DNA of 64,000 nt from NCBI GenBank assembly GCA_036679645.1, contig JAZDCY010000033.1, forward strand, positions 4,387 through 68,386, in the 5' to 3' direction. The notes under the pieces were generated by a model, which saw only the letters and a program-made list of their open reading frames with translations, was not told where the DNA came from and searched no databases. The DNA is from Gemmatimonadota bacterium. Lineage in GTDB: Bacteria; Gemmatimonadota; Gemmatimonadetes; Gemmatimonadales; GWC2-71-9. Shown piece after piece: positions 1-64,000 of the stretch; position 1 is the first letter of the stretch, and every line of letters begins with the position of its first letter. The position numbers and the translations under genes are program-made.

Positions 1-107
1 TCTCGCTCGCTCACGTCCGGCTGGCGCAGTAGACGAGTCCCCTGAGCCGTGGCGGATGACGAAATGAGGGCTGACGCAATCGCGAACAAGACGGTCGTGC
101 GGATCAT
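1..107 (-). CDS. Secreted protein, N-terminal fragment; the gene runs off the left edge
   Basis: ATG at 107 on the minus strand. Translation MIRTTVLFAIASALISSSATAQGTRLLRQPDVSER looks like a signal peptide. Absent from the ORF track because there is no stop in the window. Confidence 0.45.
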   Translation of the reverse strand, partial: MIRTTVLFAIASALISSSATAQGTRLLRQPDVSER

Positions 108-261
108 GGCATCACACCGGGTTACGGATGACAAAGCTGGCACCAGTACGAACGTACGCCTGCGGTAGGGGGCTGGCTAGCTGCGCCAGCCTTCCGCACG
201 GCTCGCTCGACCGACAACTTTACCGGGACCGGTCACAGCCCCTACGCCTTTCGAGGACGCG

Positions 262-2043
262 ATGCAACCGAACGCCACCTTCCGTTTCCGTGCCGCCATT
301 GTGTTGAGCGCGATGCTCGTCCCCGCACTGATGCCCGCTCAGGGCGTGGACAGCATCCACGAAACGCTGCACGCGATCTTCCGGGACGCCTGGGAGTTCA
401 ATCTTCGCGAGAACCCGCTTCTTGCCACTTCGGTAGGAGAGAACGCGTACAACGACCGCTTGCCTTCCAACACACGTGACGACCTGGAGCGACGCGCCGA
501 GTTCCGCCGGACACTGCTCGAGCGACTCTCCGCGATTGACAGGGCCGCCCTAGAAGAGGCGGACCGCGTCAGCTACGACATGTTCGAGCGGGACGTCCGC
601 GATTGGCTGACCGAGTTTGCCTTCGGAGCATATGAGATGCCGGTCACCTCTGAGACCGGATTCCATACAGGGCTCGCGTCATTGCCACGCACGATGCCTT
701 TTCGCAACATTCGCGACTACGAGAACTACATCGCTCGGCTCCGCGCGATGCCGGCGTACTTTGCGCAACAGATCGAGCACATGCGTGCGGGTCTCGCCCG
801 GGGGTTCAGTCAACCCGCGGTCGTCCTTGCAGGATTGATCCCCTCGATCGAGGCACACGTCGTGGGCGATCCCGCCGAGAGCGTCTTCCTCGCGCCGTTC
901 GAGCGGTTCCCTCAGTCGGTCATCGAGGACGAACACAGCCGCCTCCGCGCGGAGGGACGCGCGGCTATCATGGAAGCCGTCGTTCCCGCCTATCGTGCCT
1001 TTCTTACGTTCATGCGCGACGAGTACATCCTGGGGACACGTGAGACACTCGGCGCGTCCGAGCTACCGGATGGCCGCGCGTACTACCAGTACCTCGTTCG
1101 CCATTTCACGACCGTCGACATCACGCCGGAGGAGGTGTACGAGATCGGCCTCCGTGAGGTCTCACGGATTCGGGCTCAGATGGAGGCGATCATCGCGGAC
1201 GTCGAATTCGGCGGCAGCTTTGCCGATTTCCTCGAGTTTCTTCGCACCGATCCGCAGTTTTACGCGGAGACCCCGGAGGACCTGCTGAAGGAGGCGTCGT
1301 ACATCGCGAAGCGGATGGATGCCATGCTTCCGTCGTTGTTTGGGCGGCTCCCGCGACAACCTTACGGTGTGGCACCAGTGCCCGCCCATCTGGCCCCGAA
1401 CTACACCGGCGGCCGGTATGTAGGTTCACCACCCAGCAGTTCGCGGCCCGGATACTACTGGGTGAACACTTACGGGCTCGAAAGCCGGCCGCTCTACACG
1501 CTGCCCGCGCTCACGCTGCACGAGGCGGTTCCCGGACATCACCTCCAGGGCGCCTTGTCGGACGAACTCGAGGGGCTGCCGAACTTCCGCCGCTACGGCT
1601 ACATCAACGCGTTTGGTGAGGGATGGGGTCTGTACTCGGAGTGGCTCGGCATTGAGGCGGGGATCTATTTGACGCCGTACGAGAACTTCGGCAGGCTCAC
1701 CTATGAAATGTGGCGCGCCTGTCGGCTGGTCGTGGACACCGGCATACATGCCATGGGTTGGACACGCCAACAGGTGCTCGACTACCTCGCGTCGAACACG
1801 GCTCTCTCCTTGCACGAGGTCCAGACGGAAACCGACCGATACATCTCGTGGCCGGGCCAGGCTCTGGCCTACAAGATGGGCGAGCTCAAGATCCGCGAGC
1901 TGCGCGACGAGGCCGAAGAGCGGCTCGGCACGCGCTTTGACGTTCGGGCATTTCACGACGTCGTGTTGTCAAACGGTTCTGTTCCGCTATCCGTCCTCGA
2001 GGATCAGGTTCGCGCGTACATCGCACACCAGCTCGATAACTGA
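262..2043 (+). CDS. DUF885 family protein (putative secreted metallopeptidase-like)
   Basis: 593 aa ORF with an N-terminal signal-like segment, an HEAVPGHH motif and DUF885-type sequence throughout. Confidence 0.85.
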   Translation: MQPNATFRFRAAIVLSAMLVPALMPAQGVDSIHETLHAIFRDAWEFNLRENPLLATSVGENAYNDRLPSNTRDDLERRAEFRRTLLERLSAIDRAALEEADRVSYDMFERDVRDWLTEFAFGAYEMPVTSETGFHTGLASLPRTMPFRNIRDYENYIARLRAMPAYFAQQIEHMRAGLARGFSQPAVVLAGLIPSIEAHVVGDPAESVFLAPFERFPQSVIEDEHSRLRAEGRAAIMEAVVPAYRAFLTFMRDEYILGTRETLGASELPDGRAYYQYLVRHFTTVDITPEEVYEIGLREVSRIRAQMEAIIADVEFGGSFADFLEFLRTDPQFYAETPEDLLKEASYIAKRMDAMLPSLFGRLPRQPYGVAPVPAHLAPNYTGGRYVGSPPSSSRPGYYWVNTYGLESRPLYTLPALTLHEAVPGHHLQGALSDELEGLPNFRRYGYINAFGEGWGLYSEWLGIEAGIYLTPYENFGRLTYEMWRACRLVVDTGIHAMGWTRQQVLDYLASNTALSLHEVQTETDRYISWPGQALAYKMGELKIRELRDEAEERLGTRFDVRAFHDVVLSNGSVPLSVLEDQVRAYIAHQLDN

Positions 2044-2119
2044 ATCTTCACCCACTCAAATCCGCGTTCACAGGAAATCATCCGCGGCAGGAATCATCCG
2101 CGGCAGAGAGGACCCAACA

Positions 2120-2401
2120 ATGGCCGGCTCCAACCATACCCATGCGTATTGGAAGCTCAACCTGACCTACGTGGGCGCGCTGCTCGCGGTGTGGTTCATC
2201 GTGTCTTACGGGTTCGGCATTCTCCTGGTCGAGCAGCTCAACACCATACGTATTGGCGGTTTTCAGCTCGGTTTCTGGTTTGCGCAACAGGGGTCGATCT
2301 ATGTCTTCGTCGTCCTGATCTTCGTCTACGTCTTCCTGATGAACCGGCTGGACCGCGCGTTCGATGTGTACGAGAACGACGACGAGGGTGACGCTCAATG
2401 A
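2120..2401 (+). CDS. DUF4212 small membrane subunit associated with sodium:solute symporters
   Basis: In-frame ATG at 2120 gives MAGSNHTHAYWKLNLTYVGALLAVWF... with two TM segments. Its stop overlaps the start of the downstream symporter (ATGA). Confidence 0.8.
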   Translation: MAGSNHTHAYWKLNLTYVGALLAVWFIVSYGFGILLVEQLNTIRIGGFQLGFWFAQQGSIYVFVVLIFVYVFLMNRLDRAFDVYENDDEGDAQ

Positions 2402-4043
2402 ACGTTGGCGCGTGGACGTTCGTCATGGTCGCGGTATCGTTCGCGCTCTACATCGGTGTCGCGATCTGGTCGCGAGCGCGATCGACGGGAGAGTTCTACG
2501 TCGCCGGTGCGCGTGTGCCGCCCGTGCTCAACGGCATGGCGACCGCCGCCGACTGGATGAGCGCCGCGTCTTTCATCTCGATGGCCGGGCTCATTGCCTT
2601 CATGGGTCGGGACGGCTCCGTCTACCTCATGGGATGGACCGGCGGGTACGTACTGCTGGCACTGCTGCTGGCGCCTTACTTGCGGAAGTTCGGGAAATAC
2701 ACCGTCCCCGATTTCGTAGGCGACCGCTACTACTCACAGACTGCGCGGATCGTCGCGGTCGTGTGCGCGCTTTTCATATCGTTCACTTACGTCGCCGGTC
2801 AGATGCGCGGCGTCGGTATCGTGTTCTCGCGGTTCCTGGGCGTCGACATCAATCTCGGTGTCATGATCGGGATGGGGATCGTGTTCTTCTACGCGGTACT
2901 CGGCGGGATGAAGGGCATCACCTACACGCAGGTGGTGCAGTATTGTGTGCTCATCTTCGCGTATCTCGTTCCCGCAATCTTCATCTCGCTCCTCGTCACG
3001 GGTATTGCCATTCCGCAACTCGGGTTCGGCGCAACGGTCGCGGACGGCGGTGGTTTCCTGCTCGACCGCCTGGACGGTCTCACCGAGCAGCTCGGCTTTG
3101 GCGCCTACACGGACGGGAGAAAGGGGACGCTGGACGTCTTTTTCATCACGGCGGCCCTCATGGTGGGCACCGCAGGACTGCCGCACGTCATCGTGCGATT
3201 CTACACGGTTCCCAAGGTGCGGCACGCTCGCAGCTCTGCCGGGTGGGCGCTGCTCTTCATTGCCCTGCTGTACACGACGGCGCCGGCAGTCGCGGCGTTT
3301 GCGCGTACCAACCTGCTCAACACCGTCTCGGAGACTCCGTACGAAGATGTTCCCGCGTGGTTCACCAACTGGGAGGCGACGGGGCTCATCAGCTTCGACG
3401 ACAAGAACGGCGATGGCGTCATTCAGTACACCGGCCCCGCATCTGACACACCCAACGAGCTTTTCATCGACCGCGACATCATCGTGCTTGCCAACCCCGA
3501 GATCGCGCGGCTGCCCGCGTGGGTGGTGGGGCTCGTCGCGGCGGGTGGGCTTGCGGCCGCGCTCTCGACCGCAGCCGGCCTCCTGCTCGTCATCTCGACA
3601 TCCGTCGCGCACGACCTGCTCAAGAAATCCATCAAGCCTACAATCACCGAAAAGGGTGAGCTGCTTACGGCGCGCATTGCGGCCGGGGTGGCGGTGTTGA
3701 GTTTGGTCTTGCGGCGGCGTCGTTCTTCCCCGCCATCATACTCGGGATCTTCACCAAACGCATGAACAAGTATGGCGCGGTGAGCGGTATGATCACCGGG
3801 ATCGGTTTCACCGCATCGTATATCGTCTACTTCAAGCTCATGCACCCCGAACTGAACACAGCCGGGCACTGGTGGTTCGGCGTGTCACCCGAAGGAATCG
3901 GCACACTCGGGATGCTGATCAACGTGGCGGTCGCGCTGACGGTCGCGTACTTCACGCCGCCCCCACCTGCACACATTCAGCGATTGGTCGAGGAGATTCG
4001 TGTTCCGCGGGGAGCCGGACCAGCGCACGAAGTGTCGGCCTAG
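2398..4043 (+). pseudogene. Sodium:solute symporter (ActP/VC_2705-like), disrupted by an internal out-of-frame deletion
   Basis: ORF 2398..3765 and ORF 3762..4043 are two parts of one SSS transporter. Frame 1 reads ...ARIAAGVAV, then the sequence continues in another frame as FGLAAASFFPAIILGIFTKRMNK. About 20 aa of the expected TM helix and loop are missing near 3690-3700. Confidence 0.8.
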
Positions 4044-4073
4044 AGCTCGCCCGTTCGCGCTGCGGCACCGCAC

Positions 4074-4427
4074 ATGCTGGAAATCAATTGGGTGCCCCTC
4101 GTCGGGGCGCTTGTCGTCAAGAAGGACGTTTGGGATCGGATCCCGGACACCGTGCGGGACCAACTGCTCGCGGCGGCTCGCCAAGCCGGCGCCGAAATAC
4201 ATGAGGCCGGCCGGAACGAGAGCGACGAAGCGGTGGAGACAATGAAGACCCGGTGGAACTTGCAGGTGCAACCGGTCGAGCCGGGGGGAGAGCTCGAGAC
4301 CGAGTGGCGGAGCCGGGCGGAGGCCGCCTACCCGCGCATTCGTGGCAGTATCGTTCCCGCCGAGATCTTCGACGAGGTACAACGCCTATTGCACGAGTAC
4401 CGAGAAGCGTCAGAAAGATCTCACTAG
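4074..4427 (+). pseudogene. TRAP transporter solute-binding protein DctP, C-terminal remnant only
   Basis: The 117 aa match only the C-terminal third of DctP-family proteins (...VVKKDVWDRIPDTVRDQLLAAARQAGAE...). There is no signal peptide and it starts 30 nt after the symporter stop. Confidence 0.7.
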
Positions 4428-4462
4428 TGTCCGCGGAAGGCACCCCTCCGACGAATCAACCG

Positions 4463-6505
4463 ATGGAGAAGCCTTCCCAAAGTCGCCTCGAGAGCGCTCC
4501 CGCGCCCAAGGAGCCTCTCGAGCGCCAGTCGCAGAGCATCCAAATAGCAGAAGTGTCTATCGAGCCGTCGGAGAAGCTGGCGGGATGGCGGCTGCTGCTG
4601 CGGAACGGCGAGAACCTGCTGGTCACCCTCGTGCTCTCGGTGATGATGCTCGTCCCGCTAGCGCAGGCCCTCCTTCGCAAGGTGTTCGACACCGGCATCA
4701 CCGGAGCGAACACGATCACGCAGTCCATGGTCCTCATCGTCGGAATGCTCGGCGGCGCCCTGGCCGCGCGCGACGGACGACTGCTGGCTCTCTCCACGCT
4801 CAGAATCGTGCTCACGGGACGCTGGAGACAGGCGGTGCTGGTCTACAGCAACGCGTTCGCCGTCGCCATTGGAGCGCTGCTGTGTGTGGCAAGCGCGCGG
4901 TACGTCATGAGCGCCGTCCCCCTCGGGAATACCCTGCTGTACGGCATACCCGAATGGGTCTTGCAACTGATCATGCCCTTAGGCTTCGCGGCGATCACGT
5001 TGCGTCTCGCCTGGCGCGCCGCCGACAGTAAGCGCGGCGTGGCTATAGCGGTGCTGCTCGCTGTGGCAGTCGTCCTCATCGGAGTTTTTCCCCCGATCGC
5101 GCCCCGAGCTTTGGTCACGCCGGCCCTGACGTTGCTGATCGTCGCGGCGGCGCTGGGTGCGCCAATCTTCACCGTGCTCGGCGGGGCCGCGTTGATCCTC
5201 TTTTGGGGTGCGCGGAGTCCCATCGCCTCGATCGCACTGGACCATTACAACCTCGTGGTCAACCCGTCCCTCGCGGCTATTCCGCTCTTCACCCTCGCCG
5301 GATATTTCCTGGCGGAAGGAGGAGCCTCGAGGAGGCTAATTGCCGTTTTCCAAGCTCTGGTAGGCGGATTCCGGGGTGGCCCGGCAATCCTCACGGCGTT
5401 AGTCTGCGCGTTTTTTACCAGCTTCACCGGTGCGTCGGGCGTGACGATCCTCGCGCTGGGCGCTCTCTTGATGCCGGTACTACTCGCCGCGAAATACTCG
5501 GAACGCAACGCGATCGGTCTCTTGACGGGAGCCGGGTCGCTGGGCCTGTTGTTCCCGCCGGCCCTGCCACTGATCCTCTACGCGATCGTGGCGTCCCAGA
5601 CTCGGGGCGCCGGCGTGACGCTCGAGCAAATGTTTCTTGGCGGTTTACTCCCCGGAGCGGTGTTGGTGACCCTGACCGCCATCTGGGGCGTGATGCAAGC
5701 CCCGGCCAAAGACACTGCACGGCCACACTTTGACGCAACGGCGCTCGGCCGCGCCGTTTGGAACGCCAAGTGGGAACTACTCCTTCCGATCGTTGCGCTT
5801 GGCGCGCTCTTCGGGGGGTTCGCGACTCCGGTAGAAGCGGCGGCGATCACCGCCTTCTACGCTTTCATCGTGGAGACGCTGATCTACCGGGACTTGAAAC
5901 TCGTCACCGACGTACCGCGGGTGATGGCGGAGTGCGGCCTCTTGGTGGGCGGAGTGTTGCTCATCCTCGGTGTCGCCATGGGGTTCACCAACTACCTGAT
6001 CTTCGCACAGATCCCCGACCGGGCCGTCGAATGGGTGCAGGCGTCGATCGAATCCCGTTGGGTGTTCCTTCTCATGCTCAACGGCTTCCTGCTTCTCGTC
6101 GGTTGTCTCATGGACATCTTCTCGGCCATCATCGTAGTTGTTCCGCTCATCGTTCCCGTGGGGATTGCGATGGGGATCGACCCGGTACACCTGGGCATCA
6201 TCTTTCTCGCCAACATGGAACTGGGGTACCTCACGCCCCCGGTGGGCATGAACCTGTTTCTCTCGGCCTATCGCTTCGGCAAGCCGGTCCCTATGGTGAT
6301 GCGGTCGGTAATCCCGATGTTCATCGTGCTGCTGCTAGGAGTGCTGCTGATCACGTATATCCCGGGACGTGATCGCACCTCGGCGTGTTCGAGGATCCCG
6401 GATCTCCAGGGAATCCGCCACTCACCCAGCTCTACTTTGCGAGGACCGATTGAGAGTCCTGGCGAATCCGAGGCGTTGTCTGTCATGAGTCGAGCGAGTG
6501 TGTAG
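4463..6505 (+). CDS. TRAP transporter fused DctQ-DctM permease
   Basis: Start chosen at the MEKPSQ ATG (4463). A small DctQ-like N-terminal part is followed by a DctM 12-TM core. The last 45 aa or so after ...LLITYIPG are non-membrane and atypical. Confidence 0.8.
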   Translation: MEKPSQSRLESAPAPKEPLERQSQSIQIAEVSIEPSEKLAGWRLLLRNGENLLVTLVLSVMMLVPLAQALLRKVFDTGITGANTITQSMVLIVGMLGGALAARDGRLLALSTLRIVLTGRWRQAVLVYSNAFAVAIGALLCVASARYVMSAVPLGNTLLYGIPEWVLQLIMPLGFAAITLRLAWRAADSKRGVAIAVLLAVAVVLIGVFPPIAPRALVTPALTLLIVAAALGAPIFTVLGGAALILFWGARSPIASIALDHYNLVVNPSLAAIPLFTLAGYFLAEGGASRRLIAVFQALVGGFRGGPAILTALVCAFFTSFTGASGVTILALGALLMPVLLAAKYSERNAIGLLTGAGSLGLLFPPALPLILYAIVASQTRGAGVTLEQMFLGGLLPGAVLVTLTAIWGVMQAPAKDTARPHFDATALGRAVWNAKWELLLPIVALGALFGGFATPVEAAAITAFYAFIVETLIYRDLKLVTDVPRVMAECGLLVGGVLLILGVAMGFTNYLIFAQIPDRAVEWVQASIESRWVFLLMLNGFLLLVGCLMDIFSAIIVVVPLIVPVGIAMGIDPVHLGIIFLANMELGYLTPPVGMNLFLSAYRFGKPVPMVMRSVIPMFIVLLLGVLLITYIPGRDRTSACSRIPDLQGIRHSPSSTLRGPIESPGESEALSVMSRASV

Positions 6506-6532
6506 ATTGGAGGGCCATGGAGGAGGGTATGG

Positions 6533-6793
6533 ATGGAGCGGCCCGAATGGTGGGAGTGGGATCTCGCCTTCACTGCGCACGTCGAGAGCCGCATGGAGGA
6601 ACGTGCCCTCTCGGAAGTGGAGCTGAGAGCGATGCTGGATGCCGCGACGGAACTCCTCCCGTCGTTGAGACGCGGACGGTGGATCGCGCACGCGCGCTAC
6701 GCCGGGCGAGCTTGGGCCGTGGTCGTGGAGCCCGACGAAGACGAACAACTAATCTACGTAGTGACCGCCTACAGGCGGGAGATTGAGACATGA
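6533..6793 (+). CDS. DUF4258 domain protein (putative toxin)
   Basis: 86 aa ORF with a 4-nt ATGA overlap with the following DUF2283 gene, a typical two-gene TA-like layout. Confidence 0.65.
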   Translation: MERPEWWEWDLAFTAHVESRMEERALSEVELRAMLDAATELLPSLRRGRWIAHARYAGRAWAVVVEPDEDEQLIYVVTAYRREIET

Positions 6794-7059
6794 GCACGAT
6801 TTCTCTCCAAGTGACCTACCGAAAGGGGCAACCCTTCGCCGCCTATATTTACCTGACTCGGCACCCTGGCGAAAAGAGTGCTCGGACGGAGCACGTGACG
6901 TCGGACCTTATCGTAGATTACGCGGCCGACGGGCGCCCGCTCGGCATCGAGATTGTCACGCCTGAGGCGGTGCCGACTGAGGACATCTTGAGGGTCTTCG
7001 ATGGCCTCGGGCTGGGGAGGCCCGCGGACGCCGAGTTGGCACCGCTTCGAGCGGCCTGA
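6790..7059 (+). CDS. DUF2283 domain protein (putative antitoxin partner)
   Basis: 89 aa, with ...AAYIYL...DYAADGRPLGIEI... typical of DUF2283. Translationally coupled to the DUF4258 gene. Confidence 0.7.
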   Translation: MSTISLQVTYRKGQPFAAYIYLTRHPGEKSARTEHVTSDLIVDYAADGRPLGIEIVTPEAVPTEDILRVFDGLGLGRPADAELAPLRAA

Positions 7060-7139
7060 CACTAGCCTAGCCGCCTTAGGCACTGGCCACCCTCAGACGG
7101 GTACGCCATATTAGGGCCGCTGCCAGCGCGGAGCCCCAT

Positions 7140-8636
7140 GTGTCGGATGTGCTGGACCGCCTCAAAGTTGCCCTAGCGGAGCGATACCGCGTCGAGCGCG
7201 AGATCGCCGCAGGCGGTATGGCGACGGTCTACCTCGCGCACGATCTCAAACACAACCGCAAGGTTGCCATCAAGGTCTTCCGCCCCGAACTCGGTGCGGC
7301 TCTCGGTAGCGAACGCTTCCTCAGAGAAATCGAAGTCACCGCAGGTCTGAACCACCCGCACATTCTCCCATTGCTCGACTCGGGTCGTGCACAGGGACTG
7401 CTCTACTACGTCATGCCGCTCGTCGAGGGGGAGTCACTGCGCGATCGGATCTCGCGGGAAAAGCAGCTGCCCGTCGATGAGGCTATTAGGCTTGCCCGCG
7501 AAGTCGCGGCCGCGCTGAGCTATGCGCACTCCCAGGGAGTCATTCACCGGGACATCAAGCCAGAGAACATACTCCTGTCACATGGCGAGGCCATCGTGGC
7601 GGACTTTGGGATTGCGGCGGCGGTTTCTGTTGCGGGCGGTGAGAGACTCACCGAGACGGGGCTGGCCATCGGAACCCCGGCCTACATGTCACCTGAGCAA
7701 GGGACCAGCGAGGGCAACGTCGATCCCCGAAGCGACATCTACTCGCTCAGCTGTGTGCTATATGAAATGCTCGCCGGACAGCCACCGTTCACAGCGCCAA
7801 GTGCCCAAGCCGTTCTCGCCAGACACGCCATTGATGCTGTGCCAAGCCTCCGTACCCTGCGGAGTACTGTGCCCGACTACGTTGAGGCCACGATTGAACA
7901 GGCGCTCTCGAAAACGCCCGCCGATCGCTTCTCGACCGCGACCGGATTCGCGGAGGCGCTCGCAGGAGAAGACTGGACACCCACACCAGAACCCACCCAC
8001 CCGCGCTGGATTCGGAGGCGAAAGATGCTGTTGGGCGTCTCGCTCGGTGTTGTTCTGGTGATCGCTGCTATGTGGCTGGTCCAGTGGGGCAACGCGATTA
8101 TCGGCGACTCTGCCGCGGTGACTATTCTCCCTTTCGAGAGCTACGGAGCGGGACTCAGGATCCTCTCGGCGGAGCCGTCTCCGGGATCGGTGATAAGCAC
8201 CTCAGATCTCGCCAACGGCGTTCCGGTTCGAGTTGTGGTTGAACATTCCTTCCGCGGCTCCGAGACATCAGACATTGGATCTCGGTGGCGACTTGATCTC
8301 ATAGTGGTGATGGCGCACGAGGATGAACTCGGTTATCGATCCTACGAGCTGGACTCCAGGGAAGTGACTCGGGCGACTCGCCAACTTGCACTTACTGGAA
8401 GGTTGAGAGCACGTCACGTCTTCGAAAATCGGATCACGTTAGAGGCCATCCTACGAAATGAACTCGACTGCCCTACTCCTCTTCCGGAGGCCAGGGAACG
8501 ATCTGATCCAGGCGAAGAACATTGCTATCAAATGGGCTACGAGGGCATGGTGCTCATCGAATACATTGTCAGCGATGATCGCCAGTTTTCTCGCGGGCTG
8601 TCAGCGAATCACGTACTACCGGCAGGCAATGACTGA
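7140..8636 (+). CDS. Ser/Thr protein kinase with a TM segment and an uncharacterised extracytoplasmic C-terminal domain
   Basis: GTG start. Kinase motifs VAIK, HRDIKPEN, DFG and SPE are present. TM segment around residues 296-316. The C-terminal 180 aa or so have no recognisable family. Confidence 0.9.
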   Translation: MSDVLDRLKVALAERYRVEREIAAGGMATVYLAHDLKHNRKVAIKVFRPELGAALGSERFLREIEVTAGLNHPHILPLLDSGRAQGLLYYVMPLVEGESLRDRISREKQLPVDEAIRLAREVAAALSYAHSQGVIHRDIKPENILLSHGEAIVADFGIAAAVSVAGGERLTETGLAIGTPAYMSPEQGTSEGNVDPRSDIYSLSCVLYEMLAGQPPFTAPSAQAVLARHAIDAVPSLRTLRSTVPDYVEATIEQALSKTPADRFSTATGFAEALAGEDWTPTPEPTHPRWIRRRKMLLGVSLGVVLVIAAMWLVQWGNAIIGDSAAVTILPFESYGAGLRILSAEPSPGSVISTSDLANGVPVRVVVEHSFRGSETSDIGSRWRLDLIVVMAHEDELGYRSYELDSREVTRATRQLALTGRLRARHVFENRITLEAILRNELDCPTPLPEARERSDPGEEHCYQMGYEGMVLIEYIVSDDRQFSRGLSANHVLPAGND

Positions 8637-8654
8637 CTGCGGAAGGAGGCCAAC

Positions 8655-9260
8655 ATGCATCCGGCAAGAGTAGGAATCTTGATCGTTTTGGGGTTACTGC
8701 TCGCGGCATGCCTCAGCGCCGTACGCACCCTGCATCCCCTCTTCGCCGACGACGAGCTCGTCTTTGACCCAGCGATCCTCGGCTCGTGGATCTTCGTGGA
8801 TGCCGATGACATCGACTCCCTCACCTTCGCGACCTCGAGCGACGAGCGACTCTACACCGTTCGAGTAAGCGGGGACTACGAGACCCTGGATTTCGACGTA
8901 CGCTTGGGGCGGCTCGGCGGCAACCTCTTCCTCGACTTGTCAGCCCCGGAACCCGAGGGCTACTTCGCGGTGCCGGTGCACATGTTCTGTAAAATAGGAT
9001 TCGAGCCTGACGTCATGAGTCTGAACTGTCTCGACGAGGAGTGGCTCGGCCGAGGGCTCCTGGCGGGTGACTTCGAGCTTCCCTACGAGCTGCTCTTCCG
9101 CAGCGAGGACGACACGGCAATGGTCGTGACGGCATCGACCGCCCAACTGCAGGAATTCATCATCGACCACGCTAGCGATCCAGACGCGTTCGGCGATCCG
9201 GAAGAGCTACGGCGGCCGCCGCAGTGGGAAAGAGTGGGCGACAAACGATTTGAGATTTGA
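8655..9260 (+). CDS. Hypothetical lipoprotein
   Basis: Lipobox-like LLLAAC after a hydrophobic N-terminus. 201 aa with no recognisable family. Confidence 0.55.
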   Translation: MHPARVGILIVLGLLLAACLSAVRTLHPLFADDELVFDPAILGSWIFVDADDIDSLTFATSSDERLYTVRVSGDYETLDFDVRLGRLGGNLFLDLSAPEPEGYFAVPVHMFCKIGFEPDVMSLNCLDEEWLGRGLLAGDFELPYELLFRSEDDTAMVVTASTAQLQEFIIDHASDPDAFGDPEELRRPPQWERVGDKRFEI

Positions 9261-9330
9261 GATTGGAGTTTTGAGATAGGACACCGGCCACAATCGCCAT
9301 TCTCTATTCTCCAATCTCTATTCTCCAATC
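9247..9330. terminator. Low-GC imperfect hairpin and tandem 14-mer between convergent genes
   Basis: GAGATTGGAG (9261-9270) pairs with CTCCAATCTC (9309-9318). TCTCTATTCTCCAA occurs twice in tandem (9301-9328). Lies between the lipoprotein stop (9260) and the amidohydrolase stop (9351). Confidence 0.5.
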
Positions 9331-9350
9331 GCTAAAGCATCCCGCTTCAG

Positions 9351-10524
9351 TCAATACGCGGACCGATCAACTACGACAACTCCGTCACTGACCACCATCA
9401 GCACATCTTGAAACGCCCCGATGTCATCGAGCGGGTTCCGTTCCAGCACAATGATATCCGCGTCGAGCCCGACGGCGATTCGGCCGGTGCCCGAATCGCT
9501 TCGAGCGGGCTCATGCCGATCCCGACCAACTCCATCAACTCATGACTCAGGCGGAGCACGCTCTCGGACCGTACCCGGTATCCGTAGCCGCCACCATTCT
9601 GACACCCCGCGCCCGTGCGCGCGCCGCCATGTCGCGCACACGCGGGAGCATGTGCCGGCCACGGATGTTGAGCACCGCATTGTCGTAGTCGCCACCGGGA
9701 ATCGTCAGATCCGCCACTACCGCGATCGTGGGCACGAGAAACGTGCCGCGGCTCACCATCAAGTCCAGCGTTTCGTCACTGAGGTACGTCCCGTGCTCGA
9801 TGCTACGTACACCCGCCGCGACTGCCGCGCGTCCCCCGGTATCTCCGTGTGCATGGGCCGCCACGGGGATGCCGGCACGCTCTCCCTCCTCGACAAGGGC
9901 GCGCAGTTCGGTCTCGTCGTAGAAGGGCTTGCGCGGATCGGTTTCGGGAAGCCCCGCACGCTCCGTTGCATTCGTCTTGATGAAATTCACGCCGTGCTCG
10001 ATCATCACGCGCGCCAGGCGGCGCATGGCCTCCTCACCGTGCACGCCCGATTCCAGCAGATCGGTGAGTTCGGGTACGTCCATGAACAGCTGGTCCGCCG
10101 GGCGCGGGCGGACGTGATATCCGGCAGCGATGATCTCGGGAGACTCGATGGCGCCGGCACGCTGTAGCTCACGCAGACCGACGTCCGCGAAGTGTGATGT
10201 CCCCATGCTCCGAGCGGTTGTGACACCGGAACGCAGCGCGCGACGCGCGGCGGCGAAGCTGGAGATATGTACGTGGGCGTCGATGAGGCCCGGCAAGAGA
10301 TACCGACCGGATAACTCGATCACGCGCATGCCGTCGGGCCGAACGGCGCCGCGTTCGATACGCGCGATCCTTCCATCCACGACGATGACGGTGGCGTCGG
10401 TGATTGGCTCGTCACTGGCGGGATCGATTACGGTCACCCCCACGAGCGCCACGTCCTCCTGCGCCGGTGCGGGACGTGCCACGAGTACTGGAAGCAGGAG
10501 TCCGAGCAGGTAAAGGCGCGACAT
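9351..10524 (-). pseudogene. Amidohydrolase family protein (imidazolonepropionase/prolidase-like), 3' part broken by two frame changes
   Basis: Start MSRLYLLGLLLPVLV (signal peptide) at 10524. The annotated frame ends at ...DTGYGPRACSA (9547). Two other frames continue the homology: ESVLRLSHELMELVGIGMSPLEAIRA, then RIAVGLDADIIVLERNPLDDIGAFQDVLMVVSDGVVVVDRSAY, with the stop at 9351. Confidence 0.75.
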
Positions 10525-10548
10525 GTGCAGCTCTCCGGGGAAGCGAGT

Positions 10549-10586
10549 GATTGCAGATTTCAGATTGCAGATTGCAGATTGCAGAT
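10549..10586. repeat. Tandem heptamer (GATTGCA) x5
   Basis: Reads gattgca gatttca gattgca gattgca gattgca gatcc. Sits in the divergent promoter region between the amidohydrolase (start 10524, minus) and the methyltransferase (start 10649, plus). Confidence 0.8.
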
Positions 10587-10648
10587 CCGACCGCCAATCG
10601 GCAAGTTGCCTCCCTTCCCCCCGGTCCGACGAGTTCCTAGTTTCGGTG

Positions 10649-11533
10649 ATGCCTTCCAGTTCGCCGGTATCCCACGTGTCCGACACGGCCCGCTGGGTCG
10701 CCATCTATCGGGCGATGGAGTCCGAGCGACCGGACGCGATATTCCACGATCCGTATGCGCGGCGCCTAGGTGGTGTGCAGGGTCAGGCCATTGTCGATGC
10801 CCTGCCCAAGGGTCGCAAGATGGCATGGCCCATGATCGTGCGCACGGCGGTGATGGACGAGATGATCCTCCGGGCCGTCGAGCGGGACGGTGTGACCACG
10901 GTGCTCAACCTGGCGGCGGGGCTCGACACGCGCGCGTATCGCCTCCCGCTTCCGGCGGCGTGTCGCTGGATCGATGCGGACCTGCCGGACATACTCTCCT
11001 ACAAGGAAGAGCAACTCGAGGGCGAGCGCCCACGCTGCGCCTACGAAATGGCGCGGGTAGATCTGAGCGACGCGACGCAGCGTCGTGCCCTGCTCCAGCG
11101 CGTCGACAACGTCGATGCCACCGCGCTCGTGATCACCGAGGGACTGCTGGTTTACCTCACCTCTGAAAACGTCGCCGAACTTGCGGCCGACCTTCACGCA
11201 CATCCGTCCATCCGCTGGTGGCTTACCGACCTCGGCTCACCGAAGTTGCTCGAGATGATGGAACGGTGGTGGGGCAAGCAGCTCGCGCAAGGGAACGCCC
11301 CGTTCCGCTTCGCTCCAGCCGAGGGCGCGGCGTTCTTCGAGCCTCACGGCTGGGCGGAGGTCGAGTTCCGCTCGATGCTCCACGAATCGGTCCGCCTGAA
11401 CCGTACGATCCGGTTCGGCCGCTTTTGGTTGTGGCTGTCCCGTCGTGCTCCCAAGAAGAAGCGGGAGGAGGGGCGGCGCCTGTCGGGGGTCGTACTGCTA
11501 GCCTCGAGAGAACGCGGCGGGGATCGCGCTTAG
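10649..11533 (+). CDS. Class I SAM-dependent methyltransferase (leucine carboxyl / O-methyltransferase-like)
   Basis: Start at MPSSSPVSHVSDTARWVAIYRAMESERPDAIFHDPYA...; LNLAAGLDTR motif typical of this family. Confidence 0.75.
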   Translation: MPSSSPVSHVSDTARWVAIYRAMESERPDAIFHDPYARRLGGVQGQAIVDALPKGRKMAWPMIVRTAVMDEMILRAVERDGVTTVLNLAAGLDTRAYRLPLPAACRWIDADLPDILSYKEEQLEGERPRCAYEMARVDLSDATQRRALLQRVDNVDATALVITEGLLVYLTSENVAELAADLHAHPSIRWWLTDLGSPKLLEMMERWWGKQLAQGNAPFRFAPAEGAAFFEPHGWAEVEFRSMLHESVRLNRTIRFGRFWLWLSRRAPKKKREEGRRLSGVVLLASRERGGDRA

Positions 11534-11550
11534 CGTTAGAACGTTTTGGT

Positions 11551-11781
11551 CTAGAGGGCCGAGTCGAGCAGCTCTTCTCGAATGATGGTGTTACGGCGGC
11601 AGGGGTTGCAGCGGACGTCAAGGGCTTTCCGCCGTGGACCCTGGACGTTGAGTGGCTTGCCACACTGCGGGCATGGCGGCACGCCATCGGGGTCCGCTAC
11701 CATGGCACCGCAGATCTCCTTCATCTCGGCGCGCGAGTACGGCAACCACGTGTTGCGGTCTTCAGCCATGGTCCTCCTCAC
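11551..11781 (-). CDS. Small hypothetical protein with a CxxC...CxxC zinc-ribbon-like motif
   Basis: 76 aa ORF (alternative start MAEDR at 11769) containing CPQCG...CNPC. Confidence 0.45.
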   Translation of the reverse strand: MRRTMAEDRNTWLPYSRAEMKEICGAMVADPDGVPPCPQCGKPLNVQGPRRKALDVRCNPCRRNTIIREELLDSAL

Positions 11782-11831
11782 AAGCTCTCAATTTGCGCCC
11801 AGACGACCGTAATAGCCAATGGGTCGGTGGG

Positions 11832-12962
11832 CTACCGCTCGGCCACCATCTGGATCTCGACCAGCAGCGAACTCCCCATGAGCGAGGCTCCGACCACCGC
11901 TGCCGCGGGAGCACTCAGTGGAAAGACCTGGTCGAGTACCTCCAGCACGTCCCCGGAGTGGCGGATATCTGCAAGGTACACCGACACGACAACCATATTT
12001 GTGAAGTCCATGCCTGCTGCGCCGAGTGTGGCACGGAGATTCTCGAGCGCATTGCGTGTCTGCCCGGCAATGTCCGGCGGCACCCCATCCGAACCGCGGC
12101 CCACCATCCCGGCGAGGTAGAGTCGATTGCCGACGAGAATGGCCGGCGAGAGCGGCGACCGGGGACGCCGCCTGCCTTCCGCGACGACGACGCGTCGGCT
12201 GGATGACCGCTCGGCGATGCACTGGATCTCGGCGTCGAACACCGAGTTCATGAGACCGGCGCGGACCGCGGCGCGGGCGGGCGGATCCTCACCGGGCACG
12301 AACTCGCCGTACACAGCGTTCATGGCGCCGAACCGGCGGGGATCGTCCAGGAACACCGTACAACTCACGAGGTCGCCGTAGCCCATTCCGGCTGCATCCA
12401 GCACGAGCCCGATATTTCCAAAAATGCGCCGCGTCTGCGCCCCGATGTCGCCTGCGACCGGCCGGTAGGTCTCGGGGCTGCGACTCGTGGCACCCGCAAT
12501 GAACAGCGTGTTCCCGGCCTTGATGCCCCACGAGTAGGGCAACTCGGGAGACATCATGCCCCGCGGTGTGATGACTTCCTTCGGGAGCCGAGTGGCGATT
12601 ACCGAGATCTGTACCAGTGCGTCTGGATCGGCGAGGTCCACCGCAACCGTGGCGCGAGTTGGAGGGTCGTTCGGGAAGTAGCGGCGATAGACCTCGTTCA
12701 TGCCCCGAAAGTGACGGGTGTCGGACAGAAAGACGTTGGACACGACGACATCGCCGTAGTCGAGACCGTGCGCGCGCAGTTCCGCACCCACCCGATCGAG
12801 CGTCACTATCGTTTGGTCTTCGATGGAAAACCGAGTGCTGCTGTCTGGGATAACACCCCTGACGCCTGTGATGTACACGAAATCTCGGTTCTGCGCGGCG
12901 AGTGGCAAGAAAGAGCCTTGCCAGCACGTGAGGAGTGCTGCTACCAATCCGAATCGTCTCAT
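11832..12962 (-). CDS. Secreted protein with three tandem RidA/YjgF/Endoribonuclease L-PSP domains
   Basis: Start MRRFGLVAALLTCW (signal-like) at 12962. Three consecutive segments of about 120 aa each have RidA-type sequence (…IFLTD/VFLDD/VYLAD…). Confidence 0.8.
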   Translation of the reverse strand: MRRFGLVAALLTCWQGSFLPLAAQNRDFVYITGVRGVIPDSSTRFSIEDQTIVTLDRVGAELRAHGLDYGDVVVSNVFLSDTRHFRGMNEVYRRYFPNDPPTRATVAVDLADPDALVQISVIATRLPKEVITPRGMMSPELPYSWGIKAGNTLFIAGATSRSPETYRPVAGDIGAQTRRIFGNIGLVLDAAGMGYGDLVSCTVFLDDPRRFGAMNAVYGEFVPGEDPPARAAVRAGLMNSVFDAEIQCIAERSSSRRVVVAEGRRRPRSPLSPAILVGNRLYLAGMVGRGSDGVPPDIAGQTRNALENLRATLGAAGMDFTNMVVVSVYLADIRHSGDVLEVLDQVFPLSAPAAAVVGASLMGSSLLVEIQMVAER

Positions 12963-13170
12963 CCGCAAGGATCTCCTGGCGTGTCGGGTGCAACGGGCCG
13001 CGATGTGGCCACAAGATACGGTTCGGCGCAGCGTCCGGCGAGGGTTCCGGGGCTGTAGCCCCGGCTCGGCGCACGGCGCCTGGATCGAGCGCGGCGAGGC
13101 GCCGAGCGCGCGTCTTCCAGGCGACAAACGCAGTAGGTTCTCACGAAGCGCGAATCAGTGGGGGATCCAA

Positions 13171-13827
13171 GTGGTTGCTGATGCGGTGACCAAACGCTAT
13201 TCGGTTGCGGAAGAGATTGCGCATGCAATAACGCACGGGGTGGGGCTGCTGCTCAGCATCGCGGGCCTCGTGATCCTGGTCGTCTTTGCCAGCTTGCGCG
13301 GCGACGCTTGGCACATCGTCTCGGTAAGCATCTACGGCGCAACGCTCGTTCTGCTGTACACGGCGTCCACGTTCTACCATGCCCTGACCCCGCCGGGCGC
13401 GAAGAGTGTCTTTCGTATCTTGGACCACGCCGCCATCTACCTGTTGATCGCCGGTACGTACACTCCCTTTGCCCTCGTGAATCTTCGAGGAGCCTGGGGA
13501 TGGACCCTATTCGGACTTGTATGGAGCCTCGCCGCCCTCGGCGTCGTGCTGGAGGCGACCGCGAAGCAGCGCTTCAAGATTCTGTCGCTCGTTTTGTACC
13601 TCGGGTTGGGCTGGCTCGGGGCGATCGCCGTGAAGCCACTGCTGCATTCCGTGGAGAGTCGCGGCATCGTGCTGCTGGTGGCGGGAGGGTTGGCGTACAC
13701 CGGAGGAGTGGCGTTCTACGGTTGGCGAGGGCTGCGATACCATCACGCCATCTGGCACGTGTTCGTGCTTGCCGGAAGCCTGTTTCACTTCTTCGCCGTG
13801 TTGTTCTACGTGATACCTCCCCGATGA
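13171..13827 (+). CDS. Hemolysin III / PAQR family membrane protein
   Basis: GTG start at 13171 (alternative 13186). EEIAHAITHGVG..., 7 TM segments and a C-terminal HHAIWHVFVLAGSLFHF motif. Confidence 0.85.
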   Translation: MVADAVTKRYSVAEEIAHAITHGVGLLLSIAGLVILVVFASLRGDAWHIVSVSIYGATLVLLYTASTFYHALTPPGAKSVFRILDHAAIYLLIAGTYTPFALVNLRGAWGWTLFGLVWSLAALGVVLEATAKQRFKILSLVLYLGLGWLGAIAVKPLLHSVESRGIVLLVAGGLAYTGGVAFYGWRGLRYHHAIWHVFVLAGSLFHFFAVLFYVIPPR

Positions 13828-13929
13828 CACATATAGACGCTCAGACAGACGCCACAGAGGCTCCGCACTCCAGCTAGACCACCGCGTTCGTCAACGCTCC
13901 TGGGTTGGACCCAACGAGTCCGCCCGCGC

Positions 13930-13963
13930 TGTCGCTTTTTGCACCCGTCGTGTCGCTTTTTGC
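13930..13963 (+). promoter_or_regulatory. Direct repeat TGTCGCTTTTTGC x2 (21-nt spacing) upstream of the response regulator gene
   Basis: Copies at 13930-13942 and 13951-13963 are identical 13-mers two helical turns apart, about 70 nt upstream of the ATG at 14032. Possible operator; function not demonstrated. Confidence 0.3.
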
Positions 13964-14031
13964 TATCACACGTTGCCGAGCGTATTCCATATACTGGCGT
14001 GGGTCGTTGCCCCTTCCTCAACCGCTAGCTG

Positions 14032-14769
14032 GTGGTCACGATGCGCCGCACCGAATCGGACAGCCTCGATCGATCTCACGAACGACAACGCGCCACAGAT
14101 TCTCAAAGCGAGACGCGGCGGCAGTTGGAGCGAGCGTGGCGGGGGCAGGTCGCCGACGCCTCGAACGCGCTGAACAATCGGCTCGCCGCTGTTCGCAGCC
14201 TGGTCAAACAGGTCGACCGGTCCCGGATGAATCGATCGCAGGTGAGCGACCTTGACCAAATCGACACCGAGATTCAACACGCTAACGACATCATGGCCGA
14301 ATTGCTATACGGGGTCAGCGGCTTTACGCCCGGCACCGTCCCGCCCACGTTGGAACTATTGCATGAGGGTACCGTGCGGCCGGCGGACATCTTGGTCGTC
14401 GAAGACGACGTGAGCAATCGTGAGGTGATCACGCGCCTGTTCCAACGACTTGGGCACCGGGTGATCCCGGCGCGTGACGGCCTCGACGCGTTCGAGGCGA
14501 TGGACCTCACTGCGTTCGATTGCGTCATCTGCGATATCCGCATGCCGGGCTTGGGCGGGGGAGGGCTGTACCGCCAGGCGGAAGAACGGCACCCGCAGCT
14601 CGCCAGCCGGTTCGTGTTCGTGACGGGCGACTACGGGCGGCCGGATACGTACGAATTCGTGACGAACACCGGGTGCCTCGTGGTCCCGAAGCCGTACGAG
14701 ATCGACGAACTCCTCGGCGCCGTCGCCAAGACACTCCAAACGCGCAATCTCGGTCCAACCTCGCAGTGA
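14032..14769 (+). CDS. Response regulator (receiver domain) with an N-terminal HisKA/phosphotransfer-like helical region
   Basis: C-terminal receiver ILVVEDD...DCVICDIRMPG...VVPKP. The last 8 codons or so lie inside a copy of the island repeat core. Confidence 0.8.
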   Translation: MVTMRRTESDSLDRSHERQRATDSQSETRRQLERAWRGQVADASNALNNRLAAVRSLVKQVDRSRMNRSQVSDLDQIDTEIQHANDIMAELLYGVSGFTPGTVPPTLELLHEGTVRPADILVVEDDVSNREVITRLFQRLGHRVIPARDGLDAFEAMDLTAFDCVICDIRMPGLGGGGLYRQAEERHPQLASRFVFVTGDYGRPDTYEFVTNTGCLVVPKPYEIDELLGAVAKTLQTRNLGPTSQ

Positions 14770-14771
14770 GC
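14739..14771 (+). repeat. Isolated 33-nt core of the island repeat (AACGCGCRATCTCGGTCCAAYCTCGCAGTGAGC)
   Basis: 31/33 identical to the core found at about 21822, 22648, 23086 and 24256. Supplies the codons TRNLGPTSQ and the stop of the response regulator. Confidence 0.6.
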
Positions 14772-14781
14772 CAAGCCATCT

Positions 14782-14985
14782 GTGAATGGGGGTATCCAAA
14801 TGAAACCTGCCGCGCTGGTAGCAACACTGGTTCTGTCAGCTGTTGCGGTGCTCCACCTGCTGCGACTCCTCTTCCAACTGCAGTTCACCGTGGGCAGTAC
14901 CGAGATCCCCATGTGGGCCAGCGTACTCGCCGTTCTTGGACCGGGCGCACTAGCGGTGTGGCTTTGGCGGGAACAACGGGAGTAG
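14782..14985 (+). CDS. Small two-TM membrane protein, hypothetical
   Basis: 67 aa (alternative start MKPAAL at 14800), hydrophobic, no family recognised. Confidence 0.45.
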   Translation: MNGGIQMKPAALVATLVLSAVAVLHLLRLLFQLQFTVGSTEIPMWASVLAVLGPGALAVWLWREQRE

Positions 14986-15036
14986 CCGATTGCACTTGCG
15001 GTCTCTAGACCGCACTAAGACCTGGCGGTTGGTGAA

Positions 15037-15435
15037 TCACACCTTCCAAGTTGCCCCGTTGCGAATGTAGCCGTCGATATCGCGGTTGGTAACGAGACCA
15101 CAGAGTTCGTTACCATCGATGATCGGGAGATGTCGAATCTTGTTCTGGTACATCGTTCGGAGGCACTCGTCGAGAGTTGCTATTGGCGAACACGAGATGA
15201 CGGGTGAGGTCATCACGTCACGCAGCTTGGTCGTCGCCGGGTCACGTTCCTCGGCAACGACACGTTGCAGGATGTCCCGCTCGGTACACATCCCAATCTG
15301 CTTGCCATCGAGTACGATCATACCACCAATCCCAAGGCGTTTCATGAGGCGAGCGGCTTCCAATACGGAATCGTCTCCCGACATCCGATGGGTGTCGCCA
15401 CCCTTTCCATCAAGCAATTCCCCGACCGTTGACAT
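15037..15435 (-). CDS. CBS domain pair protein
   Basis: Start MSTVGELL at 15435. Two CBS repeats (…DSVLEAARLMKRLGIGGMIVLD… and …TLDECLRTMYQNKIRHLPII…). Confidence 0.8.
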   Translation of the reverse strand: MSTVGELLDGKGGDTHRMSGDDSVLEAARLMKRLGIGGMIVLDGKQIGMCTERDILQRVVAEERDPATTKLRDVMTSPVISCSPIATLDECLRTMYQNKIRHLPIIDGNELCGLVTNRDIDGYIRNGATWKV

Positions 15436-15590
15436 GTTTGATCCTCTATTCTGTTCGCGATCGCTCAGGAAAGATACTGGGTTGAACGTCTTACCAAAAC
15501 CGGCGAACCACCCATTGCGTGAGGCCGGGAGCATATCGGGTCGCTATATCGATAAGCCGGGGCGACCACGCCGATGAGCAGCAAAGACAG

Positions 15591-15848
15591 TCACCCACTT
15601 CTGTCCTCTTGCGATTCACGTGCGGCGGTGAGCAAGCGCTCTGCGAAGTCGAGGCGTTCGTGCATTTCGGCCACCTGTGCTCGTGTGTCGTCGAGATCGT
15701 CCCGCAGCGCATCGACCACCGGTCCCAACTCTGAATCGCTGCCTCGCGTCTCCAACTCTTTCTTCTTGAGCTTGAAACGGAGAATCACAACCAGGGCCAC
15801 GATGATCCCAGGGACGCCAACAAGAATGCCGACAATATCTTCGGTCAT
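15591..15848 (-). CDS. Small membrane-anchored coiled-coil protein, hypothetical
   Basis: 85 aa with an N-terminal TM segment (ILVGVPGIIVALVVIL) and then a charged helical region. Confidence 0.45.
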   Translation of the reverse strand: MTEDIVGILVGVPGIIVALVVILRFKLKKKELETRGSDSELGPVVDALRDDLDDTRAQVAEMHERLDFAERLLTAARESQEDRSG

Positions 15849-15935
15849 CGGAACCCCTCCGAGGACAGGAAAATTCGTACACGCCCTGCAGTGGCCACCG
15901 AGCGGTCTCGTCGTCGGGACGTCACGGGAAGGTCA

Positions 15936-18283
15936 TTACGTGCGCAGCGCCTCGAGCACCTCCGCCGTAAACGGATTCTCACCGCGGCGAAGCGCTTCGA
16001 TCCAGCCCAGGCGCTGTGTCCGAGCCTCGTTATTCGATGTCCCTGCCACAAAGGCTTCAAAGTCTACAATAGCTCCCGCAAGATCGCCGGTGAGTGCCCG
16101 GGCTAGCCCGCGGCTGTCCCTGACGTTGCCATTATCAGGAGCAAGCGCCACGGCCTGTTCGCAGGCCGTCATGACGTCGCCGGCATGCCCCAACAGGCTA
16201 CCGTTCCAGCAGAGCGTGTTCCAATAGCCGGCGTTGTCCGGGTCGAGCTCGGCCAGTCGCCTGAACGTAGCCAGCACCCGAAGCACGGTGGCCTCTGTGC
16301 TGTCGAAAATGACAGCCATGTCGGCCAGCTCTGAGGCTAAAGCGCTCGGTATTCACAAGCAGAGAGTCAGCGGCGTCCAGAACCCTGCCGGCGAAGTCTG
16401 CAGGTTCTGCCGCCCCCGCGTCGAGAGCGGCAGTCACAATCAATCCGGTAGCACACTGCTCCATCGACGGGCTAGCGGGATACTCCCTGATGTCTTTCGT
16501 GATACGGTTCACCACATCAGCACGCAACGGCTTGGGGCTCATCATACCACATAACATGGTTCGCTCGATGATATTTGTCGGCTCGAGGAACTCGCTCGCC
16601 TTTGTCCAGTCTCCGTGTACCAGGTAGAGACTGAGCGTTGCACCGCCGTATTCGAGCAAGAAGGGATCGAGGACGCGATCGGTAGCGAAGATGCCCGCTG
16701 CCCTGAGTGAATCCGCCACGCGTAGCGCCTCGGCGCGCCGACCCGATTTGGCGAGCAAGACCATGCGGCGCGCTGCGAGATTCTCAAACTCGGTTTCCAC
16801 GCCGAGGGAATCCGCAATCGCGAGTTCGCTGAGTGCCTTGTCGTAAGACTCCTCCAGCTCGAGCACCCGCGCCGCCCACAGATGGGCTTCCGCCACCGAG
16901 GGAGTGACGGCCAACCATCTTTCGACCCAGGTTCTGGCGACGGACAGAGCTCTGGGACGCTCCGCTTCGGTAACTGCCTGCAAGAAAATCGCGAATGTTG
17001 AGCGGTATCACTTCCAGCGTATCGCGCAAGACCGCAATGAAAGGCAAGTTGTTGGCAGGTAAGGACTCTATGTATGCAGGCAGCGAAGCGCTCTCGCGGC
17101 GCGCCGCTACCACGAGTCCCATATACCAACCGCCCGCCTTCAGATAGTTGACTACCAGGATCATGTAGCCAGCGTATTGAGACGGGTCCAGCAGCACGGC
17201 GGTCTTAGCGAGGCTGTTGGCCCTATGGAAGGAGCCGCGCATCCTCATGACCCCGTCAACCGAGTGGACAATGCCATCTATGCTCTCGAGCCAAGCGAGG
17301 GCAAGGAGCGCGTCGACATCGCTGGAATCGGCGGCCAGCAAGTCTTCGAGCTGCTCCCGTGCGGTGGCGAACTGAGCGTGATACAGCGCATCCATCGCGC
17401 GCAGAAAGCGTTGATGGCGCGGCGCGAGACGATCGGACAGCGCGACAGCGCGGCCTAGGTGACCGTAGCCCGCATGCGTCGCGTCAGAGAGGGCTCCCAG
17501 ATCCGCGAAGAGGAGCGACGCTTGCGCCAGCTTGAGGTACGCCTGTGCAAACGTGCTGTCGAGTTCTACGGCTTCCTCAAAGGCTTCCCTCGCCCGCCGC
17601 ATCTCCGCCCGATTATAGTGCCGTAAACCGCGGAGATAGGCCTTCAACGCATCGAGGGATTCGGTCGACACGGACGATACGTCGACTTGCGACGCGTCCA
17701 CGCCTGCCGTCTCGAGAAGCTCCGCGGCAATCCGCTCGTAGAGTTCCAGAATCGCGTCTTCAGATTCTCCGTCTTCGCTGACGCGCACGACTGTACGACT
17801 AGTCGCTACATCGTATGCTCGGGCGGTGACTCGAATGCGATTGCCCAATCTCAGCACGTCACCCGTGACCACGGTCCATCCGCCGGTCTCCTCCGCGACG
17901 CGCCGAATCTGCTCTTCATCCATCGCTTCCTCGGGAGCGAGCCCATGACGTCGCTGGGCGAGACGGAGACGTTCATCGGAAACAACCGAAACCTCTTGCC
18001 ACCGGCTCAGAGCCTCACCAAGCATCACGGGAGCTAGTGCCAGCCAGTCGTCTTCGGGAATCGCTCTGACATTACGAAACGGCAGCACCAGGAAGCTGCG
18101 GGCGCGCACGTCTTGCGCCGGGGGGTCGTTACGAGTCACAACGGCGGGTCGTCTTACGGCTGCATCGCATGGAGGGGGCGTGCCGTCAGCGCACTGGGCG
18201 CGGAGAGCAACCGGCAGCAGCGCCGCCAACAGCGACAAGGCGAGGATGAGTTGAAGCAGGCGCGCAGAGCGGTGCGTGTTCAT
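15936..18283 (-). pseudogene. Large secreted TolB-like N-terminal domain plus TPR-repeat protein, split by two 1-nt frameshifts
   Basis: ORFs 16784..18412, 16198..16983 and 15936..16319 are contiguous pieces of one protein (start MNTHRSARLLQL at 18283). Frame changes occur near 16985 (at an A/T run) and near 16330-16370. The out-of-frame tails are Arg/Gly-rich nonsense. Confidence 0.7.
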
Positions 18284-18433
18284 CCTGTCAGGACCAAGTT
18301 CCCGCTCAGTAGCGTAGCGGGCTGCGGGTGCGGCTCCTTGGCGTTCGCGGTGCTCCCAGGTGCACAACGCAACGGCTCCCATACCCCACGAGCGCGCCCG
18401 ATCAGTCTGCAAGCGCGTTGCAGGCAGCGGGCC

Positions 18434-18811
18434 CTATCTGGTTCGAGATTCCGCCGTCTTGAGTTCAACGAGGATCACCTCCATTGGTTCGCCACGCAGA
18501 TTTTCCGGAAGGTGAGTTCCGGCCTCTGCCCATATCGTTTCACCGGCCCTTCCCTCAAAATCCACTGTTTGCCCATCGGGGAGCGTGAACTTGCCCGTGT
18601 TATCTGTAAGGAACACTACTACTCCGGCAGGATGATAGTGCATCACGGATTTCTCGTGCGGTCCGTACGTAATCCGGAGAACCCGGACCTGGTCGTTCTC
18701 GAAAACCACCCGGTAGTGCGTGGAGTCCACCACCGTGGGGTCTTGGGCCCAGGCACGCGCGGCAGCGAACGACGTCAGTGCGAGGAGCAGTGGGAGTACG
18801 CGCATGGTCAT
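18434..18811 (-). CDS. Secreted cupin domain protein
   Basis: Signal peptide MTMRVLPLLLALTSFAAARAWA, then a cupin-like beta-barrel sequence (…MHYHPAGVVVFL…). Confidence 0.7.
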   Translation of the reverse strand: MTMRVLPLLLALTSFAAARAWAQDPTVVDSTHYRVVFENDQVRVLRITYGPHEKSVMHYHPAGVVVFLTDNTGKFTLPDGQTVDFEGRAGETIWAEAGTHLPENLRGEPMEVILVELKTAESRTR

Positions 18812-19020
18812 CTCCGAGTCTAGGGACGATTCTCTGGTTGGCGGATACTCGCCCTTGTAGGCGGACTTGCAGGTGCTACCGTCGGGTGGCTCAGCGGTCT
18901 CATCGTCGGGCGCGCGTCCAGCAGGACGTCAGTGCGGCGGCGGTGCCATCTTCGGCCACCGAAGGCAAAGTAGACTAATATTATCGCCTATTATATCCAG
19001 CAGGCTTGAAGCCGCAAGTT

Positions 19021-19125
19021 GCTACACCCCGTTCGTGACATGGCGAACGCGCTGGGCGACGGTAACCAATGAGATCAATGCCTCGCGATGCTACCGCACT
19101 ACTGGTATTGGGGAACCCCCGATCG
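19021..19125 (+). repeat. Partial or disrupted copy of the island repeat
   Basis: GCTACACCCCGTTCGTGACATGGCGAACGCGCTGGGCG and GATGCTACCGCACT match the internal parts of the copies at 21.7, 22.5 and 24.1 kb. A degenerate left arm (CTTGTAGGCGGACTTGCAG) lies at about 18853-18880. Confidence 0.6.
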
Positions 19126-19127
19126 TC

Positions 19128-19607
19128 TTATTGATCCAGGGGCACGGGAGCCGGAGCATCGCTGGAAAAGCTGACCGACGCGATGAACCACTCGCCGTCG
19201 ATCTTCCGCCATGTAGCGAGGTACTTGCCAAGGTCGAAAAGATCTCCGTCCGGAGTCGTCAGCACCAGTCGGTTGACGCCGTACTCCCACGCCATGTCAC
19301 CGCGCTCCGATACCTCCGTATACGTCGTGGTGCTCCCGAACGACTTCACACCCGGGCCGAAGAACTGCTCAAAGAGCGCCCGCACGGCCTCGCGGCCTAC
19401 GGCCGGGGGACCGTCAGCTGGCAGCAACACGCCGTCAGGCGCCCAGAACGCGAGTGAGCCGTCGATATCGAACGCGGATTCGGCCGCGACGATGCCGGCC
19501 GAGCGAGCGCGAACAGCTTCGAGTTCGGCCTCCATGTCTACCCGCGGCGCGGCGCAGGCCACTATGGACGTGGCAGCAACAAAGAGGGTGGTGGAATTCC
19601 GGCGCAT
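19128..19607 (-). CDS. SnoaL-like / NTF2-fold (DUF4440-like) secreted protein
   Basis: Start MRRNSTTLFVAATSIVACA. NTF2-like core. Its last 22 codons or so are duplicated at 23223-23290. Confidence 0.7.
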   Translation of the reverse strand: MRRNSTTLFVAATSIVACAAPRVDMEAELEAVRARSAGIVAAESAFDIDGSLAFWAPDGVLLPADGPPAVGREAVRALFEQFFGPGVKSFGSTTTYTEVSERGDMAWEYGVNRLVLTTPDGDLFDLGKYLATWRKIDGEWFIASVSFSSDAPAPVPLDQ

Positions 19608-19806
19608 GGCGACCTCACGGGAGGAGTGCAACGATAGGGTACTGTGGCCGAATCAACAATTCTGTGGCGCGGGACGCGCACCCACGATGGGGCTCGTCCC
19701 GGTGGCTAAGTGAGGGTGGGGCGCGACTACATCGGCGTGCATGCCTGACGGTGGGAGCGGAACTCGGCACATTTACCATGTATTACGTTATACGTTATAT
19801 TCCGCC

Positions 19807-20103
19807 GTGATCCGAAGCTTCGCGACCCCTGGCACCCGGGACGTCTTCGATGCCACCGACTCCAAAGCGGCGCGGCGCGCGTGCCCGACAAGCCTCTGGA
19901 AGATCGCTCGCCGCAAGCTGGACCAGTTGAATCAGGCCCATGCGCTCGAGGATCTCCGAGCACCGCTGGCCAATCGACTGGAGAAGCTGAAAGGCGACCG
20001 GGCAGGACAGCACAGCATCCGGATTAACGACCAGTATCGCGTCTGCTTTGGGTGGACCGAGCACGAACCCGAAGATGTGGAGATCGTAGACTACCACCGT
20101 TGA
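19807..20103 (+). CDS. higB: HigB-type toxin (RelE/ParE superfamily, plasmid maintenance system killer)
   Basis: GTG start gives VIRSFATPGTRDVF... and ...QHSIRINDQYRVCFGW...VEIVDYH, typical of HigB. Followed 13 nt later by higA. Confidence 0.8.
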   Translation: MIRSFATPGTRDVFDATDSKAARRACPTSLWKIARRKLDQLNQAHALEDLRAPLANRLEKLKGDRAGQHSIRINDQYRVCFGWTEHEPEDVEIVDYHR

Positions 20104-20116
20104 GCGAGGTTGCTTC

Positions 20117-20449
20117 ATGACGACGTTGCCCAGACACCGACCGCCAACCCACCCGGGTGAGATGCTCCTTGAGGAGTTCTTGGTACCTCTCGACATGAGC
20201 CAGTCAGAACTCGCGGACCGGATCCATGTGTCTTATCCACGCGTGAATGAGCTCGTGAACGGAAAGCGAGGTGTCACGCCGGACACCGCTCTACGCCTCG
20301 CGAAGCTGCTCGGGACAACACCAGAATTCTGGCTGAACGGGCAGCAGAACTGGGACTTGTGGCATGCCGTGCACGCGCCCCAAGCAGTCGAACTTCGGGA
20401 GATCCGTCCGGTGTCACGCCGCTCGCGGAGCAAAGCGAGTTTCGCCTAA
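20117..20449 (+). CDS. higA: HigA antitoxin, XRE-family HTH
   Basis: HPGEMLLEEFL...MSQSELADRIHVSYPRVNELVNGKRGVTPDTALRLAKLLGTTPEFWLN is the HigA signature. The stop TAA is embedded in the motif GCCTAAC. Confidence 0.85.
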   Translation: MTTLPRHRPPTHPGEMLLEEFLVPLDMSQSELADRIHVSYPRVNELVNGKRGVTPDTALRLAKLLGTTPEFWLNGQQNWDLWHAVHAPQAVELREIRPVSRRSRSKASFA

Positions 20450-20454
20450 CTAGT

Positions 20455-20493
20455 CGCTCAGACCTGCAAGATGCATGAAAAAAGTTCGGTCAC
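20455..20493 (+). repeat. 39-nt direct repeat, copy A (CGCTCAGACCTGCAAGATGCATGAAAAAAGTTCGGTCAC)
   Basis: 38/39 identical to 25791-25829. Fills the gap between the convergent higA and PAS genes. Confidence 0.8.
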
Positions 20494-20494
20494 G

Positions 20495-21157
20495 TTACCG
20501 TTCTCGTTCTTGTAGGGGATCGTCCGTCGTGTCCGTATAGTGGGCTGCTTCACATGCAGGACAAATCCCGTGTGAGAACCGCGCCTCAGAGTGCTGACTC
20601 ACGTAGGTCTCAAGTTTCTGCCAGAATCCCTTGTCATTCCTGATGCTCTTGCAGTGCGAACAGATAGGCACGAGGCCCTTCAGCGTCTTGATATTGTCCA
20701 GGGCATGCTGCAGAGCGCGGTTCGCTTGCTCCAACTCCGCTGTTCTCTGCTCTAATCCTACCTCCGCCTTCCTGCGCAGCGTAATATCCTGAACAAGACA
20801 GCTCACGCCGATGATTCTTCCATTACCATCAGCGGTAATAGGGTGATAGTTGTGCATGAAGGTCCGCCGCACGCCTATTTGTGCCGGGGTCTCCGCCTCG
20901 ATCGTTCCCTCGATGATGGATGTGCGCGTCTTCATCACCATGCGCAGTTGAGCCTCGATTCCAGCCGCAACATTGGGAATCACTTCGCCCACCGTTCGTC
21001 CCAGGTGCTTCTCGACAGGCAAACCGTTCAGCCGGGCCAGCCATCGGTTGATGTACAGGTAGCGCAGGTCGGTGTCGAAGTAACAAAGGCCTACCGCCGC
21101 GTCGTCATAGGCGCAACGAAGGATCGCCTCGGAAGGGCGCTTCGCGGGCTCGCTCAT
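20495..21157 (-). CDS. PAS domain protein with a C-terminal Cys/His-rich LVPICSHCKSIRNDKGFW...FSHGICPAC module
   Basis: 220 aa: N-terminal PAS fold, a coiled-coil linker, then the conserved Cys-rich tail seen in many PAS sensor proteins. Confidence 0.75.
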   Translation of the reverse strand: MSEPAKRPSEAILRCAYDDAAVGLCYFDTDLRYLYINRWLARLNGLPVEKHLGRTVGEVIPNVAAGIEAQLRMVMKTRTSIIEGTIEAETPAQIGVRRTFMHNYHPITADGNGRIIGVSCLVQDITLRRKAEVGLEQRTAELEQANRALQHALDNIKTLKGLVPICSHCKSIRNDKGFWQKLETYVSQHSEARFSHGICPACEAAHYTDTTDDPLQERER

Positions 21158-21270
21158 ACGTCTTCACTCCTAGCAACGTGTCAATAGGGATTTGCTTTCC
21201 CCGGCTGGCCAAGCGCTTCAAAGATAGCATGCCGCCAGTTTGACGTGATCCTGCGGGTGTGGAAGTGGAA

Positions 21271-21693
21271 CTACGACTGCTCCCCGAACGCCGCGATTTC
21301 TTGGGCGTACGCCGAATCGAACTCCAGAGCCTCAACTAGTCGCGAAAGCTCGTTCGCGTAGGCTGGATTCGCCCCGGTTAGGCCCAATTCGCGAGGCAGG
21401 TTGTAACAGTACGCCTCGACAACCTGGTTGCTTGCCAACAGCGCCACCTGGACGCGCTCTCGTTTGTACGCGCGAACACTCGGTTCCGAGTAGAGCGCAT
21501 GAGCTTCTTGCTCCGAGAGCTCCATCACGATTCCATAGGCCCGACTCGAAGCGGACGGCAACAATGTCGCTCGCTCGCCGATGTGGATTCGGTAGTCGGA
21601 AAGCACCGCTGGCCCAATAGTTTCAGGGTGAAAACCCTTCTCGGCGAGAAGAGTCCGATCCATGAAGAGGCCGTAAAAGAAAATCTTGCTCAT
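21271..21693 (-). CDS. Gamma-glutamylcyclotransferase / AIG2-like family protein
   Basis: MSKIFFYGLFMDRTLLAEKGF... carries the YGxL/F motif of the GGCT fold. 140 aa. Confidence 0.75.
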   Translation of the reverse strand: MSKIFFYGLFMDRTLLAEKGFHPETIGPAVLSDYRIHIGERATLLPSASSRAYGIVMELSEQEAHALYSEPSVRAYKRERVQVALLASNQVVEAYCYNLPRELGLTGANPAYANELSRLVEALEFDSAYAQEIAAFGEQS

Positions 21694-21716
21694 AGGTGTC
21701 GAGCTGTCCGCCTAAC

Positions 21717-21950
21717 TAGTAATTGGACTGCATATGTCCATATGCACCCCACTCGCGAGAAGGCGCTGGGGCGAGGGGACTTCGTTACTAACCGCACTCC
21801 TGGTACTGGGAAGCCCCTGAACACGCGATCTCGGTCCAATCTCGCAGTGAGCGGTATCTTCTAAGGCGAGCCGCGCGATGACGGGGCACAACCCAACGAC
21901 TTCCTTACCGCACGTTAGTGCCCGCCAACTGCAAGCGCGTGTTTGGCGCC
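21717..21950 (+). repeat. Island repeat, full copy 1 (core 21717-21868 plus right-hand hairpin extension)
   Basis: Runs TCCGCCTAACTAGTAATTGGACTGCAT ... GAACACGCGATCTCGGTCCAATCTCGCAGTGAGCGGTATCTTCTAAGGCG, then GGCACAACCCAACGACTTCC...GCCCGCCAACTGCAAGCGCG...TTGGCG (hairpin). On the minus strand GTTAGGCGG lies 22 nt upstream of the GGCT ATG. Confidence 0.8.
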
Positions 21951-21952
21951 CG

Positions 21953-22186
21953 CTAGAACTCCCGCTTCTTCATTTCTGAGAAGAAGCTTTGCCGTTCTGT
22001 ATCCTCGTCCGTGTCCAGAGGCAAAGTGTCGTCGTGCCGACGCCGCGCCTTTCCTTTCGACTTGGCAGCCTTCGCAGCGTTCTTTCTCACCAAAGCGGCC
22101 AACTTCTTATCATCGCTGGTTGACATCGTTGCCACTCCAAACAGTCTCGAGGTGGATCCGTCTGCGGTGTGCGGTGCTCCCAACAT
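21953..22186 (-). CDS. Small Lys/Asp-rich hypothetical protein
   Basis: 77 aa ORF. The likely real start is MSTSDDKK at 22126 (57 aa). No family recognised. Confidence 0.4.
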   Translation of the reverse strand: MLGAPHTADGSTSRLFGVATMSTSDDKKLAALVRKNAAKAAKSKGKARRRHDDTLPLDTDEDTERQSFFSEMKKREF

Positions 22187-22330
22187 CCCTACGTATCATT
22201 TGCGGGCGACGTGCCCGTGAGCAACTTGCGTAGACTGAACGTGCACAATCCTCCAAAGCTCACTACTCAACGACCTCCTTACGCCACGGACGCGCCCGCC
22301 AGTCTGCAAGCACTTAACTTGGCGGGCCGC

Positions 22331-22504
22331 TCACTGGTAGCGGATCGCATAGTAGATGACGTAGACCCACGACAAGAAACCATGGATTATCGCCCACAGA
22401 ATTGACTTGTTGGCACTCCACGAGATGGCAATGGCCAGCGCTGCGCCGAAGCCGATGCCTGCCTTGGCGGCGTCCTTGGAGCCACTCCCCTTCTTTTCGC
22501 TCAT
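22331..22504 (-). CDS. Small (57 aa) two-TM membrane protein, below the ORF-track cutoff
   Basis: Own translation: MSEKKGSGSKDAAKAGIGFGAALAIAISWSANKSILWAIIHGFLSWVYVIYYAIRYQ. ATG at 22504, stop TGA at 22331-22333. Confidence 0.6.
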   Translation of the reverse strand: MSEKKGSGSKDAAKAGIGFGAALAIAISWSANKSILWAIIHGFLSWVYVIYYAIRYQ

Positions 22505-22523
22505 CCGGTACCCCCTGAGGCGG

Positions 22524-22695
22524 TCCGCCTAACTTGTAATTGGACTGCATACCTCCATAATGCTACATCGCGCTCGCGACATAGCGAACGCGCTGGGCGG
22601 GAGTAGCCTTCCTTACCACCGCACTCCGGCTATAGGGAACCCCTGAACGCGCGATCTCGGTCCAATCTCGCAGGGAGCGGTACCTTCTAAAGGCG
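22524..22695 (+). repeat. Island repeat, full copy 2
   Basis: Runs TCCGCCTAACTTGTAATTGGACTGCAT...GCTACATCGCGCTCGCGACATAGCGAACGCGCTGGGCG...GAACGCGCGATCTCGGTCCAATCTCGCAGGGAGCGGTACCTTCTAAAGGCG. On the minus strand GTTAGGCGG lies 24 nt upstream of the ATG at 22504. Confidence 0.8.
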
Positions 22696-22803
22696 AGCCG
22701 TGCATCAGTAGTCGGCGTTGCTGTACTGCAGAAGGGCCGCACAACAATGCGACTGGTGGTCAGTGTAGGATGAGCCGTACCTCTTTGAACCAGAGGGAGT
22801 CCG

Positions 22804-23010
22804 ATGGACGCTGACAAGAAAGCCAAGATCGCCCGGGTACTTGGCTACATCTTGCTGGCGGTCGGCGTGCTGAATCTCACGCTTGCCGGTGTGCAATTGG
22901 CCCGGGATCGGACCCAGGAGGGGTCACTTTTCGTGACTGGTTTCGTGGCCCTCGGGATGGGCATCATCATGGTTTCCCGAGGGAGGCAGAAGCCCACGCC
23001 CCGAGCTTAG
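22804..23010 (+). CDS. Small two-TM membrane protein, hypothetical
   Basis: 68 aa, MDADKKAKIARVLGYILLAVGVLNLTLAG...FVALGMGIIMV. Confidence 0.5.
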   Translation: MDADKKAKIARVLGYILLAVGVLNLTLAGVQLARDRTQEGSLFVTGFVALGMGIIMVSRGRQKPTPRA

Positions 23011-23029
23011 CGACGTGGTTGGCGTAGGG

Positions 23030-23208
23030 ATGAGATCAATGCAACGCGATGCTACCGCACTCCGAATATTGGCAAGGTTATGCACGCGCGATCTCGGTCC
23101 AATCTCGCAGTGAGCGGCATGTTCTAAGGCGGAACGAGCGGCGGGGCGCCGTGCCGCCCAAGCACACAACGCAACAGCTTCCCCACACGAACACGTCTGT
23201 CGTTGTGG
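23030..23208 (+). repeat. Island repeat, partial copy (right half plus right extension)
   Basis: Runs GAGATCAATGCAACGCGATGCTACCGCACT...CGCGCGATCTCGGTCCAATCTCGCAGTGAGCGGCATGTTCTAAGGCGGAACGAGCG...GCACACAACGCAACAGCTTCCCC. Confidence 0.7.
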
Positions 23209-23222
23209 ATCCCCCGATCGTC

Positions 23223-23290
23223 TTATTGATCCACGGGCACGGGAGTCGGAGCATCGCTGGAAAAGCTGACCGAGGCGATGAACCACTCGC
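23223..23290 (-). pseudogene. Remnant: duplicated 3' end of a SnoaL-like gene
   Basis: TTATTGATCCACGGGCACGGGAGTCGGAGCATCGCTGGAAAAGCTGACCGAGGCGATGAACCACTCGC is near-identical to 19128-19195. It encodes ...EWFIASVSFSSDAPTPVPVDQ plus the stop and has no upstream body. Confidence 0.7.
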
Positions 23291-23293
23291 GGG

Positions 23294-23447
23294 GCCCTGC
23301 GCGCGGTGTATCACGGTAGTGCGCACCGGACCGTGCTCAAGGAGTTTACCCGCGCCTACCAGAGTCTGGTCGAGGACTCCACGCGTGTGATGCTCCGGCT
23401 CAAAGCATTGCTCCGCGCCCGGGGGATCAAGACGCCCGGTACCGAGC
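23294..23447 (+). pseudogene. Internal fragment resembling an IS110-family (DEDD) transposase
   Basis: Own translation: ALRAVYHGSAHRTVLKEFTRAYQSLVEDSTRVMLRLKALLRARGIKTPGTERL. This resembles the helical linker region of IS110-like transposases. No start and no catalytic domain are present. Confidence 0.45.
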
Positions 23448-23486
23448 GCTTGCTAGGTGGCACCACAGTGTATTACATTGTATGAC

Positions 23487-23708
23487 ATGAAATCTACAGT
23501 ACTGACCATTCGCCTTGATCGCGATCTCGAGCGCCAACTCCGACGCATCGCCCGTCGGACCGGCCGTAGCCGTAGCGACATCGTTCGAGAGGCGCTCCGA
23601 CGCCAGCTCGCGCTGGCGCAGTTCGAGGACATCCGCCGCCGCATCATGCCGCTCGCTGAGGCTCGCGGATACCTCACCGATGAAGACGTCTTCCGCGATG
23701 TCTCTTGA
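23487..23708 (+). CDS. Ribbon-helix-helix (CopG/VapB-like) antitoxin
   Basis: MKSTVLTIRLDRDLERQLRRIARRTGRSRSDIVREALRRQL is an RHH signature. Overlaps the PIN gene by 4 nt. Confidence 0.75.
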   Translation: MKSTVLTIRLDRDLERQLRRIARRTGRSRSDIVREALRRQLALAQFEDIRRRIMPLAEARGYLTDEDVFRDVS

Positions 23709-24106
23709 GGGTGGCCCTCGACACGAACATCCTCGTCGCCGCCGTGGCGACCCGCGGCCTCTGCGCCGACCTTCTTCGTGTCGTCCTCGCGGAGCATCAA
23801 CTGATTCTCGGCCAAACAGTGCAGCGCGAGCTGCGCCGTGTTCTCCGATCGAAGCTCCGACTTGCTCCAGAAGTCATCACCGAATACGACGCATTCCTTG
23901 CGCGGCACGCAGTGCTTGCGGCGGCCACGGAGCCGGCCCCGATCTCCGTTCGAGATGCCTCCGACGAGCGCGTACTTGCGGAGGCCCTGGCAGGTGAGGC
24001 AGACGTTCTCGTAACCGGAGATCAAGATCTTCTCAGCGTCGCGAGCGAGTCTCCGATACTGATTGTCGATCCGCGGGGGCTGTGGGAATCGCTGCGCGGG
24101 AGATGA
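23705..24106 (+). CDS. PIN domain toxin (VapC-like)
   Basis: VALDTNILVAA...DERVLAEALAGEADVLVTGDQDLL carries the PIN acidic residues. TTG/GTG start at 23705/23711. Confidence 0.8.
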   Translation: MRVALDTNILVAAVATRGLCADLLRVVLAEHQLILGQTVQRELRRVLRSKLRLAPEVITEYDAFLARHAVLAAATEPAPISVRDASDERVLAEALAGEADVLVTGDQDLLSVASESPILIVDPRGLWESLRGR

Positions 24107-24128
24107 CCAGGGACACGCATCCGGCGGT

Positions 24129-24303
24129 GCCACCTAGCTTGTAGTTGGACTGACCACCATATCGCCAGATGCTACACCCCGCTCGCGACATAGCAAACGC
24201 GCGGGGCGAGGGGAACTTCGATGCCACCGCACTCCGGATATCGGGAAGCCCTGAACGCGCGATCTCGGTCCAATCTCGCAGTGAGCGCTACCTTCTAAGG
24301 CGG
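24129..24303 (+). repeat. Island repeat, full copy 3
   Basis: Runs GCCACCTAGCTTGTAGTTGGACTGACC...GCTACACCCCGCTCGCGACATAGCAAACGCGCGGGGCG...GAACGCGCGATCTCGGTCCAATCTCGCAGTGAGCGCTACCTTCTAAGGCGG, followed by the palindrome GCGCCTAAAGGCGC. Confidence 0.8.
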
Positions 24304-24382
24304 AACGAGCGCCTAAAGGCGCGTGCGGTGGGTGGCGTTTTGGTGGGAACACGAAGCCAGATCCCTCTTTCCAGAGGCACAG

Positions 24383-25291
24383 ATGGCTGTACCGGATTTC
24401 CAGAGCTGGTTCTTACCTCTCCTGAAGCGGGTAGCCGACGGAGAGAGTCACCGCCTGTCAGACCTCTACGAGGAGTTGGCGCAGGATCTTGACCTCTCGG
24501 ACGAGGACCGCGCGGAAGAGTTGCCAAGCGGCAAGCAACTCACGTATCGCAACCGCATCGGTTGGGCCCGTACGTATCTGAAGAAGGCAGGGCTTCTTGA
24601 GTCGCCAGCCCGAGGCGAATGCAGAATAACAAAACGTGGAATCGAGGTTCTAGCACAGGACTTGGAGCGTGTGGATGTCAAATTCCTAAAGCAGTTTCCT
24701 GAGTTCGAGAAGTTCCACACCTATAAGCCTTCCGGCCCAGGTGAGGGGGGTCCGGACGGAGAGGTCGTCAGCGCCACGCCAGAAGAACTTCTCGAGCAGT
24801 CGCACGGGGCCCTCAAAGACAACGTCACGCAAGAGCTTTTGGAGCGCGTGAAGGCAGCACCCCCATCGTTCTTTGAGTCCCTAGTAGTGGATCTCCTTCT
24901 ACGCATGGGTTACGGCGGTTCACGCGAGGATGCCGGCAAGATCGTCGGCCGCTCCGGTGACGGTGGCGTCGATGGAGTGATCAACGAGGATCGACTTGGT
25001 CTTGATGTGGTATACATCCAAGCGAAGCGGTGGGAAAACACGGTTGGCCGACCGGTGGTTCAGGCCTTTGCCGGTAGCTTGGAAGGAGTCCGAGCACGCA
25101 AGGGCGTACTCATTACAACGTCGGATTTCTCTTCTGAAGCGCGCCAGTACGTTTCCCAGATCGAAAAGCGCATCGTCCTGGTAACTGGCCAGCAGCTCGC
25201 GAACCTCATGTTCGAGCACAACATTGGCGTAAGCTCCGTTGCCTCGTATGAAGTGAAGAAGGTCGACACCGACTTCTTCGAGGAGGCGTAG
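24383..25291 (+). CDS. mrr: Mrr family restriction endonuclease (Mrr_N winged helix plus Mrr catalytic domain)
   Basis: Start MAVPDFQSWFLPLLKRVADG... C-terminal ...GDGGVDGVINEDRLGLDVVYIQAKRW...VLITTSDFS is typical of the Mrr catalytic domain. Confidence 0.85.
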   Translation: MAVPDFQSWFLPLLKRVADGESHRLSDLYEELAQDLDLSDEDRAEELPSGKQLTYRNRIGWARTYLKKAGLLESPARGECRITKRGIEVLAQDLERVDVKFLKQFPEFEKFHTYKPSGPGEGGPDGEVVSATPEELLEQSHGALKDNVTQELLERVKAAPPSFFESLVVDLLLRMGYGGSREDAGKIVGRSGDGGVDGVINEDRLGLDVVYIQAKRWENTVGRPVVQAFAGSLEGVRARKGVLITTSDFSSEARQYVSQIEKRIVLVTGQQLANLMFEHNIGVSSVASYEVKKVDTDFFEEA

Positions 25292-25346
25292 GCCTTCGCA
25301 CGACCCGCGCTAGGAGCTGCCGGGGGCTACGGGAGGGCACGTACCG

Positions 25347-25790
25347 TTGGGAACGACCAGCCGCATCAGAGCAACGGTTCGGGGCTGGCAGCCCGGTCAG
25401 TTCGCGATCGTTTGTCTTATCGCAATGGTGACCGAGGGTGGCCTCTACTGGGGCTATCGGGAGCTCGACGCTAGAGTCGACAGGATTGACAGATCCTGGG
25501 AACACTTGTTCGAGCTCCAGCAGCAGCGACTGCGAGATGGCTGTACATCCAGAACGGTGTCTTCGATTCCGCACAGGCGGCCACAGACTTCTTTGTCTCG
25601 GTAGTCGGCTCGACGGCAGGCAAGCAAGATGCTCGGGCGGTACGCGATCTGGGGCATGGCATTATCACACCGGTCATGGTGCTCGTGTTTGTCGGGATGC
25701 TTGTTGTGTCGTGGCAGTGGTTTGGCCGAGGGTCGCCAGGGGCAACAGCACACAAGCCTGGGCCGCCATCGACCGGAGCAGCCTAGCACA
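25347..25790 (+). pseudogene. Possible frameshifted hypothetical membrane protein
   Basis: ORF 25347..25604 (…FAIVCLIAMVTEGGLYWGYRELDARV…) appears to continue in another frame (…GIITPVMVLVFVGMLVVSWQWF…). Weak call with no family. Confidence 0.3.
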
Positions 25791-25829
25791 CGCTCAGACC
25801 CGCAAGATGCATGAAAAAAGTTCGGTCAC
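25791..25829 (+). repeat. 39-nt direct repeat, copy B (CGCTCAGACCCGCAAGATGCATGAAAAAAGTTCGGTCAC)
   Basis: 38/39 identical to 20455-20493. Both copies are preceded by a GCCTA(A/G)C-type motif. Confidence 0.8.
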
Positions 25830-25887
25830 CAAACCCAGGGAGTAGCCCCGAGAAACAGACCAAGCTAACCACTTGGCTCTCTTATAG

Positions 25888-25905
25888 TTGCCCCGCCTGG
25901 GATCG
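25888..25905 (-). repeat. 18-nt duplicate of the 3' end of tRNA-Gln (att-like scar)
   Basis: TTGCCCCGCCTGGGATCG at 25888-25905 is identical to 25982-25999 (T-arm, acceptor and 3' end of the tRNA). Confidence 0.7.
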
Positions 25906-25981
25906 CAGCCGCAGCGTCAGCAAGGCCGAGCCCCGGTGGGGCAAACGCAAAACGGCGCGGCTACCGCCGCGCCGTTTGCGA

Positions 25982-26054
25982 TTGCCCCGCCTGGGATCGA
26001 ACCAGGACTCTTCTGATCCAGAGTCAGACGTGTTGCCAGTTACACCACGGGGCA
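25982..26054 (-). tRNA. tRNA-Gln (anticodon CUG)
   Basis: Hand-folded cloverleaf: acceptor UGCCCCG/CGGGGCA (U1-A72), anticodon loop CUCUGGA, T-loop UUCGAUC. CCA is not encoded. Confidence 0.9.
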
Positions 26055-26055
26055 G

Positions 26056-26128
26056 TGGAGCTGAGGGGGCTCGAACCCCTGACCTCCTGGGTGCGATCCA
26101 GGCGCTCTCCCAACTGAGCTACAGCCCC
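26056..26128 (-). tRNA. tRNA-Ala (anticodon CGC)
   Basis: Acceptor GGGGCUG/CAGCUCC with G3-U70, A73, anticodon loop AUCGCAC, T-loop UUCGAGC. CCA is not encoded. One nucleotide separates it from tRNA-Gln. Confidence 0.9.
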
Positions 26129-26136
26129 TAAAAGCT

Positions 26137-26168
26137 AGACGCACAGACGCTCAGACGCGCAGACACGG
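26137..26168. repeat. Degenerate tandem octamer (AGACGCNC) x4
   Basis: Reads agacgcac agacgctc agacgcgc agacacgg, directly upstream (minus-strand sense) of the tRNA pair. Same word as the 27.5 kb array. Confidence 0.5.
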
Positions 26169-26323
26169 AACCCCGCCAAAGTGTCGGCGGGGCCGGTGGA
26201 AGTCAAAGCTAGAAAGGCAGTTGTGGGGGGTCAAGGCTGGTGGGAGGACCCACTTGCCAACGGGGATGGAACACCTCGGCATTCCATGCGTTATTCAAGG
26301 CACCCCATGATTCCGGAGATTCC

Positions 26324-27037
26324 ATGACGCGTACTCCCCGTCGAGGTCGGTCGGCCCTCGCCGCTCCTCTTCTCCTGGCGGGACTGGCCTGCGGAGACGA
26401 CAGCGGCTCGAACCCGCAGCCCAATGCCTCCCCCAACACCACGCCAGCCGCCCTCACCATCGTGAGCGGCAACAACCAAACGGGCACCGTTGGCCAATCA
26501 CTAAGCAGCGCCCTCGTCGTAAGCGTGAAGGATTCCGAAGGGGCGGCGTTGTCAGGCGTCAGTGTAGCATGGTCGGCCGTTACGGGTGGTGGTATGGCCA
26601 CCTCACCGACGACCAACACCAACGCGCAGGGAGAGGCCGCCACGACCTACACGCTCGGCGCCGTGGTTGGCGCCAACGAAGCGCGGGCCGCCGTCGCGGA
26701 CATGACGAATCTCAATGCGACCTTCACCGCTACCGGTGCCGCCGCACCGCCACCCCCACCCCCACCACCACCGCCGCCCCCGCCGTCGGCCAACGTCTCC
26801 ATCGAGGACAACTTCTACATGTCCAGCAACGTCACGGTCAGTAGTGGGCAAAGCGTCGCCTGGAACTGGAACGGCATGAACGCCCACAGCGTCACCTTCG
26901 ACGCGCCCATGAACGACGATTCGGGTGTCCAGAGCGCCGGGATGTTCACGGTGCAGTTCAGTAACCCGGGTACGTTCACCTACTTCTGCACCGTGCACGG
27001 GCGCGCCATCATGTCGGGCCAGGTGGTGGTGAACTAG
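26324..27037 (+). CDS. Lipoprotein: Ig-like (Big_1-type) domain, poly-Pro linker and type-1 copper cupredoxin domain
   Basis: Start MTRTPRRGRSALAAPLLLAGLACGDD (lipobox), 13 consecutive Pro residues, and C-terminal ...HSVTF...FTYFCTVHGRAIMSGQVVVN (His, Cys, His, Met ligands). Confidence 0.75.
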   Translation: MTRTPRRGRSALAAPLLLAGLACGDDSGSNPQPNASPNTTPAALTIVSGNNQTGTVGQSLSSALVVSVKDSEGAALSGVSVAWSAVTGGGMATSPTTNTNAQGEAATTYTLGAVVGANEARAAVADMTNLNATFTATGAAAPPPPPPPPPPPPPSANVSIEDNFYMSSNVTVSSGQSVAWNWNGMNAHSVTFDAPMNDDSGVQSAGMFTVQFSNPGTFTYFCTVHGRAIMSGQVVVN

Positions 27038-27132
27038 CGTGCGGCAAGACGGCGTGGACTGGCTGACGCCCAAGGGTAGGCGAGCGCGCTTGTCGGCATT
27101 AGCTTCGTGGCTACCAGACCGGAGATCGATCC

Positions 27133-27480
27133 ATGAAGCCTGTCCCAGCTCCTCTCGCCATCGCCCTGCTGCTCGTCCCGCTCGCCGGATGCGGCGACGA
27201 TACCGGCCAGAACCCACAGCCCACGCCGATCACGGTCACGGTGGCAGACAACTCCTACAGCCCGACGACCGTGACACTTCCCACGGGCACGACCGTCAAC
27301 TGGACCTGGACCGGGACCCAGCAACACGACGTGGTGTGGTCGGGGACCAATGCGCCTGCGGCAGCACCTCTTCAGGCCACCGGCACCTACCAACGCGTCT
27401 TCAACGCAACCGGCACGTTCGGATACTTCTGCTCCATTCACGTCGCGGAAGGAATGACGGGAACGATCATCATCCAGTAG
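27133..27480 (+). CDS. Cupredoxin (plastocyanin/azurin-like) lipoprotein
   Basis: Lipobox LAGCG; ...HDVVW...FGYFCSIHVAEGMTGTIIIQ. Confidence 0.8.
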   Translation: MKPVPAPLAIALLLVPLAGCGDDTGQNPQPTPITVTVADNSYSPTTVTLPTGTTVNWTWTGTQQHDVVWSGTNAPAAAPLQATGTYQRVFNATGTFGYFCSIHVAEGMTGTIIIQ

Positions 27481-27500
27481 GCAGGCAGCACACCGACAGG

Positions 27501-27563
27501 CGCTCAGACGCTCAGACGCTCAGACGCTCAGACGCTCAGACGCTCAGACGCTCAGACGCTCAG
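27501..27563. repeat. Perfect tandem octamer (CGCTCAGA), about 7.9 units
   Basis: cgctcaga repeated from 27501 to 27563, between the second and third cupredoxin genes. Confidence 0.9.
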
Positions 27564-27628
27564 TTCATGGCGCTACGCAGGGCGTGGCATACCGCAAGCA
27601 ATCAACGTGCTCTCAACAGGATTTTCTC

Positions 27629-27994
27629 ATGAATCGTGTTTCTCAGCTTTCCGCTGTTGTGGTTATTGTCGTGCTCGGTGCGTGCGGCGGCGACGACGCA
27701 CAGCAACAGCCCACCGGTCCCGGCCCATCCGGACCGACCGCGACGACGAGCGTCAACATTATCGACAACGGCTTCAGTCCGTCATCGAACAGCGCCACCG
27801 CCGGTCAGTCCGTCACGTGGAGTTGGACCGGAAACAATCCTCATAACGTCACCTTTGACGACCCGGCCATTGGGAATTCGAGCACGAAGACGAGCGGCGG
27901 GTTTACGCGGAGCTTCCCTACGGCGGGGTCGTTCACCTACTTCTGCACTGTACACGGTAGGTCGATCATGTCGGGCACGGTGACGGTGAACTAA
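27629..27994 (+). CDS. Cupredoxin lipoprotein
   Basis: Start MNRVSQLSAVVVIVVLGACGGDD; ...HNVTF...FTYFCTVHGRSIMSGTVTVN. Confidence 0.8.
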   Translation: MNRVSQLSAVVVIVVLGACGGDDAQQQPTGPGPSGPTATTSVNIIDNGFSPSSNSATAGQSVTWSWTGNNPHNVTFDDPAIGNSSTKTSGGFTRSFPTAGSFTYFCTVHGRSIMSGTVTVN

Positions 27995-28007
27995 AGAACG
28001 TTGAACG

Positions 28008-28026
28008 GTGAACGTTCGACGTTCAC
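28008..28026. terminator. Perfect hairpin GTGAACG-TTCGA-CGTTCAC between convergent genes
   Basis: 7-bp stem and 5-nt loop between the cupredoxin stop (27994) and the rnz stop (28023). Built from the GAACGTTCGAC word also seen at 28968-29050. Confidence 0.55.
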
Positions 28027-28955
28027 TCGTACGCCACCTCAACTGTCATCCCGTCCTTGGCCACGACGGTCTCGGGGAACACCGCTCGCGCCTCATCGAG
28101 CAGAGCGTTCGGCGCAATGGAGAACCGCGCCGAGAGATGAGTGAGCACCAACCGCTTGACACCCGCAGCTAGCGCTACCTGAGCCGCTTCCACAGCGGTC
28201 GAGTGTCGGGTTGCGCGTGCGCGGTCGCGTTCATCATCCGTGAACGTGGCCTCGTGCACGAGGAGATCCGCACCCGTCGCGGCATCCACCAGTTCCTTCG
28301 TGGGACGCGTATCGCCGGACATGGCAACGAGGCGCCCGGGCCGGGACGGCCCGACCAGCTCTTCGGGTCCCGCGGACTTACGAATGGGTGGATCAACCGA
28401 CGCATCCTCCCACTGCACCGTCTCGCCACGGTGCAGCCGACCCCACAGCTGTCCCTCCGGAATTCCCAGGGCGCGCGCCTTCTCGGGGTCGAACCGGCCC
28501 AGCCGCTCGTGCTCTCGCAGGGCATAACCGACCGCATCGCCACCGTGCTCTGCTCGCAGCACCTCGATGGCGTAGTCCTCTCGGTCGAGCGTGTCGCCCG
28601 GTGCAATCTCGTGGATCTCAATTGGGAAGGGAGCGCGCTCAACTCCCAACTCGATGGCGCTGCCGAGCACGCGTTTGGCGCCACGCGGGCCGTACAGATG
28701 GAGCGGATCTTCGCGACCCTGTAGCCCCAACGTGCGCACCAGGCCGATGACACCGAGAAAGTGATCGGCGTGGAAGTGCGTGAAGAACATTTCTCGGAAC
28801 GTGAATCCCACCCCGAAGCGCATCATCTGGCGCTGCGTTCCCTCGCCGCAGTCGAACAGCAACATCTCGCCCTCGCGCTGGACGGCGATGGACGAGACCG
28901 ATCGCTCGACGGTGGGCCGCGCCGCGGACGTGCCCAGAAAAGTGAGACTCAGCAT
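28023..28955 (-). CDS. rnz: Ribonuclease Z (tRNA 3' endonuclease, MBL fold)
   Basis: MLSLTFLGTSAARPT...LLFDCGEGTQRQM...FFTHFHADHFLG is the RNase Z signature. 310 aa. Confidence 0.9.
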   Translation of the reverse strand: MLSLTFLGTSAARPTVERSVSSIAVQREGEMLLFDCGEGTQRQMMRFGVGFTFREMFFTHFHADHFLGVIGLVRTLGLQGREDPLHLYGPRGAKRVLGSAIELGVERAPFPIEIHEIAPGDTLDREDYAIEVLRAEHGGDAVGYALREHERLGRFDPEKARALGIPEGQLWGRLHRGETVQWEDASVDPPIRKSAGPEELVGPSRPGRLVAMSGDTRPTKELVDAATGADLLVHEATFTDDERDRARATRHSTAVEAAQVALAAGVKRLVLTHLSARFSIAPNALLDEARAVFPETVVAKDGMTVEVAYE

Positions 28956-28967
28956 GGGGGGGAATAT

Positions 28968-29050
28968 AGAACGTCGAACTCTGAACGCAGAACATCGAAC
29001 TCTGATTGTCTGGCGTTCGACGTTCGACGTTCGATGTTTGGCGTTCGGCG
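28968..29050. repeat. Long imperfect inverted repeat built from GAACGTCGAAC / GTTCGACGTTC words
   Basis: The left arm (28969-29004) is complementary to the right arm (29013-29050). Lies between the rnz start and the mlaD stop, both on the minus strand. Confidence 0.6.
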
Positions 29051-29052
29051 TG

Positions 29053-29937
29053 CTAGAACACTCTCAGATGAAAGTATCGCGCCGGCCGCTCCCGAATGTC
29101 GTCGAGCAGGATACGGAGCGAGCGGGCCGTCTCCACCATCTCGACATAGAGCGTCGTATCGTTCACCAGCCGGCCAAGCGTCCCCGAGTCGCTCTCCATA
29201 CGTACCATCATGCGCGCCAGTGCTTGCGTGGCCTGACCAAGACCGATCACCATCTCGTTCAGGTTGTCGGTGATCTCGTCGAGCTGCGCCACGGAGCGGG
29301 CCAGGTCGGGACTACCCAGCGTTGAGTCGAGGCGCCCAGCTACCGACGACAGCCGCTCGAGCGCACGAGCGGCTTCTCGCACTACGGGCCCGCTGCCAAG
29401 TTGGGCGATCACGTTCATCGCCCGGCGCGTAGCGGCCAGCGTCTCGTGGATCTCGTCGGCCGTGCGTTCCGACAGCAACGCACCGGCCCCGGACAGGACG
29501 TCTGTCGCCTGGTTCGCCACCGTCGCCGCCGTTTCCATTATGGCGAGTTCCCGCGTCCCGTCGATGATCTGTCCGTCAGCGAGCGCCTGATCCGACCGGC
29601 CCGGGTTGTAGTCCACATACATCGCGCCGAAGGCGTCCAGCACGCGCACGGCTACTTGGGCGTCCTCCTTGGGCCCCACGCTGGCGTCCACCTCCATGTA
29701 GACCACGACGTCGCCCACACCCTCGAGAACCACGCGTGAGACGCGCCCCTTACGAACGCCCGAGATCGTCACCGGGTCCCCGACCCCGAGACCCGAGATG
29801 TCTGCGAAGCGCACGCCGAAGGCCTCCCTGTCGCCGAACGACTTCCCCGCGAGAAACGTGAGCCCCCCGAAGACCAGGACGAGTGCGGCGACGACGAGAA
29901 GGCCGACGGTGACTTCCCGCTTGTAGTGAAGATCCAT
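29053..29937 (-). CDS. mlaD: MlaD/Mce family protein
   Basis: N-terminal TM segment, then an MCE domain (…GVRFADISGLGVGDPVTISGVRKGRVSRV…). Confidence 0.8.
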   Translation of the reverse strand: MDLHYKREVTVGLLVVAALVLVFGGLTFLAGKSFGDREAFGVRFADISGLGVGDPVTISGVRKGRVSRVVLEGVGDVVVYMEVDASVGPKEDAQVAVRVLDAFGAMYVDYNPGRSDQALADGQIIDGTRELAIMETAATVANQATDVLSGAGALLSERTADEIHETLAATRRAMNVIAQLGSGPVVREAARALERLSSVAGRLDSTLGSPDLARSVAQLDEITDNLNEMVIGLGQATQALARMMVRMESDSGTLGRLVNDTTLYVEMVETARSLRILLDDIRERPARYFHLRVF

Positions 29938-29943
29938 AGGCCG

Positions 29944-30699
29944 CTAGCCCGGCTCGTGGAGGAAGGTCCCGAAATCCCGCTCGAAGAATTCTAACACCGC
30001 ATCGTCGGTGCTCGCACGAATCTCTTCCGGCGTTCCCATGGCTCGGATCTGCGCATCCTTCAAGAGCGCAATCCTATCCGCGACGCGGAACGAGCCGCGC
30101 ACATCGTGACTGACGACCACGCTGGTCACGCCAAGGCTGTCTCGCAACTTCGTGACCAGCTTATCGATGATATCTGCATTCACCGGGTCGAGTCCGGAGG
30201 TGGGCTCATCGTACAAGAGATAGGTCGGCTGGCCGGCAATGGCCCGCGCAATCCCGACCCGCTTCTTCATGCCGCCCGAGAGATCGGCTGGGTACTTCTC
30301 CGCCGTCTGGTGCGGCAGGTTCACGAGGTCGAGGCATTGCGCCACCCGACTCCGACAATACGATCGATCTGCCGCGCACTCCTCGTCGGTGATCCCGAGT
30401 TGGACGTTCTCATAGACACTCATCGAGTCGAACAGCGCACCGAACTGGAAGACGTACCCTATCCGGGAGCGGAGCATCGACAACGGCTTTCGCTGCAGAT
30501 GCGGTACACTCAACCCGTCGACGTACACCTCACCGGCATCGGGATGGATCAGGCCGTTGATGTGCTTGAGGAGGACGCTCTTCCCGACGCCGGACGGCCC
30601 GAGGAGAGCTACCGTCTCGCCCTGGTTCACGTCGAAGTCCACGCCGTCGAGCACCACCAGCTCGCCGAAACGCTTGTGGACGTCGCTGAGCTTGATCAT
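29944..30699 (-). CDS. mlaF: ABC transporter ATP-binding protein (MlaF-like)
   Basis: Walker A GPSGVGKS, signature LSGGMKKR, Walker B LLYDEPTSGLD. Confidence 0.85.
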   Translation of the reverse strand: MIKLSDVHKRFGELVVLDGVDFDVNQGETVALLGPSGVGKSVLLKHINGLIHPDAGEVYVDGLSVPHLQRKPLSMLRSRIGYVFQFGALFDSMSVYENVQLGITDEECAADRSYCRSRVAQCLDLVNLPHQTAEKYPADLSGGMKKRVGIARAIAGQPTYLLYDEPTSGLDPVNADIIDKLVTKLRDSLGVTSVVVSHDVRGSFRVADRIALLKDAQIRAMGTPEEIRASTDDAVLEFFERDFGTFLHEPG

Positions 30700-30700
30700 G

Positions 30701-30745
30701 GGCGGGAAGGCGGGATGGCGGGATGGCGGGAAGGCAGGATGGCAC
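30701..30745. repeat. Tandem octamer (GGCGGGAW) x5, abutting the mlaF start codon
   Basis: Reads ggcgggaa ggcgggat ggcgggat ggcgggaa ggcaggat ggcac. Lies inside the mlaE-mlaF spacer. Confidence 0.8.
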
Positions 30746-30798
30746 CCACGGACCCGAGACCCCCATCGTCCCGTCCTCGGTCTGCCGTCGCCGGTTCA

Positions 30799-31593
30799 CT
30801 ACCCACTGGGCAACAAGATTTGCGCGAGTACGGCATCGAGGAAGAGAATCGAGACGGACGCACTTACGACCGCGGCTGTAGTCGCGCGGCCCACTCCCTC
30901 CGCCCCCTGCTTGGTGGTAAACCCGACGTAGCACGGCACGAGGGAGATGGCCAACCCAAAGGCTACCGACTTGACGATCGAGTACCACAGATCCAATGGC
31001 CGAAAGAAGTACTGGGCACCGTAAATGAAGTCCGCGTTCGAAATCTGGAGTATCCCCGTCGCCGCAAACCACCAGCCTGATAGGATCCCGATCAGGTCGG
31101 CGAAGATGACGAGCACCGGCAGCATCAGGGTACCGGCGAGTACCCGAGGAATGATCAGGTGCGAAATGGGAGATCGGCCCAGGCTCTCGAGCGCATCGAT
31201 CTGTTCCGTGACCCGCATCGTTCCCAACTCCGCGGCGTAGCGGGCGCCGATACGACCCGCGAGCAACAGCGCGGTGAGCACAGGTCCCAACTCCAGAATG
31301 ATGGTCTGGACCACGAGGCCACCCACGATGTAGACGGGGAGGCTCGCCTCGAATTGATACCCCGTCTGCAGGGCCGTCACCGCACCTGCGAAACCGGCCG
31401 TCAGCATGACGATGAAGAGCGACCCGAATCCGACGTGATACGCCTGCTCGAAGGTCCGTGGCACCCAGACCCGCCACTCGCCAAGCGAACGGAACATCTC
31501 GAGCACTAGGTAAGAGAGACGCCCAACCTGGCTCATCGCCTTCAGGCTGAAGCGTCCGACGAGTCGCCTGGCGTCCAATGTGACGGTTGGCAT
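30799..31593 (-). CDS. mlaE: ABC transporter permease (MlaE-like)
   Basis: 264 aa with MlaE-type TM pattern and sequence (…TEQIDALESLG…). Confidence 0.85.
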   Translation of the reverse strand: MPTVTLDARRLVGRFSLKAMSQVGRLSYLVLEMFRSLGEWRVWVPRTFEQAYHVGFGSLFIVMLTAGFAGAVTALQTGYQFEASLPVYIVGGLVVQTIILELGPVLTALLLAGRIGARYAAELGTMRVTEQIDALESLGRSPISHLIIPRVLAGTLMLPVLVIFADLIGILSGWWFAATGILQISNADFIYGAQYFFRPLDLWYSIVKSVAFGLAISLVPCYVGFTTKQGAEGVGRATTAAVVSASVSILFLDAVLAQILLPSG

Positions 31594-31609
31594 GGGCGAC
31601 TTGGCCTAC

Positions 31610-32071
31610 CTAGCCGGTGACCGCGAAGAAGAGCGCGGCGGCGACGAGCAACAGCGCCGTACCCGACGCGGCGCGAAGGCGTCCGCGATACAGCCGCGCC
31701 GTCGCCGAGGACTCGGCACCCTCAGACAGCGCGGAGATCCGGGCCAGGCGCTGTGAGGTCGGCAGAGACACGAGGATCTCGATCACGCCGGCCAGGAGCC
31801 CCATTCCCTGCATCGCCGCGACCGACGGATCGCCCAGCCGTGAGCCGTAGCCCTGGCTCGCGGCCATCATGGTGAGCGCCACGCCGGAGGCAACCGCCGC
31901 GATGGCGCCCGGGCCCACGACCCAGGCGTACACCTTGCCCAGCATCTCGTCAACCGCCGCACGCGCTGCAGGGGACGTTTCGGCCTCGAGCGTGTTCACG
32001 AGAACGGCCACGGCACCGCCTCCCAACCAGAGGCCAATACCAAGCATGTGCAGGAACCTGATGAGGTTCAC
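31610..32071 (-). CDS. Integral membrane protein, hypothetical (4 TM)
   Basis: 153 aa, hydrophobic, no firm family. Confidence 0.55.
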   Translation of the reverse strand: MNLIRFLHMLGIGLWLGGGAVAVLVNTLEAETSPAARAAVDEMLGKVYAWVVGPGAIAAVASGVALTMMAASQGYGSRLGDPSVAAMQGMGLLAGVIEILVSLPTSQRLARISALSEGAESSATARLYRGRLRAASGTALLLVAAALFFAVTG

Positions 32072-32493
32072 GAGTCGGGCGCCTTAGCCACCACCTCCGG
32101 GACGATCGGACGGCGCGCGGCGAACCCCGCATCGATCTCGTGCCAGTGCAAGACCTCGGTCTCGCCCAGTCTCCAGCACAGGAAGATGTCACGGTCGTCG
32201 AGCATGGAGTGATAATCGACGAGGCCGTCGTCGAATCCTTTGAGGATACACCCGATCTGCTTCAACTCCTCGATGAACTCGTTGATACGCTGGGCGACTT
32301 CATCGACCTCTGTGCGTAACGCGGCGGCATCTTCGGACTCACCGAGATCCCGTCGATCGCGCGCCGCAACCACCTCGTAGCGACTTAGAGCCCCCTTCCA
32401 CTCGACATATTCGTCCACGATGTCCTGGACGATCCGCCGTACCAGCGGGAGCGTCCCGTTCGCTTCCTCGAGCGTGAAGTACCGTGTGTCCAT
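32068..32493 (-). CDS. DUF2203 family protein
   Basis: Start MDTRYFTLEEANGTLPLVRRIV at 32493; ...CILKGFDDGLVDYHS...LCWRLGE is typical of DUF2203. Confidence 0.7.
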   Translation of the reverse strand: MDTRYFTLEEANGTLPLVRRIVQDIVDEYVEWKGALSRYEVVAARDRRDLGESEDAAALRTEVDEVAQRINEFIEELKQIGCILKGFDDGLVDYHSMLDDRDIFLCWRLGETEVLHWHEIDAGFAARRPIVPEVVAKAPDS

Positions 32494-32501
32494 TCGACGT
32501 T

Positions 32502-33650
32502 TCAACCCACCAGAGTTCGCATGATGCCGGCGACGGCAAAACCGGTGTAGTTCCCAACCGCGTATCCCAGCAAGCCGACCGCAACGCCCGGAACGACACG
32601 ATCCTGGTATCCCCGAGCCGTGGCAATGGCCATGGCGGATGCGGGACCGCCGATATTGGCCTGCGACGCGACCGTAAGCGTCGCGAGGTCGATCCGGAGT
32701 AGTCGACCGACACCGAACAGTAATAGGCCGTGAATGCCTACCACAATCAGCGTGTAGTAGAAGACCGCTGGTCCTACCCGCACAATCTCCCGAATGATCG
32801 ACTGGGCGCCGAGGCCCGCCAGAAAAAGATGCAGCAGGTAGTTCCCCCACACGGGGCCGCCGGCCAGACGGCGCACCGGCCCCACCTGGGCAGCGATCAA
32901 CGCAAATGTCGTAAGCCACAGGACGGTCGGGACACCCGGCACGTGGCGGCCAATCGCCTCGGCAAAGAAGAGCGCGGCGGTCGCGATGAGGAGCACCGCC
33001 GCCGTGTCGAGCAACGTTACCGATCGGCCGGTCGCGGTGAACTCGGTGTCAACCGGACTTGATACCGGTGCGGCATCACCCGGCGCCTTGGCTGCGCGCG
33101 CATTGCGACCCCACACCTGCGCCAACACGACCGGTGCGATGAGCGAAGCGGCCATCCAGAGCGCCGTTGTCACATGATCCGCCGCCACGGCCGCACCGAA
33201 TATCTCCGCGCTCGTCTCGAGACCGGCCCCAAGCGCCACGAAGTTGACCCCGCCGCCGATGTACGTACCCGTGTACTGCCCGGCCAGTTTCCACGTCTCG
33301 GGACCGACCGCACCGTGCAGCAGCAGCCCTCCCGCAATTGCGCCTACGACCGTACCGAAGGCGCCGAGTGCAAAGGCACCGAGCATTGCCGGTCCCGCGC
33401 GAATCAGCGTCTTGACGTCGACCCCCATCAGGATGAGCGCGATCCCGAGGTTCACACCCACACCGCCCAACATATCGTATGCCTCTGAATGAGCGGGTAG
33501 GATTCCGACGTTGGACAGCACCGCGGTGATCACGATTGCCGTGAGTACCGACCCGAGCGATCGCACCACGCGCGAACGCCGCTCGAGGTGAACGGCGGCG
33601 TAGACGATCACGGCAAGGACGAGAAAGACCGCCAGCGGGTCGGCGATCAT
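32502..33650 (-). CDS. DUF819 family membrane protein
   Basis: 382 aa polytopic membrane protein with DUF819-like sequence. Confidence 0.75.
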   Translation of the reverse strand: MIADPLAVFLVLAVIVYAAVHLERRSRVVRSLGSVLTAIVITAVLSNVGILPAHSEAYDMLGGVGVNLGIALILMGVDVKTLIRAGPAMLGAFALGAFGTVVGAIAGGLLLHGAVGPETWKLAGQYTGTYIGGGVNFVALGAGLETSAEIFGAAVAADHVTTALWMAASLIAPVVLAQVWGRNARAAKAPGDAAPVSSPVDTEFTATGRSVTLLDTAAVLLIATAALFFAEAIGRHVPGVPTVLWLTTFALIAAQVGPVRRLAGGPVWGNYLLHLFLAGLGAQSIIREIVRVGPAVFYYTLIVVGIHGLLLFGVGRLLRIDLATLTVASQANIGGPASAMAIATARGYQDRVVPGVAVGLLGYAVGNYTGFAVAGIMRTLVG

Positions 33651-34492
33651 GCAGCGGGACCGGCCCAGGACAGCGCGCGAACGGCCGCGCGATACCCTTC
33701 TTCGACGTAGTGGCCGACACGATCAACAGCGAACGTCGCCTCGGCCTCGATGACGGGCTGCACAACCACCACCCGGGGACCGCCGTTCCGGCTCGCGGCC
33801 TCACCGGTCCACCGCGCAATCTCCCGCTCGATCTGTGCCGCCATCATGATCCGCACCGTGTTCCCATGCGTGCGTACAAGGGGCGGCAGCGCCGCCCTGC
33901 GATCGGCAGGCTCCTCGTAAAGCGATGGTCCGACATTGACCGCGAAGAGTAACTCGGGCTCGAACAGCGCCGCGACATCGAGCGGGAGCACACTGCGGAG
34001 TCCGCCATCGACGTAGAGCCGGTCACCAATCCGGCCTGGCGGGTAGTAGACCGACAGCGCGCAGGACGCATACAGGGCATCGACCAACGGAACCCGCTCG
34101 CGCCCGCCGGCCCCGAACAGCACCAACTGGCCATTCTGGGAATCGACTGCCGTCACTGTGAGGGGGACATCCAATTCGTCGAAGCGTGCGGCGGGAACGA
34201 GACGCGCGATGGTCTCTCGTAGAGGGGCCTCACGCAGAAAACTCTCACTGAAGTACCCCAACACCGCGGCTGATGACATCGCGGCGACATCCGCGCGCCT
34301 GATCTGGGTCATGCGTACGAGCGCCTGCTCATACGACAGGCCGCTTGCCAGGCACGCGGCTACGACGGCACCCATCGAGGTGCCAACGTAGTGCTCGGGA
34401 ACGAGCGATCGCTCGGTGAGCGCCTTGACCGCTCCAAGGTGGGCGGCCGTCTTGGCACCTCCACCCGAGAGCGCGCAGACGACGCGCGTCAC
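33647..34492 (-). CDS. Patatin-like phospholipase
   Basis: GTG start at 34492 (GTGA overlap with the upstream gene). Contains the GGGAKTAAHLG oxyanion motif, the GTSMG nucleophile motif and a DGG motif. Confidence 0.8.
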   Translation of the reverse strand: MTRVVCALSGGGAKTAAHLGAVKALTERSLVPEHYVGTSMGAVVAACLASGLSYEQALVRMTQIRRADVAAMSSAAVLGYFSESFLREAPLRETIARLVPAARFDELDVPLTVTAVDSQNGQLVLFGAGGRERVPLVDALYASCALSVYYPPGRIGDRLYVDGGLRSVLPLDVAALFEPELLFAVNVGPSLYEEPADRRAALPPLVRTHGNTVRIMMAAQIEREIARWTGEAASRNGGPRVVVVQPVIEAEATFAVDRVGHYVEEGYRAAVRALSWAGPAA

Positions 34493-34932
34493 GAAGGCCT
34501 CTCGCGTCCGACGTCGGCAAGGCGGCGACGACGACGTTCCTGTGCCGCGGTGTGACGGCGTCGCTCCGCTTCCGTCTCCAGCACGAGCCCGCGCACCGGC
34601 GACGGTCGGCCGTTCTCGTCGGTGGCGACGAACGTCACGTAACAACTATTCGTGTGCCGCCGTTTTCCCGTATGCAGGTTCTCGGCTTCGATTCGCACGC
34701 CGACTTCCATTGACGATCGACCCACGAAGTTGACGCACGCATCGGCAATCACGAGTTCACCCAGATAGATCGGCTCGAGGAAATCGACGCGGTCCATGGA
34801 TACCGTCACGCACGGCTGGCGCGCATGTCGTGTCGCCGCGACCGAAGCGACCTGGTCGATCAACGAGACGATCACGCCACCGAACACATTCCCGAGGTTG
34901 TTCGCCATGTGCGGCATCATCCGCTCGGACAT
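34489..34932 (-). CDS. Acyl-CoA thioesterase (hotdog fold, YciA-like)
   Basis: …ANNLGNVFGGVIVSLIDQVA…VTVSMDRVDFLEPI… is hotdog thioesterase sequence. Confidence 0.8.
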   Translation of the reverse strand: MSERMMPHMANNLGNVFGGVIVSLIDQVASVAATRHARQPCVTVSMDRVDFLEPIYLGELVIADACVNFVGRSSMEVGVRIEAENLHTGKRRHTNSCYVTFVATDENGRPSPVRGLVLETEAERRRHTAAQERRRRRLADVGRERPS

Positions 34933-34970
34933 GGTCGCTCGGGTGGCGGAGGGCGGGGCGGGAGGAAGGG

Positions 34971-36749
34971 TCAGTAGTCCACCGGCCTCAGGTAGCTCTC
35001 CCCAATAGCCGTACTGGACACCATCGCCACCGTCGGGAGACGACGCTTCCAGTGGGTTGAGTCGAGTCGTTGCTTGACGAGATCTACCTCCGCCTGCAAG
35101 AACCCGCGCTCCACGACCTCGGCGACGCTCATGCCACCCAGCAGCCAGTGGAGGATCATGTCAGCCCTGGCGTAGGAGATACCAAGATCCGCCTCATCGG
35201 TCTGACCTTGAATGAGGTCCGCCGTGGCCGGCTTCTCGACGATCTGGTCCGAAATGCCGAGGTGCCGGGCCAGAGCCCAGACCTGCGACTTCCACAGATC
35301 GCCAAGTGGGTTGACCGGCGGGGAGTCGTCGGCGTGCCATGTGAAATAACCAAGCAGTCGCTCGGTCTTGTTCCCGGTACCGAGCGGGAGTGCGTGATGT
35401 TTGGCTGAGAGATCGAAGAGGGCGATCATCCGCACGCGCGCCATGACATTGCCCCGTCGCGTGGGATCGCCGTCGTCCGGTGTCGAGGCGTAGAACCCGT
35501 CAACCGCTTCGGAGATATCGATCGTGATCGTCTCGATCCCCAACTGGCGCGCCGCGAGCGCGGCATGCTCCAGGCTCTCGGGAGACGATGTCCGGTAGGG
35601 CAGTCGTACACCGATCACATTCGCCGGACCGAACGCGCGCGCGGCCAGTGCGGCGGTGACCGAACTGTCCACCCCGCCGGACAACGCCACGATGCCGCGC
35701 TGGAATCCGCGGCGCTCGATCACCTCCTCGCGCAGGAACGTCACCAGCCACCGCTCGAGCAGTTCGCCATTGATGGAGAGCGGGTCACCCGGCGGGTCCG
35801 GGTCTACCACGAGATGGGTGGCGGGCTCAGGCTGGGCCACACTTGGCGACGCCCCGCACGCCGGATCATACGCCGCCGGCTCGCGCCGCCGCTCCGGTGC
35901 GCCGCGGATAAGTACCGGCAGTGCAGACTGCAGATCGGAGAGCAGCGGCGCGTCCGCCCGCGCGCGTGTGAGCGCCCGCTTGTCGAGTCGCGCACGGACG
36001 ATGGCCTCCTCGAACTCCGGCCCCTCGAGGAGTTGATTGCCGTCGGGTCCCACGAGCGTCGACCTACCCTGGAACCGCTTGCCTCCCTCGAACCCGACGA
36101 TCTGGACGAGTGCCGCGTAGACACCGTGCTCGGCTGCGATGACACGCAGGATCCGGTTCCACGTCTCGACGTTGTTGGCTCCCGTACCGATCGGGGCGAC
36201 GCCGCGCGCCGGCGACGCGCTGGGGACCAACAAGAGCTGCGCGCCGTCGAGTGCCGCGATCGTGGCCGTGGTCGAGTGCCACAGGTCTTCGCAGATCAGC
36301 ATCGCGACGCGCCCCCAACTCGTATCGAACGCCTGAACGCTCCGTCCCGCATCGACGAAGCGTTCCTCGTCAAACAGGCCGTACGTGGGGAGAAACACCT
36401 TGCGGTGCACATGCCGGATCCCGGCGTCACTGCCGCCCAAGGTGGCGTACAGGGCGGAGTTGTGATGGTGGCTCTGGTGCTCCTCGTAGAAACCGACGCA
36501 TACGTCGAGCGGCGGCGCGCCCGAGAGGTCGTGCTGTGCGGCCAGGTCGCGGTACAACGTCCCCGCGCTCACCGCCACCTCCCGCACGCCGCCCTCGAGG
36601 AAATAACCCGACATCACCGACTCACCGAAAACCACGAGACCCGGCGGTTCGTCCCACGCCCCGACCTGCGCGAGCACGTTCGCCACACGGTGGAGGTTCC
36701 CGGCGTAGTCGGCCTTGGCCGGCCGGATCTGGGCCAGCGCAATCAGCAT
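34971..36749 (-). CDS. nadE: Glutamine-dependent NAD+ synthetase (CN-hydrolase plus NAD synthase domains)
   Basis: 592 aa: N-terminal nitrilase-like domain (…MLICEDLWH…), C-terminal SGGVDSS PP-loop. Confidence 0.9.
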   Translation of the reverse strand: MLIALAQIRPAKADYAGNLHRVANVLAQVGAWDEPPGLVVFGESVMSGYFLEGGVREVAVSAGTLYRDLAAQHDLSGAPPLDVCVGFYEEHQSHHHNSALYATLGGSDAGIRHVHRKVFLPTYGLFDEERFVDAGRSVQAFDTSWGRVAMLICEDLWHSTTATIAALDGAQLLLVPSASPARGVAPIGTGANNVETWNRILRVIAAEHGVYAALVQIVGFEGGKRFQGRSTLVGPDGNQLLEGPEFEEAIVRARLDKRALTRARADAPLLSDLQSALPVLIRGAPERRREPAAYDPACGASPSVAQPEPATHLVVDPDPPGDPLSINGELLERWLVTFLREEVIERRGFQRGIVALSGGVDSSVTAALAARAFGPANVIGVRLPYRTSSPESLEHAALAARQLGIETITIDISEAVDGFYASTPDDGDPTRRGNVMARVRMIALFDLSAKHHALPLGTGNKTERLLGYFTWHADDSPPVNPLGDLWKSQVWALARHLGISDQIVEKPATADLIQGQTDEADLGISYARADMILHWLLGGMSVAEVVERGFLQAEVDLVKQRLDSTHWKRRLPTVAMVSSTAIGESYLRPVDY

Positions 36750-36753
36750 GCTG

Positions 36754-38373
36754 TTACCGCACCCGCCACGTCCAAAGCGTTGCCGCCCATTGATCCGAGC
36801 GAATCGTCACGTTGTCAAACCGTTCGTGTACGCCGGCTATCGTCGTCGGCGTGAACAACCAGACCCCGGGCGCATCTTCGTTGATGACCGTCATCGCCTC
36901 ACCCCACAGCGCTTGTGCGCGACCTGCGTCCCACTCGGTCGCCGCCGCTTGGAGCAGGGAATCGAACGCCGCGCTGCGGTACTCGCCGTAGTTGAACCCG
37001 CCAATCGCGGCACTCGACCAGAGCTCCCGGATCGCCGACGGCGTCACGTCGGTACCCCACATCCCCACCATCGCGTCGAACCGGCCCTGCCCTCCCCGAT
37101 CGACAAAGGCGTTGAACTCGACGGGCGTGATGCGTACCTCGATACCGACGGCACGCAACTGCTGCTCCATGATCACCGCCGCCTGCTCGCGCACCTGGCT
37201 GGTAGACGAGTAGATCAACTCGAACGACAGACGTTCCCCGGCGCGCTCGCGAATGCCGTCACCGTCGGTGTCACGCCATCCGAGATCGCTCAGCACCCGG
37301 CGCGCGGCCGCGGAATCGTACGGCAGTTGCCGGCGGTCGGGGTCCCATATGCTCGTTACGGGCGTCGTGGGTCCACCGGGGACCTGTCCCCACTCGCCAA
37401 ACACCGCCGCCACGATTGCATCGCGATCGATCGCCAGCGACACAGCACGACGCATTGCGCGGTCGGCAAACAGCGGGTTGGGACGTGTCCGGTCTCCCGA
37501 GGCACGGAGGTTGAACCCGAGGTACGCGTAGAGAATTGACCCATACTCGTACAGCCGGATGTGCTCCAGTTCGTGAACCCGCTCGATGTTGTCGCGACCG
37601 ATTACGGCCTCGATGATATCCGCGTCGCCGGCGGCCAGCTGCGCGATCGACGCCGTATAGTCCGGCGTGATACGCCAGATCAGACGCGCAATCCCAGGCG
37701 CACCCAGGAAGAACGACGAATCGGCCCGCAGCTCGATCGTCGTGTTGGGCTGCCACGCCACGAAACGATACGGGCCGGAGCCGATGGGATTCCGCAGGAA
37801 CTCGTGCGTGCCGAGCCGGGCGCGCGGGATCGTGTCGAGCAAGTGCCGCGGCATGATGTACAGGTGATAGACCGCGTCGTAGAACTGTTCCGGGTAGCTG
37901 CGGGAGAAATGAAACACGACCGTACGCTCGTCCGCCGCGGTGACGCTCTCGATGGCCTCCAACAGTGGCCCCGCCGTTGCCGCAATCGCTGAATCGGTAT
38001 ACAGGTCGTACGTGAACGCGACATCCGCGGCGGTCACGGCCACGCCGTCGTGCCAGCGGGCGTCCGGATGGATCCGAAACGAAGTCGTCAGTGAATCGTC
38101 GAACGTCCACGACTCGGCCAGGGCCGGGACGAAGCCATCGTCGCCCACCGTGTTCAGTTCGAGCCCCAGGTCGGCCAGCTTCAGGAAGAGTTGATGCCCC
38201 ACCGCCTGCCCGATATTCGTGCTGCTGAAGAGGGGGACGATGGCATCGGCGTCCGCCCCCGTCGTCACCACCGCAGCGGCGCAGTCGCCCACGCAGGGAG
38301 GCGCCGATTCGCACGCAGCCAGGCCAAGTGCGGTGGCACCGACGAGTACAGCCAGCTTGATAGGCATGGGCAT
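36754..38373 (-). CDS. ABC transporter substrate-binding lipoprotein, family 5 (peptide/nickel, OppA/DppA-like)
   Basis: Lipobox LGLAAC; 539 aa; SBP_bac_5-type sequence. Confidence 0.85.
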   Translation of the reverse strand: MPMPIKLAVLVGATALGLAACESAPPCVGDCAAAVVTTGADADAIVPLFSSTNIGQAVGHQLFLKLADLGLELNTVGDDGFVPALAESWTFDDSLTTSFRIHPDARWHDGVAVTAADVAFTYDLYTDSAIAATAGPLLEAIESVTAADERTVVFHFSRSYPEQFYDAVYHLYIMPRHLLDTIPRARLGTHEFLRNPIGSGPYRFVAWQPNTTIELRADSSFFLGAPGIARLIWRITPDYTASIAQLAAGDADIIEAVIGRDNIERVHELEHIRLYEYGSILYAYLGFNLRASGDRTRPNPLFADRAMRRAVSLAIDRDAIVAAVFGEWGQVPGGPTTPVTSIWDPDRRQLPYDSAAARRVLSDLGWRDTDGDGIRERAGERLSFELIYSSTSQVREQAAVIMEQQLRAVGIEVRITPVEFNAFVDRGGQGRFDAMVGMWGTDVTPSAIRELWSSAAIGGFNYGEYRSAAFDSLLQAAATEWDAGRAQALWGEAMTVINEDAPGVWLFTPTTIAGVHERFDNVTIRSDQWAATLWTWRVR

Positions 38374-38509
38374 CTAATGTAAGAGTGCGCCCCACTTTGA
38401 GCTAAGTGTATCAAAACGAGGCAGGCCCGCCGGAGGTCTGAGCATGAACATATCCATGTAATCCGTTGTAAAGCAACCTCTTACGTCGATCTTGCCATCA
38501 CCCTGACCC

Positions 38510-38524
38510 TGGCACCGGCGTTGC
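38510..38524 (+). promoter_or_regulatory. Sigma-54 promoter (-24/-12) TGGCACCGGCGTTGC
   Basis: Exact TGGCAC-N5-TTGC, 70 nt upstream of the DUF4382 gene start (38594). A sigma-54 enhancer-binding protein is encoded 1.7 kb downstream. Confidence 0.55.
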
Positions 38525-38593
38525 CCTTACTCCGGGCGGCAGCGGCATCGGGTCGCTCGCCCGCAGCTACGAACTTTGAGGAGGGATACCAAC

Positions 38594-39385
38594 ATGAAGC
38601 GCTTTATGGTTGCAATGGTTTTCACCACGTTTGCGGCTGCCGCATGCGGCGACAGCACCGGTCTGGGAGCGGGGGAGCGCGCTGTTTCGCTGTCGTTCAC
38701 GACAACGCAACCCGCGGGTGCGGCGTTCGCCGCCACCCGTCCGTTCTTTGGTGTGACCGGCGATACGGTGGTCTCGGGCACCGACATGATCATCATCGAC
38801 CGCGTTCGCATGGTCCTGCGCGAGATAGAGCTCAAGCGGGTTGAAGATCAGTTCTGCGAAGACTCCTCTGGCGAGGGCGAAGACAACGACGACTGTGAAG
38901 AGTTCGAGATCGGGCCGTTGCTCCTCGACCTTCCGCTCAACGGAATGGTCGAGACCGAGGTCTCGGTGGTCGTGGACACCGGCACGTACGACGAGATCGA
39001 GTTCGACATCCACAAACCCAGCGACGACTCTGCGGCTGATTCCGCCTTCCGGGCTGCCAATCCGCTATTCACCGAGACGAGTATCCGCGTCGAAGGTTCG
39101 TTCAACGGACAGCCGTTCGTATACGAGACGGACCTGAACGTCGATCAGGAAATCGAGTTGACCGATCCGTTGATCGTGACGGACCAAACAGCGGCGACGA
39201 ACGTCACACTGAGCGTCGCTCTCGACGTCTGGTTCCGCGACGCGTCGGGTGCCTTGGTCGATCCCGAGACCGGGAACAAGGGCAGCGTCAACGAGAACCT
39301 CATCAAGGACAACATCAAGGACTCCTTTGAAGCATTCGAAGATGAGGATCGCGACGGCGACGACGACGACGGGGACGACTCGTAG
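38594..39385 (+). CDS. DUF4382 domain lipoprotein with an acidic C-terminal tail (paralog 1)
   Basis: Start MKRFMVAMVFTTFAAAACGD; …IDRVRMVLREIELKR…YDEIEFDIHKP…; tail EDEDRDGDDDDGDDS. Confidence 0.7.
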   Translation: MKRFMVAMVFTTFAAAACGDSTGLGAGERAVSLSFTTTQPAGAAFAATRPFFGVTGDTVVSGTDMIIIDRVRMVLREIELKRVEDQFCEDSSGEGEDNDDCEEFEIGPLLLDLPLNGMVETEVSVVVDTGTYDEIEFDIHKPSDDSAADSAFRAANPLFTETSIRVEGSFNGQPFVYETDLNVDQEIELTDPLIVTDQTAATNVTLSVALDVWFRDASGALVDPETGNKGSVNENLIKDNIKDSFEAFEDEDRDGDDDDGDDS

Positions 39386-39457
39386 TCGCTAACTTTCAGC
39401 GCATTGGTGGGGGCGCGCTTCGAGCGTCCCCACATCGCTGACATAGGAGGATCAATC

Positions 39458-40213
39458 GTGAAACGCCTAATACTCGCTATGCTCGTCGCCATTGCGGCGG
39501 CATGTACGACGACGAACGGGCCGGACAGCGAGTTTGCCAACGTCCAGGTGTCGTTCGCCACACAGCGACCGGCCGGACCTCTGGCGTCGGGCGCTTTCCT
39601 GAGCCGGGCCGCCGGAGACACCATCATCACCGGGACCGACACGCTCGTGATCGACCGCGTACAGGTGGTCTTGCGGGAAATCGAACTGAAGCGCGTGGCA
39701 ACGACGGACTGCGACAGCGCGGCCGATGAGGACGCGTGTGAGAGATTCGAAACGGGTCCGGTGCTCGTTGACCTGCCGCTCGGCAGCACGGTTCAGCAGA
39801 AGTTCGCGGTGAACGTGCCCGTCGGCAGCTACAACGAAATCGAGTTCGACATCCACAAGCCCGACGATGACGATCCGAGCGACCAGGTATTCATCGCCAA
39901 CAACCCGACGTTCGCCGCCATCAGCATACGCGTGACGGGAACGTTCAACGATACGGCATACGTGTACACGTCCGATCTCAATGTCCAGCAGGAGCTGGCT
40001 TTGGTACCCGCGCTCGAGATTACGGACATGACGGGTGCGACGAACCTCACCGTCCTGGTCGATATCGACTCGTGGTTCCGCAATGCGTCCGGTGCGGTGG
40101 TGGACCCCACCTCCGCCAACAAGGGCGGTCCCAACGAGAACCTCGTGAAGGAGAACATCAAGAACTCGGTCGAGGCGTTCGAAGATGACGATCGGGACGG
40201 CGCAGAGGACTAA
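39458..40213 (+). CDS. DUF4382 domain lipoprotein with an acidic C-terminal tail (paralog 2)
   Basis: GTG start preceded by AGGAGG; VKRLILAMLVAIAAACTT; colinear with paralog 1 (…IDRVQVVLREIELKR…YNEIEFDIHKP…). Confidence 0.7.
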   Translation: MKRLILAMLVAIAAACTTTNGPDSEFANVQVSFATQRPAGPLASGAFLSRAAGDTIITGTDTLVIDRVQVVLREIELKRVATTDCDSAADEDACERFETGPVLVDLPLGSTVQQKFAVNVPVGSYNEIEFDIHKPDDDDPSDQVFIANNPTFAAISIRVTGTFNDTAYVYTSDLNVQQELALVPALEITDMTGATNLTVLVDIDSWFRNASGAVVDPTSANKGGPNENLVKENIKNSVEAFEDDDRDGAED

Positions 40214-40222
40214 CGGGCCAGC

Positions 40223-41563
40223 GTGAGCGACAACCCCGTACTTGCGATCGTCATGATCTCCGATTCCTTCGAGTCGGCCTGGCCGGATCTCGCCGAGGAG
40301 GCGAAGGCTATGCTGGCCACCTTGGCCCCGGGCGACGAGGCGCCGTCAGGTGTATCGGCGGTCCTCGTTGCCGCGGGCGGGATGGAGGCAAAGGGGCTGG
40401 AGACCGTCCAGGAGGTCGCGGACCGCGCGGCGGGACCGGTCTACCTGGTCGGCTCAGAGCCATCGCATCGCTTCGGAGTCGAAGCCGTGCGGCACGGCGC
40501 GGCAGATTACTTCGCCCTGCCCCAGGACTACGACCTCCTGCGACGTACGGTGTTCTCGCGCATCGACGCATCGCGCGAGCGGCATCGGCGCTCGGGTGAG
40601 CGGAAGCTCGGCGATCCCTTTGCCGAGTTGATCGGCGAGAGCCCTGCGCTCAAGGACACGCTCCACAAGGCGAGTCGGGTGCTGCGGCACCGGGACATCA
40701 CGGTGCTGATCGGCGGGGAGACCGGTACCGGCAAGGAGCTACTTGCCCGGGCGCTGCACCGGGGCAGCCCGCGAGCCGATGGACCGTTCGTCGCTGTTAA
40801 CTGTGCCGCCATCCCGGCGCAGCTGCTCGAGAGCGAGCTGTTCGGTCACGAGCGGGGCGCCTTCACCGACGCGCACCGCGCCAAGCCCGGCCTCTTCGAG
40901 GAAGCCGACAGCGGCACGCTCTTTCTGGATGAGATTGGGCACCTCCCGCTTCCGCTGCAGGGCAAGCTGCTGCGCGCGCTGGACGATCGGGAAATTCGCC
41001 GAGTTGGTGCAACGCGCTCCAAGTCGGTCGACGTGCGTATCGTCTCCGCCACGAACGTGGACCTGCGTGATTCCGTGGCGCGCGGGGACTTTCGCGAAGA
41101 CCTCTTCTATCGGCTGAACGTGGTACACCTCACGCTCCCTCCGCTGCGCGAGCGCGGTGACGACGTCATTCGTCTGGCCGAGAGATTTGCGGTCTCGCTG
41201 GCGCAGCGATACGGCCTGCAGGTGCCCCGCCTGAGCAGCCGCGTCCACGACACGCTGCGCGCGTATCCGTGGCCGGGCAACGTGCGCGAGCTGCGCCACG
41301 CAATCGAGCGCGCGCTCGTGCTCTCCGAGCCGGGCACCCTGGCCGTCGATGAGCTCACGCCGCCGGCGCCCGCGCCCGCAGGTGGCACGTCACCTCTGCC
41401 GTTCCCGGCGACGCTCGACGCGATCGAGGCGGCCGCGGCACAGGCCGCGGTCGAGCTCCACAAAGGAAACAAGAGCGCCGCGGCACGCGGGCTGGGCATC
41501 TCGCGATCCCGTCTGCAACGGCTGCTCGACCTGGCGGAGGTCTCCGATGCCGGCGCTGAATGA
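40223..41563 (+). CDS. Sigma-54-dependent transcriptional activator (NtrC/Fis family) with a degenerate receiver-like N-terminus
   Basis: AAA+ Walker [15 protein letters not shown] loop, C-terminal Fis-type HTH ([21 protein letters not shown]). The N-terminal domain appears to lack the canonical phosphoacceptor Asp context. Confidence 0.9.
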
Positions 41564-42551
41564 TCCGCTGCGCCGCGCGCGCCGGTCTGTGCAAGAGCGA
41601 CGGTTCCAGGAAGCGTCCGACGAGCTGCGACGTTCGGGACGCGAGGAGCGCGAAGCGCCAGAGTGGCGGTTGCTCTTTGCGATCGTGGCGTGGCGTCTGG
41701 GAGACTTCACCGCAAGCCGCGCGGAAGCCAAGCAGGCGTGCCTAGCGTTCAGCAGTCGCGGGGACGCAGACGGCGAAATGCGCGCCGCCAATGTCGCCGC
41801 GGCCGGCGCCTTTGCACTCGGCGATCTGGAAGAAGCCGAGATGGGGTTCGAGCAGGCACTGGCGATCGCGAAGCGGTTGTCCGATGAGGTGATGATCGCG
41901 CGATGCTCGAACAATCTCGGCAATGTCTGGTTCTACCTGGGTCGGCACGAGCGCGCACAGGCCTACTACCGGTTGGCCCGCGCCGGGTTCGAGCGGGTGG
42001 GGTTCGACCACGGTATTGCCGAGACGTGGCTGAACTCGGGCTTCGTGCTGCGTGACCTCGGCAAGATGGAGGAGGCTTACACGGCGGCGGATACCGCGCT
42101 CGACATCGCCGAGCGCGCGGGCTCGACGCGAGTTATCGCGCAGGTGTTCTCGAGCCGCGGCGAAGCGACCGCCGCACTTGGCGACGTGGCGCTTGGCGAG
42201 AGCCAGGTGCAGCGGGGCTTGGCGCTCGCGCAGCAGGAAGAGGACCGGCTCGCTGAGGCCGAAGCGCTGCGGGTCTTGGGAAACATCGCGCGCGCGCGCG
42301 AGCAACTGGACGACGCGGAGCGTCTCGGGCGGCAGGCGCTCGAGATCGTGAGCGATGCACACCACCCGTGGGCGGCGGCGGAGGTGCAGCGCGATCTCGC
42401 GGCGACCTATCTTGCCCAGCACCGTCCGGCCGAAGCGGCGGCGGCGTACCGGGCGGCGGAGGGAGCGTTCCTCCGGCTCGGATCGATGGTACGCGCCCAC
42501 AAGATGGCTCAGTTGGCCAACGACGTCCCGTCATCCAACCCAACCAACTAG
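41547..42551 (+). CDS. TPR repeat protein
   Basis: Start MPALNDPL overlaps the activator stop by 17 nt. Repeated Ala/Leu-rich TPR-like helices. Confidence 0.7.
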   Translation: MPALNDPLRRARRSVQERRFQEASDELRRSGREEREAPEWRLLFAIVAWRLGDFTASRAEAKQACLAFSSRGDADGEMRAANVAAAGAFALGDLEEAEMGFEQALAIAKRLSDEVMIARCSNNLGNVWFYLGRHERAQAYYRLARAGFERVGFDHGIAETWLNSGFVLRDLGKMEEAYTAADTALDIAERAGSTRVIAQVFSSRGEATAALGDVALGESQVQRGLALAQQEEDRLAEAEALRVLGNIARAREQLDDAERLGRQALEIVSDAHHPWAAAEVQRDLAATYLAQHRPAEAAAAYRAAEGAFLRLGSMVRAHKMAQLANDVPSSNPTN

Positions 42552-43381
42552 TCGCGCGCAGGCTCGAAGAGGGCGCGTCCGTACCGCGCAACCCCGTACT
42601 CCCCAATTGCGCGAAGCGTCTCCGGAGAGAGCAGATACTCGGCGAGCAGCCGCGCGCCTTCCGCATTGACGTGCGGGAACCGCTCTGGGTTGACGCGTAT
42701 CACGTGATAGGAGTTCACGAGCGCGCTGTCGTGTTCTACGAAAACCTCGAGACGTAGCGGCGCCTTGTGGGCGAGAAAAGTGCCGATGTCGGACAACGTG
42801 TAAGCACCGAACTGGTCGGCGATCACGAGCGACGCACCCATCCCCTGCCCAGTCTCACGGAGCATGTCCTCTGCGGGTTCGACGCCGCTCAACCCCCACA
42901 AGAGCCTTTCGCGCGTATGGGTCCCCGATCGATCGCCGCGAGACACGAACAAAGCCCCGTACGCGACGATGGCGCGAAACGCATCGACCGCCGAACGACC
43001 ACGAATGGCGGCAGGATCCTCCGGAGGTCCGACGATCACGAAGGTATTGTGCATGAGCGGACGCCGGTCGATCCCGAAACCCTCATCCACGAACCGGCGC
43101 TCCCCGTCGGGTTCGTGCAGGATGAGGATGTCGGCAACGCCACGGCGACCCAATTCCATGGCTTGTCCACTGCCCACGGCCAAGACCCGGACACTGACGC
43201 CGCTTGCCAGCTCGAAGGGAGGCAGCAGGACGTCCAGCAGACCCGCATCTCGCACGGACGTCGTGGTCGCAAGAACGACGTCCCTGGTCTGGGCTGCTGC
43301 AGCGGGCACGACGAAGGGCGGCGTGAACGCCGCCATAATGGCGCAGAGGAGGGCGCGGACGGAAAGGCCGTGACGAGACAT
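42548..43381 (-). CDS. Periplasmic substrate-binding protein (tungstate/molybdate TupA-like PBP), orphan
   Basis: Start MSRHGLSVRALLCAIMA; …ATTTSVRDAGLLDVL…AVGSGQAMELGRRG…SRGDRSGTH… is typical of the family. No ABC partner is adjacent. Confidence 0.7.
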   Translation of the reverse strand: MSRHGLSVRALLCAIMAAFTPPFVVPAAAAQTRDVVLATTTSVRDAGLLDVLLPPFELASGVSVRVLAVGSGQAMELGRRGVADILILHEPDGERRFVDEGFGIDRRPLMHNTFVIVGPPEDPAAIRGRSAVDAFRAIVAYGALFVSRGDRSGTHTRERLLWGLSGVEPAEDMLRETGQGMGASLVIADQFGAYTLSDIGTFLAHKAPLRLEVFVEHDSALVNSYHVIRVNPERFPHVNAEGARLLAEYLLSPETLRAIGEYGVARYGRALFEPARD

Positions 43382-43416
43382 AGCTCCAATCTCGCCCCGG
43401 TACCTCCGCGGCGGCA

Positions 43417-44016
43417 CTAGGAGGAGGAGTCGGCTCCCTGGGATAGCGGTTCAACCGAGGGTTGAATCACCGTGTCCTGCGGCTCGAAGGGCACCGGAAT
43501 GGGCCGGGACGGCCGGATCTCGTGCTCACCTCCGATCACTGTACCCACACCCACCGCGCCGCCCACCAGGGCCACCACCAGCGCGACGCGCGCCACGAAC
43601 CGCTTGGCACTCGGCGCCAGCCGATCGCGGAGTTGGCGGTTCTCACTCCTGAGTATGGCCTTCTCGGCGGCCTTTTCGACCGCGGCGGCCAGATGGCCCA
43701 TGTCCACCGGCTTCTCGAGAAAGTTCTCCGCCCCTAACTGCATTGCCTTCACCGCCGTCTCGATCTCTCCATGCCCGGTCAGCATGATGACCATGGCGTG
43801 CTGGCGGCGTAGGTATTCCAACACCTCTATCCCGGACATCTCCGGCATCTGGAGATCGACGACGGTGACGTGCGGCGAGACCTGCTCGAACAGGCCCACA
43901 CCCTCCTTGCCGTTGGACGCCGTGAAGACCTCGTACCCCAACTTCTGGAAATAGCGGCCCAGCGCACTCCGGACCGCTTCTTCGTCATCGATCAGCAGTA
44001 CGCGATATTCGCTCAC
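43417..44016 (-). CDS. Response regulator receiver domain protein with a C-terminal TM anchor
   Basis: VLLIDDE...VVDLQMPEMSG...EKP, then a hydrophobic segment VALVVALVGGAVGVGTVIGG. Confidence 0.8.
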   Translation of the reverse strand: MSEYRVLLIDDEEAVRSALGRYFQKLGYEVFTASNGKEGVGLFEQVSPHVTVVDLQMPEMSGIEVLEYLRRQHAMVIMLTGHGEIETAVKAMQLGAENFLEKPVDMGHLAAAVEKAAEKAILRSENRQLRDRLAPSAKRFVARVALVVALVGGAVGVGTVIGGEHEIRPSRPIPVPFEPQDTVIQPSVEPLSQGADSSS

Positions 44017-44099
44017 AAATCGCTCCCATCAGGTAGTAGACCCCACAGGTGGGGAACCTTGAGAGAGTTATCGGTAAGTCGCAGCCGTTTCCAAAGACG

Positions 44100-44924
44100 T
44101 CAGCCCGTCTCGAAGAGTTCGGCTTGGGTGCGGAGTGAGGCCGGGTCCACCGGCTGCTGGCCGACCCGCCTTTGGATCTCCCGGGCGGTCTCGGGGCTAT
44201 GGCCCTGATAGTGGTTGTTGACATACCCAAAAACCGTGCGAACCCGCCGCGCCAGCGCCGTCAAGATCTCTCCCCACGCGCTCAGATCCGCGCCCCGATC
44301 GAGCTGGACCCTGGAATAATCGGTGATGGCCCGGTTGGCACCCATCCACCGCACGTACGCGAAGTCCGCCGTAGGTTGGCGCGCGCACTCGAACACCCGT
44401 GTACGCCGGAGCCAGCGACCATCGGACAGGGTGAGCGCAACACGTCGCTCGGTCAGAAGATCCATTGTCTCCGTGGTGAGCCACCTGGGATCGCGGAACT
44501 CGATGGCCCAGCGGAATTCGCCGCTCAATCCGGCAAGAAACTCCGCCAGCACATCGCGGGTCGCAGGTGTCGGTCGCCAATCGGGCGCCATCTGGAGCAG
44601 AAGAACGCCCAACCGGGCGCCCAACGGTCGAACTCGCTCCAGAAACCGCTCGAGTTCTCCATCTACATCCACCAGCCGGCGCTCGTGGGTGACCTGCTGC
44701 GGCACCTTGAGGGAGAAGCGGAAATCGTCCGGCACCCGCTCGATCCACCCCCGCACTACCGGTTCAGGTGGAATCGCGTAGAACGTCGAGTCCACTTCGA
44801 CGGTGCGAAACGCCAGTGCGTAGGTACCGAGCATGTCGCGCGGGCGCGTGCCAACGGGATAAAACGGCCCGACCCACGCCGGATAGTTCCACCCCTGCGT
44901 TCCGAGGCGTATCTCCGCACTCAC
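44100..44924 (-). CDS. DUF72 family protein
   Basis: GTG start at 44924 (4-nt overlap with the upstream gene); IRLGTQGWNYPAWVGPFYP...FEFRDPRW are DUF72 motifs. Confidence 0.8.
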   Translation of the reverse strand: MSAEIRLGTQGWNYPAWVGPFYPVGTRPRDMLGTYALAFRTVEVDSTFYAIPPEPVVRGWIERVPDDFRFSLKVPQQVTHERRLVDVDGELERFLERVRPLGARLGVLLLQMAPDWRPTPATRDVLAEFLAGLSGEFRWAIEFRDPRWLTTETMDLLTERRVALTLSDGRWLRRTRVFECARQPTADFAYVRWMGANRAITDYSRVQLDRGADLSAWGEILTALARRVRTVFGYVNNHYQGHSPETAREIQRRVGQQPVDPASLRTQAELFETG

Positions 44925-45304
44925 GGCGTGGTGACGACTCGGTGCCAGTACATGCGCACCTCCGACAGAAGATCGTTCTCCGTCTCGCAGAAGAGCGAGC
45001 CCCGCAGATCGACCGGCTCGCCAGTGCGACGCCGGCGGAATGTGCACCTGAATTCAGTGGCGAACCACGGGCCCGCAACGAAGATCTCGCCGAACCGGAA
45101 CGAGATTTCCGCCTGCTCCTTGGGGAGATCCTGCCAGTAGGCGCGAATCGCATCGTGGCCGCTCAAGGGTGGGTCGAACGGGGACGGGGCAAAGACCCCG
45201 TCTGGGGTGAAGACGCTCAGGATCTGCTCGGCGTCCTCCTTTTCCCACCCCTTCCCGAAGCGCGCGATGAGCGCCGAATACCGGTCCCTCGTATCATCTG
45301 TCAT
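44921..45304 (-). CDS. NTF2-like / SnoaL-like (DUF4440-type) protein
   Basis: 127 aa; …ILSVFTPDGVFAPSPF…GHDAIRAYW…. Confidence 0.65.
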   Translation of the reverse strand: MTDDTRDRYSALIARFGKGWEKEDAEQILSVFTPDGVFAPSPFDPPLSGHDAIRAYWQDLPKEQAEISFRFGEIFVAGPWFATEFRCTFRRRRTGEPVDLRGSLFCETENDLLSEVRMYWHRVVTTP

Positions 45305-45316
45305 GGCGGGAAGCTT

Positions 45317-46291
45317 ATGAATGTACCAAACGGTCCGCCAGGTTCGGGCGAGAGGGTCGTGATCGACACCGACCCCGGGATCGATGATGTGGTGACCCTC
45401 GTCCTGGCCGCCCGGTCTCCCGAGATCGACGTCGCGGCCGTCACCACCACATACGGCAACGCCCCGCTCGCCCTAACGACGCGGAACGCTCGTCACGTAC
45501 TTGGCCTCTGCGGGCGACCGGACGTTCCGGTACACCCGGGATCCGATCGTCCCCTCGAGCGGGCACTGGTGACGGCACCCGAGACGCACGGCGAAACCGG
45601 CGTAGGTTATGCGCCGGTCCCTGACCCGCCCGCGGGCGAAACCACCCCCTTGATGCCAAACCCGACCGCCTTGCTCGACGTGCTTCGGGCGCAACCCGAG
45701 CCCGTAACGCTCGTTACCCTGGGACCGCTCACGAATCTCGCACACGCGCTGAGAACCGATCGATCCACGGTTCACGCGTCCGTGCGACGACACATCGGGA
45801 TGTTCGGCAACCTGCATGAGCGTGGCAACACCAACCGATGGGCGGACTTCAATGCCTGGTGTGACCCCGAAGCCGTTGTCGAGGTATTCCGCAACGGCCC
45901 TCGGTGCGAGATGGTGGGCCTGGACGTCACGAGACGGATGATCGTGACCCGCGGGGAGGTGGAACGCCTCGCCTCGTCACCCGATCCAGTAGTGCGCTGG
46001 CTCACCGATGCCTTGCGTTTTTATGTCGACTTTCACAGCGGTGAAGAGCGGCTGGACGGGTGCGTGGTCAACGATGTGCTCACGGTCGGCGAGCTGCTTC
46101 ATCCCGGCCTGCTGGATTTCCAGACGTACGGGCTGAAGATTGTGACCCGCGATGATGAAGAGCGCGGCCGCACCGTCGAGTCCGCCGACGGCGATCACGT
46201 ACGTGCGGCGCTGGACATAGACGCTCCCGCCATGCACAGGTTACTGGACCGAGTATTCGGGAGAGACTGGGACCGCGAGGGAGGTACTTGA
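45317..46291 (+). CDS. Nucleoside hydrolase (IUNH family)
   Basis: Start MNVPNG at 45317; the VVIDTDPGIDDVV aspartate cluster is the signature. Confidence 0.85.
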   Translation: MNVPNGPPGSGERVVIDTDPGIDDVVTLVLAARSPEIDVAAVTTTYGNAPLALTTRNARHVLGLCGRPDVPVHPGSDRPLERALVTAPETHGETGVGYAPVPDPPAGETTPLMPNPTALLDVLRAQPEPVTLVTLGPLTNLAHALRTDRSTVHASVRRHIGMFGNLHERGNTNRWADFNAWCDPEAVVEVFRNGPRCEMVGLDVTRRMIVTRGEVERLASSPDPVVRWLTDALRFYVDFHSGEERLDGCVVNDVLTVGELLHPGLLDFQTYGLKIVTRDDEERGRTVESADGDHVRAALDIDAPAMHRLLDRVFGRDWDREGGT

Positions 46292-55129: not shown

Positions 55130-55210
55130 GATCGCTTTGACCTCAGTGGTTCGGGGTATCTAGATTCCCTAACCTGACCGCATCCTAAGGAGCCCGTCAT
55201 ACCTCTCACC

Positions 55211-55765
55211 ATGCGCCCATCGCAATCGACGCTCGTCGCGGTCGGTCGTGGACTGGCCGCCAGTCGCGACGAACTCGTCAAGTCCTGGACGCAGTGGACG
55301 CTGCGGCGGGTGGCCGCCGCGCAGACCATCAACGCGGCGACCCTCGAGCGGCAGATCGCGCTACTGGTCGACGTGCTCGTGGAGCTTGCCGGTCCGCTCC
55401 GTCGCCAGGCCATGGATCTGTGGCTGGTCGCCTGCGAGGGCTACGGCCGTACCGCGGCCGAGCGCGGCCTGGCCGCCGGCGAGGTGGTAGAAGAGATCCA
55501 GCATCTGCGCGAGCTGTTGATCCGGCATCTCTCCGACGTAGTCGCGGCGTTACCCGCGCGCGCGTTGGTCGCCACGGTGCTTCGCCTCAATCGGTTGGTC
55601 GACAGGGGTATCGCACACGCGGTGGTGGGGTACACGGACGCGCTCGTCGAAATCTTCTTCAACCAACGCGGTGTGCCTGTGGGCACCAGCGGCCCTATCG
55701 AAGAGGAGACCGCCGCCCGTCTGAGCCAGTTGGAGGCCGAGCTCGAGAAGCTGCGCGAGGTGTAG
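55211..55765 (+). CDS. Hypothetical helical protein (RsbRD N-terminal-like)
   Basis: 184 aa, all-helical, weak resemblance to RsbR-type sensor N-domains. Confidence 0.5.
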   Translation: MRPSQSTLVAVGRGLAASRDELVKSWTQWTLRRVAAAQTINAATLERQIALLVDVLVELAGPLRRQAMDLWLVACEGYGRTAAERGLAAGEVVEEIQHLRELLIRHLSDVVAALPARALVATVLRLNRLVDRGIAHAVVGYTDALVEIFFNQRGVPVGTSGPIEEETAARLSQLEAELEKLREV

Positions 55766-55771
55766 CGACCG

Positions 55772-56575
55772 CTAACCGGCGACCTCCTCACCACCATCAC
55801 AGTTGATCACGTTCCCGGTAATCCAATCCGTGCCGCGATCGCACAGAGCCACGACGGCACGCGCCACGTCATCCGGCGTGGTCAGCCGGCCATGCGGATT
55901 CCGTTTGGCCGCTTCCTCGAACAGCTTGTCACTTCCGGGTATGCGAATCGCCGCCGGCGTGCGTGTCACGCCGCCGCGCAGCGCGTTCACCGTAATGCCC
56001 TTGTCACCCAACTCAACTGCAAGTTGGCGCGTGTGGGACTCGAGTGCACACTTTGCCGCCGACACCGCACCATACGATGAGATGACGCGCGTCGAGCCGG
56101 AGGAGGTCATTGCAAGGATCCTCCCGCCTTGTCCCATCAGTCCGCGGTGCACCAGATCCTGCGCCCAGTACACGAGGGAATGCCCCATGACATCGAGCGT
56201 CATGTCGATATTCTTTTTGCTCAGTACGTCGTCGCCGATGTACGGCTTGAGCGTGCCAAACGCGAGCGAGTGCATCAAGACGGCAATCGTGCCGCCATTC
56301 GCCTGAGTTTCCTCTGCGAGGGCGTCGCACACCTGAGTGCGCTTTACTTCATCGGCCGCATTGATATTGAAAAACAGCGTGCGCCGGCCGAGCCCTTCGA
56401 TGTGCTGCTTGATCTCATCGACGTGCTTGACCCCGGCCTTGCGGTCCAGATGGACGCCCGCTATGTCGTACCCTGCGGCGGCAAGCGCCCTCACGGTCGC
56501 TTCGCCGAATCCGCTCGACGCTCCAAGCACGAGGGCCCAGCGCGGCGTCGTCGTCTGTGCGTGCGCCAACCCCAA
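55772..56575 (-). CDS. SDR family oxidoreductase (FabL-like enoyl-ACP reductase type)
   Basis: LVLGASSGFG Rossmann motif and a YxxxK-equivalent (YGAVSAAK). Confidence 0.85.
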   Translation of the reverse strand: MGLAHAQTTTPRWALVLGASSGFGEATVRALAAAGYDIAGVHLDRKAGVKHVDEIKQHIEGLGRRTLFFNINAADEVKRTQVCDALAEETQANGGTIAVLMHSLAFGTLKPYIGDDVLSKKNIDMTLDVMGHSLVYWAQDLVHRGLMGQGGRILAMTSSGSTRVISSYGAVSAAKCALESHTRQLAVELGDKGITVNALRGGVTRTPAAIRIPGSDKLFEEAAKRNPHGRLTTPDDVARAVVALCDRGTDWITGNVINCDGGEEVAG

Positions 56576-56606
56576 CCTCCGGTGAACGGTCCGCGGAAAC
56601 TACCCC

Positions 56607-57830
56607 ATGAGCAAGAACGTCGCTATCGCGGTCGGTCTCGTGCTGGGTCTGGGCCTCGGACTGGCCGCCGCTGGCACCCAATCTACGGCACTCCTGAAGC
56701 TGGCCGATGGAGTTGCACCACTGGGCGAAGCATTCATCAATCTGATCAAGGTTGTGGTGGTCCCGCTCGTTGCCGCGACGCTCTTTACCGGTGTAGCTAA
56801 CCTGGGCAGTTTCCGTCAGTTAGGCCGACTGGGCGGCATGGCGCTCGCGTTCTATTGGGGAACGACGATCGTCGCCATCACGATGGGGATGGCCATCACC
56901 GCGGCGGCGCTGCCGCTCGCGGGACCCGCTGGAACCCTCCAACCATCCGGCGAGTTCGTGGCACCCGACATTCCCGGCTTCACGGAATTCCTGGTGAACC
57001 TGGTGCCGTCAAACGTGTTCGCCGTCGCGGCCGAGGGCGCGCTGCTCCCGCTAATGGTCTTCACCGTGCTGTTCGGTGCGGCCGCCGGTGCGCTGCCACC
57101 GCCTGAGAAACGGCGTCTGCTGGATCTCGTCGATGCGCTCACGAAGGCCCTGATCACGCTCGTGCACTGGATTCTCTGGACCGCACCGGTCGGCGTGTTT
57201 GCGCTCGCGGCACCGGTCACCGCCAAGACGGGCTTCGACCTGCTGCGGAACCTGGGAGTCTTCGTGGGCGCCGTTGCAGTGGGGCTCCTGTGTTTCGTAG
57301 CCCTTGTTTACCTGCCGGCCGTGAAAATTATTGGCAAGACGAACGTGCGGCGTTTCCTCCCGGCCAATCTCGGGACTGTAACCATTGCCTTCTCGACCAC
57401 CAGCACAGCCGCTACGTTGCCGGCCATGTTCGAGGCCGCCGAAGACCGGTTAGGCGTATCCCGCACGGTTACCAGTTTCGTACTGCCACTCGGCGCCGCC
57501 CTCAATCGGGCGGGAAGCGCGCTCTTTCAGGGGTCGGCTATCGTCTTTCTTGCGCATCTGTACGGCGTGGACGTCGCGGCCACCGCAATAGGCGGCGCGA
57601 TCGTTGCGACCTTTCTCGTGGCCCTCACCGTCGCCGGCGTGCCCAGCGCGAGCGTCATGACCCTGCCCCCCGCATTAGCGACGGTCGGTATCCCGCTGGA
57701 CGGCATCGGCATCCTCCTCGGCGTAGATCGCATCCCGGACATGTTGCGCACGGCGGTGAACGCTACGGGTGACGTGGCCGCGTGTGTCATCCTCAAAAGC
57801 TCCGTCGGGGCCGCTCAATCACAGGAGTGA
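56607..57830 (+). CDS. Dicarboxylate/amino acid:cation symporter (DAACS, GltP/DctA family)
   Basis: 407 aa; the family-typical SSAATLP-like motif is present as STTSTAATLP; …DRIPDMLRTAVNATGD…. Confidence 0.9.
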   Translation: MSKNVAIAVGLVLGLGLGLAAAGTQSTALLKLADGVAPLGEAFINLIKVVVVPLVAATLFTGVANLGSFRQLGRLGGMALAFYWGTTIVAITMGMAITAAALPLAGPAGTLQPSGEFVAPDIPGFTEFLVNLVPSNVFAVAAEGALLPLMVFTVLFGAAAGALPPPEKRRLLDLVDALTKALITLVHWILWTAPVGVFALAAPVTAKTGFDLLRNLGVFVGAVAVGLLCFVALVYLPAVKIIGKTNVRRFLPANLGTVTIAFSTTSTAATLPAMFEAAEDRLGVSRTVTSFVLPLGAALNRAGSALFQGSAIVFLAHLYGVDVAATAIGGAIVATFLVALTVAGVPSASVMTLPPALATVGIPLDGIGILLGVDRIPDMLRTAVNATGDVAACVILKSSVGAAQSQE

Positions 57831-58651
57831 CACAGGTCATTCGGCTGGTTTCCGTCAATATCTGGGACCTGCCCATCCACGTACCGTTCGGTGACCGTCA
57901 CGGACGTCGCCGGCACCTGCTCGCGCAGCTCCCACAACTCGACGCGGATCTCGTGTTGATCCAAGAGGCGTTTCGGCCGGCGTTCCGCGCGCGCTTGCAC
58001 GAGCAGATGGCGTACTCCTACTGGGCGCCGGACCCGGACACATCGCGGCGCGTCCTGTGGATGCACATGGATCGACACGGCGGCCTGATGACCTTCTCTC
58101 GCTGGCCCATTGAGCGAACGACGTTCCAACTCTGGCGTTCGCCACCGCGCATGCGAATCGACGAGCGGATTGGCGGCAAGGGCTGCCTCTGGACCCGCAT
58201 CGCAACACCTGCCGGGGCGCTGCTGGTAGGCCACGTCCACATGTACGCGGGCAACGCCGCGCGCGACGCGCGTGCGCGCTGGGGGCAAACGCGCGAGCTA
58301 CTGACCCGAGGTGCGATCGATAGCACGTTGCCGACGTTGCTCATGGGCGACTTCAACATGGCCCGAGACGTGGAAACCACGCTGCGCAAGGATACCGGGT
58401 TCGATCTCTTGGACGATGACGGGTTCGAGGAGATCGCGGGGGGGTATACGGGCGATCTTGCGACGATGGCACCGCGCCGGAACCGTTACGCCGCGTTCGT
58501 GCAGCGCGTGCGTCGCGGGCGCCGTCCGACTCAAGTGTTCTTCCGGGGCCTGCATCCGGGACCTCCGCCGCCACGCATCTGCCTCGACGATCCTCCCGTG
58601 TCCGACCACTTCGGCCTGGCGGCCGAATTGCGAATGACGAATGTCCAATGA
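57827..58651 (+). CDS. Endonuclease/exonuclease/phosphatase (EEP) family protein
   Basis: GTG start overlaps the upstream TGA; …VSVNIWDL…LIQEAF…GDFN…SDHFG…. Confidence 0.75.
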   Translation: MTQVIRLVSVNIWDLPIHVPFGDRHGRRRHLLAQLPQLDADLVLIQEAFRPAFRARLHEQMAYSYWAPDPDTSRRVLWMHMDRHGGLMTFSRWPIERTTFQLWRSPPRMRIDERIGGKGCLWTRIATPAGALLVGHVHMYAGNAARDARARWGQTRELLTRGAIDSTLPTLLMGDFNMARDVETTLRKDTGFDLLDDDGFEEIAGGYTGDLATMAPRRNRYAAFVQRVRRGRRPTQVFFRGLHPGPPPPRICLDDPPVSDHFGLAAELRMTNVQ

Positions 58652-58668
58652 TGAATTACGAATGTCGA
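58625..58668. repeat. Degenerate short-period repeat (CGAATGWC-like words)
   Basis: Reads gcgaatga cgaatgtc caatgatg aattacga atgtcgag. Spans the EEP stop and the next gene's leader. Confidence 0.4.
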
Positions 58669-58678
58669 GGGTGCTGCC

Positions 58679-59044
58679 GTGCTCCTGCGCCTCCTCGCTG
58701 ATACGCTCGTCGCCGTCCACTTCGCCTTCGTGCTGTTCGTCGTGTTCGGCGGGTTCCTCACCTGGCGTTGGCAACGTGCCGCGTGGATCCACCTGCCGGC
58801 GGCGGCATGGGGCGCGCTCATCGAGTTCATGGGATGGATTTGTCCGCTCACGCCGCTCGAGAACACGCTTCGACGCCAGGCGGGTGAAGCAGGGTACACG
58901 GGCGGGTTCATCGAGAACTACGTCATACCGATCGTCTATCCGGCGGGACTCACCCGCAACGTGCAGTTGATGCTCGGTGTGCTGGTAGTGGCGGTGAATC
59001 TGGTAGCGTATTGGGGGTTGGCGAGAAGACGAAGAGGAGACTGA
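58679..59044 (+). CDS. DUF2784 family membrane protein
   Basis: GTG start; …HFAFVLFVVFGGFL…GWICPLTPLENTLR… is typical of DUF2784. Confidence 0.7.
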   Translation: MLLRLLADTLVAVHFAFVLFVVFGGFLTWRWQRAAWIHLPAAAWGALIEFMGWICPLTPLENTLRRQAGEAGYTGGFIENYVIPIVYPAGLTRNVQLMLGVLVVAVNLVAYWGLARRRRGD

Positions 59045-59058
59045 CTTATCTTCCGACC

Positions 59059-60933
59059 ATGCCAAACACTCTCCCCCCACTGATCCCCCGTGACGTGCTC
59101 TTCGGCAACCCGGAACGGGCGTCCCCCCAGATCTCGCCCGACGGCCGTCGCCTAGCGTACTTGGCACCACTGGACGGCGTCCTGAACGTCTGGGTCGGCC
59201 CCACCGGTGGAGATGCATATGAACCGGTCACCCATGATGCGGATCGCGGCGTGCGCGTCTATTTCTGGGCGCACGACGGACGGCACCTGATCTACCTGCA
59301 GGACAAGGGGGGCGACGAGAACTGGCGGCTGCATTCGGTCAATCTGGAGAGCGGGACCGAACACGACCTGACCCCATTCGAGAAGGTACAGGTCAACATC
59401 CTCGCTCACCGCAAGCAGCACCCGCACGAGATCCTGTTCGCCATGAACAAGGACGACGAGCAGTTGCACGATGTCTACCATCTCGACTTGCGCACGAACG
59501 AGATACAGCAGGTCGAAAAGAACCCGGGCGATGTGATGGGCTGGATTGCGGATGTCGACTTGCGGGTGGCCGCGTGTGTTGCCATGACACCCGATGGCGG
59601 CTCGACGCTTCGTGTTCGCGACGGCGAGGCCGAATGGCGTGACGCAGTCACGTGGACCCCCGAAGACGCTCTGACGTCCGGCCCCGTCGGATTCTCGCTG
59701 GATGGCGCCACCCTTTACCTGGACGAATCCCGGGACGCAAACACGTCACGCCTCGTCGCCCTCGACGTCGCAACGGGCGACACGCGCGTGATCGCCGAGG
59801 ACCCACGTTACGACGTGGGCGGACTCCTCATGCATCCCGATACCCGTGAGATCCAGATGGTGGCGTTCGTGCGCGCGCGGCAGGAATGGACCGTGCTCGA
59901 CGCCACGATCGCGGAGGACATCGAGCGCATTCGCGCGCTGCACCCCGGCGATTTCGACATCACCGATCGCACACACGACGACCGCACCTGGGTGGTTGGC
60001 TTCAACGCGGCGAGTCAATCGGTGTCGTTCTATCTGTTCGACCGCGCGACCGGAGAAGGCACGTACCTGTTTCACACGCGTCCCTCGCTCGCCGAGTACG
60101 ACCTGGCGGACATGGAGCCCATTGCCTTCGACGCGCGGGACGGGCTCCGGATCGAGGGCTACCTCACGCTGCCCCCCGGTGCGGAGCGCACGAACCTCCC
60201 GACCGTACTGCTGGTCCACGGCGGACCCTGGCACCGCGACGTGTGGGGCTACGATCCAGAGGCGCAGTGGCTCGCCAACCGCGGGTATGCGTGCCTTCAG
60301 GTGAACTTCCGCGGGTCGACGGGCTACGGTAAGGATTTCGTGAACGCCGGTGACCGCGAGTGGGGCGCCAAGATGCACGACGATCTCGTCGATGCGGTGC
60401 GGTGGATCGTCGGCCAGGGCATTGCCAATGCAGACCGCATCGCGATCTACGGCGGGTCGTATGGCGGGTACGCGGCGCTGGCGGGTGCGACGTTCACGCC
60501 CGATCTGTTCTGCTGCGCGGTCGACATCGTCGGACCCAGCAACCTGATCACGTTCATCCAGACGATCCCGCCGTATTGGACAACGTTCCTCGGCATGCTG
60601 CACCGGCGCGTGGGCAATCCCGAGACGGATGAGGAGTTCCTGACGTCCAGGTCGCCTCTCACGTATGTCGACCGCATTCAGATCCCCCTGTTGATCGCGC
60701 AGGGTGCGAACGATCCGCGGGTCAAGCAATCAGAAGCGGAGCAGATCGTGGCCGCGATGGAGAAGAAGGGGATTCCCCACGAGTACATGCTGTTTGAGGA
60801 TGAGGGACACGGGTTTGCCAAACCGGAGAGCCGGCTCCGGTTCTACACGGCGGCGGAGCGCTTCCTTGCGCAGCACCTCGGCGGGCGGTATGAACAAGCG
60901 ACGGAGCCAGAACCCGAGGAGAGGTCAGCATGA
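59059..60933 (+). CDS. S9 family serine peptidase (prolyl oligopeptidase / dipeptidyl aminopeptidase type)
   Basis: Start MPNTLPPLIPRD. N-terminal beta-propeller, GGSYGGY nucleophile motif, C-terminal D and H residues. Confidence 0.9.
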   Translation: MPNTLPPLIPRDVLFGNPERASPQISPDGRRLAYLAPLDGVLNVWVGPTGGDAYEPVTHDADRGVRVYFWAHDGRHLIYLQDKGGDENWRLHSVNLESGTEHDLTPFEKVQVNILAHRKQHPHEILFAMNKDDEQLHDVYHLDLRTNEIQQVEKNPGDVMGWIADVDLRVAACVAMTPDGGSTLRVRDGEAEWRDAVTWTPEDALTSGPVGFSLDGATLYLDESRDANTSRLVALDVATGDTRVIAEDPRYDVGGLLMHPDTREIQMVAFVRARQEWTVLDATIAEDIERIRALHPGDFDITDRTHDDRTWVVGFNAASQSVSFYLFDRATGEGTYLFHTRPSLAEYDLADMEPIAFDARDGLRIEGYLTLPPGAERTNLPTVLLVHGGPWHRDVWGYDPEAQWLANRGYACLQVNFRGSTGYGKDFVNAGDREWGAKMHDDLVDAVRWIVGQGIANADRIAIYGGSYGGYAALAGATFTPDLFCCAVDIVGPSNLITFIQTIPPYWTTFLGMLHRRVGNPETDEEFLTSRSPLTYVDRIQIPLLIAQGANDPRVKQSEAEQIVAAMEKKGIPHEYMLFEDEGHGFAKPESRLRFYTAAERFLAQHLGGRYEQATEPEPEERSA

Positions 60934-60989
60934 CGGGCGCGGAAGCCGCGGCGTTCTACACGAAGACGAAAGAACCTCTGTAGTGATCC

Positions 60990-62384
60990 ATGGCCATCAC
61001 AATTCTCGCCATCGGCCTGCTCGTCTTCGTCGGGCATTTTCTCGCGGGGTTCTTCGAGCGCACGAAGGTGCCAGACGTGCTCATTCTCATGCTCGCGGGG
61101 ATCGTGCTCGGTCCGGTGCTCGGCGTGGTCGAGTCACGCGACTTCGGACGCGTAGGAGATGTCTTCGCCACCCTGGCCCTGATCATCATCCTCTTCGAGG
61201 GCGGGATCCACCTCAACCTGCGGCATCTAGCGGCTGCCGCCGCGGATACGTTGACCGTCTCGCTCGCCACGATGGCGGTGACCGTCATGTCGCTTGCCTT
61301 GCTCGGCGAACTGTTATTGGGCATCGATTTCCCGACGGCGCTGCTCGTTGCGACCGTGCTGGGCGGGACATCATCGGCGGTCGTGGTGCCGCTGCTGCGC
61401 ACGCTCAAACTGAGTGCGACACCGAGCACCGTGCTGTTTCTCGAATCGTCCATCACAGACGTGCTCGTCATCGTGCTCACTTTGGGTCTCATCCAAGGCA
61501 TGCGCACGGGACTCGGTGGCGCGGGAATGGATGGCGCGGGCCTCACACTCGGCGTGGTGGGCTCGTTCGTGTGGGCGGGGCTCATCGGTGCGGCGGGCGC
61601 CTTCGTGTGGTCGGCGTTGCTGGACAAGGTAAGGCAGCTACCGAACACGGTGTTCACGACGATCGCATACGTGTTCATTCTCTTCGGCATCGCCGAGTTG
61701 TCCGGTTACAGCGGCGCTATCGCGGCTCTGGCATTCGGGATTGCCGTCGCGAACTTTCCCAACATTCCGGAACGGTTCTTCGGCAAGGTCTTTAGTTTCC
61801 GACTCGCCGCCTTTGCGGATCACGAACGGGCATTCTTTGCGGAAGCGGTCTTTCTCGTCAAGACATTCTTTTTCGTCTTCCTCGGCGTGTCCATGTCGTT
61901 CGCGGATCGGCGCGCGGTCGTGGCAGGCGTGTTGCTCGCCGTAGTGATATTTCTGGTCCGCACCGTCATCATGCGGCTCGTGGGACCGGCAAGCGCGTCG
62001 CGGCGTGACGCTGCCCTCATGACCGCGCTGGTACCAAAGGGTCTCGCCGCCGCCGTGCTCGCGTCGCTGCCGCTCCAGGCGGGGCTGCCCGGTGCAGAGA
62101 TCGTCCAGGCCACCGTCTACGCCGTGGTGTTCTTTACGATCGTGTTCAGCGCGGCTCTGGTGATTGCGGTCGAGCGTGGCTGGCTGGACCCGGTTACGGC
62201 ATTCTGGTACGCGAAGTACCCACTCCAGGTCGCACCCTCCGACGCACAGGTGCGCACCTCGCGACAGATCATGCAACAGAGTCTCGTGGTGGCGGACTTG
62301 GCCGGTCTCCAGGAACCCAACCCGATCCCCGATCTCGGGACCCCGCAAGCAGGCGACGCGCCGGCAGAGGAAAGCGAGTCGTAG
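60990..62384 (+). CDS. Cation:proton antiporter (CPA1/NhaP-type Na+/H+ exchanger)
   Basis: 464 aa, 11-12 TM segments, …LFEGGIHL… and other Na_H_Exchanger features. Confidence 0.85.
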   Translation: MAITILAIGLLVFVGHFLAGFFERTKVPDVLILMLAGIVLGPVLGVVESRDFGRVGDVFATLALIIILFEGGIHLNLRHLAAAAADTLTVSLATMAVTVMSLALLGELLLGIDFPTALLVATVLGGTSSAVVVPLLRTLKLSATPSTVLFLESSITDVLVIVLTLGLIQGMRTGLGGAGMDGAGLTLGVVGSFVWAGLIGAAGAFVWSALLDKVRQLPNTVFTTIAYVFILFGIAELSGYSGAIAALAFGIAVANFPNIPERFFGKVFSFRLAAFADHERAFFAEAVFLVKTFFFVFLGVSMSFADRRAVVAGVLLAVVIFLVRTVIMRLVGPASASRRDAALMTALVPKGLAAAVLASLPLQAGLPGAEIVQATVYAVVFFTIVFSAALVIAVERGWLDPVTAFWYAKYPLQVAPSDAQVRTSRQIMQQSLVVADLAGLQEPNPIPDLGTPQAGDAPAEESES

Positions 62385-62386
62385 GC

Positions 62387-62911
62387 GTGTCCGGTAGTAT
62401 CCGCATCCACTATCATCGTCCCGGCAAAGGGACAACGATTCTCGACGAGCAGCTCGTGCTCGACAGGGCTGACGTCAAGGTCACGTTGCTCCCGGCGTTC
62501 TCCGAAGATGATGTACGGGTTGGTCGCGACATTATTCTCGCCCGTGATGCGCCGGTCGTGTGGTATGTGTTCCCATCCTCGTGGCGCGATGTCGGTCGGT
62601 TTCATCTCGCGGACGGGACGTTCACCGGCTGGTACACCAACCTGCGCTACCCGATGACGATCGAGGGATTGGATTGGTCGTGTACGGATCTGTTCCTCGA
62701 CCACTGGCAGCCGAGCAGTGGCCCGGGGATCTGGCTGGATGAGGATGAATTTGGTGACGCCTTCACCAACGGGCTGATCACCGAGGACGCCCGCACACGC
62801 GTTCTGACGGAACGGGCCGAGATCGAGGAGGGTCTGCAGAACGGTTCATGGCCGCCTCCCATCACGCGGGAGATCGACCTCGCCGGCGCCCGGGCGGCAC
62901 TCGCCGGCTAG
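62387..62911 (+). CDS. DUF402 domain protein (FomD-like nucleoside diphosphatase fold)
   Basis: GTG start; …WYTNLRYPM…DLFLDHW…. Confidence 0.7.
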   Translation: MSGSIRIHYHRPGKGTTILDEQLVLDRADVKVTLLPAFSEDDVRVGRDIILARDAPVVWYVFPSSWRDVGRFHLADGTFTGWYTNLRYPMTIEGLDWSCTDLFLDHWQPSSGPGIWLDEDEFGDAFTNGLITEDARTRVLTERAEIEEGLQNGSWPPPITREIDLAGARAALAG

Positions 62912-63040
62912 CACAAACACACATCGCCGCGACGCCGATTACGGCGCAAAGGCATCACCCGGCGGGCAAACGCGTTCCTTTCGCACCGCCCGCGTTCTTG
63001 CGGTACCACATCGTGGCCCCGGGACTCGTAGCGTCGGCGC

Positions 63041-64000
63041 ATGCTCCGCACGCGCGTTACGTCAGTGCGCTCCGTCCACGACTGCTCTGCCCTCTTCGCC
63101 GAACTCGGCTACCAGCCGACCGATACGCCGTTCGACGCAGGCTGGACCATCGTGGCACGCTGGCAGCGATTCCCTGTGATCGCGGCCGACGCCGCGGCAC
63201 CTCGGGAAGTTGCGCGTACAATGGCGCGGTCGCTATCTGGATCCGCGCGTACGGGGCTGGTCGTCGCGATCCAGAGCGGGCAAGAGTTGGTCTTGGCTAC
63301 GCCGCGGGTCGGGCACGTTGGGTGCAGTCGCATCCTCACCATCTCCACCTCGAGCCCGGGCCACTTCGCGCTCCAGCAACTCGAAGCCCTTCGGCCCAGA
63401 CACGAGAGCAACTCGCTCACGCACGCACTCCGAGTCCTCGATGTCCTGGAAAGCGAGGAGGTGGGCGAACGGTTCTTCACCGCCTTTCGCACCATCCATC
63501 TCCGAATGAGCGCGTTCCTGAATGACAGGGGGACCGCCGATGAACGATCCCTCATGGCGTTACTCACGCTGACGCGCGTCCTGTTTCTCTATTTCGTCCA
63601 GGCCAAGGGATGGCTCGACGGTCGTGCTGACTACCTGAAACAACTCTTGGACACCGCCCTTTCGCGCCGGCAGCCCTTTCATCGTGACGTGCTCCACCCG
63701 CTGTTCTTCGGCACGCTCAACCGTGCGCCCGCAGAGCGCGAGACGCATGCCGGCCTCGGCGCGGTTCCCTACCTCAACGGCGGTCTCTTCGAACCCCATC
63801 CCGTCGAACGCCGTCTGGGCCACGCGCTGTTTCCAAACCGGCTCTGGCGCGATGCGTTCGATGATCTGTTCGAGCACTACAAATTCTGCGTGCGCGAGGA
63901 CGACGAGGTCGGCGCCATCGCGCCGGACATGCTCGGCCGCGTGTTCGAACGCATCATGAGCGCCGAGGAACGTCACGCCACCGGTACCTACTACACACCG
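63041..64000 (+). CDS. N-terminal part of a type IIG / PglX-like N6-adenine DNA methyltransferase (truncated by the window end)
   Basis: Own translation from the ATG at 63041 is open to the last base: …LFLYFVQAKGWLDG…LFFGTLN…VPYLNGGLFEP…FEHYKFCVRED…LGRVFERIMSAEERHATGTYYTP. Not in the ORF track because there is no stop. Confidence 0.7.
   Translation, partial: MLRTRVTSVRSVHDCSALFAELGYQPTDTPFDAGWTIVARWQRFPVIAADAAAPREVARTMARSLSGSARTGLVVAIQSGQELVLATPRVGHVGCSRILTISTSSPGHFALQQLEALRPRHESNSLTHALRVLDVLESEEVGERFFTAFRTIHLRMSAFLNDRGTADERSLMALLTLTRVLFLYFVQAKGWLDGRADYLKQLLDTALSRRQPFHRDVLHPLFFGTLNRAPAERETHAGLGAVPYLNGGLFEPHPVERRLGHALFPNRLWRDAFDDLFEHYKFCVREDDEVGAIAPDMLGRVFERIMSAEERHATGTYYTP

Follow-up and report, generated by a model that had tools for sequence, protein, structure and literature searches.

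The window analysed here, a 64-kb stretch of a Gemmatimonadales MAG, contains an island in the chromosome that extends from ~14.7 to ~26 kb. At its left border lies a solo fragment of the 5' arm of a 170-bp repeat (14736..14781, minus strand; nhmmer E 7e-07), fused to a response-regulator gene (14032-14769) to which it supplies the last codons and the stop. Homologues of this regulator elsewhere are 20-40 aa longer than its product. The first-pass annotation had recorded a 33-nt repeat core at 14739-14771 as lying outside the island. The core was recovered, but the repeats, and with them the island, reach further left than had been proposed. A relative, L017, matches the window at 90% DNA identity up to 14736, the exact start of this first repeat fragment, and is unrelated beyond it; judging from this divergence, the island is strain-variable. 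The right border is formed by tRNA-Gln(CUG) and tRNA-Ala(CGC) (25982..26128, minus strand; ARAGORN and Rfam), a neighbourhood already recognized from the sequence.

The gene content initially read from the translations is supported by Pfam. It comprises a cupin ORF (18434-18811), a SnoaL/DUF4440 ORF (19128-19631), a HigB-HigA pair (19741..20449, plus strand; PF05015 and PF01381), a PAS protein, a GGACT (gamma-glutamyl cyclotransferase-like) gene, an RHH antitoxin and PIN toxin pair (23457..24106, plus strand; PF01402 and PF13470) and an Mrr-type restriction endonuclease (24383..25291, plus strand; PF14338 and PF04471). Both toxin-antitoxin (TA) pairs run opposite to the array. The stop codon of higA, TAA, sits within the complement of TTAGGC (GCCTAAC, 20444-20450), as had been observed. 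A 77-aa ORF (21953-22186) and the two copies of a further repeated element, module-2, that flank it occupy 21877..22326 (minus strand; nhmmer for module-2). Beside them lies a 57-aa membrane-protein ORF (22331-22504) with a leader that begins G|TTAGGCGGACCGCC (22331..22532, minus strand); homologues of this ORF are widespread, mostly in ordinary chromosomal contexts. Next to a partial repeat at 23047-23140 are a second copy, 99 nt long, of the 3' end of SnoaL (23192-23290, 90% identity) and a 45-aa stretch similar to an IS110-family transposase (23291-23420, plus strand; PF01548 positions 111-151, with an E of 0.0055 that misses the Pfam cutoff). Two inverted TA pairs, Mrr and tiny ORFs are what chromosomal arrays typically carry, in line with the initial view of TA pairs and a restriction enzyme as usual cassette cargo.

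The repeat family noticed at first reading is real. Its three full copies, all on the minus strand, were recovered by repeat finding and, at E 1e-53 to 1e-59, by an nhmmer profile built from them and run on the window. Copy 1 (21707..21878) has the 5' arm CGCCTTAGAAGATACCGCTCACTGCGAGATTGGACCG and the 3' arm CAGTCCAATTACTAG|TTAGGCGG around a variable middle; copy 2 lies at 22524..22706; and copy 3 (24129..24312) has its R' mutated to GCTAGGT. A motif count additionally supported all three. Three partial copies share their orientation, and all six lie between 14.7 and 24.3 kb, the profile detecting no further copies in the remaining ~54 kb of the window. Besides the border fragment, one partial copy (19014..19124, minus strand; E 6e-14, profile positions 59-151, and alignment) consists of the middle and a degenerate 3' arm, lacks the 5' arm and stands directly after the SnoaL/DUF4440 ORF; it corresponds to the one proposed at 19021-19125. 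The other (23047..23140, minus strand; E 2e-21) retains the 5' arm and part of the middle. The longer partial copy suggested at 23030-23208 proved to be a composite of this fragment, a hairpin and a module-2 fragment, and the profile (E<=1) did not pick up the supposed degenerate left arm at 18853-18880. Of a further copy, a 12-nt stump remains, made up of 3'-arm sequence and R' (ACTAG|TTAGGCG; 20441..20455, minus strand, with GTTAGGCG at 20443-20450), and it precedes the inverted HigBA; the rest of that repeat is replaced by a fragment (20454-20493, E 1e-06) of the tRNA-scar module described below. Outside this strain, the repeat is known from a single short contig, L003.

Read on the minus strand, every full repeat ends in GTCCAAT-TACWA-G|TTAGGCGG, an L'-like box followed by a 5-nt spacer and the crossover motif. 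The 21-nt junction motif GTCCAAYTACWAGYTAGGYGG was observed three times in the window (expected 0), and three of the four window occurrences of GTTAGGCG are at island junctions. The four junctions read (A/T)AG|TTAGGCG or AAG|CTAGGTG, with different genes after each. A different gene set starts at G|TTAGGCGG after each full repeat, namely GGACT, the 57-aa ORF and the inverted RHH-PIN pair. This pattern makes it improbable that a single ancestral intergenic segment was simply duplicated locally, giving copies with no present function. The array does contain another local duplication (the SnoaL 3' end) and many truncated pieces, and the family has very few members, all in one lineage. However, under such an origin unrelated genes would not be expected to begin at the same nucleotide after each copy, nor the arms (identity 91-94% over the 55 nt of the 5' arm and 83-96% over the 23 nt of the 3' arm) to be far better conserved than the indel-rich middle (64-76%), and the copies in L003 are arranged differently.

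The GGACT cassette (21245..21715, minus strand; Pfam and homologous contigs) begins with G|TTAGGCGGACAGC; 23 nt further on stands the ATG (21693) of the gene, which spans 21271-21693. The exact 140-aa protein is encoded on 12 contigs from several projects with differing neighbours, and at least nine further metagenome contigs carry the gene at >=99% DNA identity, again in different surroundings. Across contigs the coding sequences match at 419-422 of 423 positions, and the flanks break abruptly. Upstream, the identical run measures 23 nt in five contigs (L006, L008 and L010-L011 among them), 24-25 nt in two, 20-21 nt in two and only 3 nt in L005. In most other contigs the shared DNA begins at G|TTAGGC, 23 nt upstream of the start codon. 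Wherever the run extends to the G of GTTAGGC, the contigs have unrelated sequences before it, which resemble attC 3' ends (L', ~6 nt, GTTAGGC). Elsewhere the gene is followed by its own canonical GCCTAAC...GTTAGGC attC of 57-132 nt with a bulged L'' base; the window copy has lost this attC, and its homology to the others ends 26 nt after the stop. These contigs show the GGACT gene to be a mobile cassette with the classical boundary G|TTAGGC. Because GGACT has the same G|TT boundary elsewhere, with canonical attCs around it, the minus-strand GTTAGGC is a real cassette boundary. The junctions show that the top strand of the array is the minus strand of the window, so GCCTAAC is the complement of R' and not, as originally read, a left-end inverse core on the plus strand. 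GGACT is the sole cassette shown to move; for the other cassette proteins of the array, matches came only from the same sample or from ordinary contexts.

The integron-cassette reading is thus upheld for the island by the GGACT boundary, but the repeat does not qualify as a canonical attC in its R'', bulge or fold. Its layout is attC-like, with conserved arms, a variable middle, an R' box and 9-bp L boxes, in which ATTGGACCG (L'') is the partner of CAGTCCAAT (L'). However, none of the six copies has AAC in R'', which reads CAC, or TAG at the outer candidate, whereas AAC and GTTA are invariant in 14 reference attCs (7 clinical, 7 from GGACT contexts). The outer R''-like CCGCCTTAG, if used, gives a 16-nt asymmetry. 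The L box is a perfect 9-bp duplex without a bulged (extrahelical) base, and the middle forms small local hairpins, not one long stem. Bottom-strand DNA folds of the repeat have z-scores of -1.8 to +0.8 and -0.14 to -0.17 kcal/nt, against -0.9 to -6.8 and -0.18 to -0.34 kcal/nt for control attCs. A rule-based attC scan, which recovers five attCs in the class 1 integron regions scanned as well as environmental attCs, returned 18 matches in the whole window, compared with 6-13 (mostly 8-11) in shuffles, and nothing at the repeats. The repeat occupies the place of an attC, exactly where cassettes join, yet it is not a textbook attC, which justifies the caution of the first-pass annotation. With CAC or TAG in R'', an unbulged L box and no long stem, it would therefore be a variant that works despite being non-canonical, or else a relic that has degenerated.

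Both alternatives named at the outset, a MITE and a structured RNA, have less support than the cassette reading. The same folds bear on the idea that the repeat is transcribed, as a structured RNA or as a promoter/leader unit for downstream genes, which we consider very unlikely. Conservation extends to the small local hairpins, and a single change in them (CCCCA/TGGGG versus CCCCGC/GCGGGG) may be compensatory, but z-scores are near zero and no Rfam match was obtained even at E<=5. Similarly, a promoter-like TTGCTA-N16-TAGCAT box is present on the minus strand in two or three copies, and two copies lie just upstream of ORFs. A promoter scan nevertheless flagged no conserved site, the downstream ORFs belong to independent cassettes with a boundary between them and the repeat, and one full copy has no downstream gene on its strand.

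It is also unlikely, although less so, that the array is real and the repeat its parasite, a non-autonomous mobile element (a MITE, possibly IS110/IS1111-derived) inserting into or beside attCs. IS1111-attC elements insert near the attC 5' end in antisense (PMC3001079, PMC11187229), and the repeat resembles them and array-colonizing MITEs in its association with the attC position, single orientation, arms that are imperfect inverted repeats and the weak IS110-family transposase fragment nearby. One L003 copy begins exactly 6 nt before ATTGGACCG, like the 6-7-nt terminal extension of IS1111 ends. Against this, no copy has a target-site duplication, the inverted repeat is 9 bp instead of 11-13, the repeat is too short, contains no transposase and is wrongly positioned, and the nearby fragment scores under the Pfam cutoff, with no significant relatives among plasmids. 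The copies are all clustered in one orientation. Moreover, the repeat itself supplies the L'/R' end and interrupts no attC: its 3' arm (L'-spacer-G) lies exactly at the attC-end position of other GGACT contexts, and taking the element out restores no canonical attC.

The tRNA-scar module, ~150 nt long (25787..25939, plus strand; nhmmer E 9e-51), ends in a second, decayed tRNA-Gln 3' end (TTGCCCCGCCTGGGATCG at 25888-25905) and occurs three times in the related contig L003 (E 2e-52, 1e-12 and 4e-10). Its presence there and, in part, at 20454-20493, the adjoining tRNA-Gln and an L003 repeat fragment fused directly to a 29-nt tRNA-Gln 3' fragment would suit tandem accretion, in which the repeats remain as arm or attachment sequences of small elements serially integrated at tRNA-Gln, unrelated to integron recombination, and GGACT is an incidental passenger. 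We regard this as rather improbable: the module and the 170-bp repeat are separate families, the repeat has no similarity to tRNA, and the junctions after it are G|TTAGGC, the integron crossover motif, matching the GGACT boundary elsewhere. Searches of the window found no tyrosine integrase or remnant, consistent with the earlier remark that no integrase is visible: Pfam gave no Phage_integrase match among ORFs from 4 to 35 kb, and IntI1 tblastn detected no intI remnant in the whole window (best E 1.4).

We therefore favour, as reasonably probable, a decayed integron-type cassette array with a lineage-specific non-canonical or degenerate attC-like site and no integrase nearby, resembling a CALIN (cluster of attC sites lacking an integron integrase); that no integrase is known for the host genome counts against the repeat as a cassette site. 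The repeat would be the lineage's own cassette recombination site, an attC-like site that measures ~140 nt between CCGCTCAC and GTTAGGC, both included, and is extended by 20 conserved nt. An IntI-type tyrosine recombinase, encoded elsewhere or since lost, may have joined circular cassettes to its G|TT, and loss of this activity would have left the array to decay, with deletions, point mutations, duplications within the array and an IS fragment. Gemmatimonadota are known to carry integrons, and attCs of chromosomal arrays are homogeneous (PMC8618304). CALINs are frequent and may originate by intI loss or rearrangement (PMC4889954). These and decayed sedentary chromosomal arrays (e.g. Xanthomonas, Vibrio; PMC4889954, PMC12444791) are the closest systems, sharing small, mostly promoterless genes of unrelated functions, boundaries at G|TTRRRY, homogeneous lineage-specific sites between genes, inverted TA pairs, a defence gene, a strain-variable chromosomal location and no intI within 10 kb. 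Unlike them, the window array has only three full sites, which fail the canonical attC definition (R'' without AAC, no extrahelical base, weak hairpin), is heavily decayed and adjoins tRNAs with tRNA-fragment scars.

Among attCs (59-base elements), long homogeneous ones such as Vibrio VCRs are especially similar in their R''-L''...L'-R' layout, 7-9-bp L boxes, 5-6-nt spacers, R' GTTAGGC with crossover G|TT, length (~140 nt from the inner R'') and conserved arms around a variable centre with branched local hairpins. The repeat differs in its R'' (CGCTCAC, with CAC instead of AAC), perfectly paired L box, extra conserved 20 nt ending in the R''-like box and folding stability much below that of control attCs. 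It also recalls attI (attI1 ...GCAGTCGCCCTAAAACAAAG|TTAG...), a double-stranded 'simple site' with an L-like box, a 5-6-nt spacer and G|TT, a longer conserved upstream region with direct repeats (CGAGAT N5 CGAGAT) and cassettes starting right after it, although the likeness to attI1 is short and possibly due to chance. An integron has one attI beside intI, unlike the several copies in the window.

The second module described in the first-pass annotation, module-2, is a GC-rich hairpin with a conserved tail, and nhmmer confirmed it, including the two stand-alone sites. On the minus strand, copies were found directly after the cupin ORF stop (18356..18431, E 2e-19), downstream of the 77-aa ORF (21877-21951) and upstream of it, after the 57-aa ORF (22253-22326). 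A module-2 fragment (23158-23202) lies beside the partial repeat at 23047-23140.

The gamma-glutamyl cyclotransferase-like gene at 21271–21693 on the minus strand (GGACT) has homologous copies outside the window. Its exact protein was retrieved from 12 contigs belonging to several metagenome projects, in which the neighbouring genes differ (e.g. PadR, BrnT and unknown ORFs) and the coding DNA is identical to that of the window at 419–422 of 423 positions. Upstream of the ATG, the identical run extends for 23 nt in five contigs, 24–25 nt in two, 20–21 nt in two and 3 nt in contig L005, the G of GTTAGGC being the first base of the 23-nt run. In integron recombination sites (attC), the arms are formed by the boxes R''/L''...L'/R', and G|TT is the cassette crossover point. 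The shared GGACT DNA begins at G|TTAGGC in the window and in contigs L006, L008 and L010–L013, and the sequences before this boundary are unrelated between contigs, with attC-like ends: an L' box, approximately 6 nt and then GTTAGGC. In other contigs, a canonical attC begins 47 nt past the GGACT stop codon, as in L011 (661–790, GCCTAAC..CCGTTGGA....TCAACGG..GTTAGGC). Unrelated attC-like DNA before G|TTAGGC and a canonical attC after the gene are the signature of an integron gene cassette, and GGACT is thus a single gene unit found in differing contexts with G|TTRRRY boundaries. These boundaries also indicate that the top strand of the array is the minus strand of the window. The window copy lacks an attC of its own downstream of the ORF, as its homology to the other copies ends 26 nt past the stop codon and no attC follows. 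In contig L009, the sequence CGTTAGGT lies immediately after the GGACT stop (~492–510), and it looks as if the attC had been deleted there to a fused R''/R' remnant. No relatives of the GGACT cassette were found among plasmids with blastn. For other genes of the window, exact-protein look-ups of the 57-aa, 68-aa, RHH, Mrr, HigA, PAS and SnoaL proteins retrieved nothing or only the same sample, and two homologues of the 57-aa protein are flanked by ordinary chromosomal genes, with no copy of the repeat.

Within the island, these boundaries coincide with copies of the approximately 170-bp repeat. Read on the minus strand, every full copy terminates in CAGTCCAAT-TACWA-G|TTAGGCGG, with GCTAGGTGG following G| in copy 3. 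Copy 1 is then followed by GGACT, copy 2 by the 57-aa ORF and copy 3 by an inverted RHH-PIN pair. In addition, a 12-nt stump of the repeat 3' arm (ACTAG|TTAGGCG) lies before the inverted HigBA pair, and a fragment of another module takes the place of the rest of that copy. Two full copies and the stump (20443–20450) carry the R' box GTTAGGC with its G|TT junction, and the third full copy reads GCTAGGT. Cassettes are joined at the G|TT of the repeat.

The repeat family described in the first-pass annotation was recovered both by a find-repeats scan and with an nhmmer profile of the three full copies, and the accompanying gene list was borne out by Pfam. Full copies are located at 21707–21878, 22524–22706 and 24129–24312 (copies 1–3), all in one orientation. 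The profile additionally retrieved partial copies in that same orientation at 23047–23140, 19014–19124 and 14736–14781. A left-arm remnant previously placed at 18853–18880 was not recovered. All six copies are found within 10 kb of the 64-kb window, and no further copies were detected with the profile in the remaining ~54 kb. The window contains three occurrences of the 21-nt end motif GTCCAAYTACWAGYTAGGYGG, where none is expected. Among full copies, the arms are well conserved (91–94% identity over 55 nt at the 5' end and 83–96% over 23 nt at the 3' end), and the middle is 64–76% identical, with indels. That the arms are conserved and that different cargo starts from one nucleotide contradict the view that the copies are inert duplications. 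Protein coding by the repeat was rejected because the indels between copies disrupt every frame, and no spurious ORFs translated across the repeat, sought as a route to more copies, were found.

The core 20-mer of the repeat was retrieved from a single contig of the JGI metagenomes (L003), and its two occurrences among 185,579 GTDB representative genomes are chance matches. Exact-core scans of GTDB genomes, JGI metagenomes and IMG/VR yielded nothing besides chance matches and L003, and blastn detected no relatives of the repeat among plasmids.

The repeat was compared with a reference set of 14 attC sites, seven from class 1 integrons on plasmids and seven from GGACT contexts; the aadA1 attC of this set is found at 100% identity in R100. 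The repeat contains a complementary L''/L' pair, ATTGGACCG with CAGTCCAAT, separated from the outer boxes by the spacers TGCGAG and TACAA, as expected of attC L boxes. The sequence CCGCTCAC sits 6 nt before L'', and CCGCCTTAG lies another 20 nt outward, so that the repeat measured as an attC spans ~140 nt from the inner R'' and ~165 nt from the outer one. The arm boxes, their pairing and their spacing indicate that the repeat occupies the place of an attC and has its layout. The outer CCGCCTTAG also resembles the extended R'' of the attC sites in GGACT contexts (CCGCCTAAC).

Two other features, in R'' and in the L box, depart from this model. All sites of the reference set (14/14) have AAC in R'' and GTTA in R', whereas the R'' candidates of the repeat, CGCTCAC (inner) and GCCTTAG (outer) in all copies, do not conform to RYYYAAC and carry CAC or TAG in place of AAC, though GTTA is present in R'. 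In every control attC, from GGACT contexts and class 1 integrons alike, a bulged base is needed for the best pairing, whereas the L box of the repeat forms a perfect 9-bp duplex and lacks the extrahelical base that marks the recombining strand. Once the shared R' flank is excluded, the middle of the repeat does not resemble the canonical attCs from GGACT contexts. In minimum free energy folds of the bottom DNA strand, the end and L-box stems form as expected, but the folds are weak (z −1.8 to +0.8, −0.14 to −0.17 kcal/nt) compared with six control attCs (z −0.9 to −6.8, −0.18 to −0.34 kcal/nt). A rule-based attC scanner, which recovers the control attCs, returned 18 matches across the whole window versus 6–13 (mostly 8–11) in shuffled sequences, but none at the repeats.

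The weak folds are also relevant to the suggestion that the repeat is a structured RNA or a promoter unit, which finds no support. With Rfam 15, only tRNAs scored above the gathering threshold, and nothing overlapped the repeats even at E ≤ 5. A scan for a sigma-70 promoter or terminator role gave no conserved match.

The island is best described as a decaying cassette array resembling a CALIN, a cluster of attC sites lacking an integron integrase (PMC4889954), and the 170-bp repeat is most likely its recombination site in a non-canonical or degenerate form. We infer that an IntI-type enzyme made the G|TT joins and that the site comprises the repeat in its entirety. The cassette interpretation proposed in the first-pass annotation is supported for the island, on the GGACT boundaries, and the attC identity of the repeat is supported only in part: R' and the L boxes agree, R'' and the bulge do not. 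Integrons are on record in Gemmatimonadota, and chromosomal arrays typically contain homogeneous, lineage-specific sites (PMC8618304). Signs of decay are the loss of the attC downstream of GGACT, a second copy of the SnoaL 3' end, the truncation of repeat copies, the R' mutation in copy 3, an IS fragment and a frameshifted ORF at 25347–25790.

No integrase was detected in the window, in agreement with the initial reading. We took intI to be a PF00589 protein with the IntI-specific domain within ~10 kb, here within the limits of the window. Pfam gave no Phage_integrase match among ORFs from 4 to 35 kb, a six-frame regular-expression search for tyrosine-recombinase motifs was empty, and the best tblastn match of IntI1 across the 64 kb had an E value of 1.4. 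The sole transposase trace, a fragment of 45 aa, resembles the end of an IS110 DEDD domain at an E value of 0.0055, which falls short of the Pfam cutoff, and it has no significant relatives among plasmids. Since IS1111-like insertion sequences parasitic on attC sites exist (PMC3001079, PMC11187229), the repeat might alternatively be such a parasite or a MITE. However, its flanks carry no target-site duplication, its six copies are confined to 10 kb of the 64 kb rather than dispersed, and the repeat itself provides the L'/R' end.

The repeat is near-symmetric and attC-like, with GTCCAAT boxes identical on both strands, no bulge and CAC in place of AAC, and if it is a working site, a divergent Gemmatimonadota integrase could act on it on either strand. 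That it is a working non-canonical site of this kind seems unlikely to us; such use of either strand would account for array genes facing both ways, and the repeat would then represent a class of its own among the recombination sites of integrons.

The locus records the entry of integron-type cassettes into a Gemmatimonadales chromosome, with one cassette, GGACT, common to many environmental samples at ≥99% identity. The sites of the array break the rules on which current detection tools rely (AAC/GTT triplets, bulged bases and a strong hairpin). If they work, they escape standard searches, and the integron sites recognised so far, and perhaps the integrase specificities too, would span too narrow a range. 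If they are relics, they provide a clear example of cassette-array decay after integrase loss.

The left border of the island lies in a response regulator gene (14032–14769) whose homologues are assigned to Gemmatimonadales or Gemmatimonadota. Contig L017, from a related strain and 90% identical in DNA over this gene, departs from the window at 14736, exactly where a repeat fragment starts that supplies the last codons of the regulator, and its next gene is a paralogue only 25% identical to a window gene. This divergence and the differing next gene delimit an accessory island from ~14.7 kb to the tRNA-Gln at 25982. The related contig L003 contains two partial repeat copies, one fused to a 29-nt tRNA-Gln 3' fragment, and between the two lies an orphan 58-nt piece of the native regulator 3' end. 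These arrangements indicate that the repeat is a frequent breakpoint in this lineage. In the window, the native 3' end of the regulator has been lost to the repeat fragment (14032–14769 versus L017 1068–1793 and L003 370–430). The repeat core ACGCGCGATCTCG is similar to the native sequence ACGCTCGATCGCG, and this likeness may have guided the rearrangements.

A module of ~150 nt at 25787–25939, with a partial copy at 20454–20493, ends in a decayed second tRNA-Gln 3' end (TTGCCCCGCCTGGGATCG) 76 nt from the real tRNA-Gln. It is found three times in L003 (~1737–1885, 511–605 and 2721–2807), between small gene sets. These modules resemble scars from successive integration events at tRNA-Gln, and no integrase remains. 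This separate module points to tandem integration at tRNA-Gln, of which the repeats themselves might alternatively be scars, but the junctions that follow the repeat are of the integron type.

The hairpin unit reported as a second module of the repeat (module-2) is present and forms a hairpin, but it is a separate family rather than part of the repeat. Using nhmmer, copies were detected on the minus strand at 18356–18431, 21877–21951 and 22253–22326, along with a fragment at 23158–23202, always directly past the stop codon of a minus-strand ORF. Module-2 consists of a GC-rich hairpin, in which the loop (GCTTGCAG) is conserved and the stems differ, followed by the tail CGTGGNGTAAGGRAGNCGTTGNGTWGTG. 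It belongs to no Rfam family. A short attC was ruled out, as it has neither an AAC R'' nor L-box pairing.

Similar AT-rich boxes precede both toxin–antitoxin operons (GTATTACGTTATACG and GTATTACATTGTATG; 19772–19805 and 23465–23487). They are likely operator or promoter sequences, and one was picked up by the promoter scan. Rfam scored 51956–52057 on the minus strand as a tRNA (53 bits), which ARAGORN did not call. Its D arm is of class II (Leu-like), its anticodon loop reads CUUGGGA (UGG, proline) and its variable arm, at 30 nt, is unusually long. Either a pseudogene or a tRNA with an atypical identity may be present here. Finally, tandem 8-nt repeats (CAGACGCT) occur at 26128–26175, with three units by the tRNA pair, and at 27489–27568, with at least seven units between cupredoxin genes.

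Follow-up and report, generated by a model that had tools for sequence, protein, structure and literature searches.

A paired 39-nt leader sequence in a putative integron-type cassette array of an uncultured Gemmatimonadota-like soil bacterium

Chromosomal integron arrays typically hold small ORFs and inverted toxin-antitoxin pairs. Arrays that lack an integrase are classed as CALINs, which IntegronFinder defines as at least two attC sites (detected with an attC covariance model) within 4 kb and no intI; this definition and chimeric attI/attC sites have been described (PMC4889954). In the ssrA islands of Dehalococcoides (PMC3146451), a variable region lies downstream of an RNA gene, some of its units carry no integrase, and fragments of the RNA gene's 3' end are repeated together with conserved adjoining sequence. 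Cassettes can also insert outside att sites (bioRxiv 10.1101/2022.09.11.507474).

We analyzed a 64,000-nt stretch of Gemmatimonadota DNA (GCA_036679645.1, hereafter the window), in which two 39-nt direct repeats bracket a 5.3-kb block. Our comparisons suggest that the region is an integron-type cassette array of an uncultured Gemmatimonadota-like soil bacterium, in which no integrase was found. The array appears to be read in minus-strand direction, with tRNA-Gln (25.98 kb) at its head and a response-regulator gene (14.77 kb) at its far end. Like CALINs and sedentary chromosomal arrays, it consists of small, mostly co-oriented ORFs and inverted toxin-antitoxin modules, its cassettes begin at G↓TTAGGC (GTTRRRY; the arrow marks the joint), a cassette recurs nearly identically across many unrelated arrays, the cassettes are separated by a repeat family specific to the array, and no integrase was found nearby. 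Unlike CALINs, its junction repeats are about 185 nt long, fold poorly and have a degenerate R'', two of its R' boxes read GCT instead of GTT, and it is anchored on a tRNA-Gln remnant and the 3' end of the response-regulator gene.

The leader at the head of the array resembles attI in that it is non-palindromic, ends in an L-like box, a 5–6-nt spacer and an R core where the first cassette starts, and is conserved in relatives that have different cassettes. It departs from attI in having no adjoining intI, in occurring twice in this array and three times in a related one, and in being linked to tRNA-Gln 3' fragments and terminator-like hairpins. The locus shares with the Dehalococcoides islands all the features listed above, but its units are cassette-sized, its 39-mer is not derived from the tRNA, and the block's far end carries no partner of the 18-nt tRNA-derived segment.

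The 39-nt repeats and their core sites

The two copies are co-oriented, 5336 nt apart and identical at 38 of 39 positions, the single mismatch being a T/C difference at position 11 of copy 2 (none in copy 1), with 28 nt of unbroken identity to its right (Table 1). Including the GCCTA(A/G)C box that precedes each copy, the similarity covers about 49 nt, and its right edge is abrupt, at GGTCAC; local alignment of the downstream flanks scored no better than shuffles. The low GC content that had been noted for the repeats also holds (19/39 G+C, versus 57–60% locally). The pair is not due to chance: a third copy is absent from the window even with up to three mismatches allowed, and none of 100 dinucleotide shuffles gave any match. 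Nor is it an assembly artefact. Among the Logan short-read contigs of SRR32233994, L001 spans copy 1 and L005 spans copy 2, each with both flanks; L005 matches the window at 100% identity, and the sole difference in L001 is a 5-nt indel near 16333, distant from the repeat.

Table 1. Features of the array, in window coordinates.
Feature	Position	Strand	Remarks
33-nt junction-repeat core fused to response-regulator gene	14739–14771	−	replaces last 9 codons; far end of array
Junction repeat unit B, partial, degenerate	18985–19111	−	after DUF4440 gene
HigB/HigA toxin-antitoxin module	19757–20452	+	inverted relative to array; 89% identical to L010 297–993; Pfam
R' core site GTTAGGC	20444–20450	−	4 nt beyond copy 1; start of inverted HigBA cassette; includes HigA stop codon
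39-mer copy 1	20455–20493	−	putative truncated array-leader copy; array direction GTGACCGAACTTTTTTCATGCATCTTGCAGGTCTGAGCG
PAS-domain gene	20495–21157	−	stop codon (20495–20497) abuts copy 1; Pfam
GGACT gene cassette	21245–21716	−	starts G↓TTAGGC; own attC lost; Pfam
Junction repeat unit C (~185 nt)	21703–21876	−	array-direction end GTCCAAT TACTA GTTAGGC
Junction repeat unit D	22520–22703	−	repeat comparison
Junction repeat unit E, partial	23030–23140	−	repeat comparison
RHH-PIN toxin-antitoxin module	23457–24106	+	inverted relative to array; 13-nt inverted repeats at ~23451–23463 and 24127–24139; Pfam
Junction repeat unit F	24123–24311	−	ends GTCCAAC TACAA GCTAGGT
Mrr-type type IV restriction enzyme gene	24383–25291	+	with doubtful small ORF to 25786, first module after copy 2; Pfam
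R'-like box GCTAGGC	25781–25787	−	3 nt beyond copy 2; C replaces second T
39-mer copy 2	25791–25829	−	apparent resident copy; runs on into tRNA-Gln-linked leader
Leader remainder ('Q arm')	25830–25887	−	conserved in L007 and, 3 times, in L003; two terminator-like hairpins
18-nt duplicate of tRNA-Gln 3' end	25888–25905	−	T-loop to acceptor end; same duplicate in L007 and L003
Degenerate tRNA-Gln-like remnant and tRNA-operon intrinsic terminator	25906–25981	−	inverted self-match at 25927–25999
tRNA-Gln(CTG) and tRNA-Ala(CGC) genes	25982–26128	−	array anchor; syntenic arrangement in L007

The motifs said to precede the repeats are in place, GCCTAAC being followed by TAGT at copy 1 and GCCTAGC by ACA at copy 2. 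Read on the minus strand, each 39-mer ends in GTCTGAG, which resembles an L box, and continues through a 5–6-nt spacer into G(T/C)TAGGC. We interpret this box, the reverse of GCCTAAC, as the integron R' core GTTRRRY; the version at copy 2 is non-canonical because C replaces its second T. The L-spacer-R' arrangement matches the 'simple site' geometry of integron integrases. The original prediction was right to single out the motif, which is the key feature as the R' core, and less so in centering on the 39-mer itself, since the demonstrated crossover position, G↓TT, lies 4 nt outside it. Five such co-oriented minus-strand boxes, G(T/C)TAGG(C/T), occur at 25781, 24132, 22527, 21710 and 20444, each at a module boundary and each preceded in the same geometry by GTCTGAG and 5/6 nt or by GTCCAA(T/C) and 5 nt; two of them read GCT, not GTT.

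The 39-mer sites do not form attC hairpins (z of −1.4 for 20442–20503 and −0.3 for 25778–25835, with unpaired ends), and no L'' complementary to GTCTGAG was found at them. Both copies display an L-like box, a spacer and R-box geometry with no adjacent intI, and by analogy the leader may have an attI-like role. Neither the block nor the other scanned ORFs of the window yielded an integron integrase or any further recombinase of the tyrosine or serine type; the direct repeats expected of an attL/attR pair are present without a recombinase among those ORFs, as is the array head without the adjoining intI of a complete integron.

Modules and boundaries of the array

Copy 2 appears to be the resident leader, continuous with a module of about 100 nt that is linked to tRNA-Gln and retained at that position in a relative. 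As predicted at about 60 nt, it lies 58 nt before the 18-nt tRNA-Gln duplicate. In the syntenic relative L007, copy 2 and its flank are kept beside tRNA-Gln (L007 156–303 aligns to window 25802–25940 at 88.5%), and the gene to the left differs; the genes to the right of the tRNAs are housekeeping genes, syntenic in L006 and L007. In L003, three leader modules lie within 3.5 kb (1746–1868 aligns to window 25816–25930 at 88.6%). Leader sequence is carried by just three related loci. A tRNA-Gln 3' fragment of 18 or 29 nt accompanies the leader in the window and L007 and at two of the three L003 copies.

Copy 1 exactly fills the gap between the convergent higA and PAS genes, as had been claimed, because GCCTAAC contains the stop codon of HigA (20447–20449) and that of PAS is at 20495–20497. 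The homology of copy 1 to copy 2 and L007 breaks off at GGTCAC, a single nucleotide from the end of the PAS gene. Of a terminator-like hairpin that is whole at copy 2, copy 1 keeps just the 3' half; the downstream flanks of the two copies are unrelated. Copy 1 is best described as a second, truncated copy of the leader, now in front of an older HigBA cassette. Because it is a truncated copy of the module that includes copy 2, the two are not reciprocal attL/attR halves. L007 retains the context of copy 2 only, and the tRNA-derived 18-nt identity segment has no partner at the left end of the block.

The gene calls in and near the block (PAS, GGACT, RHH-PIN, Mrr and HigBA) are upheld by Pfam. 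The 5.3 kb between the copies comprises at least five modules (Mrr with a small ORF; RHH-PIN with gene fragments; a 68-aa gene; two small genes; GGACT with PAS), and four copies of the 185-nt junction repeat lie between them. The three full-length repeats within the block each end in an L-spacer-R' site of the same kind as those at the 39-mers. They show a complementary L''/L' pair (ATTGGAC/GTCCAAT) and a canonical R', with a degenerate R'' at an R''-L'' spacing of 20–23 nt versus about 5 nt expected. Being long, poorly folding (z of −2.1, +0.3 and −0.1) and degenerate in R'', the junction repeats did not resemble standard attC hairpins in the test that we used. No canonical attC turned up in 14.8–25.9 kb when we scanned crudely for hairpins, a scan that gave many false positives elsewhere. 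Several other repeat families are present in the region.

The GGACT gene provides the clearest view of a cassette. Its protein is 100% identical on 12 contigs, and nine other metagenome loci (L014–L022) carry its DNA at 99.1–99.8% identity over window positions 21716–21245 only, in most of them starting precisely at the G of GTTAGGC (21716). The upstream neighbors differ in each locus, several of them with canonical attC hairpins. Downstream, the other loci have the cassette's own attC, which begins GCCTAAC and in L020 and L016 ends GTTAGGC or GTTAGAC; the attCs of L020 and L015, serving as positive controls, fold as expected (z of −5.8 and −2.6). In the window this attC is missing, and GGACT is therefore fused to the PAS gene region. 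The HigBA module has a 697-nt counterpart in L010 with 89% identity. The alignment stops at CTAAC↓TA (window 20452), and in L010 the module is flanked by copies of a different repeat family. With a G↓TT boundary at GTTRRRY and presence in different arrays for GGACT, and the CTAAC↓TA boundary for HigBA, sequence comparison identifies both as independently mobile cassettes with integron-type boundaries.

At the far end, homology of the orthologous loci L008 and L009 to the window stops at 14736 and 14744, and the C-terminus of the response regulator reads ...TRNLGPTSQ in the window versus ...VLKNP in the orthologues. The displaced native 3' end of the gene was found behind a junction repeat in L003. 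Insertion outside att sites, as outlined in bioRxiv 10.1101/2022.09.11.507474, would by analogy be a possible route to this overwritten end, at ...GCGCG↓TT...; unlike the insertions outlined there, the junction lies inside a junction repeat and not at an R' box.

Origin of the second copy

We consider it moderately probable that the 39-mers are two copies of the final part of the leader that stands before the cassette entry points of an integron-type array. A tyrosine recombinase of the integron-integrase type, its gene located elsewhere, would insert cassettes beside copy 2, joining them at G↓TTAGGC, 4 nt past the repeat, and the junction of copy 1 with HigBA would thereby be pushed inward. 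The second leader may reflect the recurrence of leader modules in such arrays, one of which was later truncated by deletion, or a block bearing a leader copy may have recombined leader-by-leader. The att reading is partly supported: it appears correct in category, as the repeats belong to site-specific recombination sites, and incorrect in detail, as they are not the ends of one element. The 5.3-kb block does not behave as a single integrated or excisable element, because at least five modules are split by junction repeats and GGACT moves alone; the adjacent HigBA is independently mobile as well, and no recombinase was found among the scanned ORFs. The empty-site or circular junction proposed as a check did not appear in the sampled contigs, a thin sampling.

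An alternative closer to the original prediction is that the block entered as one circular composite without a recombinase. Site-specific recombination would have taken place either inside the 39/49-nt sequence or, leader-by-leader, at the G↓TT next to it; the copies would then be attL/attR, and excision would again be possible. Such an entry would agree with repeats that bracket the block exactly, with the sharp right edge and the unbroken 28 nt of identity, and with the position of copy 1 directly before a canonical G↓TTAGGC, where the older HigBA cassette follows; integrase-less islands bounded by att repeats do accrete at ssrA in Dehalococcoides (PMC3146451). We nevertheless regard it as unlikely. 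Internally, the block is a patchwork of cassettes that move independently and have junction repeats of their own, the scanned ORFs include no recombinase gene, the sampled contigs hold no empty site or alternative junction, and the sole demonstrated crossover is outside the repeat. Moreover, the remainder of the leader is missing from copy 1, and a simple reciprocal event in the 39-mer needs a donor whose leader was already truncated.

A reading without integrons, which we find quite doubtful, takes the leader as the attachment-site arm of integrative elements that target tRNA-Gln. Successive integrations (tandem accretion) would have left the two 39-mers as arm remnants, and a deletion would have truncated the older of them. 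The leader's linkage to tRNA-Gln 3' fragments fits this reading, as does the start of the 18-nt duplicate in the T-loop. The T-loop is a usual crossover position of integrases. The Dehalococcoides ssrA islands likewise show conserved element-side sequence adjoining the direct repeat (PMC3146451). On the other side, the modules between leader copies measure 0.3–1.5 kb and hold no integrase remnants, so that they are cassette-sized and not island-sized; the GGACT and HigBA boundaries are integron-type G↓TT sites; and the window has no second tRNA-Gln fragment to the left of 25888. Explaining the pair as a dispersed repeat, a MITE or a duplication produced by chance or assembly is scarcely credible, even in a region with other repeat families. 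Two copies in 64 kb stand against a chance expectation of zero, both lie in independent short-read contigs, and neither terminal inverted repeats nor a target duplication accompanies them. The many copies elsewhere that the original prediction named as evidence against itself did not appear either: neither 185,579 representative genomes nor JGI metagenomes gave a match to a 23-mer core, and IMG/VR gave none to a 20-mer core.

Taken alone, the pair of repeats is a small structural feature within a variable island. Its importance lies in revealing a cassette array unlike the standard ones, with junctions that do not resemble standard attC hairpins, no integrase found nearby, and a tRNA-Gln remnant and an overwritten gene end as its bounds. 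The GGACT cassette of this array recurs at 99% identity in many soil metagenomes. A bolder and rather improbable proposal is that this is a working, non-canonical platform anchored on tRNA-Gln, with long non-hairpin junction sites that use only the L-spacer-R' half, a duplicable leader, a recombinase elsewhere, and the 39-mer/R' as an attI equivalent copied leader-by-leader; if so, integron-like gene capture would extend to sites that attC-based finders miss. The duplicated leader bears on whether head-of-array sites can themselves move. Tools built on attC models might miss such arrays, and cassette traffic among soil bacteria may therefore be under-counted.

The repeat pair and its interval

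The 39-nt repeat (CGCTCAGACC(T/C)GCAAGATGCATGAAAAAAGTTCGGTCAC) was predicted from the sequence as a near-perfect direct pair, and we confirm this: its two copies share orientation and agree at 38 of 39 positions. The flanking details of the original prediction all hold as well. The HigA stop codon falls within GCCTAAC (20444-20450), the convergent PAS gene stops at 20495-20497, GCCTAGC lies beside copy 2 (25781-25787), and the tRNA-Gln 3' end is duplicated over 18 nt at 25888-25905, 58 nt from copy 2. The similarity between the copies breaks off abruptly on the right, at GGTCAC, and decays gradually over ~10 nt on the left, through the GCCTA(A/G)C box. In Logan short-read contigs from SRR32233994, both copies and their flanks agree with the window, so that the pair is not an assembly artefact; one of these contigs (L005) is 100% identical to the window, and the sole difference in another (L001) is a 5-nt indel near 16333. 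Five nucleotides (TTCGC) found there in the same-sample contig are missing from the window (about 16332/16333), putting a 277-aa TPR-like gene out of frame; this reflects an assembly error or else a real variant.

Between 14.7 and 25.9 kb, further repeats are dense and include an ~185-nt junction repeat, or unit, between modules (Table). The accessory genes of this interval are small and encode HigBA, a PAS protein, a GGACT protein, three ORFs of <80 aa, an RHH-PIN module, an Mrr-type type IV restriction enzyme and a DUF4440 protein. Names on related proteins indicate Gemmatimonadota. No Rfam family matches the units, the leader (the ~100-nt tRNA-Gln-linked module that includes copy 2), or two other retrieved loci, L003 and L010.

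Repeats, boundary boxes and cassette features of the interval and of locus L010
Feature	Position	Strand	Remark
39-mer, copy 1	20455-20493		
39-mer, copy 2	25791-25829		
~185-nt unit, full copies (n=3)	21703-21876, 22520-22703, 24123-24311		
~185-nt unit, partial copies (n=2)	23030-23140, about 18985-19111		
33-nt core of the ~185-nt unit	14739-14771		extreme end of response-regulator gene
88-nt duplicate of DUF4440 gene 3' end	23203-23290		
Box 25781	25781	minus	GTCTGAG CGTGT GCTAGGC
Box 24132	24132	minus	GTCCAAC TACAA GCTAGGT
Box 22527	22527	minus	GTCCAAT TACAA GTTAGGC
Box 21710	21710	minus	GTCCAAT TACTA GTTAGGC
Box 20444	20444	minus	GTCTGAG CGACTA GTTAGGC
GGACT protein gene	21271-21693	minus	
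Direct repeats around HigBA in L010	L010 23-187, 1073-1237		96% identical to each other

Several smaller features accompany these repeats. The RHH-PIN module lies between perfect 13-nt inverted repeats at about 23451-23463 and 24127-24139 (GCTAGGTGGCACC / GGTGCCACCTAGC); these are two opposed R'-like boxes (R' being the integron core site, GTTRRRY) and suggest inversion or reverse capture. Between the DUF4440 gene fragment and this module, a 59-aa ORF (23306-23485) has a weak similarity (E 0.033) to the end of the IS110 DEDD transposase domain; attC sites, the recombination hairpins of cassettes, are targets of some IS110-family elements. Two small minus-strand genes are followed by related hairpin-containing elements (21895-21952 and 22268-22316) that read GCCCGCCA...TGGCGGGC and then TAAGGA(G/A)GTCGTTG(A/G)GT, with a CTGCAAG word inside and GTTGAGT or GTTGGGT at the end. 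They may be decayed attC sites.

Cassette boundaries within the array

The GGACT protein is 100% identical on 12 contigs, and upon comparison with nine other metagenome loci (L014-L022) we found that DNA identity to the window (99.1-99.8%) is confined to 21716-21245. In most of the nine, homology starts on the minus strand with the G of GTTAGGC (plus-strand GCCTAAC). The sequence upstream of this start differs in every locus, and in several it is a textbook attC ending in that very GTTAGGC. On the other side, the cassette's own attC follows the stop codon in the other loci, with GCCTAAC at its start and, in L020 and L016, GTTAGGC or GTTAGAC at its end; the sites of L020 and L015 fold into attC hairpins with paired ends (z -5.8 and -2.6). 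This boundary pattern identifies an integron gene cassette with its junction at G|TTRRRY (integron features compared with PMC4889954). The window's GGACT cassette, now fused with the PAS gene region, has lost its attC; homology ends at GGATCAC (21245).

HigBA behaves similarly. The module is 89% identical over 697 nt to L010, and the match ends at CTAAC|TA (window 20452). In L010, which comes from another metagenome, the flanking repeats belong to a different family, at least 165 nt long, in which a crude scan found no canonical attC hairpin. L010 is thus a second array whose junction repeats are long and non-standard. Numerous higA homologues end in ...SA* or ...ST*, coded by GTTCCGCCTGAC-like sequence (L011 1170-1190, L012 3780-3800; P0073, P0075, P0081, P0088), so that in several lineages, including cases with no visible array, the higA reading frame takes in the cassette-boundary box. 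The GGACT and HigBA comparisons show that the cassettes have integron-type boundaries and move independently.

The window itself holds five co-oriented G(T/C)TAGG(C/T) boxes on the minus strand, every one at a module boundary and all with the same upstream geometry. This shared geometry puts an R'-type core 3-4 nt past each 39-mer, with the 39-mer's own last bases serving as the L-like box, the heptamer before R'. The 185-nt units stand where attC sites would be: they retain R' and a complementary L''/L' pair (ATTGGAC/GTCCAAT), with a degenerate R'' and an R''-L'' gap of 20-23 nt. Their folding is no better than that of shuffles in two of three tests, and no hairpin folding was found at the 39-mer sites. 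On these grounds we class the locus as a cassette array of integron type whose junction sites are non-canonical and in which no integrase is in view, and stop short of calling it a certified CALIN (an integrase-less cassette array).

Other readings of these repeats were set aside. The 39-mer is neither a minimal 57-nt attC (CGGTAAC...GTTAGGC), given non-complementary L boxes and unpaired ends, nor a promoter, having no sigma-70-like match on either strand. For the junction repeats, IS110 bridge-RNA ends were dismissed: their sole support is the weak 59-aa fragment, and no transposase is linked to the units. By eye, neither a tRNA-like stem pattern nor a TTATG-type XerD arm, as found in the dif consensus, is seen in the repeats, which as a lead speaks against tRNA-like or Xer/dif sites. 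An attP mimic, in which they would copy more of the response-regulator 3' end, was likewise rejected, as similarity is limited to the 33-nt core and the flanks are at shuffle level. A 12-nt 'S' site (GTYCCGCCTWAS), once considered the terminal inverted repeat of dif-like modules, was dropped for the integron reading; it consists of the R' box plus a conserved flank, matches (at ≤1 mismatch) only at 20.4-24.3 kb, and many higA genes have it at their 3' end. The unit core had a single match in genomes, a chance one inside a MarR-type coding sequence.

The two ends of the array

In L007, a syntenic relative with ~88% nucleotide identity in neighbouring housekeeping genes, the same position beside tRNA-Gln/tRNA-Ala holds one continuous run of CTGCAAGATGCATGAAAAGAATTCGGTCAC, then CAAACCCAGGGAGTAGCCCC..., then ...CTCTCTTATAG, then TTGCCCCGCCTGGGATCG, and the gene left of the leader differs from the window's. 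L003 carries the leader three times within 3.5 kb, with cassette-sized inserts between copies, and two of the three are joined to tRNA-Gln 3' fragments (18 and 29 nt). This retention beside tRNA-Gln identifies copy 2 as the resident end of a conserved tRNA-Gln-linked module. On the minus strand, copy 2 contributes its first 16 nt to a terminator-like hairpin (25836-25818), as T-run and 3' half; copy 1 has no more of the hairpin than this. We found no leader-related sequence upstream of copy 1, and a reading in which copy 1 is followed by a deleted version of the leader failed for want of similarity downstream on the plus strand. By its sequence copy 1 is a truncated copy; copy 2 is shown to be ancestral in position.

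Downstream of tRNA-Gln, the minus strand has three terminator-like hairpins in succession (25836-25818, 25877-25859 and 25970-25952), the outermost using copy 2; the leader may thus also insulate the array from tRNA read-through. Tandem octamers (CAGACGCT)n occupy 26128-26175, just upstream of tRNA-Ala, and recur 1.3 kb off (27489-27568). The 39-mer opens with 9 nt (CGCTCAGAC) that match this octamer, and similar AGACGC runs occupy the same place in L006 and L007. In L006, another retrieved locus, a 188-nt insertion with inverted ends (48-235) splits tRNA-Gln from tRNA-Ala, and the contig breaks within the T-arm of tRNA-Gln, a break that would fit tRNA 3' ends being repeated in this genome too.

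At the far end, response-regulator orthologues (85-88% identical) end in ...TL(D/Q)R..VL(K/R)NP, whereas the window protein ends in ...TLQTRNLGPTSQ. The last 9 codons of its gene (14041-14769) are junction-repeat sequence, giving TRNLGPTSQ in place of ..VLKNP, and nucleotide homology to two other loci, L008 and L009, ceases at 14736 and 14744. The 33-nt repeat core has thus overwritten the gene's 3' end. The displaced native end (CTGAAGAATCCCTAG + 37 nt) is absent from the window; in L003, another metagenome contig, it lies directly behind a junction-repeat core.

Outside the island, Rfam reports a 102-nt tRNA (51956-52057, minus) that ARAGORN does not; it adjoins an IS1595-type transposase gene (50300-51295) and a lower-G+C stretch at 51-53 kb, which may be a second variable locus. 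Tandem paralogous 269-aa genes (~72% identical in DNA) and duplicated cupredoxin C-termini (38576-40213 and 26944-27993) are ordinary gene duplications.

Origin of the repeat pair

The 39-mers were originally read as resembling attL/attR of an integrated or excisable element around the 5.3-kb block. Part of this stands, as they do abut integron-type boundaries; the mosaic interior, the truncation of copy 1 and the lack of any recombinase among the window ORFs scanned make a single excisable 5.3-kb element unlikely. Pure accretion at tRNA-Gln without integron machinery, for which the nearest precedent is the Dehalococcoides ssrA islands (PMC3146451), would account for the tRNA fragments but leaves the G|TT cassette boundaries and cassette-sized modules unexplained, and we consider it quite improbable. 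A dispersed repeat or chance is nearly excluded: the window has no third copy at ≤3 mismatches, 100 dinucleotide shuffles gave no match, the 23-mer core of the 39-mer has 0 matches in genome and metagenome collections, and its 20-mer core, the unit core, the leader and the tRNA junction have 0 in IMG/VR.

In the integron-type reading, a trans-acting recombinase of the type of integron integrases would insert cassettes at the leader-adjacent R' box, newer ones piling up between the leader and older cassettes. The copy 1/HigBA junction would then be a former head of the array. The second leader could have arisen in two ways. Leader modules recur in these arrays (compare L003), and one may have been truncated by a deletion that also took the attC of the PAS cassette; alternatively, a circular block with a leader copy may have recombined with the resident leader. 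What the 39-mer pair marks is a duplication of the head-of-array site in an unusual cassette array of integron type.
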